Assembly (NCBI GenBank): GCA_048882045.1
Contig: JBHLRZ010000015.1
Span: forward strand, 12,540 to 76,539
Direction: 5' to 3'
Length of the DNA stretch: 64,000 bases
From: Candidatus Thorarchaeota archaeon
GTDB lineage: Archaea > Asgardarchaeota > Thorarchaeia > Thorarchaeales > Thorarchaeaceae
Shown piece after piece: positions 1 to 64,000 of the stretch. The position numbers and the translations under genes were made by a program. Every line of letters begins with the position of its first letter. Within the stretch, counting starts at the first letter, position 1. The notes under the pieces were generated by a model. The model saw nothing but the letters and a program-made list of their open reading frames with translations. It had not been told where the DNA came from and did no database searches.

Positions 1-39
1 CCGAAGAATATTGTACGACTAGTTGCATTTATTGCACCC

Positions 40-429
40 CTAAAGCATCTTAGATGCCCATTCATTTGCGCGTTTCATTGCACTCTGTGCCTCTTCTGCA
101 GCCCTCTTGATCAGGTTGATTGTCTCGTCCGTGATGATTTCTCCAAGGGTACCCTTGCAGAGCTCACTGATCTTGGTGTTCAATTCGGTAGCATTCTTGT
201 CATTCTGATCATGGATTGTGACCAGGAAGACTCGATCTGTCTTGGAGATGATTATACGATAGTTCTCAAGAGAGAGTTCACTGACGCTCTTGCCAGATAT
301 CTTCTTGCTATACATTTGAATAGCGGAAAGAAATCCCCCAAAAAGAGCCTCGTCTATCTGGAAATCTCCAATCGGAATTGAGGCGATGGTTTCACCGCCC
401 TCGTTCACAACATATACGCTTTGGATCAA
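40..429 (-). CDS. Longin/roadblock-fold small protein (eukaryotic signature protein type)
   Basis: ORF 40..462, probable TTG start at 429. The pattern 'IQSVYVVNEGGETI...LFGGFLSAIQMYSKKISG...LSLENYRIII...VFLVTIHD' is the beta-beta-alpha-beta-beta-beta-alpha longin pattern common in Asgard archaea. Confidence 0.7.
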   Translation of the reverse strand: MIQSVYVVNEGGETIASIPIGDFQIDEALFGGFLSAIQMYSKKISGKSVSELSLENYRIIISKTDRVFLVTIHDQNDKNATELNTKISELCKGTLGEIITDETINLIKRAAEEAQSAMKRANEWASKML

Positions 430-443
430 TATTTCTGCATCCC

Positions 444-710
444 CTAGAAACTGTCCATCCACTTCTGAGCTTTGTCAACAGATCCTTCATCTTCGACAAC
501 AGCTCCAGCAAGTTCGACATCTCGAATAGTGAATTTCTTGTCGACGAATAGAATCACATTGTGACCTTTGTTGCATTTTGCAGGTACTAAAACAGGAACA
601 CGTTTGGCGTTGATGATTGAGTCCTCGTCAACCGTTATTCCTTGAATTGCATCTCTACAATCTGGGCAAGGAACTGTGTCCAGTGTCTTTTTTCCCATTT
701 TAGTCACCAC
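444..710 (-). CDS. Small zinc-ribbon protein (CPDC...CxxGH)
   Basis: 88 aa with a CxxC and a CxxGH pair; co-oriented with and directly upstream of the longin gene. Confidence 0.6.
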   Translation of the reverse strand: MVTKMGKKTLDTVPCPDCRDAIQGITVDEDSIINAKRVPVLVPAKCNKGHNVILFVDKKFTIRDVELAGAVVEDEGSVDKAQKWMDSF

Positions 711-741
711 TTGGCAGATACACTCTGCAATCTTGCGCAGC

Positions 742-832
742 TAATTTCGCGCTCCATTGCGAAATTAACAATGAATAGCCCCTAATATTCCTATATTAAC
801 CAATTTCTTATGTATGAATTGCGAAAAATTCA
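742..832. promoter_or_regulatory. Inverted repeats in the divergent promoter region
   Basis: TAATTTCGC-N8-GCGAAATTA at 742-767 and TGAATT-N6-AATTCA at 815-832; both overlap a TTGCGAAA word. Confidence 0.35.
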
Positions 833-916
833 ATAAATCGAAAGAGTCTCGCATTTTGGACGGCAAAAGTTATCAGTTGTATTGATTCGCGCAGGAACCT
901 GCTTGAGTGATGATAT

Positions 917-1180
917 ATGAAAGCCTACATTCTGATCAAAACCGTCGTTGGGCAAGAGGACACTGTTATGCAAGACGTCCTGAAGCTGTCTGTGACTGAG
1001 GAGGCACACAAAGTCTTCGGTGCATATGACATTGTTGCTGAGGTTAGAGGTCGGGACATGGAAACTCTTGTCGAGATCATCACAGGCAAACTGAGAATGA
1101 TTAAGGGGATAGAGGACACCGAATCTTTACTCGTGATTGACAGTGAGATAGATATGACCTCTACGAGTCTTGGTTCCTAG
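917..1180 (+). CDS. Stand-alone Lrp/AsnC ligand-binding (RAM) domain protein
   Basis: 'KAYILIK...VFGAYDIVAEV...IRMIKGI..TESL'-type RAM domain pattern; no HTH. Confidence 0.85.
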   Translation: MKAYILIKTVVGQEDTVMQDVLKLSVTEEAHKVFGAYDIVAEVRGRDMETLVEIITGKLRMIKGIEDTESLLVIDSEIDMTSTSLGS

Positions 1181-1252
1181 TAAACTCAGTGATAGAGTCT
1201 GTCTAAGAATTTCTTTTATGCGATGGACTGACAAGGGGTATTTGGGATTACC

Positions 1253-2029
1253 ATGAAGGCTCTAGCAAGATCTCCGTACATGCTGATGTTGAAAGACGAA
1301 TCCGGCGAAGTAAATACTGTCCAGCTGGATGCGGCATTAGTGAATAGCGAGAATGCAATCATTGTCTTGGACGAGTTCAATGATACATGTTGGGCGTGGG
1401 TTGGTAGAAATGTCAATATGCCCACGAGAATGCATGCGTTAAGAATTGCACGAGGACTTCAAAAATCTGGACATCAGGTGGGTGTGACCACTATCGGTCT
1501 CAATTGTAGTAGATTTGTTGAGATGATGGAAAAGGACGATTCAGACCAAGATGTTGCTGCAGCAATAGTAGAATTCAAGGGAGTATTAGAAGGCAGGTGG
1601 AGCTTCGATGATGGAGTTCTCGCACACAGAGGCGAGGGCAAGGTCGAGGAACCAATTGCTGGTGCTCCAAAGAAGAAGCTACTTCCGCCAGAACCGACAC
1701 CCGAACCTATTGCAGGAGCACCTGAAACACCGACACTGGTGGCCGAAACGATAGTTGATAAACCATCGACTCCCGCTGTTTCAGCCTCACTTGCTGAAAA
1801 GAAGATGGCCTATCTGATGCTTTCAGTAACGAGGAATACAGAACTGGTGTACACTGAACGATTCGAGAAGGGTGGAAAGAAAGGCCTGAAAATTGAGTCC
1901 CCAGGAATTATGGTCATTGAAGCACTCTTTGATGGGGACCAACTCGCAATCACACCAATGGATTTTGGTGGATCAGAAATCGCCTCCAAGATCAAGACAG
2001 AGTACGAAGGTTTTGTTAAGAGACTCTAA
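1253..2029 (+). CDS. Single gelsolin-domain protein with Pro-rich linker and C-terminal domain (1DGelX-like)
   Basis: 'LVNSENAIIVLDEFNDTCWAWVGRNVNMPTRMHALRIARGL' matches the gelsolin core LNSxDxFILD...WxWxG...R..A...A; the linker carries EPIAGAP twice. Confidence 0.7.
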   Translation: MKALARSPYMLMLKDESGEVNTVQLDAALVNSENAIIVLDEFNDTCWAWVGRNVNMPTRMHALRIARGLQKSGHQVGVTTIGLNCSRFVEMMEKDDSDQDVAAAIVEFKGVLEGRWSFDDGVLAHRGEGKVEEPIAGAPKKKLLPPEPTPEPIAGAPETPTLVAETIVDKPSTPAVSASLAEKKMAYLMLSVTRNTELVYTERFEKGGKKGLKIESPGIMVIEALFDGDQLAITPMDFGGSEIASKIKTEYEGFVKRL

Positions 2030-2034
2030 GTCAA

Positions 2035-2058
2035 TGTGAGTGGCACAAGCCACTCGCA
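2035..2058. terminator. Hairpin between convergent genes
   Basis: TGTGAGTGGC-ACAA-GCCACTCGCA, a 10-bp stem with one G-U pair, followed by a short T tract. Confidence 0.55.
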
Positions 2059-2068
2059 GACTACTTTT

Positions 2069-2857
2069 CTATTCATCCAGTTTCCTGTACCAGTAAGTGT
2101 ACAACTGTTGGAAACCTAATTTGTCATACAACTTGAGAGCAGGCAGGTTCTCGGATTCTACTTGAAGATAGGCTGCCTTGGCACTCCGTTGGTTTCCCCA
2201 CTGAGCAAGCGCGGTGTTCACCGCCACTGCAACTCCTCTTTCCCGCATCGAGGGATGTACTGCTATGTTGAAGAGACCGAGCCACTTGCCATCAACAACT
2301 CCTAATCCAACCCCTGCGGGTTCTCGGTCAATCCGGACTAGGGCAAATGCCTTGTGAAGGGTGGAACGTTTCATCAAATCTCTTCTAGTGTCCATTGTGG
2401 AGGAGTCATATCCGGAAGATTCATTGTAGACAGACATCCAAGTATCAGTGATGTCATTCGAAACCAAGACATCAAGTCCAGGGTCAATTTTGATAAGGTG
2501 GTTGATTGCTGCTGTGTGAACCTCTACCTGCAAGCCGACTGAAAATCCACGTTCTGAGAGGTCTCTATCAAGCTCTTGCGGTTTGCTGGTGTCGGTCATT
2601 TGAAAACGAGGTATCAATTCCCTCTCCTTGTAGAACTCAATGACTTTCTCAATGGCGTCTTCCAATGGTAGAACTGGTGGACCGAGTGGCAAAACACTGT
2701 TCGCTCTCCTTGTGACCCCGCTATTGGCTCGTATCAGCCAACCTCCTAACCGTTCGTTTTCCTGAGCAATCCAGGCATTTGCAGCAACCTGTTCTAGCTC
2801 GACAATCTGTGATTGATCGATCAAGATATTGCCTCCTGCAAGAGAATGCGTATGCAT
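2069..2857 (-). CDS. GNAT family N-acetyltransferase
   Basis: 'GVTRRANSV' N-terminal half, plus 'IAVHPSMRERGVA' motif A and 'AYLQVESENLPALKLYDKLGF' motif B. Confidence 0.9.
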   Translation of the reverse strand: MHTHSLAGGNILIDQSQIVELEQVAANAWIAQENERLGGWLIRANSGVTRRANSVLPLGPPVLPLEDAIEKVIEFYKERELIPRFQMTDTSKPQELDRDLSERGFSVGLQVEVHTAAINHLIKIDPGLDVLVSNDITDTWMSVYNESSGYDSSTMDTRRDLMKRSTLHKAFALVRIDREPAGVGLGVVDGKWLGLFNIAVHPSMRERGVAVAVNTALAQWGNQRSAKAAYLQVESENLPALKLYDKLGFQQLYTYWYRKLDE

Positions 2858-2896
2858 TCATCCTACAAATTTGTTGTCAGTCGCTAATATTTGTAC

Positions 2897-3409
2897 TCAA
2901 TCATCGTCGGGAGCCCAAGGAGTTTCCCTCGGAAACCATCTAGGCACGTTATCACGATATGTTTCGTACTCTTTACCAAATCTTGCAACAAGTTCTGGCT
3001 CCTCATACTTGATGAAATAGATGTGGTTGCCTATGAAGAAAATGGCAGTCCACAACCATAAGACGAAGCTCAATAGTAAAATCGTTTCACCCATGAGTAC
3101 CATGAGTACACCGGTTATCATGGGATTTCTCTCGTATCGGTATATCCCAACTACGACCAATTTCTTGGTTGGTGCCCATGGTGCAAGTGTACCTTTCCCA
3201 ATGTTTGCGAATAATCTAACACAGTGAACCATTATCACTAAGCCGGTAATGACAAGAGTTAATCCAGAAAGCACAAGCAGTGGTTCAAAGAAGTAAGGGA
3301 GAAAACTTCCAAAGGGGGTATCCATTGTCAGCCATGACAGAATCCAGGGTATCAAAATGAGGACACTGATTGGTAGCAATAATGCACTTGCATGTTCACG
3401 TTTGCTCAT
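2897..3409 (-). CDS. Isoprenylcysteine carboxyl methyltransferase / PEMT family membrane protein
   Basis: 'GKGTLAPW.P..LVV.GIYRY.RNPM..G' and 'EEPEL..RFG.EY..Y...VPRW' motifs. Confidence 0.88.
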   Translation of the reverse strand: MSKREHASALLLPISVLILIPWILSWLTMDTPFGSFLPYFFEPLLVLSGLTLVITGLVIMVHCVRLFANIGKGTLAPWAPTKKLVVVGIYRYERNPMITGVLMVLMGETILLLSFVLWLWTAIFFIGNHIYFIKYEEPELVARFGKEYETYRDNVPRWFPRETPWAPDDD

Positions 3410-3426
3410 CGATACTCAAACTCCTT

Positions 3427-5040
3427 TCATTCAATGGCCCCGTATCCTTTCTTCAGAAGGGTGTCAACAGTTTCATCTAAAAGGTCAGGATAATCAATGT
3501 TGTAATGAGCACCTCGACTCTCCTTACGCATTCGAGCCATCCTAATAACGAGTTCCGCAACAGTTGCGAGATTTCTTAGCTCAACGAGGTCGGGAGTGAC
3601 CTTGAAATCCCAGTAGAATTGATTTATCTCTCTGGTTATGAACTCGAGTCGATTGCTTGCACGAATCAGTCGCTTTTTCGACCTTGCGATTCCCACATAG
3701 TTAATCATTGTTCGACGTATCTCTTCCCAAAGATGAGAGATTACAACCAGCTCATCAGGATCAGTAGCCTCTCCAGGGTCCCACGGAGGGATGTCGATTG
3801 GTTTCGACGAATCTGATAGTTCTTCAATAGCAGCCATGGAAGCATTATGCGCAAGTACTGCTGCTTCCAAGAGAGAGTTAGAAGCCAAGCGGTTGGCACC
3901 GTGGAATCCCGTACAGGTCGTTTCTCCAATCGCGAAGAGACCTGCGACATCTGTTCGTCCATAGATGTCAGTCCGTACTCCTCCCATCATGTAGTGGGCT
4001 GCAGGCACGACAGGAATCGGCTCTTTTGTGATGTCAATTCCAGCAGTCAAGCAGGTCTCGTAGATTTGGGGAAAGCGGTCCTTCAGGTAATCTGCTTTTT
4101 TGAACGAGATGTCCAACCAGACGTGGTCAGCGCCAGTCTTCTTGAGCTCGGTGTCGATTGCTCTGGCTACAACATCACGAGGCGCCAGCTCTGCGTCTTC
4201 ATGATAGTCTGGCATGAACCTTTTTCCATCTCGACCTAGAAGTTTGGCACCTTCGCCACGGAGTGCTTCTGATATGAGAAATGATCTGACCTTGTGGTGA
4301 TAAAGCAGAGTCGGATGAAACTGGACCATTTCGAGATTCATGACGGTGGCACCGGCACGATATGCCATGGCAATGCCGTCCCCAGTTGCTACATCGGGAT
4401 TGCTCGTATAGAGAAAGACTCGTCCCGTCCCACCTGTTGCAAGGATTACAGCCTTGGCCATGAAACGTTCAACCTCATTGGTGTTCTCATCGAGTATATA
4501 GGCTCCTAAGACTCGGTTGTTCTTCGTATAGAGATTGATAGCCATGTGATTCTCATGAATTGTGATGTTCTTCTCGTTCTTCATACGATCTGCCAAAGCC
4601 AGCTCTATGTCTTTACCTGTATGATCTTTCACATGCAACACGCGACGCTTACTATGACCTCCCTCCAACCCGAGCTCAAAGTCACCTGTGGATTCCTCAC
4701 CAGAAAAGTCGACTCCTAGCTCAATTAGCTCCTGAATTCTTGCAGGTCCATCCCTCACAATGGATTCCACAACATCTCGGTGACAGAGGCCAGCACCGAC
4801 CCGAATTGTGTCCTCAACATGTAGGTCGATTGAGTCTTCAGGAGAAACCACAGCAGCAATCCCTCCTTGAGCCTTTATCGTAGCTGATTCTGTGAGTCGT
4901 CCCTTCGTGACGATATTCACTGTCCCATGTTGTGCCACTTTCAGTGAGAAGAGCTGTCCAGATAACCCACTACCAATAACGAGGAAATCTGAAGAGTAGA
5001 CCTTATCTGACATTACTCCATGTCTCCTACTCTCGGTCAT
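3427..5040 (-). CDS. nadB: L-aspartate oxidase
   Basis: FAD-binding 'VIGSGLSG', 'AQGGIAA', 'LEGGHSKRRVLH', 'QFHPT', 'LISEALRGEG', 'HGANRLASNSLLE', 'ESRGAHY'. The start may be at 5013. Confidence 0.95.
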   Translation of the reverse strand: MTESRRHGVMSDKVYSSDFLVIGSGLSGQLFSLKVAQHGTVNIVTKGRLTESATIKAQGGIAAVVSPEDSIDLHVEDTIRVGAGLCHRDVVESIVRDGPARIQELIELGVDFSGEESTGDFELGLEGGHSKRRVLHVKDHTGKDIELALADRMKNEKNITIHENHMAINLYTKNNRVLGAYILDENTNEVERFMAKAVILATGGTGRVFLYTSNPDVATGDGIAMAYRAGATVMNLEMVQFHPTLLYHHKVRSFLISEALRGEGAKLLGRDGKRFMPDYHEDAELAPRDVVARAIDTELKKTGADHVWLDISFKKADYLKDRFPQIYETCLTAGIDITKEPIPVVPAAHYMMGGVRTDIYGRTDVAGLFAIGETTCTGFHGANRLASNSLLEAAVLAHNASMAAIEELSDSSKPIDIPPWDPGEATDPDELVVISHLWEEIRRTMINYVGIARSKKRLIRASNRLEFITREINQFYWDFKVTPDLVELRNLATVAELVIRMARMRKESRGAHYNIDYPDLLDETVDTLLKKGYGAIE

Positions 5041-5127
5041 TCATACTTGGCACATAAGCCTTCTCGAACATCGTAGGAAGACATTAACCCCTGTATTTAC
5101 AGAAAAAAACAGGACTGGTGTTGCTTA

Positions 5128-5838
5128 TTGACAAACTGTGAGGAATGCAAACGTTATGGATATTCAAGAACAGACCAGGTTGTTCATCCGTGTGTCCTCT
5201 GTGGAGAGATGCGTTGTGATGACCACATGATCTGGGTTCCTGCTCATGAGATAGACAGACCGTTCGATGAAACTCAAGCACTGCTGAAGTTGATGAAACA
5301 TAAGCAACAAGGCGGATGGTATGGATTCTGCGGTCGACCATCACACATCCCGAGAGGAGTCCCATATAGAGCGGGACAGGAAAAAGAGGGAGGAAAGATG
5401 ATCAGTCCCATTCTTGACCATGAGAAGAAGGTTGGTCTTGAGATGTTCCGTATGTGGGAGATTGGTGTGATTGAGGATGGTTTTGAGAAACAGTGGGAAA
5501 CAAAGCACTACGCCTTGTCTTGTTCCATAGCCACAGTGATGGTCTTATTTGCCAATCTACATGCGACTCAGAAAGATTCTCCAGGGCTTCTAGACAGCAT
5601 CTATAACTCAGCAATATTGACCTTTGGAGACAAGAAGGCAACGTTCTTTGGAGGCTCAAAACAGGAGTTTCTCAAAGCAGTTGGGAAGAATCCGGACATT
5701 CAGACATTCGTTAATTATGCGTGTTCAAGGTGTGCTGTCATTCCTTGTCTCAACCGACAGGTGTCTTTCTATGATCAGAAGTTCTTCAAAAGACTAGCCC
5801 AGAATCCTGAATTGCTGTTCCCAGACGAAGAAACCTGA
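5128..5838 (+). CDS. Hypothetical zinc-finger protein (N-terminal B-box/AN1-like Cys/His cluster)
   Basis: CEEC-x14-CVLC-x4-CDDH at the N-terminus, plus FCGRPSH and CSRCAVIPC. Confidence 0.55.
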   Translation: MTNCEECKRYGYSRTDQVVHPCVLCGEMRCDDHMIWVPAHEIDRPFDETQALLKLMKHKQQGGWYGFCGRPSHIPRGVPYRAGQEKEGGKMISPILDHEKKVGLEMFRMWEIGVIEDGFEKQWETKHYALSCSIATVMVLFANLHATQKDSPGLLDSIYNSAILTFGDKKATFFGGSKQEFLKAVGKNPDIQTFVNYACSRCAVIPCLNRQVSFYDQKFFKRLAQNPELLFPDEET

Positions 5839-5900
5839 AACTTCTGTCCAAGATAGTGATAAATAAGAAATATCCGAAGACCGTTTTGGAGCTGTACTGG

Positions 5901-6776
5901 ATGGATATAGACGGCATTGTGATATTCGATGCGGTTACAGGTATCCCTCTCTTTTCCAGATTAAAAGGAAATATAGACCCCTCTCTATTCTCGAGCTTCA
6001 TCAGTGCGATTGGTCACTTTTCAAGGCAATTGAAGTTTGGAGGTCTCTCATCTTTTTCAACAGAAGAGAAAGTGATCTATCTTGCACCAAGGGAGAATAT
6101 CATCACTGCTTTGATTTCTCCAAAGAGGAAGGAATACCAAGAAGCCTATTCTCTTGCAAATGAGCTAGGAAGACAGTTTGAGGAAAAACAGTTAGCAAAA
6201 GAACGAAAAGATGACTTTAGCGACATGGCATTTGCTGAGATTGCTGACCAGTATCTTAGACGGATTCAAAATCCATTCATGAGTCGGGTTTCGGAATTTA
6301 TATTGGAACACTATGGCGGGGAGGTTTCTGTCAGACCCAGACTTATGAAACGAGATGGATCACAAGGAGTAGTAGACATACTGATTGATTCGAGGATTAA
6401 GAAAAACAATAGTGATGGTTCAAGCATGTTCGGTGAAAACTATGGATTCGTCAAAGTTGCTGACAGTAGAATAGGACGAGTACAAGTAATAGACTTCATT
6501 GATTCTTTGGACAACTTTGGGGTATTGTCAATGCATAGGGACGAGATGGTTCTACAACCATACTTTCCATCAAAAGCGATCATTGTTGCCAGGGAATTCG
6601 ATTCTGATGCATTGAACTATCTCAAAAAACTACCCTCTGACAACGATAGAAGATTTATAGATGGAGCCTATGTGTTCGCGGGTCTCAAAATGAAGGGAAT
6701 TCCAAAGGAAACACGTTGCTTTCTCGACCTCTGGAAATGGCAGGATGACAAAGAACCAGAAAGGGTTGAATGCTAG
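5901..6776 (+). CDS. Longin-like N-terminal domain fused to a restriction-endonuclease-like (PD-(D/E)xK fold) domain
   Basis: Longin pattern 'GIVIFDAVTGIPLFS...LFSSFISAIGHFSRQL...ITALIS'. The C-terminal 'G.QGVVDILI...FVKV...V.DFIDSL..F...AIIVAREFDSDA' resembles the Mrr-like fold. Track ORF starts at 5856; ATG 5901 is preferred. Confidence 0.55.
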   Translation: MDIDGIVIFDAVTGIPLFSRLKGNIDPSLFSSFISAIGHFSRQLKFGGLSSFSTEEKVIYLAPRENIITALISPKRKEYQEAYSLANELGRQFEEKQLAKERKDDFSDMAFAEIADQYLRRIQNPFMSRVSEFILEHYGGEVSVRPRLMKRDGSQGVVDILIDSRIKKNNSDGSSMFGENYGFVKVADSRIGRVQVIDFIDSLDNFGVLSMHRDEMVLQPYFPSKAIIVAREFDSDALNYLKKLPSDNDRRFIDGAYVFAGLKMKGIPKETRCFLDLWKWQDDKEPERVEC

Positions 6777-6811
6777 TCGTCCAACCCATTGTGGTCCAAT
6801 TCTGAAGAGAT

Positions 6812-6835
6812 ATTCCTACTCTCAGCAGTAGGAGT
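6812..6835. terminator. Hairpin between convergent genes
   Basis: TCCTACT-CTCAGC-AGTAGGA stem-loop between stops at 6776 (+) and 6846 (-). Confidence 0.4.
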
Positions 6836-6845
6836 CATTCTACAT

Positions 6846-9158
6846 CTACTTGTAATAGGTCAGAACGACTTCATTTGAGAGGGGAATCAAACGAAGATGC
6901 GGAGAGCGACCTTTTGCTGCTCTGTCAACCACGCTTCCTCCATACACCTTTACCATTCGCATAGGAACACTGTCTGGAACATGAATCTCTATCTCCTCAG
7001 GGAGATATTCAATCCCAGTTTCTATCTGGTGTTGGTTGGCTGACATTCCAATCTCAATATGGGCTCTTCCAAACTTAGTTGGGAGTCTTTTAATGAGTAG
7101 AGGTTTCTTTGAAGAGTACCAAGTCTCAAGAATCCCTGGCAAAAACACGAGGTTGGATACATCTTCATGTACCAGCATGTCATTCAACAGGAGGATAAGA
7201 TCTGCTGCTGCAAGGACACTCGAGCCCGTTCCACCAGAGCCCCCATAAGTTCGAATATCAACATAATCAGGTAGTAAATAGTCCTCAGAAAGAAACTCCA
7301 GAGACCTCTGAAGATATGTTTCAACTTTGCCTCTCTGTCTGTCAAAGATGTGGAAATGCGCAAGTCGCAGCGCAAGATGACTTGAGAAAAGTTCGGTCGG
7401 TTCTGGTGTCTTCCAGAGGTCTCTTACTATCCGTCGCTTCTCCACCTTGGTGCAGAGTTCTCTCAGGAACTTCATGTCGAAACTAGTTATCCGTAGTTGA
7501 GCCACACTTGTGAGAACGTCGAGAATAGCTCTGTCAATATCATTCATCACTGAATCCTGTGGCCTTGGCCAGCGAGCTCCTCGTATATCATCAAGCCTAG
7601 AACGAATATCACTCTCGATTTGTGCGATGGTGTCCCCAAGCTGTTGCACTAGTGGTGTCTTCGTTACAACATGAAATCGAACCGCTTCTTTTAGTGCGGC
7701 TAAATCCCAAAAACGTTGGTCCAACTCACGCAACGAATTCACATCAACTACAATATAGTGTTGTAGTGGTGTGTCTTCCTCATCGGAAGTGTCCTCAACC
7801 TTTTCTGACACATCTGTTTCTTCAGGAGCTTTCAGAGTTTCGAGTAATTTCTCGGTCAAGAGGTCGATGTATTGTTTTGTCTGTCCTATTGATTTGGAGT
7901 GAGGGGAGTGGCTGTAAATCTGAAGCAGCCCCCAGAGTATAGGACTGAAGATAGAGCGATCAAATTTTCCTTCTGGAACATCAGATTGTTGAGCAATCTC
8001 AATTGTCAAAGTTTCTGCGAGTGGAATGCTTCCTGTCTTTATTAGAGCAATCAGTACACGCATTCGCTCACTCCAAGTGAATGATGCTAGGAAAGAGTCC
8101 TCGGGGAACATAACTGATCTAGCCTGGATTGCTAACGAAACAGCAGCCTGCGAGAAGACCCTATCAAGTACAGAATCTGGAAAAGAAACTTTGGCAAGCT
8201 GCTCTGAAAAATCATACCACTTTCCTATTGTCTGATCACGGTTATGTTGTCCAACATTCAGTTCTGATCGGACGATGTCGCGTTTTGTTGACTCGAGGGG
8301 TGAAACCAGGAAGAGGCGTTTTGTTCCCGCTGGTGTCAGTTGGACATCGAATCTTAGTATGGCTGTTGCAAGTCCCTTCTCTGATTCTGTCGAGGTATCT
8401 ATCCTTGTAGATGCAGTGCGTATTGTTTCAGGAATGTCTTCATTATTGAATTCAGTGAGTATCACAGCGGAAGGTTGAATGATAGATTGGAGAGCAGGAA
8501 TGTCGTTAACAATGACCCGATTCTCAGTTTTGTCGAACTCAATCTTCTCAAGAGGATCCACGCCCCAAGGAGAGAGTGGTCGGATAACAACGTAGAACGT
8601 GATCTCGGTATTCTCTAAGGCAATGTTTCTCAGGTCAATCTCAGTATATACAAACTCTTCATCACCTTGTTTGACATGATAGACTAGTCGAATGAACTCG
8701 ACAGACTCTACCTCAGTTCGCCATTCATACAACTGGTCTTCAGACGACACAAGATAAAGTTGAGGACCATCCTTCCCCATGAGTGTAGGGAAAATGAGGT
8801 TTTCGCCATCTTGCACCCATACATCGATTGAACCAATATCAGCCCGAGCAGAAGTCAGTCCTCGCGAGTCTACAATTCCATAGTTTCTAGCTCCTACGCC
8901 TCCAACAAGTGACCAGTTTCTGTATGAGTCATTCGAAAACTCTGTAATCAGTGATTCTTCTGCATCAATCCCTTTGAGGTCAAGTACAGCCCAAGTTGGA
9001 AGCATCCATGGTTTGGCATTTAGATAGACAACAGCGTTAAGTTGATTCCTAAGATGTTCTATCTCTTCACCAGGAAGTCCAGATTGAGTTGATTTCAGGT
9101 TGTGTTTACTAGCTACTCTTCTGAACCGTTCCAAACGAGTAAAGTCATCCACAGCCAA
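6846..9158 (-). CDS. Six-hairpin glycosidase-like protein (beta-sandwich + alpha/alpha barrel)
   Basis: 770 aa: beta-rich N-terminal half, helical C-terminal half, and a C-terminal 'LVHEDVSNLVFLPGILETWY...IKRLPTKFG' typical of GH65/GH95-like tails. Catalytic residues not identified. Confidence 0.55.
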   Translation of the reverse strand: MAVDDFTRLERFRRVASKHNLKSTQSGLPGEEIEHLRNQLNAVVYLNAKPWMLPTWAVLDLKGIDAEESLITEFSNDSYRNWSLVGGVGARNYGIVDSRGLTSARADIGSIDVWVQDGENLIFPTLMGKDGPQLYLVSSEDQLYEWRTEVESVEFIRLVYHVKQGDEEFVYTEIDLRNIALENTEITFYVVIRPLSPWGVDPLEKIEFDKTENRVIVNDIPALQSIIQPSAVILTEFNNEDIPETIRTASTRIDTSTESEKGLATAILRFDVQLTPAGTKRLFLVSPLESTKRDIVRSELNVGQHNRDQTIGKWYDFSEQLAKVSFPDSVLDRVFSQAAVSLAIQARSVMFPEDSFLASFTWSERMRVLIALIKTGSIPLAETLTIEIAQQSDVPEGKFDRSIFSPILWGLLQIYSHSPHSKSIGQTKQYIDLLTEKLLETLKAPEETDVSEKVEDTSDEEDTPLQHYIVVDVNSLRELDQRFWDLAALKEAVRFHVVTKTPLVQQLGDTIAQIESDIRSRLDDIRGARWPRPQDSVMNDIDRAILDVLTSVAQLRITSFDMKFLRELCTKVEKRRIVRDLWKTPEPTELFSSHLALRLAHFHIFDRQRGKVETYLQRSLEFLSEDYLLPDYVDIRTYGGSGGTGSSVLAAADLILLLNDMLVHEDVSNLVFLPGILETWYSSKKPLLIKRLPTKFGRAHIEIGMSANQHQIETGIEYLPEEIEIHVPDSVPMRMVKVYGGSVVDRAAKGRSPHLRLIPLSNEVVLTYYK

Positions 9159-9408
9159 TTCTTCGAACCTCTTAGATTGAGACAGTTTTCTTCAAACAAT
9201 AGCTATGCATTCGAGATGTAGAAGTCATTTATTTGTGATGCTGGTGTAGCCCACTGAATATTGCGAGAAAAAGACCTGAGCCCGTTTCCATGAGTACTAA
9301 TAGGAGTGGTAAACCCTTAATAGAGTTCAACCTGAGCTTGACTCCGTTCGATAGAAAATAATCAGTCCCTGGACTTATCTAGGCCAAGAAGTATGCGAGG
9401 AAGCCAAA

Positions 9409-10611
9409 ATGGCAGAAGTTCTCACCAAACCGTCAAGACGAATCAGAAACATGGTGATGAAGGAGCTAAGGTTGATAGTCAAAGACAAGGTAGCCCTTCT
9501 CCTCATCTTCATGCTTCCAGCAGTTCTGATTGGTATGCTTGCTTATGTCACGAACGAGAGCGGCTTTGGTGGTATGAGCGCAAGTGGAGGAGGATTGGGT
9601 GGTGGGATTGGCGGAGATGGTAATGTCACAGCCACTGATAATGGAAATGAAACAGGTTTGGGAATCATCTTTGGGATTGTTGACTTGGACACTACAAGGA
9701 CATACGATGGTGAGGACCTCTCTGAGAACTTAACAGCGTATTTCGAGTTGATAGTGGATGAAATCATACATTATAATTCAACAGCAGAGGCGTATCGGGG
9801 GCTCTATGAGAAGGAGATAACTGCATATGTGGTGATTCCTGACGGGTTTGAAGCTAACCTCACAATAAATGAACCCACGTATATCGAGGTCCATTTTGAT
9901 GGAAACGATCTCTTGGGCTCAGCGAGTGTATCAGGAGTGGTTCAGGGAGCTACAATCCTATTTCGTGTGGGCAAATTGTGGATCCGATCTGAAGTCTTCC
10001 CAGGAACCGTGATAGAGTTTGCACCTGAAGGAGGATATCTGGAGAGTGTATTCGGAGCATTCATTGTTATTTTTTCAAGCTATCTGGGTATCGCAATGAC
10101 CTCAGCACAGTCGATTGTGGGAGACGCTCCTCTTCGAAGGATGCTCTTGACGCCTACAAACAGGCTTGAAGTCATCACCGCAAAGGTGTTTGGCTATGTG
10201 ATCATTGGATTCTTCCAGTCGCTTCTTTTGGTTACCCTTTGGGTCCTAGCTTTTGACCTCAGTCTAAATACAAGTTTCCTCGCTCTCGTTATTATTATGT
10301 GTCTGGCTTCTCTGACAGGTTCAGCGACTGGCATATTGATTTCATCTGTCGCTGGCACTCGACTTCAGGCAAATCAGATGTTTCTCTTCGTCCTGTTCGC
10401 GACATTGATTCTAGCAGGATTCTTCATTGATGTGGGAGTCTTGGATGAGTATCTACCAATGAATCAGGCGATGGGGCTGCTAATAGATACTGCATTCAAG
10501 GGTCTCTCATTACTAGAGGTTTGGGAAAGAATCCTGAAGTTGCTCGGATTCTCGGTCATAGCAATGTTAGCAGCTTCGTACATATTCTCGAAAAAACCCA
10601 CTCTAGGGTAG
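9409..10611 (+). CDS. ABC-2 type exporter permease with extracellular loop
   Basis: 'MVMKELRLIVKDK..LLLIFMLP', a large extracellular loop with N-glycosylation sequons, 'RRMLLTPTNRLEVITAK' and further TM helices. Confidence 0.9.
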   Translation: MAEVLTKPSRRIRNMVMKELRLIVKDKVALLLIFMLPAVLIGMLAYVTNESGFGGMSASGGGLGGGIGGDGNVTATDNGNETGLGIIFGIVDLDTTRTYDGEDLSENLTAYFELIVDEIIHYNSTAEAYRGLYEKEITAYVVIPDGFEANLTINEPTYIEVHFDGNDLLGSASVSGVVQGATILFRVGKLWIRSEVFPGTVIEFAPEGGYLESVFGAFIVIFSSYLGIAMTSAQSIVGDAPLRRMLLTPTNRLEVITAKVFGYVIIGFFQSLLLVTLWVLAFDLSLNTSFLALVIIMCLASLTGSATGILISSVAGTRLQANQMFLFVLFATLILAGFFIDVGVLDEYLPMNQAMGLLIDTAFKGLSLLEVWERILKLLGFSVIAMLAASYIFSKKPTLG

Positions 10612-10623
10612 GAGTGATCAAAG

Positions 10624-12300
10624 ATGATACAAGATACGGACCGTTCACCTATGGATGACGAAAAGCCAGTCTTTGTGGAGGAAGCATACTTCTCAGGAAC
10701 AAGGATAGGAGAGGCCATTGACTGGTGCATTGCACGAGAGGACCGTGAACTCCATGTTGAGGTAGAAGGAAAACTGACCTCAACTGGAAAAGAAGTCAAG
10801 TTCAGGGGGCGTGTCTTAAAGGTCAAGAAAGGCGTCCTAGCAAGAAGGATAGCAGTTTACATTGAGGAAGACCTCAGAAGGAGACGCGCGGGAGAGTTGG
10901 ACAAAGTCCTCACTGTAGGTGGTGACAATTCAAGTCAGGACGATGTTGCATCAACGATGATCACGGTTCAGAACTACCTGAAACGAAATATGTCGGATGA
11001 CTTGTATTATGATGGCAGAGACCTTCAACAGGCTGTAAAAGATTTGGAGAAGATGAAGAGTCAGGAAGTGGCCTGTACTGTATGGGGGAAAAGAGGGTCT
11101 GATAAGCTGCCCATCATGATCAAAGGAGTCATCGTAGGGGCTTCGACTGCACCAGCTCCGATTCTTCCAGAGGGTACCCTTGAGGTCAGAGTAGCACCAG
11201 AAGGTGATGTCGGAGACCCAAGGATATACCACATAGCACAACCTCAACTTCTGGTCGGTCCACGTACTAATCCCAACTTCACTGTACTCGCAAACAAGGT
11301 CTACATCATGCCATTTGCCTGGAAGATGGCACCAGAATACAGGGATGTGCTTGCTGCAAGGAATCTGACTGTCAAGGTCAAGAGCGGACTGAAGCTCATC
11401 GAAAATGTGTCCTTCTCTATTCGTGAGGGGGAGATGTTGGCTATCATTGGAGAATCTGGAGCGGGTAAGTCGACGACAGTGAAGGCACTAATCGGAGATA
11501 TTCCTAGCACTGGAGTTGCTAGGATTGCTGGTATTGACTCCAAACAGACCCAGAAGGTTCGTCACTTCTTCGGATACTGCCCTCAGGACCTGTCTTACAT
11601 GTACGAAACCTTCACTCCTCTTGAGAACATCATCGCATTTGGAAAACAGTATGACATCCCTGAGTGGCAGCTCATCCAGCGAGGAAAGACATTACTGAGA
11701 GACTTTGGAATCTTGGAGAAGGGGAACAACCCCACAAAGGAACTAAGCGGAGGGGAACAGAGGAGAGTTTCCGTTGGTATCGCACTGGCTCACAAACCGA
11801 AGGTCCTGTTGATGGATGAGCCGACAAGTGGCCTGGATCCTGACAACAGAAGTGAACTCTGGAGCTATCTCACCTACATCAATCAGGAGTATGGCACCTC
11901 TATCATAGTCATCACACACTATCCGGTAGAATCAGAGTTCTGCGACAAGGTCGCAGTCTTCATGCGAGGTAAGAGTCTGGTCGCCTTCGGAAGTCCTGCA
12001 AGGCTAAAGGAATCAATGCCGTCCCGAGGATTCTCAGTGGGTATAGTTCTGGAGGAGGTAGACCCAAGAGCCCGAAGGACTCTGGAGAGTGTGAAGGGTG
12101 TTCGATTCGTACTCCAGCGTGGAGAACTCCTTAAGGTGTTTACAGATGAACCTCTAGAGGTCATTGCTCAGAGTTGTGTCACAGCACTGAAGGAACAGAA
12201 CATCGCAGTGAAGATTGTGAAGACGAAATCTGTAGCTGACATGGTAGATTACTATATAGCTATAACACGAGGCTTGATACAGGGTACAATTGAGAAGTGA
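10624..12300 (+). CDS. ABC ATPase with ~230-aa N-terminal extension (tandem TrmB C-terminal-like domains)
   Basis: Walker A GESGAGKS, signature LSGGE, Walker B LLMDEP, H-loop ITH. The N-terminal extension contains two similar modules. Confidence 0.88.
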   Translation: MIQDTDRSPMDDEKPVFVEEAYFSGTRIGEAIDWCIAREDRELHVEVEGKLTSTGKEVKFRGRVLKVKKGVLARRIAVYIEEDLRRRRAGELDKVLTVGGDNSSQDDVASTMITVQNYLKRNMSDDLYYDGRDLQQAVKDLEKMKSQEVACTVWGKRGSDKLPIMIKGVIVGASTAPAPILPEGTLEVRVAPEGDVGDPRIYHIAQPQLLVGPRTNPNFTVLANKVYIMPFAWKMAPEYRDVLAARNLTVKVKSGLKLIENVSFSIREGEMLAIIGESGAGKSTTVKALIGDIPSTGVARIAGIDSKQTQKVRHFFGYCPQDLSYMYETFTPLENIIAFGKQYDIPEWQLIQRGKTLLRDFGILEKGNNPTKELSGGEQRRVSVGIALAHKPKVLLMDEPTSGLDPDNRSELWSYLTYINQEYGTSIIVITHYPVESEFCDKVAVFMRGKSLVAFGSPARLKESMPSRGFSVGIVLEEVDPRARRTLESVKGVRFVLQRGELLKVFTDEPLEVIAQSCVTALKEQNIAVKIVKTKSVADMVDYYIAITRGLIQGTIEK

Positions 12301-12304
12301 TAAG

Positions 12305-15300
12305 ATGAAAGGGCTGAAGCTGACCATGAGTCACCTGACGGAGAAGCTGATTGCATATCTACTAGTATGCATCATTACAGTCAGTGGACTCACGATTGTT
12401 CCACCGGTCGTTGGTATCAGCCAAGTGCCCTATTATGAGGACCCAATCAACAAGATCGATGAATCATTGATCAACCAGACCTACCTCAATCAACGACTCG
12501 ATGTGCTTGTGGGATACAACGAGGAAGTCGGAGCGTTCAAGGCGAAGAACGCGATATATTATGCTGACAAGAAAGCCGAGATAATCGAAACTTTCGAGTC
12601 TATAGGGATGCTCCATGTGAACATCCTTGGCAGGTCCATAGTTGACCTGGCCAGAGAGGAGTTCATCAATAAGATCTGGTCCAACGAGATGACGCCAATC
12701 AAACAGTTCCAGACAACATCCATCCCAGCCTCGAGCACTGAGGATTATGTCCCTCTCATAGACAGGATCGGTGCGAGAAACCTCTGGGATGCAGGTTACA
12801 ATGGTACTGGTACTGTTATCGCTGTCCTGGACACTGGAGTTGATCCACTTCAGACTGATTTCAGTGTGTCTGCATTCGCATCCTTTGTAGAAGCAGATAC
12901 TCTTCCTCTCGATCTTATTGGACATGGGACATATGCGGCTTCAGTTTTAGCCAGCTCTGGGAACAGTTCAGATGGACTCTATGCCGGTATTGCCCCTGGT
13001 GCAACATTACTCTCTGCAAAGGTTACGCTTGGAGGGCTCTTTGCTGCCCCCAGCTGGATTGTTTCAGGAATAGAATGGGCGAGTAGCAGAGGTGCAGATA
13101 TCATTCTTCTTCCATTCAATACACTAGGAGCACCGGGTGATGCGGTTTCCGAAGCAGTTGAGATTGCAGCAAAGAAGGGAATCTTTGTTGTTGCAGCATC
13201 TGGTGATGATGGCCCGGATTATCTGACAGTAATGTCCCCAGGTGGTAATGCTGCAGCTTTCTGTGTAGGAGCATACGATACTGAGAGATCAGAAATTCCT
13301 GATTTCTCCGGAAGAGGTCCCTCACTATCGCTATTGACCAAACCAGATCTTGTGGCTCCAGGGGTAGGTGTAGTAGGAGCCAAACCATTCTCAGGCTTAG
13401 CGGGATTCGGTTTTGGCGATATTGGACTGGGTGACCTCGGGGATCTTGGTGGACTTGGAGGCCTACTAGGCGGTTCCATCGGAGAAACATATGATGAGAA
13501 CTACACCATCGCAGATACAACCTCAGCCTCAGCAGCCATCACCGCTGGTGCGGCAGCGATACTTTTGCAGGCATTCGACAGGGTCAGTCCTGTAACTTTA
13601 GGTAATGTCCTTAGAGATACTGCAACTTCTATTGGATATGGTGCGAACGATGGTGGAGCAGGCCTTCTAAATCTCCAGGGAGCCTTTGATTATCTTAGCA
13701 CACAACAGACACCTGGAGACCCGCACTCACGAACTACTAGTCTCCCATTACTTGCGTTAGGTCTTGTCGCTGCTAGTGGGACAGATGCTTCCACTACTAT
13801 GTTGATGAGCAGTTTCGGAACAACACTTGTTGCACTGGATGAACGTAATCTTCAGGACTCCGGGATTCATTTGATGATGGGGATGTTTTCATTGAAGTGG
13901 AACAATGAGGACCCAACAAACCTGATGATGTTCGACGTCAAGAGTGAGTTCCATCAGGTGTTTTCTGCATCTCAAACAACACCCTACAATCGATACGTAG
14001 GTGTATTGTCTCATAATGACACGCTCTATGTCACGTTCCTTGTGGAATCATATAATCTGACGACATACTCACCACTTCCACTGACTGCATTTCGAATCAC
14101 TCCGTTCATATTCAACATGGGCAATGAGCCTATTGAGAATGTCAGTCTCTATGTGTCATATTCCTTGGATCTTTATCTTGATGGTGAAGATGACCATGGT
14201 AAGTATGACTTGGATGATCAACAGCTCTTTGCCTATGGTCTCTCTGAGTCATTTGGCAACTTCTACGTCGGGATGAACTCGAGTATCCCACTATCATCAT
14301 TCGAAGTTGGCAATTCTTCAACTATCTCGAGTCACATAACTGACAACAACCTGACTGAATCTACAACATATGATGGCTCTGTGGGTCTAGCTATGCAATG
14401 GGATTTTGGTATTCTGGATGTCGATGAACTTGCTAATGTTACAATTTCGATGGGATTCGGTGAGAACAGAACTGTCCTTGATGCCTCGATTGAGGCCATG
14501 TGGCTCTATGATGTCCCATCAGGAGTGCTGGACAATGGAGACCTGATGGTAGTCGAGGCAGATGTTCCAAGAATTGCTAAGGCAGGCAATACCTACCAGT
14601 CCACAGCTGTAATCATGAACATCGGAAATGAGAATACTACAGCCATAGGAGCCATGCTGGTAATCGAGGGTAGCGTCGAGAATGGAACAATGTTTGCAAG
14701 ATATTTCAACTATGATGAACTAGAACCATTCAAGCCAAAGAGAATGGTGACAGACTGGCGCCCAGAAACTGAAGGTGTAAGGACTGCAGCATGGGCGGTT
14801 TCAACAGGGCTTAGTCAGATTGTTGGTCTAATATCAAACCCCCTCGAAGGACTGATGACCACAGGTGTGGCTATCCTGGATGACTTCTTGCTACGAGATG
14901 TGTTCATCATAGATCCTATTCCATCCATATCCGTCTTTCCAAAGATTCTACCATTTGCACCGTTTGACATAAGATTCCCAGCTGACTTTGGGCTCTACAG
15001 CTTTGTGCTCTCGACAACAGAGTCCCTTGGAAACCTCACAATCGCAAATCATGGAAACGCATCTGATTGGGGAAATATGTCGCTTACAAGTGCTGACACA
15101 ATCGAAGGTTTCTATGACTTCTCACTATTTGCCATGGCGCCAGTAATAGGTGTTGATGGATATCATCGATGTGACTACGTCCTTGAAACAGAATTTGGTT
15201 GGACGACCAATATCACTCTTGAAAGGGTCATCGAGTACCCACGTGCAATGATGCTTCTCGATACCTCTCATGGCGGAGGATTTGGAAGTATTCTAGGAGA

Positions 15301-16693
15301 TTCAGGAGGATTCGGCGACATGGGAGATCTGGGTGGCGGAAATGATACTAGCGGATTTCCCTCTTTCCCCCTTGCTCAGGAAGAACCTCCACAAGATGAT
15401 GGAGGGGTGTCTATGGACTTCAGTCTGAACGATCTGGGAAGTCTTGACTCTCTTGGGAGTCTGTTTGATTCCTTCAGAATGACTACATTCTCTGGATTAT
15501 CAAATATGGACAAGCGGATGGCAGACGTTGGTTTAGATCTCATCGAAACCCCAGGTTTAGAGCTAAATTCAGACCTGTTGGCTCAGTTCTCGACCATATT
15601 CATCATCGCTCCTACTGAGGAGTTCAACTCAACTGAAATAGAGACTCTGAGAGATTTCACAAATGGTGGAGGAACCCTCATCATATTAGGAGACAATGAC
15701 GATAACGCAAATACAACTGTTTTGAATCCTCTCTTGATGGAGTACGGGTACTATCTGTCTGGAACTCATTCCGAGGACAACACGACAGGAATCGTTACAT
15801 CATCTCTATTGGGTGTTGGACTTGAGAGTATGTGGCTCGGCGGCGGCACATACATCATGAACAATCAGTCGAATGCGCAAGTGAGATTAAATGGGAACAG
15901 CGTGGTCATACTTGATGACACAGCACCAGATATAGCAGTCTTTGGGTCTTCTAAGATTTTTATGAACAAGAACCTAGCAAAGTGCAATAATAGCATCCTG
16001 CTGGACAATCTAAACGAGTACCTCCTCAGGAATACTCTGACTACACGGACTAGTCTTTCTGAGAATACCACCCTTTACGAAGCTGGGAAGAGTGTATACG
16101 TCAACCTGGAGCTTGAGGACTACTATGGAAACCCTGTGAACGACCTCTTCGTGGCCATTATCTATGAGTTGCCAAATGGGAGCCTGGCACCCTTTATCGC
16201 TGGATTCGTGGAGGACGGCCTCTATTCCTCACAATTCGCCCCGAGCTACTGGAGAGACGAGGGGCAAATCAACGGGATATTCCTTATTCTAGGTGACGAG
16301 AATTATGCAATGACGTATGCAAGCGTCACATTCTATCTGTACAAGAATCCACCTCCAACAAATCCTGAGACTCCATCAATAGGACTTACAATGGCACAGG
16401 TCGCATTGATCTCCTCAGTCGGGATATTTGGTGGCCTCATAGGTTTGTTAGTCTACAACCGAAGGAGAATGAAGAAGCGTCTAAGGATTCCTGAGATACA
16501 GTCAGACCTGATCATGGAGATTGACACCACGTTGAATACGCTACTCGCAGCTTTCACGCAGCTTGAGGACCTCATTCAACGGGAGGACCTTGACAGAATT
16601 CAGAAGGTCGAAGCATTACGTGTGCTTATGGAAGACATCGAAGAGGGTCGAAAGATGTTCGACCGAGTGAGTGACAAGATAGGAGGTGTGTGA
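12305..16693 (+). CDS. Membrane-anchored S8 subtilisin-like protease with GIFT/GldG-like domain
   Basis: Signal peptide and I9-like propeptide; triad IAVLDTG (Asp, 12830), GHGT (His, 12923), TTS (Ser, 13523); 'KPDLVAPGV'. GIFT-like segment 'RAMMLLDTSH...IIAPTEEFNSTEIETLRDFTNGGGTLIILGD'; C-terminal TM followed by NRRRMKKR. Confidence 0.85.
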   Translation: MKGLKLTMSHLTEKLIAYLLVCIITVSGLTIVPPVVGISQVPYYEDPINKIDESLINQTYLNQRLDVLVGYNEEVGAFKAKNAIYYADKKAEIIETFESIGMLHVNILGRSIVDLAREEFINKIWSNEMTPIKQFQTTSIPASSTEDYVPLIDRIGARNLWDAGYNGTGTVIAVLDTGVDPLQTDFSVSAFASFVEADTLPLDLIGHGTYAASVLASSGNSSDGLYAGIAPGATLLSAKVTLGGLFAAPSWIVSGIEWASSRGADIILLPFNTLGAPGDAVSEAVEIAAKKGIFVVAASGDDGPDYLTVMSPGGNAAAFCVGAYDTERSEIPDFSGRGPSLSLLTKPDLVAPGVGVVGAKPFSGLAGFGFGDIGLGDLGDLGGLGGLLGGSIGETYDENYTIADTTSASAAITAGAAAILLQAFDRVSPVTLGNVLRDTATSIGYGANDGGAGLLNLQGAFDYLSTQQTPGDPHSRTTSLPLLALGLVAASGTDASTTMLMSSFGTTLVALDERNLQDSGIHLMMGMFSLKWNNEDPTNLMMFDVKSEFHQVFSASQTTPYNRYVGVLSHNDTLYVTFLVESYNLTTYSPLPLTAFRITPFIFNMGNEPIENVSLYVSYSLDLYLDGEDDHGKYDLDDQQLFAYGLSESFGNFYVGMNSSIPLSSFEVGNSSTISSHITDNNLTESTTYDGSVGLAMQWDFGILDVDELANVTISMGFGENRTVLDASIEAMWLYDVPSGVLDNGDLMVVEADVPRIAKAGNTYQSTAVIMNIGNENTTAIGAMLVIEGSVENGTMFARYFNYDELEPFKPKRMVTDWRPETEGVRTAAWAVSTGLSQIVGLISNPLEGLMTTGVAILDDFLLRDVFIIDPIPSISVFPKILPFAPFDIRFPADFGLYSFVLSTTESLGNLTIANHGNASDWGNMSLTSADTIEGFYDFSLFAMAPVIGVDGYHRCDYVLETEFGWTTNITLERVIEYPRAMMLLDTSHGGGFGSILGDSGGFGDMGDLGGGNDTSGFPSFPLAQEEPPQDDGGVSMDFSLNDLGSLDSLGSLFDSFRMTTFSGLSNMDKRMADVGLDLIETPGLELNSDLLAQFSTIFIIAPTEEFNSTEIETLRDFTNGGGTLIILGDNDDNANTTVLNPLLMEYGYYLSGTHSEDNTTGIVTSSLLGVGLESMWLGGGTYIMNNQSNAQVRLNGNSVVILDDTAPDIAVFGSSKIFMNKNLAKCNNSILLDNLNEYLLRNTLTTRTSLSENTTLYEAGKSVYVNLELEDYYGNPVNDLFVAIIYELPNGSLAPFIAGFVEDGLYSSQFAPSYWRDEGQINGIFLILGDENYAMTYASVTFYLYKNPPPTNPETPSIGLTMAQVALISSVGIFGGLIGLLVYNRRRMKKRLRIPEIQSDLIMEIDTTLNTLLAAFTQLEDLIQREDLDRIQKVEALRVLMEDIEEGRKMFDRVSDKIGGV

Positions 16694-16694
16694 T

Positions 16695-17678
16695 GTGAGT
16701 AAGGCAATCAAAGAAACTCATCGCGAGATAGACATCATAGACCTCAAAATCGCATTCGGCAAGTTCTATGCTCTAAAGGGAGCTTCCTTCTTCGCGAACA
16801 AGAAGGAATTCTTGGGGATTATCGGAGCCAGCGGTGCAGGGAAGACCACTGTACTCCGTGTGCTCACAGGTCAGATCAAACCAACAGAGGGTCAAGCGTT
16901 TGTGGGAGGATACGACGTAACAAAGAAGTCCAAACTGATTAGCCTCCTGGTGGGTTATGTACCTCAGCTTGAGCATCTGAGCCTATACTACGACTTCAAT
17001 CCACTTCAGAATGCCCAGTTCTTTGGGAGACTCTTTGGTCTCAGACCAAAGGAGATCGAGGAACGTGCCAGGAATGTCCTCACAATTCTCGGGTTTGACG
17101 AGGAGCTCATTACAAAACGCGTGGACAGACTCTCAGGCGGAGAACGCAAGAGGGTTTCCATATGTCTTGGAATGATTCATGATCCGCCTGTCCTACTGCT
17201 GGATGAGCCGACAACTGGGCTTGACGCGCACTTGCGTCACGAAACCCTGAACTATCTGAAGGAACTCAATTACGAGCTGGGCACCACGATGGTGATCATC
17301 AGCCACGACCTTGAGATTGTTGATTACTGTACAAGAGTGTGTCTCCTTGAAGATGGCAACGTCAGCCAGTTCGGGACTCCAGAAGAGCTCATATCATCAC
17401 TACCTGGCAGAGGAGAAAGCATCAGAGTCGTCCTTCATGCATACACTCCGGAGATTATCAGACGCGTACAGTCACTACCAGGAGTACAGTATACTGCTGC
17501 TGCAGGTAGGAACGCCATAAAACTGTTCATCGACGATCCAGCTGATCAGATCCTTCCAATCATTGAAAAACTGAACGAGATGAAATTACCATTTGAAGAG
17601 GTCAGCCTTGTGGAGGCAGACTTCTTTGACTATTTTGCAGTGAAACCGTGGAAAGAAAACGGAGGAACCGCACCATGA
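16695..17678 (+). CDS. ABC exporter ATP-binding protein
   Basis: GASGAGKT, LSGGE, LLLDEP, ISH motifs; GGAGGTG SD upstream of GTG 16695. Confidence 0.93.
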   Translation: MSKAIKETHREIDIIDLKIAFGKFYALKGASFFANKKEFLGIIGASGAGKTTVLRVLTGQIKPTEGQAFVGGYDVTKKSKLISLLVGYVPQLEHLSLYYDFNPLQNAQFFGRLFGLRPKEIEERARNVLTILGFDEELITKRVDRLSGGERKRVSICLGMIHDPPVLLLDEPTTGLDAHLRHETLNYLKELNYELGTTMVIISHDLEIVDYCTRVCLLEDGNVSQFGTPEELISSLPGRGESIRVVLHAYTPEIIRRVQSLPGVQYTAAAGRNAIKLFIDDPADQILPIIEKLNEMKLPFEEVSLVEADFFDYFAVKPWKENGGTAP

Positions 17679-20600
17679 ACATGAAACCGTATCATGCAAT
17701 CATAGCCCTACTGGTGGTCTGTGTGCTTGCAGGAATGCAGGTCCAGACGACAGACCCGGGTTTTCAACCCGTCACAATACCGGTACCACAGGTTCCACAC
17801 TCTATCGCGGAGATCGCACCTTTCAACACGGCCATCGTATGGTCGACCACGACAGGAAACCAGGTCGTGGATGTTGTCATCGACAACTTTGATGCGGATG
17901 CGCGAGACGAGGTGGCAGTCATATCCCAGAATGGGACACTAGTCCTCTTTGATGAGGACGGTACTCTTCTGTGGAGACTTGACTTGGGATCGACGCCACA
18001 TGCTCTCACATCATTCGATGGTACTGCAAGCGCTGGTCAGGAGATGCTCATTGGAACAGACTACGGTGTCTTGGTCGTTGGTGCGGACAAGACTGTTCAG
18101 ATGAACATGTCACTCCCAGAGCCAGTCTACGCGGTGGTTGGTGCTAATGTCGATGGCGATGCCCTGGAAGAGGTCGTTGTGGGCTGTGACGACTTCTACG
18201 TGTATGCCTTTGAGATCAACACGACTCCGCTCTGGAGCTATCTCAGCAACGGCAGAGTGCGGTTGCTCGTTGATGGGGACATCGACGCTGACACTCGAGA
18301 TGAAATTGTGGTAGCCTCTCAAGGAAGGAGATTCACTCTCCTGGAAGACACTGGTGCAGTGCTGTTTGAGAAGACTAGCGCAACTGCAATCAACGTCATC
18401 GCAGCGGGAGACCTCACTACTGCTGCAAACTGGGATGTCCTCTACGGAAGCAGTAACGGAACTGTGGCAGTCTGGTACGACACGGGAACACTCGCCTATA
18501 GCCTAGCATTGGATGACAGCATCACAGCGCTCAGGGTCGGAGACCTAGTCACTGGCGGAAGAAGCGAGTTTGCCTTGGGTACGGATGTGAATCAATTCCG
18601 CGTCTACGACTCTAGTGGATTACTGCTCTGGAACAAGACAATGGGCGGAGCCCCCAATGACATCCGGTTCCCCAATATCGGAGCCACTGCTAACGCTCAG
18701 GTCCTCGTAGGAACACCCAATACCCTGACAATCTACAATTCGACAGGCTGGCGTGTCAATCAACGCACAGTCAATGGTTTCGCTGGGGCTCTCTCAATAG
18801 GAGACCTCGACAGCTTTGGCGGTGAAGAATATGCAGTCGGAACGAACTTCGGCGTCGTATCAACATACGGTCGTGACTTTGACAAGGACCAACTCGCTGA
18901 CGCTCGTGAGATACTCATCGAGGGCACGCTCTATGATGACTCGGATTCGGACAATGATAATCTCAGTGATGGACAGGAAGTCTTGACCTACGATACGAAC
19001 CCTCTCAGTTCAGATTCAGACGGAGACAAGCTTTCCGACTTCGCAGAGGTCATCACCCATGGGACCGACCCCAATGACCCTGATTCAGACGGAGACGATC
19101 TCACTGACTGGCAGGAAATCTACCTAGGTACTGATCCAAATGCGCAGGACACAGATCTTGATGCTTTGACAGACTATGAGGAGAACAACATCACGCTCAC
19201 CGACCCGTTGGAATCTGACTCCAATGACAACGGTGTGAACGATGCTCAGGACGACAACGACGGAGACGGGCTCACTAACCTCCAGGAAGTCCGCATCACA
19301 CTCACTGATCCCAATGACGTCGACTCGGACAACGACGGGACAACCGACTACTACGATGACCAGGACGGCGACAACCTAGCTAACTGGAAGGAGATACAGG
19401 TCGGCACTGATGTATGGGATCCGGATTCCGACGATGACTTATTACTCGATGGTGCTGAGGTCAAGATCTACAAAACTTCACCTCTAAATGAAGACACAGA
19501 TTCTGACCAGTTGACTGACTTTGAGGAAGTCATGATAGTAGGCTCTGACCCGCTCAGTGCCGATGGGGACGATGACGGTCTCTCGGACTATGACGAATGG
19601 GTCGTCTACGGCACTCTGGTGATGAATCCAGACTCTGACTCAGATAATCTTCAAGACGGTGAGGAGGTAAACACCTACCACACTGATCCCTTGAACGATG
19701 ATTCGGATGGCGATCTCATACTTGACGGTGATGAGGTTGACATCTATGGCTCAGATCCCAACTCAGCGGACACTGACCTTGACGGGCTCGATGACTATGC
19801 AGAGATCTTCGTCGAGTTTACAAATGTAACAAATTCAGACACAGACGGAGACTCGCTTGGAGACGGTTTGGAGGTCAACACGTATGGCACAAGTCCTCTA
19901 TTGGTTGATACGGATAATGACAGGATTCGAGACCCCGATGAGATCAAGTACCTAAGCGATGGGTGGGACCCAACCAATAACGAAACCTTTGCTGTAGGAG
20001 TCCTTGATGGCGATTATGACAGGGACGGCGATAATCTCACCAACTATGACGAGATCTATCTGACGCGGACATCGCCAATTCTAGCAGATACGGATGGAGA
20101 CTTGTTGAATGACGACCTGGAAGACAATGACCTGGACGGAATCAACAACTACGATGAAATCTATGTCACATTCTCAAAACCCAGAGATCCTGATTCAGAT
20201 GACGACAAAGTGAAGGATGGTGATGAATGGCTAATTCTGGGAACAGACCTTAACGATGAGGACTCCAACGACAACGGTGTTTCAGACTATGATGAAGACT
20301 TTGACAATGACGATCTTCCAAATGGAATTGAGCTATATGTGACTGAAACAGACCCATTTGATGCCACTACTTATGGATCCACTCCAGATGGAGACTATGA
20401 TGGTGATCTAGATTCCCTACCAAACTACTTTGAGGTGTTCATGAGTCACACAGATCCACTCTATAATGATACTAATGACAACGGGATACTTGACGGGGAC
20501 GAGGATCCTGACAACGATGAATTGACCAATGCTGATGAGTACATGTACGACTGTGACCCTCTAAATGCAGATTCAGACAACGATCAGCTGACTGACGCGG

Positions 20601-29749: not shown

Positions 29750-32700
29750 CTACTCAAAGACCTCAGGTAGATCGCTCAGCATCTTCACAGTTTCAACATT
29801 GTCAGTGATTACTAAATAGCCTTCTAGCCTCGTGGTTTCGCCAGGCTTGAGGGCCCGTCTCTCTCGTAGACCAAATGTCTGTGCTTTCTCAGAGAGGGTG
29901 TCAACGTATACTACCTCATCCCATTTGTACGCGGAGAGGATTCCCAGTACTGTACCATCGCTTGGACTCTCATATGCACCCCAGCTGGACCGTCCTGCGA
30001 AGAGATCCACCCCGATAGTAGTAGGCTCATAGATAAGTCTCTGGCGTTCCTTCACTGTGTGAACTCTGCTACACATATCGCCACCAGGTTTCGGAATTCC
30101 TTTGAATCCCAAGAGTGGTTTATTCCACTGCTTGCTTGTGTTTGTTACAGAGATATGCACATTCGCCAGCGGTGTTCCGGGAAGAAGGAGATAGCGAACT
30201 GTGGTCTTCATACCCTTTATCCCTGGACTGTGTGTCAACGTGGATGCGGCTTTGAAACCGACCCAGGGTCCGATTTGCTCATTTGAAACCTCCCAGGTTT
30301 CTTTTTGAAGTGCTGATTCCCAATCCCAGACGTTCATTCCTATAATCATTGGATTCAGACCACTGTAGACCTTGTTCATCCAGACAAAGGGACCTACCTC
30401 TGGAAATGTGTCATAGAGGACACTCTCTCCTCCTTCTGCCCCGAATTTGACCAGACTTCCACCCTGTTCGGGACATGCTCCAATAGTATAACCTCCAGTG
30501 CTCAATGAATGAAGTGTAGCATTCTCAGACTCGGTAACTTTCCTATCGACATCGAGAGAGGAGTCGAATACTACTGCAGAAAGTGGTGTCCGATATATCC
30601 TAGATTTGAAATGAATCACAAGCTCTCCATTCTCCCGTGTCCATGACCCTTCCTTCGAAACCCTAATCTTCAGCGGATGCGAGAAGGGTTTGTCCAGTCC
30701 TACTTCGTCCACTCTTATCTCAAGTTCACTCCTGGAATTGACAGTGACACCATCTGGGAGTTTAACAAAGATGACAGCATCCAAAGGGGTTTCATGGATC
30801 AGTCGCAGTTGGAGTTCGTAATCGTTTTCCTTTGATTTATCGAGGAGTATTGGACTCGGAGTCTTTCTACGGAACCCACTCTTTTTGGGAGAGATTTCTA
30901 CCTCGAGGTCTGAACGAAGGTCAACCATCTCTGTACTTGGTTCCTCTATGCCATTCTGACTTCGATAGAGTGCTCGGACCTTACGCCAGTCACCATCCCC
31001 AATATACATTCTATGAACGACCTTCGTGAGTTTCTCACCAGGATTGAGATCAGGTAGTCTATATTCAGCTCTAGAAACATCCCACCCCCTCATGGTCTTG
31101 ACGTCTTCTGCATGTTCGGAGTCCCAAAGATATCCGATTAGTAGGCGCTCTTGGTGGCGGTGCATAGCAATCCAAGGTTCATGATATTCCTTGGCTGATT
31201 TGGGAAGCTGTCTCCAACCACCCCACTCAACCGATTCTAGGTTGTAGATCTCTCCTCGTAAAGGCACGAAGCCCTGATCGAATACTCCTCCGAACCATCC
31301 AAGAGATCTGAGTCCGAGATTGTCAATCTTTGAGTCTCCGAAATTCTCGAGCTCAGAGATTGTTTCGATATAGTTGACTCCTGAGTATAGACGATATATC
31401 AGGGTTTGACAGAGGCCTGGTCGTTCTTGGAATTCTCCCCTCATTCGTACTTCACAATAACCATCTGACGCCTTCATCTCTATCTCTGGAATCAAACGAC
31501 TCCATTCATCTCCACCTGAAGGAAAAGGATACCCGAGTTCTACACCCAGGATGTGCCAACCTCCCAAGAGTCTGTTCAAAGGCTTGTAATTGAAAGAACG
31601 GAATCCCATTGTTGGGCGTTCATTCATAATCGCGCGAATGCTTTCTGTTTCAAGTATTATTTTGCCTTCCAGATCCTTATAGACTACTGCACCTTTCACT
31701 CCGATTGCTGGGAGGCTTAGATTCTTAGAACTGACCCTTTCTGGAGTTCCTTTGTAATCGAGGTCAAGGGAGTAATCGATCGATACTAAGTCCCCATCAT
31801 GGTTCTCGTCAGATATTGTGACTTGCTCCTCGATGGCTTCACCGGGTTCTAACTTGAACTTGAGTTTCTCAGGAAACAGTGACACACCCTTAGGAGGCGC
31901 CAGAACAATCTCACCCTGCTGCTTCTTACTAGTATTGTTACGTGCCCCTAAGCCAATAGTTACAGAACCACCCTTTGGAATAGAGGGATAATTTGGCCCA
32001 GTAGTTACTGTGATTGCTTCAACAGGGATGAGTCCACTATATAGTGAGATTGTTCGTTCACCAAAAGTGAGGGCCCATTCGGCATATGTTGGGACCTTCT
32101 CAGAAGCATTTGTTTCACGATCTATAGGACGAGTAGAACTCGAGATTGAGTAGACTCCTGTTTTACTGAATGACTCACCCAATGCAATCTGGCCTGATGT
32201 TGATCCCTCAATCTGGAAGTCAATATCCTTCTCAGGTGTGACTTCAATTGTAAAGTTGAGCTCTTCGTCAAGATTGTTCTCAATCGTTAGCTCAACTGGG
32301 TATTGGCCATATCCAATATACCCAGTGTGATTCTTTGGTCTGACAGAGGCTGATAATGTGTTCCCATCAAGGGTTAAGAGAAAGGAACAGATGCCCTTGG
32401 CCTCCCGATCTATATTGACCGAAAGCAAGTCACCATTCTCACCCTCAAACTGATACTTGAAGACTCCAATTTCATCCTCGACCACAATATCCGGTTCTTG
32501 TGTGATGACTCGTTTGAGAGCGTCATACCATCCATATCTCTCGAAGAATGGTTTGAACAAGTCGTTCGAGAGGATTCCTGGAATGTGAGATTCCATCAGG
32601 ACACTTGTTCCGGGAACCCAATTGTATCCTGTTCGCTTATAGAGGGGGACTGCTTTGAGGTTTCCAGCCCAGGTGTGAAGGTCGATCCTCCGTTTTCCAG

Positions 32701-33082
32701 CTGCAGCTGCTGTTTCAGCAGCCTCAATAAGGAGGGCTTTTCCAAACCCTTGTCCTTGAAAAGCAGGATTGACACCCAAGAGACCCACATAGGCAGCCTC
32801 TTTGTCAAGATCTGCATGGCAGATATTGCAGTTTCCTACTATCTTGTCCTCTGTGTGAGCGACAAGATTTCGAATGTCCTTTCTTTTCTTCTGGTCGTCA
32901 AATACACGCTCCGCTGTAAATGGAGTTCCATGGGTAAACCCATCGGGCCAACTGTCCGAATCATCGAACGAGTTCAGGCATTCTGCTAGTCTGCCTGCAT
33001 CGTCCATGTTCAACTGGAAGTCGCGTACCTTACCTCGTGTATACTTGTCACTCAATCTGGCTGCCTCCTCAGAAAAGAGCAA
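29750..33082 (-). CDS. Large protein with N-terminal GNAT acetyltransferase domain and beta-rich C-terminal domains
   Basis: 'LLGVNPAFQGQGFGKALL...RIDLHTWAGNLKAVPLYKRTGY', followed by about 900 aa of Ig-/supersandwich-like sequence. Confidence 0.8.
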   Translation of the reverse strand: MLFSEEAARLSDKYTRGKVRDFQLNMDDAGRLAECLNSFDDSDSWPDGFTHGTPFTAERVFDDQKKRKDIRNLVAHTEDKIVGNCNICHADLDKEAAYVGLLGVNPAFQGQGFGKALLIEAAETAAAAGKRRIDLHTWAGNLKAVPLYKRTGYNWVPGTSVLMESHIPGILSNDLFKPFFERYGWYDALKRVITQEPDIVVEDEIGVFKYQFEGENGDLLSVNIDREAKGICSFLLTLDGNTLSASVRPKNHTGYIGYGQYPVELTIENNLDEELNFTIEVTPEKDIDFQIEGSTSGQIALGESFSKTGVYSISSSTRPIDRETNASEKVPTYAEWALTFGERTISLYSGLIPVEAITVTTGPNYPSIPKGGSVTIGLGARNNTSKKQQGEIVLAPPKGVSLFPEKLKFKLEPGEAIEEQVTISDENHDGDLVSIDYSLDLDYKGTPERVSSKNLSLPAIGVKGAVVYKDLEGKIILETESIRAIMNERPTMGFRSFNYKPLNRLLGGWHILGVELGYPFPSGGDEWSRLIPEIEMKASDGYCEVRMRGEFQERPGLCQTLIYRLYSGVNYIETISELENFGDSKIDNLGLRSLGWFGGVFDQGFVPLRGEIYNLESVEWGGWRQLPKSAKEYHEPWIAMHRHQERLLIGYLWDSEHAEDVKTMRGWDVSRAEYRLPDLNPGEKLTKVVHRMYIGDGDWRKVRALYRSQNGIEEPSTEMVDLRSDLEVEISPKKSGFRRKTPSPILLDKSKENDYELQLRLIHETPLDAVIFVKLPDGVTVNSRSELEIRVDEVGLDKPFSHPLKIRVSKEGSWTRENGELVIHFKSRIYRTPLSAVVFDSSLDVDRKVTESENATLHSLSTGGYTIGACPEQGGSLVKFGAEGGESVLYDTFPEVGPFVWMNKVYSGLNPMIIGMNVWDWESALQKETWEVSNEQIGPWVGFKAASTLTHSPGIKGMKTTVRYLLLPGTPLANVHISVTNTSKQWNKPLLGFKGIPKPGGDMCSRVHTVKERQRLIYEPTTIGVDLFAGRSSWGAYESPSDGTVLGILSAYKWDEVVYVDTLSEKAQTFGLRERRALKPGETTRLEGYLVITDNVETVKMLSDLPEVFE

Positions 33083-33155
33083 TTTCCTCGCGAAAAAACT
33101 TCTTAATAAGGTTTGCGTAAAAAGCGATTAAAATTGGAATAGTTTGGACAACAAA

Positions 33156-33791
33156 CTAATATTTGTATTCGTTAGGATGATAGTCTTTCTTGTCTGGTTT
33201 ATGAGTTCTTCTGTCTAGTTCGATCAGGTGGAGAATGTCAGAATACATTCTGTCGAAAATTCGATCAGAGATAGTTGTAAAGAACACCCAACACATCATA
33301 AAGAGGACAAAGATCAGAACGAATAAGAGGAACAGGAATTCCATAAGGGTAAAAATTGATACAACCCCTGGCACTAGTATTGAAGTGATTATAGTCCATG
33401 AAAACTGACATACCGGGGTGGCAAGATATCCTGCTATGAGAAATGATAGTTGGTGAGCACGATTGAAGCTCAGAAACCTATCATTCTCGAATTCAGGTTG
33501 CATCAATATCCTACTCACACGGGATAGGAATACATCCCGATACCAATTGTTTCCTCTAGTCGCTGAATAGAAGAGTCCAGAAAGAATCAGTAGAACAGGA
33601 GTGATTAATCCAGTACCTATCACCCAATGAATCCAATCACCATTGAAACTAAGCATTGAGATGATTACAGCCAACATAACATGAGTGCCAAATACGTAGA
33701 CCTGATGTCCATCTGGTCTAGATGGTTCTATCTCTTTCAAATCAACAACCCATTCCTCTAACGACAATTGAAATCCTCCGTGGTTTGCCAA
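33156..33791 (-). CDS. Hypothetical membrane protein
   Basis: 211 aa with about 4 hydrophobic segments; no recognised motif. Confidence 0.55.
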   Translation of the reverse strand: MANHGGFQLSLEEWVVDLKEIEPSRPDGHQVYVFGTHVMLAVIISMLSFNGDWIHWVIGTGLITPVLLILSGLFYSATRGNNWYRDVFLSRVSRILMQPEFENDRFLSFNRAHQLSFLIAGYLATPVCQFSWTIITSILVPGVVSIFTLMEFLFLLFVLIFVLFMMCWVFFTTISDRIFDRMYSDILHLIELDRRTHKPDKKDYHPNEYKY

Positions 33792-33895
33792 TTGGGAAGT
33801 TTCTTGTCTTTAACTCATCGATAGTGTGCCGGTCAGGATATTCCTGACTTGGTGGAGTAGCATGCACCAGACTGACTTGAAGAATGACTGGAGCA

Positions 33896-33930
33896 GGAAA
33901 AAGATAGAGAAGAGGGGAAGAACCCCTCCC
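33896..33930 (-). terminator. Hairpin + pyrimidine/U tract terminator of the 37280-33933 operon
   Basis: On the - strand GAGGGG-TTCTT-CCCCTC is followed by TTCTCTATCTTTTT, right after the stop at 33933. Confidence 0.6.
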
Positions 33931-33932
33931 GA

Positions 33933-34685
33933 TTATGTTAGAGTTGCGCTGATACCACCTGCACTAGTATGAGCAGTAATGGTCAGAGACTGGGGTGCGG
34001 TATCATAGTCACTGGTCTCATAGTGTGTAGAGGTCACCTCAGTCCATCCTGCAGCGGTTATATCAACACCACCGAGGCCTGCAGTGCACTCAAAACTACC
34101 ACCCACATTGGGTGGAAGATCAATGAGGAATGATATTCCTCCAGCTAATTCTTCAAAATCGAAGGTAGGACTACCGACCAGAATGACATTATCACTCATT
34201 TTGAAGCTGATTCCGCCTGCAGTAGATTGGACTGTCACATCACCTATGTGAGCACCATTGTCCAGATCGATAGAGACTCCGCCAGCCTCGGCATTGATAT
34301 CAATGGTGTAGTTCACACCAGTCCCAAGAGTGATGTTCACACCAGCAGCTGTGTAGTCAAGCCCTATTGTGTTACTTGCAAATGTAACAGTGGGTTCACC
34401 ATCAGTAGCGACTGTGTTATTTTCGACCTCAATATCAATGTCGTACAACAATGTTGCATTATCAACGAATGTTAATGTGACTCCTCCAGCATTCAAATCG
34501 ATGTCAAGGGTCACGGTTCCAGTGGTGGCTCCGACTTCTGCCTCGAAGGCATACTCGGTGGTTGCTCGTGTCCAGTTCCAGTTGGCCGTCCCATAGTAGG
34601 ACAAAAGACCTGTAATAACAGCCCCTCCAACGAGGACTACGAATATACAGACAACCATGTTTGTGTTTCTTTGATAGTTACTCAT
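33933..34685 (-). CDS. Membrane-anchored beta-solenoid protein (DUF4097/LiaG 'toast-rack'-like)
   Basis: N-terminal TM and repeated 'xAGG[VI]x' units. ATG 34685 overlaps the upstream stop; the track start at 34850 is too long. Confidence 0.7.
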   Translation of the reverse strand: MSNYQRNTNMVVCIFVVLVGGAVITGLLSYYGTANWNWTRATTEYAFEAEVGATTGTVTLDIDLNAGGVTLTFVDNATLLYDIDIEVENNTVATDGEPTVTFASNTIGLDYTAAGVNITLGTGVNYTIDINAEAGGVSIDLDNGAHIGDVTVQSTAGGISFKMSDNVILVGSPTFDFEELAGGISFLIDLPPNVGGSFECTAGLGGVDITAAGWTEVTSTHYETSDYDTAPQSLTITAHTSAGGISATLT

Positions 34686-35325
34686 TTCTTGCACCTTGTG
34701 GATTTCGAGAGCGGGCTTGAGAGAGAAATGCGTGCCAGTTCTCTCTGAGCTCTCTGTATTGCGAATCTTCTTCCAGAGCAAAGCGACGCATGATCCGCGA
34801 TGCATCACCTCGTACAGATGAGGGGAGCTTGTCATATTCCTCCTCATCAATGATCAAGTTTCGAGAACTGATCTCGTTCTCTCTCCCAATCATCGCTGTC
34901 ATTAGTTCCACAGCCTCGTCAATCTGACTCTCTGGAACGTCTATACCATAGATTGAGAGGCTACTTATGATGGACTTCAAGCGTTTTCGAGCATCATCCC
35001 CTGTGGCTTGCACCATCTCACTGATGCCCATCCTAAACTCGCGTGCTGTTGCACGATAATATCTCTGGACAATACCAGTCTGGGTCTGCTCAGTTCGTTC
35101 TTCAAAGACAATTCCGACTTCTTTCAGCTTCTGGATGTGGTGAAGGATCGTACCGGGATTCTTTCCTGTCACCTCAGAAAGTTGTTTGACAGTCATAGCA
35201 TCTTTGACCAAGTAGTCAAAGACGATCTTGGCTCTAGTAGGCTCCATGAGTAGTTTGATCAGTTTTTTGTCTTCGATGATTTGCATATCCTTGATTCGTG
35301 GTTTTCCCTTCTTGGAGCTGTTCAT
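34678..35325 (-). CDS. ArsR/HTH_20-type winged-helix transcriptional regulator
   Basis: 'EPTRAKIV...MTVKQLSEVTGKNPGTILHHIQKLKEVGIV...GIVQRYYRATA'; GGAGG SD upstream of ATG 35325. Confidence 0.88.
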   Translation of the reverse strand: MNSSKKGKPRIKDMQIIEDKKLIKLLMEPTRAKIVFDYLVKDAMTVKQLSEVTGKNPGTILHHIQKLKEVGIVFEERTEQTQTGIVQRYYRATAREFRMGISEMVQATGDDARKRLKSIISSLSIYGIDVPESQIDEAVELMTAMIGRENEISSRNLIIDEEEYDKLPSSVRGDASRIMRRFALEEDSQYRELRENWHAFLSQARSRNPQGARNE

Positions 35326-35326
35326 T

Positions 35327-36280
35327 CTAAAAACCTCCAACAAAGCTTGGACCTGAACCTGATTCAGTTTCTTCATCTTCAGGAACTATGTCCTCATCAT
35401 CTGCTGTGAGTATCATGTAGACTCTTGTGAGGCCGATAGAGAGAGCAGGTAGAGTCACAAATACAAAGAAGATTGCCATGGGGATTGCGTAGATTCCCAT
35501 CGCAGCCATTCCGAGTCCGAATGTGGGTGGAAAAGCGAAAATCGCAACTATCAATGGCGCAATTAATGCGACCAATAGCAGGACAAAAGCAATCCAAAAC
35601 CCAATCACACGATCGAAGTAGTCGATACTCATCCGGAATGACTTCTTTGTAGCCTCTACAACAGAGTAGCCATCAATGATTGCTGGGAACAGCATAGTCA
35701 AAGATCCGGTACTCAGGACAAACCAGATCACTCCGAGCCCCGCAAGTACTGGACTGAGAAAAGATGTTGATCCAGCGCTTAAGAAAGCGAAGTTGAGTAC
35801 CTGGTCTCCAAAGACCGCGACAGCTCCAAATGAGATCAGAAAGACTGGTCCAGCAATGATTAGGAACATTACAATTCCTCCTCCTGCGAGAGAGAAGAAC
35901 TTCTTTTTGAACCACTGGAAGACTCCCTCAGCAGTTGTTCCCTCACTTTCTACAATCTCACGACTCATTCCAAAGAGAGCTCCAGAGGCAACAAAGAACG
36001 GAGTGATGAATGGAAGTGCAAAGAGGAATATCCCCAGTGCAATTGTTGCTCCTTGTGCAGTGCCCAATAGAGCAAATGACTCAAACCAGACGACCATGTT
36101 GCCGAATCCCATTATGAGGACTATAGGGATGAAAACTGCTGCTGCTACTACTAATAGCAGTAGACCAGCAACAATGAAGACTCCAATAATCGCAAGCACA
36201 TAGGATATGATATTCTTGATTGCAAACCTGAAGCTGATCTTCAAGTCTTCAAGAATTGTTTGAAAGCTCGCGTTTTTCAT
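35327..36280 (-). CDS. Multi-pass membrane protein (paralog A)
   Basis: About 6 TM; 'GALFGMSREIV..G.T.AE..F..F.KKF', 'FPAI..G..V.EA.K.S......YFDRV'. Confidence 0.75.
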   Translation of the reverse strand: MKNASFQTILEDLKISFRFAIKNIISYVLAIIGVFIVAGLLLLVVAAAVFIPIVLIMGFGNMVVWFESFALLGTAQGATIALGIFLFALPFITPFFVASGALFGMSREIVESEGTTAEGVFQWFKKKFFSLAGGGIVMFLIIAGPVFLISFGAVAVFGDQVLNFAFLSAGSTSFLSPVLAGLGVIWFVLSTGSLTMLFPAIIDGYSVVEATKKSFRMSIDYFDRVIGFWIAFVLLLVALIAPLIVAIFAFPPTFGLGMAAMGIYAIPMAIFFVFVTLPALSIGLTRVYMILTADDEDIVPEDEETESGSGPSFVGGF

Positions 36281-36289
36281 TTTTTATCA

Positions 36290-36343
36290 CCAACAAAGTT
36301 TGTTGGAGAGTGTCTTATCAATTTCCATCAATAGACACTCTCC
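36290..36343 (-). other. Intergenic RNA hairpin with GNRA tetraloop and an overlapping SD-proximal hairpin
   Basis: mRNA reads GGAGAGUGUCU-AUUGAU-GGAA-AUUGAU-A-AGACACUCUCC; the overlapping CCAACAAACUUUGUUGG runs into the GGUGAU SD. Confidence 0.6.
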
Positions 36344-36356
36344 GAGTTCATCACAC

Positions 36357-37280
36357 TTACACTATCGGGACATCGTTCACAACACTCAGTGTTGCGACCG
36401 GACCTCCAGTTAGTTCCTGGTAGACCTTGACCCACGCAATCCTGACCATAGGTAGGAAGAGGAAGAGCCAGAGGAAAGCAGAAACTACGGTCCAGAGGGT
36501 GAGCGCGGCAAGTACAGGACCGAAGGTCATCAAGTAAGGTGGAATGAACGGTGCCTGGGTTATGCCCCAGACGATCATAGGACCGAATGATATCACCAAT
36601 AACAGAAGGATGGCAGACTGGAGGCCATATACACGATCGAAGTATCGTGTAGCCAGGGAGTAAGACTCCTTGACAGCTTCCTGAACACCCTTACCACTGG
36701 AGACTGCAGGAAACACCATGGAAGTAAGACCTGCAGTGATGAAGACCCACACGAATGTGGAGATAGTGAGGAGTTGGAACACGGGACTTGCAATGGTTGC
36801 AAAACCGTAGGCGTACGATGTGAGTCCCCAGGCGATAACAGGCGGGATTATGACAATGATGGTCAGAATGGCACCAGCACCAGCATATGTGAGGAACTTT
36901 CGGCGGAAGTATGAGAATGCAGACTCAGCCTTGGTTTCACCAGTGGTGACTAGATCATGGCTCATACCATAGATTGAACCACTCACAACCATGAACAAGG
37001 AAACAACAGGAATCAATACTAAGAGAGCAATGGCACCCAGCGCTAGTGGATTAGTGGCGGCCCAGTCCCTCAAAGCGATCAATGTTGCTTCAGATAGTGG
37101 CGCGAGTGCTAGATATGCAACTGCCGCTATCGGAGCTGCAATCAGCACAATTAGGACTAGAAAGACGATTATCATACCTAGACCTGCTAGGAAGTAGCTT
37201 AGCATAGACTTCCATGCGAGTCCAAGACTCGTCTTCATGTCGTTGAATACTGTGTTGAAACTTGTAGACATTATTGACAC
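36357..37280 (-). CDS. Multi-pass membrane protein (paralog B)
   Basis: Same motifs as 35327..36280 ('GSIYGMSHDLV..GETKAESAF..FRRKF', 'FPAV..GKGVQEAVKES......YFDRV'); a tandem duplicate. Confidence 0.75.
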   Translation of the reverse strand: MSIMSTSFNTVFNDMKTSLGLAWKSMLSYFLAGLGMIIVFLVLIVLIAAPIAAVAYLALAPLSEATLIALRDWAATNPLALGAIALLVLIPVVSLFMVVSGSIYGMSHDLVTTGETKAESAFSYFRRKFLTYAGAGAILTIIVIIPPVIAWGLTSYAYGFATIASPVFQLLTISTFVWVFITAGLTSMVFPAVSSGKGVQEAVKESYSLATRYFDRVYGLQSAILLLLVISFGPMIVWGITQAPFIPPYLMTFGPVLAALTLWTVVSAFLWLFLFLPMVRIAWVKVYQELTGGPVATLSVVNDVPIV

Positions 37281-37316
37281 CTTTCAATATCGCCAAACAA
37301 CAGCGGCGTGCTGAAC

Positions 37317-37401
37317 GTTTGGCACATATCAAACTTGGACACAAATGCTTATAAATTGTTTGATGTGCGTCAAACATCAAACGTTTCAATGGATATCAAA
37401 C
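37317..37401 (-). promoter_or_regulatory. Promoter with three GTTT-N-CAAAC operator-like sites around the TATA box
   Basis: GTTTGG-CACATA-TCAAAC 37317-37334; TATA (TTTATAAG on -) 37348-37355; TGTTTGA-TGTGCG-TCAAACA 37357-37376; GTTTCAATGGATATCAAAC 37383-37401. Confidence 0.7.
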
Positions 37402-37430
37402 AACGAGGGGGTTAAGTCCAGAAGGAAGGG

Positions 37431-38333
37431 TCAATCCGCAGAGTCGACCAGCTGTCTGAGTTTCTCGTGGCGATAACTAGAGAAGTACTTGTGATAGGTT
37501 CCTATCATAGGTGTTACATGAGTCACCATGTTGTTCTGACGTATTCGGCGAACAATCTCAGTGAGTTCAGTAAGATCGTCTGCAACAAAGAGGACAAACA
37601 ACACCGGGTCTGAAGCGGATATATAGTGTTCCCAATGTTGTAACGAATACTTCTTCATGATCCATTCTAGAACATCAGAACTCTCGTATTTCATTTCATC
37701 CCAATGGATACGTGTTATGAAGGGGAGACTTGAAGCAGCCCCTAGCTCTACTAGTGTAACAAATTTCAGACCACCGCTTTCCTCGAGCTCTTTGATGAGC
37801 CTCCGGGTCCTTCTGGCGGTCAGTCCTGCGCGTTTTGCTACTTCAATGATTGGCAGTCGAGGATCCTCAAATAGGGGCTTTAGTACCCGCAGATGGGTTT
37901 TGCTTAGTTTCATTTTTCTTCCCAAGTCACCAACAATGCTGTGGAGCTCAGCCTTCTCAACTCCCTCTATCCGGCGGAGGAATAGACTCACTTCCTGCAG
38001 TTCCTTTGACCCTTGATACTCAAACACCAGAGCGTATGTACCATCAGTGTAGGCTGCGGCTGCTACAACGTTCTTGTTGTTTCCGATTTCATCCACCATC
38101 TCTGCTTCGTCACGCGATCCGTCAGAGTGCAGTAGACCGAACACGTACTCTGTGTCGGTCATAGCTGGGGACATGATAATGGAATATCCGTCGATGACTC
38201 CGGAATCTTCGAGATTCAATATACGCCTCCGGATTGCGTTTGCAGAAATCTTGTACTTCCGAGAGAGCTCTTGATAACTCATCCTGCAGTTTCTTTGAAC
38301 ATCTGTCAGGATTCTCTTGTCCAACTCATCCAT
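37431..38333 (-). CDS. Tandem (double) Lrp/AsnC family transcriptional regulator
   Basis: Two HTH+RAM modules: 'MDELDKRIL..VQRNCRMSYQELS' and 'LSKTHLRVLKPLFEDPRLPIIEVAKRAGL'. Confidence 0.88.
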   Translation of the reverse strand: MDELDKRILTDVQRNCRMSYQELSRKYKISANAIRRRILNLEDSGVIDGYSIIMSPAMTDTEYVFGLLHSDGSRDEAEMVDEIGNNKNVVAAAAYTDGTYALVFEYQGSKELQEVSLFLRRIEGVEKAELHSIVGDLGRKMKLSKTHLRVLKPLFEDPRLPIIEVAKRAGLTARRTRRLIKELEESGGLKFVTLVELGAASSLPFITRIHWDEMKYESSDVLEWIMKKYSLQHWEHYISASDPVLFVLFVADDLTELTEIVRRIRQNNMVTHVTPMIGTYHKYFSSYRHEKLRQLVDSAD

Positions 38334-38426
38334 AGCTCAAACATCCACTCTAACAATCAAGCGTCATCGGACCTCGATTTATGCCTTGCTAACCAAGTAG
38401 AAGCGTTTGCTCCCTGTTCCTCGAGG

Positions 38427-39719
38427 TCATGATATCATGCTTCGAACATGACTTAGGAGGACTTTGCTCGTATTGTAGACACTGTCTTTCTCATTACCAG
38501 CGTCGTATGCCACCCTCTCCACAGCGACTTTGTTGTTGATCTTGCTCAGTGCTTTTTCGATGTCAGGAAGCCTATCGGAACTTGTCCATCTACCAAAATT
38601 AAGAGCGTTGAGTATCTGGCTCCCATAGCCTGTGACCCATAAGGGTAGTAGATCGAGCCTTCCCTTGTTGTCAAACAATGTGACATTTTCCATCTCATGG
38701 TCACGTTGCCTGAGCAGCAGAGGTATCAGGACACTCCCACGAGTTATAGAGAGAGCATCTACATCAAAGTAGAGTGTACTCCCTCCATGCTCGAGCTGCT
38801 CTTCAAGGACTTTCACCATTTCAAACTGAAAAGTGATGAGCCCATCATCATAGCTACCACTGTCAGGCAGAAGTTTTACGAGGTCTCTCAGACGCCCATC
38901 ATAGCACGCAAATTCGGGAATACCTAGTGCTGAAAGAAGAATCTGTTGTGTCTTGAAATCGTCACTAACTCGCAGAGACTTGGAAACCGCTGTCAGATGT
39001 TCCTTTACACCAACCCAACCAAACTCTTCCACAAGGTCCCTATAGCTTCTAGGGTCATATTGAATTTCAGAATCTTTGTTGTAGAGCCATTCGGGAATGA
39101 AACCAGCCTTCCGTTCGATAAGATAAGCATAGACAACATCGTTGAGGTTAGGAGGGCTATTGCTCATTGGTGAATCAATGACCACCCTCGGACGCGCTGC
39201 ACGATGAGTCAGTTGTATGACTGCAACTGAAAGATTGTCTAGCTGGAACAGGGGTGAAACATTCACTTTCTTGAACGTGTTCTCCTGAAGATAGAGGTAG
39301 GTCAACGCGTCACAACTTGCCAGAGGTGATAGGTCAATGGTCTTCAAATAGTTGTGAGACAGGTCGAGATTTCTCAATCGTTTGCAGGATTCCAACGGTG
39401 AGAGGTCTATCGTTTCCAGCAAGTTATTAGAAACACTCAGGTACTCTAGAGTATCACATGTCGACAATGACTCAAGATCAACTTCTGTTAGCCTGTTTGC
39501 ACTGATGTCGATCCTGGCAGGTTGTTCAATCTCTTCAATCCATTCAAGGTTCGAAGTTCTATGCTCAAAGGTACTCCCCTTGTCAGCATCGGTTTTGAAT
39601 AGGAAATGGAAGTTCTTTGAAGACTGTTTCGCGCATCTGACTGTAAGTGTTATCTTGCTTGTAGACACACCCAACTCCTCCAAGTTTATGTCTGATTCTG
39701 AGTATATTAGCACCTTCAT
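38427..39719 (-). CDS. Leucine-rich repeat protein
   Basis: Repeats of 'IDLSPLxSCxxLxxLxLxxNxL'; probable start ATG 39719. Confidence 0.85.
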   Translation of the reverse strand: MKVLIYSESDINLEELGVSTSKITLTVRCAKQSSKNFHFLFKTDADKGSTFEHRTSNLEWIEEIEQPARIDISANRLTEVDLESLSTCDTLEYLSVSNNLLETIDLSPLESCKRLRNLDLSHNYLKTIDLSPLASCDALTYLYLQENTFKKVNVSPLFQLDNLSVAVIQLTHRAARPRVVIDSPMSNSPPNLNDVVYAYLIERKAGFIPEWLYNKDSEIQYDPRSYRDLVEEFGWVGVKEHLTAVSKSLRVSDDFKTQQILLSALGIPEFACYDGRLRDLVKLLPDSGSYDDGLITFQFEMVKVLEEQLEHGGSTLYFDVDALSITRGSVLIPLLLRQRDHEMENVTLFDNKGRLDLLPLWVTGYGSQILNALNFGRWTSSDRLPDIEKALSKINNKVAVERVAYDAGNEKDSVYNTSKVLLSHVRSMIS

Positions 39720-39769
39720 TTTGCACGTGGGGGTTGAGTTAAATTGGTACAATATATGTGCGGAGTAGA

Positions 39770-40441
39770 ATGACTCGTGGTCTTGAGGATCTTCACATCC
39801 ACACAAACTACTCAGATGGAGAATCTAGTGTTGATAAGATAGTCCGTCGAGCAACATCACTTGGTCTCAAAACAGTAGCCATCACAGACCACTTCTGGCC
39901 ATCCCTAGGGTCTCAGAAAGGTGGAAAGAACATCATTGACCAACGTCGGAGAGAGATTGAATCAGCCAGACTAGATTTTCCAGACATCACGATTCTTGAT
40001 GGAGCAGAGGTCGACATTCAGTCAAATGGAGAGCTCGCACCTGTTGCCGGAGGAATTGATCAGTTCGACCTGATTATTGGTTCATTTCATCACTTTACAG
40101 ACTCGACTCGCTGGGCGTCAGCACTCTCAAAGGCGGTCAGGAAGAAGGAGTTCCAGATCCTCGGACACTGGGACGGATATCTCTCCTCATATAGAGAGGA
40201 GGATGGTGAGATTGCTGCAAGAGCATTATCTGATGCAGGGATTGTAGTCGAACTCAATGGGAGATATCTTATTGAGAATACTGAATTTTTTGAAACTGCG
40301 AAGGAAGCTGGTTGCAGTTTCTCATTAGGAAGTGACTCACATCATGTGAGTACCGTCGGAAAGATAGACCTTCAGTACAGACTCGCTACAAGTATGGACC
40401 TTGGAATCATTGACTCGAATGAACTGGTCCTTAGGAAGTAA
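39770..40441 (+). CDS. PHP-domain phosphoesterase (YcdX/HisK-like)
   Basis: DLHIHT, ITDH, GAE, GH and GSDSH metal ligands. Confidence 0.9.
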   Translation: MTRGLEDLHIHTNYSDGESSVDKIVRRATSLGLKTVAITDHFWPSLGSQKGGKNIIDQRRREIESARLDFPDITILDGAEVDIQSNGELAPVAGGIDQFDLIIGSFHHFTDSTRWASALSKAVRKKEFQILGHWDGYLSSYREEDGEIAARALSDAGIVVELNGRYLIENTEFFETAKEAGCSFSLGSDSHHVSTVGKIDLQYRLATSMDLGIIDSNELVLRK

Positions 40442-40557
40442 TAGATGTTACATTGGGACTTCTTCCATATCAAAGATGTGACAAAGATACCAAACTGCAG
40501 AGTCGGAATGCTTTTCTCTCAGAAATCTTATCCTCAAGTCATTGGAGATGACAAGTC

Positions 40558-40974
40558 ATGGGTGACAAATTCACTTTCCCCTCTGATGAGTGGATTGAAC
40601 TTTACATGGAACTACTGAACAAGAATGATCGATACGAGGATGCAGCCAAAACATGGGAAGGCGACTTTGTCTTCGAGATCACAGCAGACAACCAGGTGAT
40701 AGAAGAACCGATCAGGTTCTACATGGACCTCTGGCACGGAAAGTGCAGAGAAGCAAGAATGGCTGGACCTGATGACACCGCAGAATTCACCTATTCTGGG
40801 CCCTACAAGAACTGGAAACTGCTGTTTGAGGGGAAGATAGATCCGATCAAAGGCATCATGGCAAGAAAGTTCAAGCTAGACGGAGACATGGGGAAGGTCA
40901 TGCGATACACAAAAGCAGCGCTAGAGCTCGTTGCTACAACCAGAGAGGTCCCTACGAAATATCTTGACGAATGA
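40558..40974 (+). CDS. SCP2 sterol/lipid-binding domain protein
   Basis: 'FPSDEW...WEGDF...DLWHGKC...W..L..GKIDPIKGIM..KFKLDGDM.KVMRY'. Confidence 0.88.
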   Translation: MGDKFTFPSDEWIELYMELLNKNDRYEDAAKTWEGDFVFEITADNQVIEEPIRFYMDLWHGKCREARMAGPDDTAEFTYSGPYKNWKLLFEGKIDPIKGIMARKFKLDGDMGKVMRYTKAALELVATTREVPTKYLDE

Positions 40975-41013
40975 CTCTAAGTCAACCCCTAACAATAGGA
41001 GAGCCACATTGAA

Positions 41014-42066
41014 ATGTGGTGGAAAAGGAGCGGTTCAAAGAAGTATCCAGGACCTAGTTGTGCAGTCTGGGAAATAACTCTTGCATGCAATCTGAATTGT
41101 ATACACTGCGGTTCCGCTGCAGGGAAGAAACGGGATGACGAACTGTCAATTGAAGAGGCTCTGAAACTCTGTGAAGACCTTCGTGGTATAGGTTGTCAGG
41201 GTGTCGCTCTGATGGGTGGTGAGCCTTTGCTCAGACCTGACTGGATTGAAATCTCTCAACGAGTCCATGAGTTAGACATGGATCTATCAATAATTACTAA
41301 CGGATGGCTCGGACAAGATGAAAAGACAACTCAGAAGATTGTGGAACTCGCTCCAGAATGTGTCACAATTAGTCTGGATGGCGGAGAGGCTTCTGTCCAT
41401 GACATGATCAGAGGGGTCGAGGGATCTTTTGATCGCGCAACGAAGGCCATTGATAGATACTCAGGTCTTGGACTACCAACTTCTGTGATAACCACAGTGC
41501 ACAAATTGAATCTTAAACAACTAGTGAAGGTCCGGGACCTTCTGAGAGGGAAAGGTGTTGCTTGGCAGATACAAATGGCAACTCCATATGGGAGATTGGA
41601 GCGTAGACAGGTCCTTTCTCAGGAGGAGTACTACTCGGTTGCATTATTCATCGCTGCTACTAGGAAACGATTTTCCAAGGAAATCATGGTAGCAGGAGCC
41701 CATGACATGGGTTATTTCTCACCCATTCTTCCTGAGCTTCAAGTGAAGGAGTGGCAAGGATGTCAGGCGGGCATCTCCACACTAGGGATACAGAGTAATG
41801 GGAATGTGCTTGGTTGTCTAGCACTCCCTGATGAGTTCATTGAAGGGAACATAAGAAACCGCACTCTCAGTGATATCTGGTATGACGAGAACACCTGCAA
41901 GTATTCTCGCCATTTCAAGAGTAGCGAAATCAAGGCTCATTGTGGAAGATGTGAGTATAAGATGCAGTGTGGAGGGGGGTGTTCAGCTGTATCTGTCAGT
42001 ATGTCAGGGGATCTTCATCAGGACCCATACTGCTGTCGGCACATAGAGCAGTCTATGAAAGCGTGA
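41014..42066 (+). CDS. Radical SAM/SPASM peptide/protein maturase, PlpX (splicease)-like
   Basis: AVWEITLACNLNCIHCGSAAG, GGEPLLRPDW, AWQIQ, MGYF, WQGCQAGISTLGI, GC, GNIR, CGRCEYKMQCGGGC, PYC (complete SPASM Cys set). Confidence 0.85.
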   Translation: MWWKRSGSKKYPGPSCAVWEITLACNLNCIHCGSAAGKKRDDELSIEEALKLCEDLRGIGCQGVALMGGEPLLRPDWIEISQRVHELDMDLSIITNGWLGQDEKTTQKIVELAPECVTISLDGGEASVHDMIRGVEGSFDRATKAIDRYSGLGLPTSVITTVHKLNLKQLVKVRDLLRGKGVAWQIQMATPYGRLERRQVLSQEEYYSVALFIAATRKRFSKEIMVAGAHDMGYFSPILPELQVKEWQGCQAGISTLGIQSNGNVLGCLALPDEFIEGNIRNRTLSDIWYDENTCKYSRHFKSSEIKAHCGRCEYKMQCGGGCSAVSVSMSGDLHQDPYCCRHIEQSMKA

Positions 42067-42109
42067 TTCAAAGTCTTTATCGGAGATTGGGTGTATTAGT
42101 AGATGGGTA

Positions 42110-42568
42110 TTGTCAATGAAGTCGCTTGGTCTAGGAGAATTCGAGTTCATGTTCTGGAGAATCAGGATGCACCTTCCCTCGCGGCTACGAAAGATTTTAG
42201 AAAACGGACTATATTCACAGTTTCTCTCACCGTCACAATTGCAGATGATAGAAACCCTTGGTGAGAACATTGGTCTAGATAAGGAGGAGATCCATGCAGC
42301 GGTTCCCGGTCATTTAGGACCATTCCACGCTGGTGATAGAAGGAGGATGACACTCTTTTCTTATCTAATAGCGATTCTTCTGATTGTTGCTGTTAGTTTG
42401 GTAATTCTGGTGTTTACAGGGAATTATCCTCTAAGTGATCCTAGTACAACCTACACACCTGGAACACGTTACGGGTCCATAAGTCCGAGAGACTTTAATA
42501 CAATACCTCATGAACCACAGTGCTTTTTGGGGAACATGACAGAGTCTTCTGAGGAGATGATTCATTGA
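42110..42568 (+). CDS. Single-TM protein with C-terminal YTPGTRYGSISPRDF motif (candidate rSAM substrate 1)
   Basis: Helical N-terminal domain, RRR + TM, conserved tail; paralog of the next gene. The true start may be downstream (42149 or 42167). Confidence 0.7.
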   Translation: MSMKSLGLGEFEFMFWRIRMHLPSRLRKILENGLYSQFLSPSQLQMIETLGENIGLDKEEIHAAVPGHLGPFHAGDRRRMTLFSYLIAILLIVAVSLVILVFTGNYPLSDPSTTYTPGTRYGSISPRDFNTIPHEPQCFLGNMTESSEEMIH

Positions 42569-42969
42569 TTCGACCTACTCTGCAGTCATTCAGACCAAGG
42601 TTAGTGAGAATGAAACAATTTCTTCCAGGAAGTCTATTTACGTTGCTTGATATACTCACCAAAGAAGATGGCCCAACCAAATCCCAGCTCGAGAGAATCA
42701 AACTCCTGGGGGAAGATATTGGTCTTGGGGAAGACGATGTTTTGACTGCTCTTGAACCATCCTCTGGCCCAATAGGATTTGATAGCCAACGGAGACCAAC
42801 ACTGTATCTGTCCTATATCTTGATACTAATTGTTGTTACAATTGGAGTGCTTGTAGTATGGACAATAGTTGATCCAGAATCATCACCAATCAAGACCTAT
42901 CTTCCTGGGACATTGTATGGAACCATTCGACCCGATGATTTTGCCCAATCAAAGCTTGTGAGGTTCTAG
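42565..42969 (+). CDS. Single-TM protein with C-terminal YLPGTLYGTIRPDDF motif (candidate rSAM substrate 2)
   Basis: Aligns with the previous gene (SQL..I..LGE.IGL....; RR + TM; tail motif); start overlaps the upstream stop. Confidence 0.7.
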   Translation: MIRPTLQSFRPRLVRMKQFLPGSLFTLLDILTKEDGPTKSQLERIKLLGEDIGLGEDDVLTALEPSSGPIGFDSQRRPTLYLSYILILIVVTIGVLVVWTIVDPESSPIKTYLPGTLYGTIRPDDFAQSKLVRF

Positions 42970-42978
42970 GAGAGGCTG

Positions 42979-44292
42979 GTGCCCACTCTGAAATTGAATC
43001 TGGGATGCGGGCTGGTGTACAAGAAAGGCTACATAAATGTGGACGCCTTCGACCATACTATTGCAGATCAAGTGATGTCGATTCTCGATCTTGACTTCAA
43101 TGACAACTACTTCTCTCAGATTGAGTGTATGCAAGTTCTCGAGCATCTAGGTGCTGCTAAGAGCATATACGCCTTAGCTGAGATTTATCGTGTATTGGAG
43201 CCAAATGGATTGTTTGTTCTTGAAACTCCGGATATTGAAACTGCATTCCACTATTTTCTCAAGAACAATGAGTCCAAACGGAAGATTCTGATGAACTGGA
43301 TCTTTGGCCTTGATATTCCAGGAATGTCACATAAGTATGGTTTTCCTAAGGTATTACTGGAACAAGTTTTGAGAGAGGTTGGATTTGCAGATATTAAAAT
43401 CGAGCAGATTAGAAAAGATACTCTGCAACCAACTCTTCGGGCGATATGTACGAAGACAGACTCACAAATCCACCAGTTCTTCACGCACCTCAGAAAAGAT
43501 CTCAACCAGAGAGGAATAGCGGATATGGAAAATCAAGTAGACATAATCGAACTGGAAGAACTTCTTCAGAAGATTCTGAGATTATTACTGAGTGGAAAAA
43601 CACCTGTTGACAGGGAGCAAATCAAACAAGTTCTGGGATTTGCATTTTTGAGTTGTCCAAAGGTTGGTCTAGTGTTATTAGAAATGATGAAAAAACACAA
43701 CCTTGTCAACTCGACGGATATCTATTCGTTTACAAAAATACTTACTGAGTTTGCAACTTTTGACCTCACAATGGTAACGTTACATACTTTTCTAGAGATG
43801 CCTATCATACCAGGTTCACAATCAAATACGTTCGATTTGGTCAAAGCTATGATGATGAAGTCTATTGGTAAAGTCCTCTCAGGAGACATGGAGGTTCTTG
43901 AACAGCTTAGAAACACAGCAGAGTCAATGTCGATTGACATTTCTCTAGATTTCTTCTCGAAGACAATGTTGGAGAATGTTTCAAACAAACAGCTTGCATT
44001 GGGTTCAAAGGCTTTTTCTCTCGGAGAATACGATGATGCAATTGTCCACTACAAAAATTCGGTCAAGTCAAATCGTGATACCTTGTTGGGATTCTGGAAT
44101 CTAGCACGTTTGCACAGTTTGAGAAATGATGAGAAAGAAGCGCTCAAGTTTTACCAAGCTATTGAAAGTCTGATATCTAATCAGCATCCAAAATTGCAAA
44201 GAGCACTACAAGAGAAGTTTAACAGAGAAATCAAGCTGTTGAAAGAGAATCGGTCTGAATCGGTTGCTGAACCTCTGATATCCTTGTATTAG
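42979..44292 (+). CDS. Class I SAM-dependent methyltransferase domain + helical region + C-terminal TPR
   Basis: 'LKLNLGCG..YKKGYINVD', 'VLEHL', 'EIYRVLEPNG...LETPD'; TPR-like 'LGEYDDAIVHYKNSV...FWNLARL'. Confidence 0.8.
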   Translation: MPTLKLNLGCGLVYKKGYINVDAFDHTIADQVMSILDLDFNDNYFSQIECMQVLEHLGAAKSIYALAEIYRVLEPNGLFVLETPDIETAFHYFLKNNESKRKILMNWIFGLDIPGMSHKYGFPKVLLEQVLREVGFADIKIEQIRKDTLQPTLRAICTKTDSQIHQFFTHLRKDLNQRGIADMENQVDIIELEELLQKILRLLLSGKTPVDREQIKQVLGFAFLSCPKVGLVLLEMMKKHNLVNSTDIYSFTKILTEFATFDLTMVTLHTFLEMPIIPGSQSNTFDLVKAMMMKSIGKVLSGDMEVLEQLRNTAESMSIDISLDFFSKTMLENVSNKQLALGSKAFSLGEYDDAIVHYKNSVKSNRDTLLGFWNLARLHSLRNDEKEALKFYQAIESLISNQHPKLQRALQEKFNREIKLLKENRSESVAEPLISLY

Positions 44293-44339
44293 ATATTACA
44301 AACGCAGACTTAAATCGCAGACTGTAAAGAGTAAGGAAT

Positions 44340-45431
44340 ATGTCCCTCATTCACACAGAACTTTGCGACATCATTGGCATCAAACACCCTATACTTCAGG
44401 GAGGTATGGGACCGTACAAGACTGAGTCGTTGTCGATAGCTGTTGCAAACGCTGGAGCACTTGGAATCATAAGCTGTATTGGGATGGCAGCCACGCTTCT
44501 ACCCGAGGCTGCTCCTCTTGATGCAGAGAGAATCTTCGGATCGGATCCTCCTGCGGTCATTCTACAAAAGTCGATTGAAGCTGTCACCAAAGAAACGAGG
44601 TCATCAAAGGGAATCTTTGGCGTGAATGTGCCAGTAGCTGCAGAGTTCATACTAGCTTCCAAGATGTTTGTAGAGCAGACTATTGAGTCATGTAAAGCAG
44701 ACTCGGACACAGAACGAGCCCTGAGAGTTGTTGTCACTTCAGCCGGAAACCCAAAACCCTGGTCAGTTCTCAAGGATGAAGGTTTCATCTGGATACATGT
44801 TGTACCTTCGGTTTATCATGCAAAGAAGGCTGAAGCTGCTGGAGCCGATGTCATCGTGGCTTCTGGTCATGAGGGCGGAGCACATGTCAGTTGGGACCCA
44901 GTCCATTCAATGGTCCTCGTACCGGCAGTGGCAAAGGCTGTGAAGACACCAGTGGTTGGTGCTGGCGGCTTCTGTGATGGGAAAACACTTGCAGCTGCTC
45001 TTTGTTTGGGAGCTGTTGGCGTTCAGATGGGTACTAGATTCATTGCCACACAGGAGAGCGATTTCGAACCCATGTGGAAGCAGTCGATTTTGAAGCGGGA
45101 GGAGCGTCAGACCCTTGTGGGTCGGGGTCTCTTCGGACCAATGAGGTTCCTCAGGAACCGGAGGGCTGAAGAAATCGTCGAGCAGACTCTTCAAGACCTG
45201 CCTAATTTCTATCTTGGCGAACCTCTTGATTCGAATGAGAAAATCTTGGAACTTGAACGAACAGGATTTGTAGACCTCATGGATGAGAAAGAGGAAAGTG
45301 CCCTCATGTTTGGTGGAGAGGTAGCTGGTCGTATCGAAAACCTACCAACTGCAAAGGAGCTGATCGATAGTATGGTTGCAGAGGCTTCTGAGGTCCTTGG
45401 AAACGTGCCAAAATTCATTGCAGACAAATGA
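44340..45431 (+). CDS. Nitronate monooxygenase / FabK-like FMN oxidoreductase
   Basis: 'HPILQGGMG', 'GHEGGAH', 'PVVGAGG', 'GVQMGTRF'. Confidence 0.88.
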   Translation: MSLIHTELCDIIGIKHPILQGGMGPYKTESLSIAVANAGALGIISCIGMAATLLPEAAPLDAERIFGSDPPAVILQKSIEAVTKETRSSKGIFGVNVPVAAEFILASKMFVEQTIESCKADSDTERALRVVVTSAGNPKPWSVLKDEGFIWIHVVPSVYHAKKAEAAGADVIVASGHEGGAHVSWDPVHSMVLVPAVAKAVKTPVVGAGGFCDGKTLAAALCLGAVGVQMGTRFIATQESDFEPMWKQSILKREERQTLVGRGLFGPMRFLRNRRAEEIVEQTLQDLPNFYLGEPLDSNEKILELERTGFVDLMDEKEESALMFGGEVAGRIENLPTAKELIDSMVAEASEVLGNVPKFIADK

Positions 45432-45507
45432 GAACCATCCGTGCGAGGAAATAAAGGGGCCCGCGCTATGTGGAATAGTGCATACGGTACTCCGAGGAGA
45501 GATGGGA

Positions 45508-46689
45508 ATGGTCTGGTGGTTCTATGTTCCAAACATTGTGTTCGGAGAAGATGCTCTAACTGAGCTTGAAACGATTGACGGAACGAAAGCGTTCATTGTC
45601 ACTGACAAGGTGATCAACAGCCTAGGTCTGGCCGAAAGAGTTTGTTCGATGTTGACGAGTAGGATGTGGGAGGCTGCAATATGGGATGGTGCAGTTCCTG
45701 ATCCCAAGGTGTCTACAGTTAATGAAGCAGCAGACGCGATGAAACGGTTTGGTGCTGATTGGATAATCGCCATAGGCGGTGGAAGTGTAATGGACACAGC
45801 AAAGGCTGCTTGGGTCCTGTATGAGAAGCCAGACGTAGAGCTACATGCACTAACACCTTTTGACGAGCTGGGTCTGAGAGCCAAAGCAAGGCTCATCTGT
45901 ATTCCCACCACTACAGGTACGGGCTCGGAAGCAACAAAGGCAATTGTAATTCGAGATGATGAAACAGGAAGAAAGTTTGCGACAATCAATCCTGAATTGA
46001 CTCCGGATATAGCAATCCTAGACCCTGAGTTTGTAGTCGGGCTGCCAAAGGACATGACCGCCTACACAGGGATGGACGCCTTGACTCATGCTGTTGAAGG
46101 TTATGTTTCTGTCTGGAAGAACGACTTCTCTGATGGGTGCTCACTACAGGCTGTAAGGATGATATTTGAATGGCTTCCCAAATCCGTTGAAGACCTGTCA
46201 AATCTTGAGATTCGTGAGAAGATGCAGATTGCAGCCTGTCTTGCAGGTATGTCCTTTGGGAATTCTCAAGCCGCACTGGCCCATTCACTCGGGCATAGCA
46301 TGGGATCAGTACTTCGAACTCAGCACGGAATGTCAGTGGGAATGGCCCTCCCATATACTATTGAATTCAACTGTAGAGGGAAAGAGAACGAAGAAGCTGC
46401 AAGACAGTACATGGAATTAGCAAGGATGATAGGAATATCAGGTAGGAAACCTGAAACAGTGTCTCTCAAGTTTGCAGTGTCAATTAGAGAACTGATGTCG
46501 CAGATTGGAACTCCGCGGAGTTTCAAGGAAGCGGGTATCAAGAAGAAGGACTTCAATGCGGCTCTCGAGAATATGGTGGACTTTGCTATGATGGACACAA
46601 GTCTGACGATGAATCCTCGCAACATTGACAGTGAAGGTATTCGCAAGATGTACAAGTATATGTATGATGGAACCGTGATTGACTTCTAA
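45508..46689 (+). CDS. Iron-containing alcohol dehydrogenase
   Basis: GGGSVMD, PTTTGTGSE, GMDALTHAVE, HSLGH, HG; start set after the GAGGAG SD. Confidence 0.92.
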   Translation: MVWWFYVPNIVFGEDALTELETIDGTKAFIVTDKVINSLGLAERVCSMLTSRMWEAAIWDGAVPDPKVSTVNEAADAMKRFGADWIIAIGGGSVMDTAKAAWVLYEKPDVELHALTPFDELGLRAKARLICIPTTTGTGSEATKAIVIRDDETGRKFATINPELTPDIAILDPEFVVGLPKDMTAYTGMDALTHAVEGYVSVWKNDFSDGCSLQAVRMIFEWLPKSVEDLSNLEIREKMQIAACLAGMSFGNSQAALAHSLGHSMGSVLRTQHGMSVGMALPYTIEFNCRGKENEEAARQYMELARMIGISGRKPETVSLKFAVSIRELMSQIGTPRSFKEAGIKKKDFNAALENMVDFAMMDTSLTMNPRNIDSEGIRKMYKYMYDGTVIDF

Positions 46690-48523
46690 AGGGGGAGAGA
46701 CATTGAAGGGATATCGAGGAAAGATTCTGAGAGTAGATCTTAGTGCTGGATCAACATCAGTTACTGCCACAGACGAGAAGATACTCAGGGATTTTATTGG
46801 AGGTGCAGGTCTTGGAGCTCGTCTTTTGTATGACATGATTGATAGTGATACAGATCCACTCAGTCCTGAGAATCCATTGTTGTACCTCACCGGTCCACTG
46901 TGTGGCACCATGGCTCCCACAGGTAGTAAGTCAACTTTCTGTTCAAGGTCGCCAAAGACAGGTATTTTCGGTTACAGCACCGTTGGAGGACATCTTGGTG
47001 CAGACCTGAAGTTTGCGGGTTATGATGGAATAGTCTTCACTGGTGCTGCAGAGAAACCGTCATATCTTCTGATCGAGAATTCCGACGTGGAGATCAGGGA
47101 TGCAAAACATCTGTGGGGGAAGAATACAGAACAAGTATGGGAGGAACTGAAGAAAGAAACAGGCCATAGGAATGCAGGGATTGCTCGTATTGGTATTGCG
47201 GGTGAAAACCTTGTCAAATATGCCAACATCATCGTGGACCACAACAGAGCAGCAGGAAGGACTGGACAAGGGGCAGTGATGGGCTCCAAGAAACTGAAGG
47301 CCATAGTGATCCATGGAACAGACCGGAAAGTTCCGGTGGCTGACGAGGAAGGACTGAGAGAGTATGCTTCAGAATTGAATGAGGACAAGAAGGAAGACCC
47401 AACATTCCGGATGTATTCTGATCTCGGTACAGCAGGATTTACTGACATGGCCAGTATGATGTGGGGCTCACTCCCTGCAGGATACTATACGGTGCCTGAT
47501 TTCGACACCTACAATCTGAGCGGTACGACTGTCCGTGAAACAATTCTAGTTGGTAAATCAGCATGCTACAGATGTCCTATTGGTTGTGGAAGAGTAGTGA
47601 CGATTCCTGAGGGCAAATACAAGATGGAAAAGTACGCAGGTCCTGAGCTTGAAGTAACAGGAACCATGGGATCGCTCATCTTGAATAACAATGTTGAATC
47701 TGTAGCATATGCGAACAGGATACTCAATCAGCTTGGGATTGATACAATTTCTGGAGGAAACACAATCGCATTAGCATATTACCTGTTCAAAGAAGGGAAG
47801 GTATCAGCAAATGACCTCGACGGGATTTCGCCAGAATGGGGAGAGATCGATTCAGCAGTAACCTTCGCGAAGAAGATAGCAAAACGAGAGGGCATAGGAG
47901 AATTGATGGCTGAGGGTGCTACAGCGCTTGGAGAGAGGTTTGGTGCTGCAGAACTCGCAGTCCAGACTAATGGTCTGGAGTTTCCAATGCATGACCCTCG
48001 AGGATTCTCTGGACATGCAATTGGATATGCAACATCACCACGTGGAGCATGTCATATGTCTGCAGACATGTACAATGTTCAGATGGGACAACCAAACGTG
48101 GCATTCAATATCGAGAGCGAAGACAGATTCGCAAACGAAGCGGACTTGGTTGCCAGACTACAGAACTTCAGAGCCCTAACGAACTCATCCGTTCTTTGCA
48201 ACTTCTATCCAGCAGATGGAGACCAGCTACTAAAACTGCTCCAACTGACAACTGGGTGGGACATCACTATAGAGGAACTAGTCCAGACGGGTGAGAAAAT
48301 TTTCACCATGATGCGACTTCTGAACCTAAAACTTGGATATGACTCAAAGAACGAGGGTCTTCCAGAACTCGTTCTGAGACCTCTGGAAGGCGCAACCGAG
48401 GAGCATGTTCCTGACATAGAAGCGCAGCTAAACACATGGTATGAGTACAGAGGTTGGGACAGAAAATCAGGAAGACCTCCTGTGGACAAGCTGAAGTCAC
48501 TGGGAATGGACGACTTCACCTGA
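46679..48523 (+). CDS. aor: Tungsten-dependent aldehyde:ferredoxin oxidoreductase family
   Basis: 'GKILRVDLS', 'GRTGQGAVMGSKKLKAI', 'CYRCPIGC', 'GIDTISGG', 'DPRG', 'RGACH'. Confidence 0.92.
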   Translation: MTSKGGETLKGYRGKILRVDLSAGSTSVTATDEKILRDFIGGAGLGARLLYDMIDSDTDPLSPENPLLYLTGPLCGTMAPTGSKSTFCSRSPKTGIFGYSTVGGHLGADLKFAGYDGIVFTGAAEKPSYLLIENSDVEIRDAKHLWGKNTEQVWEELKKETGHRNAGIARIGIAGENLVKYANIIVDHNRAAGRTGQGAVMGSKKLKAIVIHGTDRKVPVADEEGLREYASELNEDKKEDPTFRMYSDLGTAGFTDMASMMWGSLPAGYYTVPDFDTYNLSGTTVRETILVGKSACYRCPIGCGRVVTIPEGKYKMEKYAGPELEVTGTMGSLILNNNVESVAYANRILNQLGIDTISGGNTIALAYYLFKEGKVSANDLDGISPEWGEIDSAVTFAKKIAKREGIGELMAEGATALGERFGAAELAVQTNGLEFPMHDPRGFSGHAIGYATSPRGACHMSADMYNVQMGQPNVAFNIESEDRFANEADLVARLQNFRALTNSSVLCNFYPADGDQLLKLLQLTTGWDITIEELVQTGEKIFTMMRLLNLKLGYDSKNEGLPELVLRPLEGATEEHVPDIEAQLNTWYEYRGWDRKSGRPPVDKLKSLGMDDFT

Positions 48524-50018
48524 GTACGAGCTTCTTGAGCTTTGGCAGGTCTTCGACAATCTCCTTCAGTAGGTTGAAGAGGACCTCTACATCAATGATC
48601 CGAAGTTTTTCATCAGGGGTGTGAGGGTTCTTCAAAGTGGGACCAATGGAAACCATTTGGATACCAGGGATCTTCGAGCCAATAATACCACACTCGAGTC
48701 CTGCATGAATTGCTTTCACCTCAACCTCTCTCCCTGTGGTCTTCTCAAAGTGAGACCTTACAAATGCGAGGAACAAGCTCTTTGGCTCTGGGTTCCATCC
48801 GGGATAGGCAGCACTCCGGTTTACAGACCAACCACCCATCTTGGCCAAGTCTGAGATTGTGAGTCTGAACAATTCTAACTCAGAGTCTACACTGCTCCTC
48901 GTGGAGAGAAGTACAGTGACATCAGGACCCTCTGTCTTTACCACAGCTAGGTTGTTCGAGGTTTCAACCAGACCTTCAACGCTCGGAGAGAACCGAACCG
49001 GTCCATGTGGGATGATATTGAGTGTATGAATGATCTTGTTGGATTCCTCCAAAGAGAATGCAGGCTCAGGCGAGCTCTTGTTCCAGGATATCTGAATGTC
49101 CGGTTCCAACTCCTTGTAGTAAGACATAATCTCTCCACGTATCTTCTTCAGAATCTCCTCAACCTGTCCAGATTTCCCTGTTTCAACAGCAAACCTCGCG
49201 GTTGCTTCCCTTGGTATCGCATTGTGTTTACTACCACCGTTCCATTGACAAAGATGCACATTCTGATCAGCCACGATTGAAGCGAGAAGTCTAGCCATCA
49301 GCTTGTTCGCATTTGCACGATGCTTGTGGATGTCAACACCGGAATGTCCACCAAAAAGGCCGGAAACAATCAGCTCATAGAATGTTGCATCACCTTTGAC
49401 ATCCTTCAGCTCTAGTTTCTTAGTGAGGTCTGTGTCACCACCGCCTGCTGATCCTATTGTGATGACTCCAAGATTCTCAGAATCGATGTTAATCATGAGT
49501 TTACTCTGAATCCCCATCTTCTTTGGATCAAGAGCGAAAGCACCTACGAGACCCGTTTCTTCATCCACTGTGATGAGTAGTTCTAGTGGTCCATGGCGTA
49601 CATTCGGGTCTAACATCATAGCAAGGGCTAGAGAAGTTCCAATTCCGTTGTCAGCACCCAAAGTTGTCCCATCGGCATCTACCCATTCACCATTGTCTTG
49701 GATTCGAACTGGGATTGGATCGTTTTCAAAGTCAAATCCATCAGGTCGGTCAGTCTCGCAGACCATATCCATATGACCCTGTAGAAGCAGCGGCTGAACT
49801 TCCTCCATGCCTTTTATGGGATCTTTCTTGCATAGCAGATTTCCAGCCTCATCCTCAATGATTTTGATCTCTATTCCAAGTGACTTTGCCCGTTCTGGTA
49901 TCCAACTCTTCAGTTTCGCTCGAATCTTTTCTTCTTTCTTGGACTCACGTGGAGTCTTTGTGAAGACCTCTTCAAATATCTCCCAGACGAGCTTTGGTTC
50001 TAAGTTCTCAAAGACCAT
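48516..50018 (-). CDS. pepD: Aminoacyl-histidine dipeptidase (M20C)
   Basis: QGHMDMV, GTTLGADNG, DEETGL, GGHSG.DIH, IHAGLECG, PHTPDE; start at ATG 50018. Confidence 0.92.
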   Translation of the reverse strand: MVFENLEPKLVWEIFEEVFTKTPRESKKEEKIRAKLKSWIPERAKSLGIEIKIIEDEAGNLLCKKDPIKGMEEVQPLLLQGHMDMVCETDRPDGFDFENDPIPVRIQDNGEWVDADGTTLGADNGIGTSLALAMMLDPNVRHGPLELLITVDEETGLVGAFALDPKKMGIQSKLMINIDSENLGVITIGSAGGGDTDLTKKLELKDVKGDATFYELIVSGLFGGHSGVDIHKHRANANKLMARLLASIVADQNVHLCQWNGGSKHNAIPREATARFAVETGKSGQVEEILKKIRGEIMSYYKELEPDIQISWNKSSPEPAFSLEESNKIIHTLNIIPHGPVRFSPSVEGLVETSNNLAVVKTEGPDVTVLLSTRSSVDSELELFRLTISDLAKMGGWSVNRSAAYPGWNPEPKSLFLAFVRSHFEKTTGREVEVKAIHAGLECGIIGSKIPGIQMVSIGPTLKNPHTPDEKLRIIDVEVLFNLLKEIVEDLPKLKKLVLR

Positions 50019-50133
50019 AAGAAGACCACCGCTGATTATGCAGGTTCTGAGCCGCACTATAAGCTTTTGTCCCCGAACAAGCAGGTTTTTCATTCACAAG
50101 GTGAATACAGGTTTCCTTCTAGAAAAAGGAGAG

Positions 50134-51015
50134 ATGATTGGAATGCTATTCGATCCGGGAATTACTGACATACTAAGAGACACTCTTCCAGGACTGGGAG
50201 ACTTCTTCCTTTTGATTACCCAACTTGGTGGTGAGCTTTTTTACATTGGTTTACTACTGATTGGGTTCTGGACGTACAACAAAAGACAATCGATACTTCT
50301 GACATTCATACTCATTGTGTCGGTACTCTCTAACTACTGGTTGAAATACATGATTGCAAATGAGAGGCCACCTGTTGGAAATTATTATCCAGGAGTAGAT
50401 TATTCGAATTACAGTACTCCCAGTGGCCATTCGCAGAACTCTGCAACAGTCTACGGATGGATCACACTGAAGGTCAAGACTTGGTGGATGGCACTCATTG
50501 GCATTGTACTTACATTATTGATTGGCATTTCACGAGTGTATCTTGGTGTCCATTATCTTGGAGATGTCTTACTGGGATGGGGCTTAGGAGGTGTAATAGT
50601 CCTCATTGTCTTCTACTTTGAGAATCCCCTGAAAGAGTTCTTCTCAAGATACAAGACTGTGAATCTGCTGATCTTACTGGTAATAATCGGATTCCTGATG
50701 ACTCTGATTGCCTCATTACTACCTCAGCCGCCCCTTGACAATTTTGGATCATACGGAGGCCTCACAATGGGGATTGGCCTTGGTCTAATCCTAGAAATGA
50801 GGTTCGTAGACTTCTCGGTAGAACCTTATCAGGGACAAAAGTGGAGACTTGCTCTGCGGATCATCATAGGACTTGCATTGGTGGTTGGACTCATTCTTGG
50901 ACTTTCATCCATCCTACCGTCGGACGTAATCTGGCTACGCATGATCAGATACTTATTGGCAACAATTATGGGAGTGTTCGTTTGGCCATACATCTTCAAA
51001 CGAGCCAATCTCTAG
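50134..51015 (+). CDS. PAP2 family membrane phosphatase
   Basis: K-x6-RP, PSGH and SRVYLGVHY..D motifs. The track N-terminal extension from 49807 overlaps pepD and is not real. Confidence 0.9.
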   Translation: MIGMLFDPGITDILRDTLPGLGDFFLLITQLGGELFYIGLLLIGFWTYNKRQSILLTFILIVSVLSNYWLKYMIANERPPVGNYYPGVDYSNYSTPSGHSQNSATVYGWITLKVKTWWMALIGIVLTLLIGISRVYLGVHYLGDVLLGWGLGGVIVLIVFYFENPLKEFFSRYKTVNLLILLVIIGFLMTLIASLLPQPPLDNFGSYGGLTMGIGLGLILEMRFVDFSVEPYQGQKWRLALRIIIGLALVVGLILGLSSILPSDVIWLRMIRYLLATIMGVFVWPYIFKRANL

Positions 51016-51066
51016 TCCTCGGCAGATTCAATAATCAGGTTTCATAAACAATGAGCGTGAGTCACG

Positions 51067-51786
51067 ATGACGAAGGCAAAGAGTACCCCAATCTTATCGC
51101 CGACATATCCAATGCCACCGTATCATTATTTCAACTCTAGGCTGTTTCTGGCGATGTTCAACCCTCCAGAGGATGCAATTCAAGCTCTTCTTCCACCTCC
51201 ATTGCGTCCATCACAGATGCCTCTTGCAGCATTGATGTTTGGAGAGATGCCCTGCAAGGAAACAGGCACCTTCATGGAATCAGGAGTTCTTGTCCAATGC
51301 ATCTTTGACAACCCAGAAACGAAGGAGGAAGAGGTCGGCGTTTATTTCGCATACAACTATGTTAATACAGAAATCGCTCAGGTTGCTGGTCGAGAGATCT
51401 GGGGGTATCCAAGAAAACAGGCCAAGATCTCATTGAACTGGAGAAACGACACCATCACTGGAAAAGTAGTGAGGGACAAGACTACGATCTACAAGGCCAG
51501 CTGCAAGATGGATGAAGAAGGTGCATGGATTGACAGTGGACCCAACCTCAATGCAAAGGTCATTCCGAGTCCTTCTGGAGAAGGGTATGATCAAGCAGTC
51601 TTAACGGCGGCCTATCTTGATTACACAATCAAGAATGGACGGTCTGGTGATGTCAAGATTGAGATCAATGGTGGACCCAATGATGACTTGAGTCCTGTGA
51701 AGATTGAAACACCTATGATTGGACAATACTTTGATTGCGATATGCTAGTTCCACCAGCAAAGATTGTCGGCGATCTGAAACTATAG
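51067..51786 (+). CDS. Acetoacetate decarboxylase-like superfamily protein
   Basis: 'P.PPY.Y', 'LLPPPL', 'AGREIWGYPRK'. Confidence 0.82.
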   Translation: MTKAKSTPILSPTYPMPPYHYFNSRLFLAMFNPPEDAIQALLPPPLRPSQMPLAALMFGEMPCKETGTFMESGVLVQCIFDNPETKEEEVGVYFAYNYVNTEIAQVAGREIWGYPRKQAKISLNWRNDTITGKVVRDKTTIYKASCKMDEEGAWIDSGPNLNAKVIPSPSGEGYDQAVLTAAYLDYTIKNGRSGDVKIEINGGPNDDLSPVKIETPMIGQYFDCDMLVPPAKIVGDLKL

Positions 51787-51790
51787 CGTA

Positions 51791-53503
51791 TCAAAGATAT
51801 TCTGAGGCTTCAATCTCTGAAAGCTTGTTCCCAGCACTCCTTGCATAGTGTCTGGCGATTTGGAAGCACAATAGTCCGAACAACAAAACTGCAATGTAGG
51901 AGTAGAGAGGATTTGTGAAAAGACCTATTCCAAGAATGGCTGAGAGCCCTACAAAACCTATGAGATTTGGTAGTAGATGCGCACGCAACATCGACCACCC
52001 TCGAATAGGCATCTGAACCGCAGAACCTCTCTGTCGTGTGATCATCCGTTCAGCCTTGAAATCACCTCCAATAGCAGCGGCATTTGCAGCTATCCCACCA
52101 GCAGTCATATTGATGAAACCAGCAGCAAGAACCATTGCAGGGATGTATAATAGAAGAGTGGGAGAGATTATGGTCACAACAATTGAGATTGCTACACCAG
52201 CCACCATTGCGAATGGTATTGCACTATAAACTTTCCCGAGAATATAGTCATTCATACTGAGCTCTGAAAGTTGAAGATTCATGAGGTTCTTGCCCTCATA
52301 GACGGTCTCATACCCTGCAAAATAGACACCATATGATGTTGCAAAAGGCACGAGAACGGAAACTATCAGGAATGGTGTGAAGAAAGACATCTCTTCTCCA
52401 AGAGTGAAGGCTGGAACTATGATAAAGATGGCAAATCTGATTGGCCCAACAAGATACTGTGCTAACACTCTTCCTTCTCTTCTGATGTTGACTATGTTAT
52501 ACCATATCGATACGCTGATGGCGGTGTTGAATTTGAATCCAGGAATAGTCTGAGGATTCCATGATTCATGGATTAATGGAGTGGCCATCTTAGAAGTCCT
52601 CTTAGACCCACTAGTAAGCCAGCCACTGTAGTGAGCCTTCTCACTCAGACTTGCATTCGCATTGACCAGACCAATCGCGAGGAACGTGAATATGACAATC
52701 AATAACAGATCGGGTATACTAATTGGTGCACCTACTACAAGTTTCAAAGAAACCGAACTTGTAGCATATCCAGGGCTGATACCTGAAGAGAATCCAAGCT
52801 CCTCTAGAATTTCAAAGACAATACCAATGAGTTGGCCAAAACCGTCACCAATTATTGCGACGTAGTAGAATGCACCTATGAGTATTGTAAAAGTGGTTCC
52901 AACGAACCATCCTATGTTCTTGAGACGACGTCTACCAGCAAGCAATCGGGAAAAGAAGAGACCAAAGAGGCCTCCTATCGACACTCCCAGAGCTGTCATT
53001 ACAAGCATCATCAGCACAAAAGCAGGAATGGAAAGAAAGGCAACAATTGAACCCGATACGATACTTAGCCCGATGAATATTGGTGTGCCAATGATCAACC
53101 AAACCATTGAGTTGTAGACGATAACAACTATTGTCTTCTCAAGAAAGAGTGTTTGTAAAGAGATTGGCATCGTCATGAGATACTCCATTCGAGCTGAGTT
53201 GGCAACCGTTGTCGAACTGACCATTATTGACCCGATGAATGAGAAAATCATGAGGAAATTGAACAGTGTTGCTGCTGATCCGATATTTGTACGAAGTAAA
53301 ACTGTGATTTCAGTCCAACCGATTAGAGGAACAACCCAAACGAAACCAAAGATAATTACGACCCAGACCAGAATAATTGCGATTGGATAGATTATCCGTC
53401 TGATTAGACTACGTTGTTCAGTCCGTTTTCCCTTGACTCTTGAAATCCTGAAGCTCTGTGTGAGATCTTGCCTTAATAATATAATCAGGTCTGAGAGGGT
53501 CAC
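51791..53503 (-). CDS. ABC exporter permease (12-TM type)
   Basis: Two hydrophobic halves, 'YLMTMPISLQTLFLEK'; overlaps the ATPase gene. Confidence 0.8.
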   Translation of the reverse strand: MTLSDLIILLRQDLTQSFRISRVKGKRTEQRSLIRRIIYPIAIILVWVVIIFGFVWVVPLIGWTEITVLLRTNIGSAATLFNFLMIFSFIGSIMVSSTTVANSARMEYLMTMPISLQTLFLEKTIVVIVYNSMVWLIIGTPIFIGLSIVSGSIVAFLSIPAFVLMMLVMTALGVSIGGLFGLFFSRLLAGRRRLKNIGWFVGTTFTILIGAFYYVAIIGDGFGQLIGIVFEILEELGFSSGISPGYATSSVSLKLVVGAPISIPDLLLIVIFTFLAIGLVNANASLSEKAHYSGWLTSGSKRTSKMATPLIHESWNPQTIPGFKFNTAISVSIWYNIVNIRREGRVLAQYLVGPIRFAIFIIVPAFTLGEEMSFFTPFLIVSVLVPFATSYGVYFAGYETVYEGKNLMNLQLSELSMNDYILGKVYSAIPFAMVAGVAISIVVTIISPTLLLYIPAMVLAAGFINMTAGGIAANAAAIGGDFKAERMITRQRGSAVQMPIRGWSMLRAHLLPNLIGFVGLSAILGIGLFTNPLYSYIAVLLFGLLCFQIARHYARSAGNKLSEIEASEYL

Positions 53504-54267
53504 GTGACCTCACCCAAATACTCCGCGATCTTCTGCATATCGGGTCCGCCTGTGAGGGACAGAAAGATTTCTTCTAGTGATTTCTGTCCTTCAGCCTGTA
53601 TCCGAAGCTCATCCATAGAACCTTCTGCGACCATCTTTCCTTCGTTGATAATTCCTATCCTGTCACAGATCTGTTCTGCTATCTCAAGGATGTGAGTGGA
53701 CATGAGTATGGTCACTCCTCGTTCCCTTAAGCCGTTTAGAATCTCCTTGATCGTAGCTGCACCTCGTGGATCAATTCCAGCCTGCATCTCATCCAGAATC
53801 AGTACCTTGGGTTGATGGATGAGGGCTGCGACGAGACTGATCTTTCTCGACATTCCCTTCGAATAGGTTTCGATGATGTCATCACTAGCGTCCTTGATGT
53901 CGAGAAGGGTCAGGAGTTCATCCAGTTCTTCCTCTCTTTCTGGTCCCCGAGGAACTCGCCAGATGTCGCTCACATAGTTCGCATATTCCCAGCCTGTCAG
54001 CCTCTCTGGTAGGACCGGTTCTTCAGGTACATATCCCATGACGCGTTTGGCGTCAACAATCTGATCCTTGATGTCAAAACCCATTATCTTGGCAGTTCCT
54101 TCGGTTGGTTTTAACAAGCCAAGTAACATCCGCATCGTTGTAGATTTACCAGAACCATTTGGTCCTAACAAGCCATAGATCTCACCTGGATTGACCTGAA
54201 ATGATAGATTGTCAACGGCAGTGAATTCACTGAAGATCTTCTTTAGTCCAAGGGCGTGAATCATCAA
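53500..54267 (-). CDS. ABC transporter ATP-binding protein
   Basis: GPNGSGKS, YSKGM, LILDE, STH. Confidence 0.95.
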   Translation of the reverse strand: MMIHALGLKKIFSEFTAVDNLSFQVNPGEIYGLLGPNGSGKSTTMRMLLGLLKPTEGTAKIMGFDIKDQIVDAKRVMGYVPEEPVLPERLTGWEYANYVSDIWRVPRGPEREEELDELLTLLDIKDASDDIIETYSKGMSRKISLVAALIHQPKVLILDEMQAGIDPRGAATIKEILNGLRERGVTILMSTHILEIAEQICDRIGIINEGKMVAEGSMDELRIQAEGQKSLEEIFLSLTGGPDMQKIAEYLGEVT

Positions 54268-54364
54268 AATCAGGCATTAATGAGTCAAGAGTCCATTTAT
54301 TCCTTAGCATATCTGTAAGTTACATTTGGTAACGGATATAAGACAAGAACTTCCGTGAGGAGCT

Positions 54365-55459
54365 ATGACACTTGAGAGTTGGCGGCTTCTCGATCTTGGA
54401 CCAATCGCTCCGATCGATACCCAGATTAATTATGATATGATTGCTCAAGGAATCACTGAGGGAGAGTCTGAGAACACTCTAATTATCTGTTGGCCAGCTA
54501 AGCCATTGGTGAGTCTTGGATACTTTCAAGAAATCGAAGCCGATATTGATACACAGTTTTGTAGGGAGAATGACATATTCTACACTCGTCGTACTGTGGG
54601 AGGCGGTGGTGTCTATCTCGATGATGGCCAGATGTTTTACCAGTTGATTGGACGCCAGGATAGTCCCACAACACCAAAGAAGATTGATGATTACTACGTC
54701 AAGTTTCTCGAGGCTCCAGTACAAGCATACAGGAATCTTGGAATACCTGCAGAATTCAAGCCTGTGAATGACATCATTGCTAATGGAAAGAAGATTTCTG
54801 GTAATGGTGCGGGAGATATCGGAGACGCTAGAATTCTGGTTGGAAACATGATCTTCGACTTTAATTTCGATATGATGGTGAAAGTCCTTAGAGTCCCAGA
54901 CGAGAAGTTCAGAGACAAAATTGCCCAGAGTCTGAGGGAGAGAATGTCAACAATCCTGCAAGAAACAGGTTCTATGCCAGATAGAAATGAGGTCAAAGGG
55001 GATCTGCTACGACTTTATGAGGAAACTCTCAATATCGAGCTAGTTCAAGGGAAGCTCAACAAGTGGGAAATCGACAAGCAAAACGAGCTCAAACCCAAGT
55101 ACATGTCAGATGAATGGCTTCATTGGAGGAGAGGTGGGAGGCTTGACGCGAGGACAGTCAGGATCTCAGCCACTACCCGCGTTGGAACTTCCAACTACAA
55201 AGCTCCTGGAGGTCTCATGAGAGTCACTGCTGAAGAGATAGATGGGACACTGAACGAAGTCGTCATCAGTGGGGACTTCTTCATGCTTCCAATGGATGCA
55301 ATAGCAAACCTCGAGAAGACTTTGATTGGTGCAAAGACTGAAAATGGCGACATTCTAGAAAAGGCGAAAGAGGCCTATTCAAAGCACAACATTGAGTCAC
55401 CAGGAGTCACACCTGAGGACATCGAAGCCGCAGTAAAGATAGCATTCGAGCAGAAATGA
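54365..55459 (+). CDS. lplA: Lipoate-protein ligase A with C-terminal domain
   Basis: RRTVGGGGVYLD, NDI..NGKKISG, and a C-terminal 'KAPGGL...ISGDFF' domain. Confidence 0.88.
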   Translation: MTLESWRLLDLGPIAPIDTQINYDMIAQGITEGESENTLIICWPAKPLVSLGYFQEIEADIDTQFCRENDIFYTRRTVGGGGVYLDDGQMFYQLIGRQDSPTTPKKIDDYYVKFLEAPVQAYRNLGIPAEFKPVNDIIANGKKISGNGAGDIGDARILVGNMIFDFNFDMMVKVLRVPDEKFRDKIAQSLRERMSTILQETGSMPDRNEVKGDLLRLYEETLNIELVQGKLNKWEIDKQNELKPKYMSDEWLHWRRGGRLDARTVRISATTRVGTSNYKAPGGLMRVTAEEIDGTLNEVVISGDFFMLPMDAIANLEKTLIGAKTENGDILEKAKEAYSKHNIESPGVTPEDIEAAVKIAFEQK

Positions 55460-56577
55460 GTCACAAAGAAGACATAAGGAGTTCGTACATGAACTCGTTG
55501 AGAGGAATGTCTTTTCGAGTCAGAGCTCCTGGTCGAGTTTGTTTGTTTGGAGAACATAGTGACTATTTGGGATTAGATGTGATAGCTGCTGCGATAGATC
55601 TTGGGATCGAGATAGTTGCCCACCCTCGTGAAGACAACGAGATCCATATAGATTACAGTGACTTGGGAGAAGTGGATGAATTTTCATTTGACTCTGAGGT
55701 TGATTATCGTAATAAGAGGGACTACATCAGAAGCTCGTTCAACGTAATGATGAGAAAGGGATTCAAACCTAAGAATGGTTGGAACCTTAAAGTCAGTGGG
55801 AATATTCCTATCGCTGCGGGGCTATCCAGTTCTTCTGCAATGACCGTGGCAGCGATAATAGCGATAGCAGAGATGTCAGAAAGGACTCTGTCAAAGGATG
55901 ATATTGCACTGACTGCATACGAAGCTGAGGTCGCAGAGTTTGGAGAAAGCGGGGGAACAATGGACCACTACGCTTCCGTAATGGGGGGTGTAATCCATGT
56001 TGATATGGAGTGCCAGAAAGTCACGAAATTACCAGCACAGCTCAAGTCTTTCGTCATTGGAGACTCAGGAGAGAAGAAGACTGACACTGTCGGAGACCTT
56101 CGATACATCCGAACCACGGTTGAGAGGGAATATGAAACAATAGCACAGAGGATTGGTTCGTTCAACCGGAGAACAACACCAGCAAACATGGTCTATGAGT
56201 TGAGAAAAAGGAAACCAAACAAAGAGAGAAGGATGGCAGAGGCTACACTGCGCAACAGAGACCTCACCTACCGAGCGCTAGAGCTATTGAATGAAGAGAG
56301 TCCAGAAACTTCCGACTTGGGTGATTTGATCCAAGAACATCACGAGATACTGAGAGATGACTTTCACAGGTCCACTCCAAAGATAGAACATCTAATTGAT
56401 GCAGCTCTGGAAGCTGGAGCAACGGGATGTAAGATAAACGGAAGCGGTGGAGGAGGCTCTATGATGGCCTATGCCTTTGGTTTAGAGAGAAAGGTAGCTA
56501 ATGCGATTGAACTCGCGGGAGGTACTGCCTACATCGTCAAAGTGGACGAGGGAGCCACCCTCAAGAGGATAGAATAA
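55456..56577 (+). CDS. GHMP family sugar kinase (galactokinase-like)
   Basis: APGRVCLFGEHSDY, IPIAAGLSSS, G.MD, GSGGGG. Confidence 0.85.
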   Translation: MSHKEDIRSSYMNSLRGMSFRVRAPGRVCLFGEHSDYLGLDVIAAAIDLGIEIVAHPREDNEIHIDYSDLGEVDEFSFDSEVDYRNKRDYIRSSFNVMMRKGFKPKNGWNLKVSGNIPIAAGLSSSSAMTVAAIIAIAEMSERTLSKDDIALTAYEAEVAEFGESGGTMDHYASVMGGVIHVDMECQKVTKLPAQLKSFVIGDSGEKKTDTVGDLRYIRTTVEREYETIAQRIGSFNRRTTPANMVYELRKRKPNKERRMAEATLRNRDLTYRALELLNEESPETSDLGDLIQEHHEILRDDFHRSTPKIEHLIDAALEAGATGCKINGSGGGGSMMAYAFGLERKVANAIELAGGTAYIVKVDEGATLKRIE

Positions 56578-56578
56578 A

Positions 56579-58150
56579 CTAGTTGCTCTTAGCGAGTTCC
56601 TTCATACGAGATTCAACGATATCTAGGATCTCAGCCTTCAGCTTAGCACCATCTGCAAGCAGTTTCTCGACCTCTTTTGCAGTCTTGTCAACAAATGACT
56701 TATCGGTGATATTCCCGAGATTGATTCTTACATTCAATGCAGCACCCTCTATTGCAGCCATAAGAGCATGAGCAGCAACACCAGCATCAGTGATTGTATT
56801 GATGTTCCCTTTCTCAGCTGCCACCCTGTCATGGGCTAATGCGTTCAAGGAATGCTGCATGGTGTTTAAGGGCACCTTGGCAGCTTCAATTGTTGCTTTC
56901 TGGGTAGCAGCCTCTTTCTTCTTCTTCTCAGCAGCTGTATCCTCAGGCATCTTGAAAGTACCCATCACAACATCAAATGCTTCGGAGTCCTTTTCGATGT
57001 TATCCATCAGTACTCCGCGGTCATATTCACATGCGTGTCTGTGTTCGCGCATCTCCTCTTTTATTCCAGCGAACTTACGACCTGACAGTGACAATCCAGT
57101 GACCATACAAACCAAACCGGCTCCAAATGATCCAAGAGATGCGGCAACACTTCCTCCACCAGGTGTCGCACGTGCTCGACGGACTTCGTTACCAAACTCA
57201 ATCATAGACATCTCAGTGAATGTCTTCTTAGTTGGATCGGTTCCTCCACCAAGATAGTAAAGATCAAGGATCATATCCTCATCAAGCCTCTCTGGTTGAA
57301 TATAATATCTGAGGGCATCAAGGAGCGCAAAAAGCGGGACCATCCCTACAATTTCAGTTTCAACGACAGTGGCACCAAAACGACGGGCTTCGTTCTTTAC
57401 AACCTCCAACACCTGGTGAATCTTCGTCCTTCGAGGATGTGTCAGGTTTGTTGAAACTTGTACACAGTTCTTTGCAGGTAAGTCAAGGCCAATACCCTGT
57501 ACATTGACAAAGCCACCAGTCAGGCCACGAACTGCATCAGCACATGTCTTCGCAACCTCTAGGTTTGTTGTGTTCAGATTGAAGTTAATTGCAATGAGAA
57601 AGTTTCGAGCGCCAGTGGCTGTGGCTCCTGCAGTCGGGTGGATCTTGTTTGGACCGAAGTCAGGTTCTTTTTCTGGGACATGTCCTATCTGTTCTCGGAG
57701 TGCTTCGAACTCACCTTCTCGGATGTTTGGAAGATCAACTCTGTCAGGCCGGGTTGCAGACTTTGAATAGAGGAACACAGGAACATTGCACTTTTTGGAG
57801 AACTCCTCACCAAACTGCTTTGAAAGTTCAATACACTCCCCGATTGTGACACCATGAAGTGGGATGAATGGCACCACATCCACAGCACCCATTCGTGGGT
57901 GAGCACCCTCGTGTTTTGTTAGGTCAATCTTCTCAACTGCAAGCTCTGCTGCCTTCAAAGCCGCCTCCTTGACCAACTTTGGTTCCCCGATAAAGGTGAA
58001 GACGGATCGATTGTGGTCTGGGTCAAATTCAACGTCAAGAAGCCTGACTCCCTCAACACTCTTGATGGCTTCTGACAAGCCATCAATGACTTTCTTGTCT
58101 CGTCCTTCTGAGAAGTTGGGTACGCACTCAACTACTTTCACAAGATTCAC
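56579..58150 (-). CDS. ftcd: Bifunctional glutamate formimidoyltransferase / formiminotetrahydrofolate cyclodeaminase
   Basis: ECVPNFSEGR, DHNRSV, HPRMGAVDV; C-terminal TPGGGSVAA and NVRINL. Confidence 0.93.
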   Translation of the reverse strand: MNLVKVVECVPNFSEGRDKKVIDGLSEAIKSVEGVRLLDVEFDPDHNRSVFTFIGEPKLVKEAALKAAELAVEKIDLTKHEGAHPRMGAVDVVPFIPLHGVTIGECIELSKQFGEEFSKKCNVPVFLYSKSATRPDRVDLPNIREGEFEALREQIGHVPEKEPDFGPNKIHPTAGATATGARNFLIAINFNLNTTNLEVAKTCADAVRGLTGGFVNVQGIGLDLPAKNCVQVSTNLTHPRRTKIHQVLEVVKNEARRFGATVVETEIVGMVPLFALLDALRYYIQPERLDEDMILDLYYLGGGTDPTKKTFTEMSMIEFGNEVRRARATPGGGSVAASLGSFGAGLVCMVTGLSLSGRKFAGIKEEMREHRHACEYDRGVLMDNIEKDSEAFDVVMGTFKMPEDTAAEKKKKEAATQKATIEAAKVPLNTMQHSLNALAHDRVAAEKGNINTITDAGVAAHALMAAIEGAALNVRINLGNITDKSFVDKTAKEVEKLLADGAKLKAEILDIVESRMKELAKSN

Positions 58151-58197
58151 CGGTGCCCGCTCGACGCGTCCGTGTACAAAAGGGTTTGGGCGTATGC

Positions 58198-59253
58198 CTA
58201 TTGTTGTTTTTTCAAGTATTCTCCAAGTTTCTCTGTTTCAATCTGCATGTTGTACATTTCATGGTGTAATTTGAACCCGAGCTTTTCGTTAATTGCTATC
58301 ATTGGAGCATTCGATGTGGCATTTCCAGTAGTTATCACTTTGATGTCAGGGAATTCCTCCCTTATCCGAAGAAGCATGGCAGCCTTTACCCATTTGCCTT
58401 TTCCTTGACCACGGTAGTTCTGATCAACACCTGTAAGCATTTGCTGTAATAATGGAACTCTGGATGGCGTATAAACAACATCTGAGAGTCCAGAAATGTT
58501 TCCGTTTTTCTCATGTAGTAGGACGGTCAACCATGTTTCACCCGTCTTTTTAGAAACATCTTCGTACATCCTGAATAGTTCAGGAGTTATTATGCGGTCC
58601 CCAATGTCAAGATCATCTAATGGCATTTGATTAGATACTTCAGTGTATTTTCGTGTATACTTCTCTAGAATTTCGTCTGGAATCGAATAATGAAACTCGA
58701 GTGAAGTATCGGGAGATTTCTCTCTACCTTCCCTTTCCCATCGTTCCACCATCTTCCAGTCTATTTCATCCATCCTCAGGCGATAGTTCCTCACCTCTAA
58801 TGCTTCAGTACCACCGAGATAGCGATTGAATTCTCTTCCATCCTTCTCCATAGTACCTCCAATGATGACTCTTCTCTTCTTCTCAACTGCAAAATCATAC
58901 ATCAATTTTAGGAGCGCCTTGGCTATTCCTTTTCGTCGATGGTCTTCGAGAATAGCTAGCCCGGCAAAGAGGTTGTGCTCATTTCCGATATAAGATGGAG
59001 AAGTTTTCTTCACCACACGTAAACGAAGACTAGCAACCACATTGTCAGGTTTTCCTTTCTCAGTCACTATGTAGAATGTTACATCATTTTCCTCAAGGGC
59101 TGTTTTCTCCCACTCCTGATAACTCAAATCTTCTTCAATAGGATCATCAGGTAGGATTTCTGACATTCTCTTTCTGCGGTAAGCATGCATTTTCGCCCAT
59201 TCTTCATTGGATGCATTTGCAATATCGAATGTTTGGATATCGTAATTCTCCAA
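58198..59253 (-). CDS. Tandem GNAT acetyltransferase
   Basis: Two motif A copies (HRRKGIA, YRGQGKG) and 'TGNATSNAPMIAINEKLGF'. Confidence 0.88.
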   Translation of the reverse strand: MENYDIQTFDIANASNEEWAKMHAYRRKRMSEILPDDPIEEDLSYQEWEKTALEENDVTFYIVTEKGKPDNVVASLRLRVVKKTSPSYIGNEHNLFAGLAILEDHRRKGIAKALLKLMYDFAVEKKRRVIIGGTMEKDGREFNRYLGGTEALEVRNYRLRMDEIDWKMVERWEREGREKSPDTSLEFHYSIPDEILEKYTRKYTEVSNQMPLDDLDIGDRIITPELFRMYEDVSKKTGETWLTVLLHEKNGNISGLSDVVYTPSRVPLLQQMLTGVDQNYRGQGKGKWVKAAMLLRIREEFPDIKVITTGNATSNAPMIAINEKLGFKLHHEMYNMQIETEKLGEYLKKQQ

Positions 59254-59316
59254 TTGACAACCTCCTTCGATTATCTTAGCCGAGGAGATGGCTTTGTAAT
59301 AAAATATACATATGAA

Positions 59317-60210
59317 TCAGGAGAGCTGAGCAGCATATGCAGCTACAACATTCTTCAAGAGCATGGCAATAGTCATGGGTCCAACGCCACCAGGTACTGG
59401 TGTGATGCATAACGCCTTTTCTTTGATTTTGTCAAAATCTGCATCTCCATGGGGAGTCGACACATCAATCACCACTGAGTCCTTCTTCACCATCTCTTCG
59501 GTGATGAAAAAGGGGTCTTTCTCACTGGTACGTCGACCAATTGCAGTAACCAGTACATCAGCCTGTTTTGTAAACGAAGCTAGGTTTTTTGTCCGAGAGT
59601 GACAGACTGTCACCGTCGCGTTTCTGTTCAAGAGAAGCATGATGAGTGGTTTGCCAACGATATTAGACCGATTGATGATGACAGCATGCTTACCGGATAG
59701 GTCATTCCAACCAATCCGATCAAGGATTGTGACAATACCATGAGGTGTCGCTGCGCTGAGATTCTCCTCTCCGTAGAATAACCGGTATACGTTTGTTGGA
59801 GAAAAGCCATCAACATCCTTCAGAGGATCAATCGCTCCTATAATCGTCTTCTCATCAATGTGGTTGGGAAGAGGTAGTTGAACAAGGATTCCATGGACTC
59901 TTTTGTCATCATTGAGTTTGGTGAGTAGCCTGAGAAGTTCCTTCTGAGTGGTGGATTCAGGCAAGTCATAGTTTTCAGACAGGATACCAGCTTTGTTTGA
60001 TGCCTTGTGTTTCATTTTGACGTACATCTTAGAGCCGGGATCATCACCGACAATGATTGTAACCAGTTTGGGAGGAACTTTATGTTTCTTAACGAGTTCT
60101 TCGACCTCAGCTTGGACTTCATTCCTCAGACGGTTCGATAGTCTACGCCCCTTGATGACATGGTCATCACAGATTGGTTTCGGTTCATCTTCTTTAGACA
60201 TTTCAATCAC
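59317..60210 (-). CDS. folD: Methylenetetrahydrofolate dehydrogenase/cyclohydrolase
   Basis: YVKMK, GILVQLPLP, KDVDG, RSNIVGKP, TPVPGGVGPMT. Confidence 0.96.
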   Translation of the reverse strand: MIEMSKEDEPKPICDDHVIKGRRLSNRLRNEVQAEVEELVKKHKVPPKLVTIIVGDDPGSKMYVKMKHKASNKAGILSENYDLPESTTQKELLRLLTKLNDDKRVHGILVQLPLPNHIDEKTIIGAIDPLKDVDGFSPTNVYRLFYGEENLSAATPHGIVTILDRIGWNDLSGKHAVIINRSNIVGKPLIMLLLNRNATVTVCHSRTKNLASFTKQADVLVTAIGRRTSEKDPFFITEEMVKKDSVVIDVSTPHGDADFDKIKEKALCITPVPGGVGPMTIAMLLKNVVAAYAAQLS

Positions 60211-60214
60211 CTAG

Positions 60215-61816
60215 CTAGAAGACTCCACTGATGTTTCCATCATCATCGACATCCATTCCCAAGGCTGCTGGTTCCTCTGGGAGCCCAGGCATGAGATTGA
60301 TGTCGCCCATATATACTACGATGAATCCAGCACCACTACTTACATCAAGACCATTAACCTCGACGTCGAAGTGTGACGGTCGACACCTCAGACTTCTTGT
60401 GTCAGAGAGACTGAACTGGGTTTTAGCGACACATATAGGGAGATTTCCGAATCCTCGTTTTTCGTAAGAGCGAATTCTTCCACTAGCATCAGTTGTGTAG
60501 TCAACATCGTCAGCCCCGTAGATTTGTTGAGCTACTTTCAGAATCTTGGTCTTGATTGAATCCTTTAGGTCGTACGTATGGTTGATTCCCTTACTAGTAC
60601 GGTTGTCGATTGCTTCAATGACAGATTCAACTACAGCCTTTCCACCCTCACTACCCTTGGTGAAAACCTCTGATACCTCCATCCTCCAACCCTTGCTTTT
60701 ACAATACTGTCGGAGCAGGTCAATCTCTTCATCAGCATCGTCTGGAAATCGATTGAGTGCGACAACAGCTGGCACACCGAAGTTGTTGACGTTCTCTACA
60801 TGTTTTTCAAGATTCGGGAAACCTGCCTCAAGGTCATCACAGCCATGATACTTGAGTGCACGAATCGTAGTGACAACGACACAGGCATCAACATCGAAGT
60901 TTCCAGCTCTGGTCACTATATTAAAGAACTTCTCAGCGCCCAGGTCTGCTCCAAACCCGGCTTCTATCACAACGTAGTCGAACAGTTTCAAGGCAATATC
61001 TGTCGCAATGATTGAGCTGGTACCATGAGCAATGTTTGCAAAAGGACCAGTATGGATGATTGCGGGAGTTCCTTCCAGCGTTTGAACGAGGTTCGGTTTG
61101 AGTGCGTCGCGGAGAATCACAGCCATTGCCTTGTTTGCGCCGATGTCTCTCGCAAACATATCCTTGAGTTGCTCAGACCTTCCGACGAGGATGTTTCCCA
61201 AACGCTCTTTCAGTTCCTTATAGTCCATTGATAGACCTAAGATTGCCATGACCTCAGAAGCAGAAGTTATGACAAAACTGTCTTCTCTGGGGAATCCGTC
61301 AAACCTACCGCCTAGGCCTACGATCACTTTCCGGAGAGCTCTGTCGTTCATATCCAAATTTCGCGGCCAATAGGTTCTCCTGACATCGAGCTCGGGCTGC
61401 TTGTCGTGGTGAATATAGTTGTCAATCATGGCAGAGAGCAGATTACCTGCAGCTGATACAGCTGGAAAGTCACCAGTGAACATCAGATTGATCTGCTCAA
61501 AGGGGACCACACGTGATTTTCCACCACCTGCAGCTCCTCCCTTGATTCCGAAGACTGGACCCAATGAAGGTTGCCTCAAGGTGACAACGGCCTTGTGACC
61601 TAGAGCATTGAATGCCATTGAGAACCCAATGGAGTTGGTTGTCTTACCCTCTCCAGCAGGCGTAGGGTTTGTGGCTGTAACAAGGATAAGTTTTCCTTTC
61701 CGTTTACCAAGTTTGGTTCTTATGTTCAGATTGATCTTTGCCATATATTTACCATATATTTCCAAGTCCTCTTCGTCTATTCCTGCGTCTTTTGCAACAT
61801 CAACAATAGGTTTCAT
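60215..61816 (-). CDS. fhs: Formate-tetrahydrofolate ligase
   Basis: PTPAGEGKTT, GIKGGAAGGG, GPFANIAHG, EAGFGADLGAEKF, AKTQFSLSD, MPGLP. Confidence 0.97.
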   Translation of the reverse strand: MKPIVDVAKDAGIDEEDLEIYGKYMAKINLNIRTKLGKRKGKLILVTATNPTPAGEGKTTNSIGFSMAFNALGHKAVVTLRQPSLGPVFGIKGGAAGGGKSRVVPFEQINLMFTGDFPAVSAAGNLLSAMIDNYIHHDKQPELDVRRTYWPRNLDMNDRALRKVIVGLGGRFDGFPREDSFVITSASEVMAILGLSMDYKELKERLGNILVGRSEQLKDMFARDIGANKAMAVILRDALKPNLVQTLEGTPAIIHTGPFANIAHGTSSIIATDIALKLFDYVVIEAGFGADLGAEKFFNIVTRAGNFDVDACVVVTTIRALKYHGCDDLEAGFPNLEKHVENVNNFGVPAVVALNRFPDDADEEIDLLRQYCKSKGWRMEVSEVFTKGSEGGKAVVESVIEAIDNRTSKGINHTYDLKDSIKTKILKVAQQIYGADDVDYTTDASGRIRSYEKRGFGNLPICVAKTQFSLSDTRSLRCRPSHFDVEVNGLDVSSGAGFIVVYMGDINLMPGLPEEPAALGMDVDDDGNISGVF

Positions 61817-61946
61817 CGTATCTCCATCTCACCCATCAATTGTCGAACGAGGTCACAGTGTACCACATATTGATAAACCAAGCTCTATGGCAAGAACCCT
61901 TGCGCAGATTAGCATACTTAATTGATGATATGAGAAATTCTGAACC

Positions 61947-63128
61947 ATGAAGGTTCGAAGGACCCTAACCTTAGTCATCATGATAGTTCTTCTTTCTACT
62001 GGTTTTATTGGATTGTCTGAAGCTCAATCAGATAGACCTGTTCAGGTCTGGCCAACAAATGATTGGGCGACATCAACTCCAGAGGAGCAAGGAATGGACT
62101 CTGCAGTTCTTGCAGGAATCTATGATACTGTCAGGGATGCAGGTTCAAGTATTCGAAGTATGCTTGTTGTTCGGCATGGCTATCTGGTGGCTGAGGAGTA
62201 CTTCTATCCTATGCTCTATGATATCAACAGTACACACATAGTCTACTCAGTTACAAAGAGTGTAGTTTCATCCATGATTGGAATTGCTCTCGATAAGGGT
62301 TTCATAGACAACACGAGCCAATTACTCCTAGATTTCTTTCCAGACAGGATAATATCAAACATGAGTGCTTGGAAAGACGCAATAACGCTTGAAGATGTTC
62401 TACATATGAGGTCAGGATTCCAGTGGGATGAGGACAACTATGACGAATACAATGACTTCTTTGCTATGGAAGATTCGGACGACTGGGCTCAATACGTCCT
62501 CGATCGGCCTATGGCGTACGAACCAGGTTCAACATTCTACTACAACAGCGGCAATTCACACCTCCTCGCCACGATAATCAATGTCACCACCGGAATGACT
62601 CCGTTGGCGTTTGCAGACCAAAATCTGTTCGGGCCATTAGGCATCACAAACAGGCAGTGGTTGACAGACCCGCAGGGAGTGAATTTTGGTGGTTCTTCTC
62701 TTGCATTACGACCACGAGATATGGCGAAATTTGGTCTTCTGTTCCTGAATAATGGAACTTGGGATGGTCAGCAGATAGTTTCAGCGGATTGGGTCAATAG
62801 GTCAACTCATGGCCCAGCTACGCCATACGGAGGGACAAGTTATGGATTCCAGTGGTGGATTAACACTTATCAGAACTGGTATTCAGCGCGAGGGTATAAT
62901 GGTCAACTCATATACGTCGTTCCTGAACATGATGTTATCGTTGTCTTTTCCTCTGACAATACTGGAGGATGGGATTATGACCTGTGGGTGGGTCAAGTGA
63001 TCAATGCAATTACAAATAACTATCCTACATCAGGTGACCTTCCGCCAGACATTCCCTATATCCTCATAGGGGGATCTCTGCTTGCAGTCATTGCTGTCGG
63101 AGCCATTATTGCTCGTACTCGAAGATGA
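61947..63128 (+). CDS. Secreted, C-terminally anchored serine hydrolase (beta-lactamase/AmpC-like fold)
   Basis: Signal peptide, SVTK motif, FYYNSG, ARGYNGQ, C-terminal TM followed by RTRR. Confidence 0.88.
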   Translation: MKVRRTLTLVIMIVLLSTGFIGLSEAQSDRPVQVWPTNDWATSTPEEQGMDSAVLAGIYDTVRDAGSSIRSMLVVRHGYLVAEEYFYPMLYDINSTHIVYSVTKSVVSSMIGIALDKGFIDNTSQLLLDFFPDRIISNMSAWKDAITLEDVLHMRSGFQWDEDNYDEYNDFFAMEDSDDWAQYVLDRPMAYEPGSTFYYNSGNSHLLATIINVTTGMTPLAFADQNLFGPLGITNRQWLTDPQGVNFGGSSLALRPRDMAKFGLLFLNNGTWDGQQIVSADWVNRSTHGPATPYGGTSYGFQWWINTYQNWYSARGYNGQLIYVVPEHDVIVVFSSDNTGGWDYDLWVGQVINAITNNYPTSGDLPPDIPYILIGGSLLAVIAVGAIIARTRR

Positions 63129-63203
63129 TCGCAGTATTGTCCTCACTGCAACTCTCCAAAAGAACATAAGCCAGATTCACATTGCAGATTATGGTCGATT
63201 GTA

Positions 63204-64000
63204 ATGGAAAAACTCCCACTTGATGCACTGCCAGATGCATTACCCGATGCCATTGATGAGGAAAAGTATGTCATATGTACTTACTACGTTGGACTTCCAC
63301 CTTTCATGAATGCAAGAGAGTTGGCGCATGATGCAGCTGTTGAGCAGAGTACAGGTACTTGGACACTAGTGCCGGGTGAAACACCTGCTGTTAGGAGAAG
63401 ACATGTTGCGAAGGTCATTGGAGTCTATGAAGTTCCTCAGTACGAGTATAGCCTTCCCAAGGATCTTGAGCGAAGACAGTATATTATGCAGGTTGCATAT
63501 CCTTGGGAAAACTTTGGTCAACAGATCCCCATGCTACTCAGTACAGTTATCGGAAATATCTCACTCTATGGGAGAATCAAATGTCTGGACATGAAGTTCC
63601 CTAAATCTTGGTTGAAGGGATTCAAAGGACCAAAGTTTGGAATAAAGGGTCTCAGAAAGTTGTTGAACATAAAGAAGAGACCAATTCTCAATAACATGGT
63701 CAAGCCATGTGTCTATACCTCATGTGAAATGGGAGCAGATCTAGCATACGAGGCGGCTGCTGGCGGGGCTGACATCATCAAGGATGATGAGCTGCTTGCC
63801 AATCCTGACTTCAATACTCTAGAAAACAGAATTCCAGCATTTATGGAAGCACTAGACCGGGCGGACTCGGAGAAAGGCGAGGAAACAATCTTCACAGTCA
63901 ACATTACTGACAGCCTCCCCAAAATGTTTGAGAATGCAGAGAGGGCTGTTGAGCTAGGAGCAAATGGACTGATGATCAACTTTCTTGCTGTTGGATACTC
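63204..64000 (+). CDS. RuBisCO-like protein (form IV), truncated by the window end
   Basis: Missing from the ORF track because there is no stop in the window. Manual translation from ATG 63204 gives MEKLPLDALP...EQSTGTWT...GN...FKGPKFGI.GLR...MVKPCVY...GGADIIKDDELL. Confidence 0.9.
   Translation, partial: MEKLPLDALPDALPDAIDEEKYVICTYYVGLPPFMNARELAHDAAVEQSTGTWTLVPGETPAVRRRHVAKVIGVYEVPQYEYSLPKDLERRQYIMQVAYPWENFGQQIPMLLSTVIGNISLYGRIKCLDMKFPKSWLKGFKGPKFGIKGLRKLLNIKKRPILNNMVKPCVYTSCEMGADLAYEAAAGGADIIKDDELLANPDFNTLENRIPAFMEALDRADSEKGEETIFTVNITDSLPKMFENAERAVELGANGLMINFLAVGY

What the first reader, a model, noticed from the sequence alone, without database searches (positions are those of the whole stretch)
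41014..44292. Candidate archaeal 'splicease' system: PlpX-like radical SAM/SPASM enzyme next to two membrane-anchored XYG-motif substrates and a methyltransferase
Seen: the rSAM reads AVWEITLxCNLxCxHCGSxAG...LRPDW...AWQIQ...GY...WQGCxAGxSTLGI...GNIR...PYC. The next two genes are diverged paralogs whose best-conserved part is the tail YTPGTRYGSISPRDF versus YLPGTLYGTIRPDDF (YG codons at 42470-42475 and 42916-42921). A SAM methyltransferase-TPR gene follows 9 bp later. Established, recalled from memory rather than searched: this motif set characterises PlpX and related maturases, including the Y_X(10)_GDL-associated family. PlpX excises tyramine from X-Tyr-Gly sites to leave an alpha-keto-beta-amino acid in the backbone, and such ketoamides can act as protease-inhibiting warheads. 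Inference: this archaeon splices two single-TM proteins at RYG and LYG, giving membrane-tethered ketoamide proteins, possibly further methylated. I know of no characterised Asgard example.
Basis: partly seen in the sequence, partly recalled or inferred. Interest (0 to 1): 0.92.

Follow-up and report, generated by a model that had tools for sequence, protein, structure and literature searches.

The report
Archaeal radical-SAM tyrosine-tail modification cassette
A Thorarchaeota operon encodes a radical-SAM enzyme, two small membrane proteins with an invariant tyrosine in a conserved tail, and a methyltransferase; the same untested cassette recurs across Asgard archaea and anaerobic bacteria, and its nearest studied relatives are the bacterial "spliceases" that cut tyramine out of peptide backbones.

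Summary

- **Enzyme.** The rSAM/SPASM enzyme scores best against the two splicease models (200 and 194 bits), far below their cut-offs (725 and 592). In trees it forms its own clade beside the splicease-type groups sampled. A grouping with heme enzymes AhbC/D is rejected (AU p 0.018).
- **Cassette.** rSAM, one to four small precursors and a methyltransferase-TPR recur in Thor-, Hermod-, Loki-, Hod- and Odinarchaeota, Thermoplasmatota, Elusimicrobiota, Geobacter and Syntrophus.
- **Precursors.** All share an N-terminal LGxxxGLxxxE helix and a C-terminal x-Y-x-[TSVA]-[VIF] core. Tyr is invariant in about 66 precursors. The next residue is Gly in only about 64% (otherwise Ser, Ala, Phe or Tyr).
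- **Binding model.** A complex model (ipSAE 0.91, best control 0.00) puts the leader helix on the enzyme and the tail in the barrel.
- **Active site.** Several pocket residues invariant in the sampled spliceases are replaced here, so tyramine excision is the leading guess (about 45%), not a finding.
- **Bacterial forms.** Some are exported Kunitz-domain proteins or lipoproteins.

The scan met this family before on other DNA. Verdict: an uncharacterised splicease-related variant.

The parts
41014..42066 (+). Radical SAM/SPASM maturase (350 aa), with no N-terminal RRE domain. CxxxCxxC at C25/C29/C32; WQIQ at 184-187; SPASM cysteines at 250, 268, 310, 313, 319, 323 and 340.
   Evidence: Pfam Radical_SAM plus SPASM. 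NCBIfam best TIGR04103 at 200 bits and TIGR03913 at 194 bits, both below cut-off. Invariant columns. Tree placement.
42116..42568 (+). Precursor paralog A (150 aa from ATG 42116; the ORF opens at TTG 42110).
   Evidence: ORF list. Paralogy to orfB. Homologs follow the rSAM in L001-L015. No Pfam or NCBIfam family.
42257..42289 (+). orfA leader-helix motif LGENIGLDKEE (residues 48-58).
   Evidence: Conserved LGxxxGLxxxE column block in all paralogs. The same motif occurs in bacterial and other archaeal precursors.
42365..42421 (+). orfA hydrophobic transmembrane segment (residues 84-102), preceded by RRR.
   Evidence: Highest 19-residue Kyte-Doolittle window, mean 3.07.
42452..42496 (+). orfA conserved tail YTPGTRYGSISPRDF. 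The candidate target is Tyr119 (codon 42470-42472).
   Evidence: Direct translation. Invariant Y, P, D and F columns.
42565..42969 (+). Precursor paralog B (134 aa; TTG start overlapping the orfA stop).
   Evidence: ORF list.. Used as the partner chain in the complex model.
42706..42738 (+). orfB leader-helix motif LGEDIGLGEDD (residues 48-58).
   Evidence: The lowest-error contacts in the complex model join orfB residues 41-59 to rSAM residues 204-215, 238, 345 and 348. Conserved columns G49, G53, L54 and position 58.
42814..42870 (+). orfB hydrophobic transmembrane segment (residues 84-102), preceded by RR.
   Evidence: Highest 19-residue Kyte-Doolittle window, mean 2.90.
42898..42942 (+). 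orfB conserved tail YLPGTLYGTIRPDDF. The candidate target is Tyr118 (codon 42916-42918).
   Evidence: Direct translation. Residues 110-126 all lie in the modelled interface with the rSAM barrel.
42979..43458 (+). Class I SAM-dependent methyltransferase domain of the MT-TPR protein (residues 1-160; NxGCG motif, invariant G9, G11, N20, D22).
   Evidence: Pfam Methyltransf_11. Alignment invariants. AlphaFold2 model with pLDDT 92. Foldseek finds only generic class I methyltransferases.
43465..44265 (+). All-helical TPR-like domain of the MT-TPR protein (residues 163-429).
   Evidence: Weak Pfam TPR hits at 339-395. PDB hits to consensus TPR proteins. Helical repeats in the model.

Best explanation
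This is a three-part post-translational modification cassette. The cytoplasmic radical SAM/SPASM enzyme has no separate recognition protein. It grips the N-terminal leader helix (LGxxxGLxxxE) of the two paralogous single-pass membrane proteins and threads their conserved C-terminal tail into its barrel. There it acts on the invariant tyrosine (Tyr119 of orfA, Tyr118 of orfB). The most likely chemistry is the splicease reaction: a tyramine equivalent (C8H9NO, 135.07 Da) is excised and an alpha-keto-beta-amino amide is left at Arg or Leu. The methyltransferase-TPR protein adds a second, unknown methylation. The positive-inside rule puts the tail outside the cell, so modification would precede membrane insertion.

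Shown: the gene set, its conservation, the invariant Tyr, the kinship of the enzyme, and a confident binding model.
Inferred: the chemistry (about 45% on its own), the methylation target, the order of steps, and any protease-inhibiting role.
For: - **Family scores.** The splicease models TIGR04103 and TIGR03913 are the top two NCBIfam hits for the window enzyme and for five relatives, each with a full-length alignment.
- **Tree.** With AhbC/D, MftC and PqqE as outgroups, this family and the splicease-type groups share a super-clade (SH-aLRT 94). Joining the family to AhbC/D is rejected (AU p 0.018).
- **Shared residues.** V18, L23, G33, S34, R40, W184, Q185, Q187, G233, G258 and G267 are shared only with spliceases. 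Q185 and Q187 touch the modelled tail.
- **Synteny.** The rSAM-precursor-MT order holds in 13 Thor/Hermod loci. rSAM and MT are adjacent or near in 13 of 14 other Asgard loci and in most bacterial ones.
- **Invariant Tyr.** Tyr is invariant in about 66 precursors, and Gly follows in about 64%.
- **Substrate likeness.** Precursors beside true TIGR04103 enzymes carry PMYGVVF and a C-terminal SIYGVVIRHF, which resemble these tails.
- **Complex model.** ipSAE was 0.91 (runs 0.89-0.91), best control 0.00, partner pLDDT 67-69, and at least 85% of contacts agreed between runs. The mark was reached by 58 of 80 solved complexes and 2 of 110 mismatched pairs. The counts hold only roughly, because own alignments and ligands were used.
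- **Not from memory.** No like complex is solved: the nearest PDB sequence is PqqE at 78 bits.
- **Published parallel.** Binary spliceases also use a leader helix (PMC11414181).
Against: - **Below cut-off.** Scores are far below the family cut-offs (200 against 725; 194 against 592).
- **Separate clade.** The family is a separate deep clade, not nested among the splicease-type groups sampled.
- **Pocket changes.** Residues invariant in the sampled spliceases are replaced: I67M, A71P, T94I, G96N, N159I, Q161T, PGNN228-231 to GAHD, G236S, P269L. Many of these lie in the modelled tail contacts.
- **Gly not required.** The canonical Gly after Tyr is Ser, Ala, Phe or Tyr in whole lineages.
- **Extra enzyme.** A methyltransferase is nearly always present, which known splicease systems do not need.
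- **Topology.** The predicted topology puts the tail on the opposite side of the membrane from a cytoplasmic enzyme.
Confidence: 0.5

Rival explanations
1. The maturase-substrate cassette is the same, but the radical SAM enzyme performs a different tyrosine-directed reaction. Possibilities are a C-C or C-O crosslink from Tyr to a neighbouring residue, a desaturation or hydroxylation, or a Calpha-Cbeta cleavage. The methyltransferase then caps the product.
For: - The enzyme forms its own clade, on long branches away from the splicease-type groups.
- Pocket residues invariant in the sampled spliceases are replaced (N159I; NN230-231 to HD).
- The residue after Tyr is variable.
- The methyltransferase is near-universal.
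- Other SPASM enzymes also act on Tyr: PqqE makes a Glu-Tyr crosslink and MftC decarboxylates a C-terminal Tyr (own knowledge).
Against: - The nearest studied relatives by HMM score, BLAST rank and tree are spliceases, not PqqE or MftC.
- The WQIQ signature is shared with spliceases only.
- The tails resemble true splice sites, x-Y-G-V-[VIF].
- Apart from Tyr, no second residue is invariant across all lineages that could serve as a fixed crosslink partner.
Confidence: 0.35
2. The small membrane proteins are not substrates. They are partners, anchors or regulators of the enzyme pair, which acts on some other molecule such as a lipid or cofactor.
For: - The precursors are membrane proteins with one to four segments, which is unusual for RiPP substrates.
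- The modelled interface is large, and much of it involves the leader region rather than the tail.
Against: - The only parts conserved across phyla are the short leader motif and the Tyr core, as in RiPP precursors.
- Thermoplasmatota versions are soluble peptides of 61-63 aa with no membrane segment.
- Copy number varies from one to four.
- The tail is modelled inside the catalytic barrel.
Confidence: 0.07
3. The enzyme is a heme or cofactor biosynthesis radical SAM enzyme (AhbC/AhbD/NirJ type), and its neighbours are coincidental.
For: AhbD is the third-best NCBIfam hit (164 bits). The closest non-family loci retrieved by pattern search are AhbD and AhbC genes.
Against: - 164 bits against an AhbD cut-off of 500, with the match split into two stretches.
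- A clade joining the family to AhbC/D is rejected (p-AU 0.018).
- No other heme-pathway genes lie next to it.
- Synteny with the precursors and the methyltransferase holds across phyla.
Confidence: 0.03

Closest known systems
Tyramine spliceases and spliceotides: PlpX/PlpY/PlpA and PcpXYA (type I, NCBIfam TIGR04103 = IPR026482), and the binary RhaX/RhaA, RcsX and RasX systems (PMC11414181, PMC11626197, PMC11002830)
   Same: - rSAM with a SPASM domain.
- Best HMM match, and the same super-clade in the tree.
- Shared WQIQ, CxxxCxHCGS and R40 signatures.
- A precursor gene next to the enzyme, with a Tyr (mostly Tyr-Gly) core.
- No RRE protein; a leader alpha-helix is modelled on the enzyme, as reported for RhaX-RhaA.
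   Different: - Separate clade; 33-37% identity; far below the family cut-off.
- 350 aa, against about 390-440 aa for the splicease-type sequences compared.
- Several pocket residues invariant in the sampled spliceases are replaced.
- Gly after Tyr is not required.
- An MT-TPR gene is always present.
- Precursors are membrane-anchored or exported proteins, not Nif11/NHLP peptides.
- The chemistry is untested.
GDL-motif peptide-associated radical SAM/SPASM maturase (NCBIfam TIGR03913)
   Same: It is among the two best NCBIfam matches, and the best one for several relatives (181-222 bits), with a full-length alignment.
   Different: The cut-off is 592 bits. There is no GDL-motif peptide here. 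The Myxococcota relatives of that model (460-517 bits) group with the spliceases, not with this family.
TIGR04133 'rSAM with lipoprotein' family (hypothetical equivalog, uncharacterised)
   Same: It falls in the same super-clade on a long, unresolved branch. The one member checked sits directly after a small lipoprotein with a Met-Tyr-Gly site (L251 950-1480). This resembles the lipobox-bearing precursors of Elusimicrobiota here.
   Different: Only 137 bits against a cut-off of 425. There is no methyltransferase partner, and the precursor is a different protein.
AhbD/AhbC/NirJ heme-pathway radical SAM/SPASM enzymes
   Same: The same fold and cluster architecture, at about 30-34% identity.
   Different: Below cut-off. 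A clade with them is rejected. They act on tetrapyrroles, and no pathway neighbours are present here.
PqqE and MftC (SPASM enzymes that modify a tyrosine in a short precursor)
   Same: An rSAM/SPASM enzyme acting on a Tyr near the C-terminus of a ribosomal precursor. PqqE is the closest solved structure (78 bits).
   Different: Only 22-27% identity. They are outgroups in the tree. They need a PqqD-type RRE, which is absent here.

Membership tests
Splicease, PlpX type (TIGR04103 / IPR026482) | Whole-protein score at or above the curated NCBIfam cut-off (725 bits) | tested here: not met
   200.2 bits. True members fetched from Cyanobacteriota score 805-862 bits.
Splicease, GDL-associated type (TIGR03913) | Whole-protein score at or above the curated cut-off (591.75 bits) | tested here: not met
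   193.9 bits.
Spliceases (all types) | Placement inside the clade formed by TIGR04103 members and their graded relatives | tested here: not met
   It is a sister clade, not nested. The splicease clade has support 99-100, this family has 92-97, and the joint super-clade has 94 against AhbC/D, MftC and PqqE.
Spliceases (all types) | Radical SAM CxxxCxxC motif plus a SPASM domain with auxiliary-cluster cysteines | tested here: met
   Pfam Radical_SAM and SPASM. C25/C29/C32 and seven SPASM cysteines are invariant.
Spliceases (all types) | Adjacent precursor with an X-Tyr-Gly splice motif | tested here: met
   RYG in orfA and LYG in orfB. Family-wide, Tyr is invariant but Gly is present in only about 64% of about 66 precursors. 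The feature is therefore met in this window and relaxed across the family.
Spliceases (all types) | Residues that are invariant in the spliceases sampled here | tested here: inconclusive
   Shared: V18, L23, G33, S34, R40, WQIQ 184-187, G233, G258, G267. Replaced: I67M, A71P, T94I, G96N, N159I, PGNN228-231 to GAHD, G236S, P269L, G277E, G335H. The catalytic roles of these residues are not known.
Spliceases (all types) | Excision of C8H9NO (135.07 Da) from Tyr, leaving an alpha-keto-beta-amino amide | not testable with these tools
   This needs anaerobic co-expression and LC-MS/MS.
Binary (Y-protein-free) spliceases | A leader alpha-helix of the precursor binds the enzyme directly, with no RRE protein | tested here: inconclusive
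   The enzyme has no RRE domain. No RRE-type gene was seen among the neighbouring genes scanned against Pfam. The model puts orfB residues 41-59 on rSAM 204-215, 238, 345 and 348 (ipSAE 0.91, best control 0.00). This is a model, not a measurement.
AhbD/AhbC/NirJ heme enzymes | Score over the cut-off, or a clade with bona fide members | tested here: not met
   164 bits against 500 for AhbD and 128 against 650 for AhbC. The clade is rejected at p-AU 0.018.

The most novel reading that the evidence does not exclude
Asgard archaea and anaerobic bacteria install a backbone ketoamide (or a related electrophile) in the tails of membrane-anchored or exported proteins rather than in free peptides. This would give surface-tethered protease-inhibitor warheads. 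In Geobacter and Syntrophus the same tail is fused to a Kunitz inhibitor domain, which would make a two-headed inhibitor. The leader would be removed together with the signal peptide, or by lipoprotein processing.
Probability: 0.3. Interest if true: 0.8.

Novelty: new variant of a known kind. Interest (0 to 1): 0.64.

Why it matters
If the chemistry is splicing, it would take backbone beta-amino-acid and ketoamide formation beyond the free RiPP peptides studied so far. It would extend to membrane and exported proteins, in Asgard archaea and in several anaerobic bacterial phyla.

If the chemistry is something else, the cassette is a conserved tyrosine modification with no described counterpart.

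Either way, three things make it directly testable:
- soluble 61-63 aa precursors in Thermoplasmatota;
- a copy in a cultured strain, Geobacter hydrogenophilus DSM 13691;
- a clear mass prediction.

The Kunitz fusions and a neighbouring subtilase hint at a role in protease control at the cell surface.

Tried and rejected
- **Scott et al. 2022.** This paper (Chem; the main census of spliceases) is not held. I therefore cannot say whether it lists this clade. Secondary sources say only that spliceotide clusters were found in bacterial and archaeal genomes (PMC11626197).
- **Literature searches.** 'Asgard + RiPP + radical SAM' and 'Kunitz + radical SAM + SPASM' gave nothing relevant.
- **Methyltransferase function.** The PDB sequence search gave only TPR hits. 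Foldseek gave only generic class I methyltransferases. The Atlas gave only Methyltransf_11 clusters. There is no clue to the methyl acceptor.
- **SCP2 and PHP genes upstream.** They are syntenic only in close Thorarchaeota and absent from L009-L015 and from the other phyla. I rejected them as parts of the system.
- **Standalone relatives.** A subgroup in about 2-Mb Cyanobacteriota-phylum genomes (L243-L248) has no precursor or methyltransferase nearby, so it says nothing about function.
- **Kunitz YGGC as the target.** I considered this and set it aside. L025, L027 and all Elusimicrobiota precursors lack that motif but keep the tail Tyr.
- **PqqE.** It was not found in the first four genomes tried and was then obtained from Burkholderiales.
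Full report
**Observation.** The window comes from a Thorarchaeota genome: 3.63 Mb in 93 contigs, 93% complete, with the closest loci from Thorarchaeota MAGs. Four co-directional genes lie at 41014-44292.
- A 350-aa protein with Pfam Radical_SAM and SPASM domains.
- Two small ORFs with no Pfam or NCBIfam family.
- A 437-aa protein with a Methyltransf_11 domain and weak TPR matches.

The quoted tails and YG codons are exact. 42452-42496 reads YTPGTRYGSISPRDF and 42898-42942 reads YLPGTLYGTIRPDDF. The YG codons sit at 42470-42475 and 42916-42921. The two small proteins are paralogs (37% identity, E 3e-21). Each has one strongly hydrophobic segment at residues 84-102, preceded by Arg residues. 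The genes are packed like an operon: a 49-bp gap, then a 4-bp overlap, then a 9-bp gap.

**The cassette is conserved well beyond this genome.**
- In 15 Thor/Hermodarchaeota loci the rSAM gene is followed by one to four paralogous small genes. In 13 of them a methyltransferase homolog follows; the other two loci end before it.
- In an alignment of 40 of these small proteins the only strongly conserved parts are an N-terminal LGxxxGLxxxE block and the tail Y-x-P-G-T-x-Y-[G/A]-[S/T/A]-I-x-P-x-D-F.
- Orthologs of the enzyme at 44-52% identity occur in Elusimicrobiota, Geobacter, Syntrophus, Smithellaceae, Nitrospiraceae, Thermoplasmatales and Atabeyarchaeia. They also occur in Loki-, Hod- and Odinarchaeota and in MAGs labelled Nanohalarchaeota.
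- In a sample of 301 Asgard genomes, 68 carry the enzyme. Its presence is patchy, at 8 of 24 genomes in the window's own genus.
- The methyltransferase lies next to or near the rSAM in 13 of 14 other Asgard loci and in most bacterial loci.

**The neighbours in all these lineages are the same kind of precursor.** They share a leader block such as LGKKTGLDDNE or IGKELGLTKKE, then a hydrophobic segment, a variable middle and a Tyr-centred end.
- Geobacter, including the cultured G. hydrogenophilus DSM 13691 (L272), and Syntrophus carry a Pfam Kunitz/BPTI domain in the middle (E about 1e-13). Their hydrophobic segment looks like a cleavable signal peptide.
- Elusimicrobiota and Nitrospiraceae versions carry lipobox-like motifs (LTGC, LISC, LAAC).
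- Thermoplasmatales versions are soluble peptides of 61-63 aa.
- Loki, Hod and Odin versions end in YSTVKxKDF.
- A further Asgard group has two to four hydrophobic segments and ends in x-Y-G-[VT]-[FY].

Across about 66 precursors the Tyr is invariant. The next residue is Gly in about 64%, Ser in about 16%, Ala in about 14%, and Phe or Tyr in about 6% (corrected by eye for four false hits and one mis-registered motif). So 'YG' is common but not invariant.

**What the enzyme is related to.**
- *HMM scores.* The top two NCBIfam matches of the window enzyme and of five relatives are always TIGR04103 (the PlpX family, IPR026482 according to PMC11002830) and TIGR03913. Scores are 160-230 bits with full-length alignments. 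AhbD, NirJ2 or TIGR04133 come next at 130-179 bits. All scores are far below the cut-offs.
- *Reference sequences.* I fetched true TIGR04103 members (805-862 bits) and graded relatives from Cyanobacteriota. I also fetched TIGR03913-like enzymes from Myxococcota, AhbD/AhbC, MftC, PqqE and one TIGR04133 member.
- *Tree.* A quick IQ-TREE run under LG+C20 gives a super-clade with SH-aLRT 94. It holds the splicease-type groups (99) and, beside them, this family (97) with the long TIGR04133 branch. AhbC/D, MftC and PqqE fall outside.
- *AU test.* Forcing the family to join AhbC/D costs 21.8 log-likelihood units and is rejected (p-AU 0.018).

The enzyme is still not inside the splicease clade.

**Active-site comparison.**
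- *Shared with the sampled spliceases but not with the outgroups:* V18, L23, G33, S34, R40, W184, Q185, Q187 (the WQIQ motif), G233, G258 and G267.
- *Invariant in the sampled spliceases but different here:* I67M, A71P, T94I, G96N, N159I, Q161T, T189A, PGNN228-231 to GAHD, G236S, P269L, G277E and G335H.

Many residues of both kinds lie in the modelled contacts with the tail. This points to a related pocket that has been remodelled. It is the main reason I do not assume identical chemistry.

**Binding model.** I modelled the rSAM (alignment of 52) with orfB (alignment of 30), plus SAM and three 4Fe-4S clusters.
- The score was 0.91 (runs 0.89, 0.91, 0.91), and the best of three controls scored 0.00.
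- Partner pLDDT was 67-69, and the runs agreed in at least 85% of contacts.
- The mark was reached by 58 of 80 solved complexes and 2 of 110 mismatched pairs. These counts hold only roughly, because my own alignments and riding ligands were used.
- The interface has two parts. orfB residues 33-64 (the leader block) lie on rSAM 204-215, 238 and 345-348. orfB residues 110-126 (the whole tail) lie against barrel and SPASM residues 15-20, 62-67, 92-94, 155-161, 181-187, 225-256 and 314-325.
- No like complex is solved: the nearest PDB sequence is PqqE at 78 bits.

This layout matches what was published from models of the binary splicease RhaX-RhaA (PMC11414181). It supports a maturase-substrate pair. 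It says nothing about the reaction.

**Substrate likeness.** Precursors next to true TIGR04103 enzymes carry PVYGLP and PMYGVVF. One ends in SIYGVVIRHF (L207 3256-3567). That is close to YGTISIKHF, YGGVSIRDF and YGVF in this family. The single TIGR04133 locus examined has a small lipoprotein with MYG directly upstream. On this limited sample, x-Tyr-Gly substrate sites are a lead shared by all three branches of the super-clade.

**Methyltransferase.** The model is confident (pLDDT 92). It shows a compact class I fold (residues 1-160) with conserved SAM-binding residues, followed by a helical TPR-like domain. Structure and sequence searches give only generic matches. Its target is unknown. Because no tail residue other than Tyr is conserved in every lineage, its target is not obvious from conservation.

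**Open problem.** By the positive-inside rule the tails of orfA and orfB face outward. The bacterial versions also look exported. The enzyme must therefore act before insertion or export.

**Verdict.** This is a real, widespread and unannotated system: all retrieved homologs of the precursors that carry a source name are called 'hypothetical protein'.
- That it is a maturase-substrate cassette acting on the tail Tyr, I hold at about 0.85.
- That the reaction is tyramine excision, I hold at about 0.45.

The scan met the same family earlier on other DNA, with similar readings. I re-derived the evidence here. I added the bacterial Kunitz and lipoprotein precursors, the cultured Geobacter copy, the census of the residue after Tyr, the pocket comparison and the AU test.

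Noticed in passing
L272 2392-5387 (Geobacter hydrogenophilus DSM 13691, NZ_JAHCZI010000001.1): A cultured strain carries the full cassette. The precursor has a leader, a signal peptide, a Kunitz/BPTI-like domain (read by eye from its likeness to the Pfam-scored L024 precursor; L272 itself was not scanned) and the tail GTKYYTVSVRDF. The rSAM and MT-TPR genes follow. This gives a tractable host for genetics and proteomics.
   Followed up: partly
L017 4683-5885: In one Elusimicrobia MAG a subtilase (Peptidase_S8, E 1.5e-63) lies directly upstream of the rSAM-MT pair. It is a possible target or processing protease.
   Followed up: no
L243-L248: A sister subgroup of the rSAM (37-39% identity) occurs in about 2-Mb genomes of the Cyanobacteriota phylum. 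It stands alone, with no methyltransferase or Tyr-tail precursor nearby.
   Followed up: partly
L251 950-2565: A TIGR04133 rSAM (591 bits) is immediately preceded by a 176-aa lipoprotein with a Met-Tyr-Gly site. This uncharacterised family falls in the same super-clade as spliceases and the present family.
   Followed up: partly
window 35327-37280 (-): Two tandem paralogous multi-pass membrane proteins (317 and 307 aa, about 30% identical). They are conserved in the same position in related Thorarchaeota (L001-L008).
   Followed up: no
L002 9438-10399: In one Thorarchaeota relative the PHP-SCP2 gene pair that precedes the rSAM is duplicated after the methyltransferase. This looks like a local rearrangement around the cassette.
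   Followed up: no
window 44340-48523 (+): Downstream lies a conserved run of three genes: a nitronate-monooxygenase-like FMN enzyme, an ORF that by position and length may be an alcohol dehydrogenase, and one that may be an aldehyde:ferredoxin oxidoreductase. They are 74-89% identical in relatives. Only the first was scanned against Pfam; the other two names are my guesses. They do not belong to the cassette outside close Thorarchaeota.
   Followed up: no
L259, L263, L264, L266 (other Asgard loci): Some Asgard precursors have two to four hydrophobic segments. A [ST]-Y-P motif follows the first segment and the x-Y-G-[VT]-[FY] core sits at the very end. It looks as if membrane helices were inserted between the two halves of the Thor-type tail (TYxPGT ... 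YG).
   Followed up: partly
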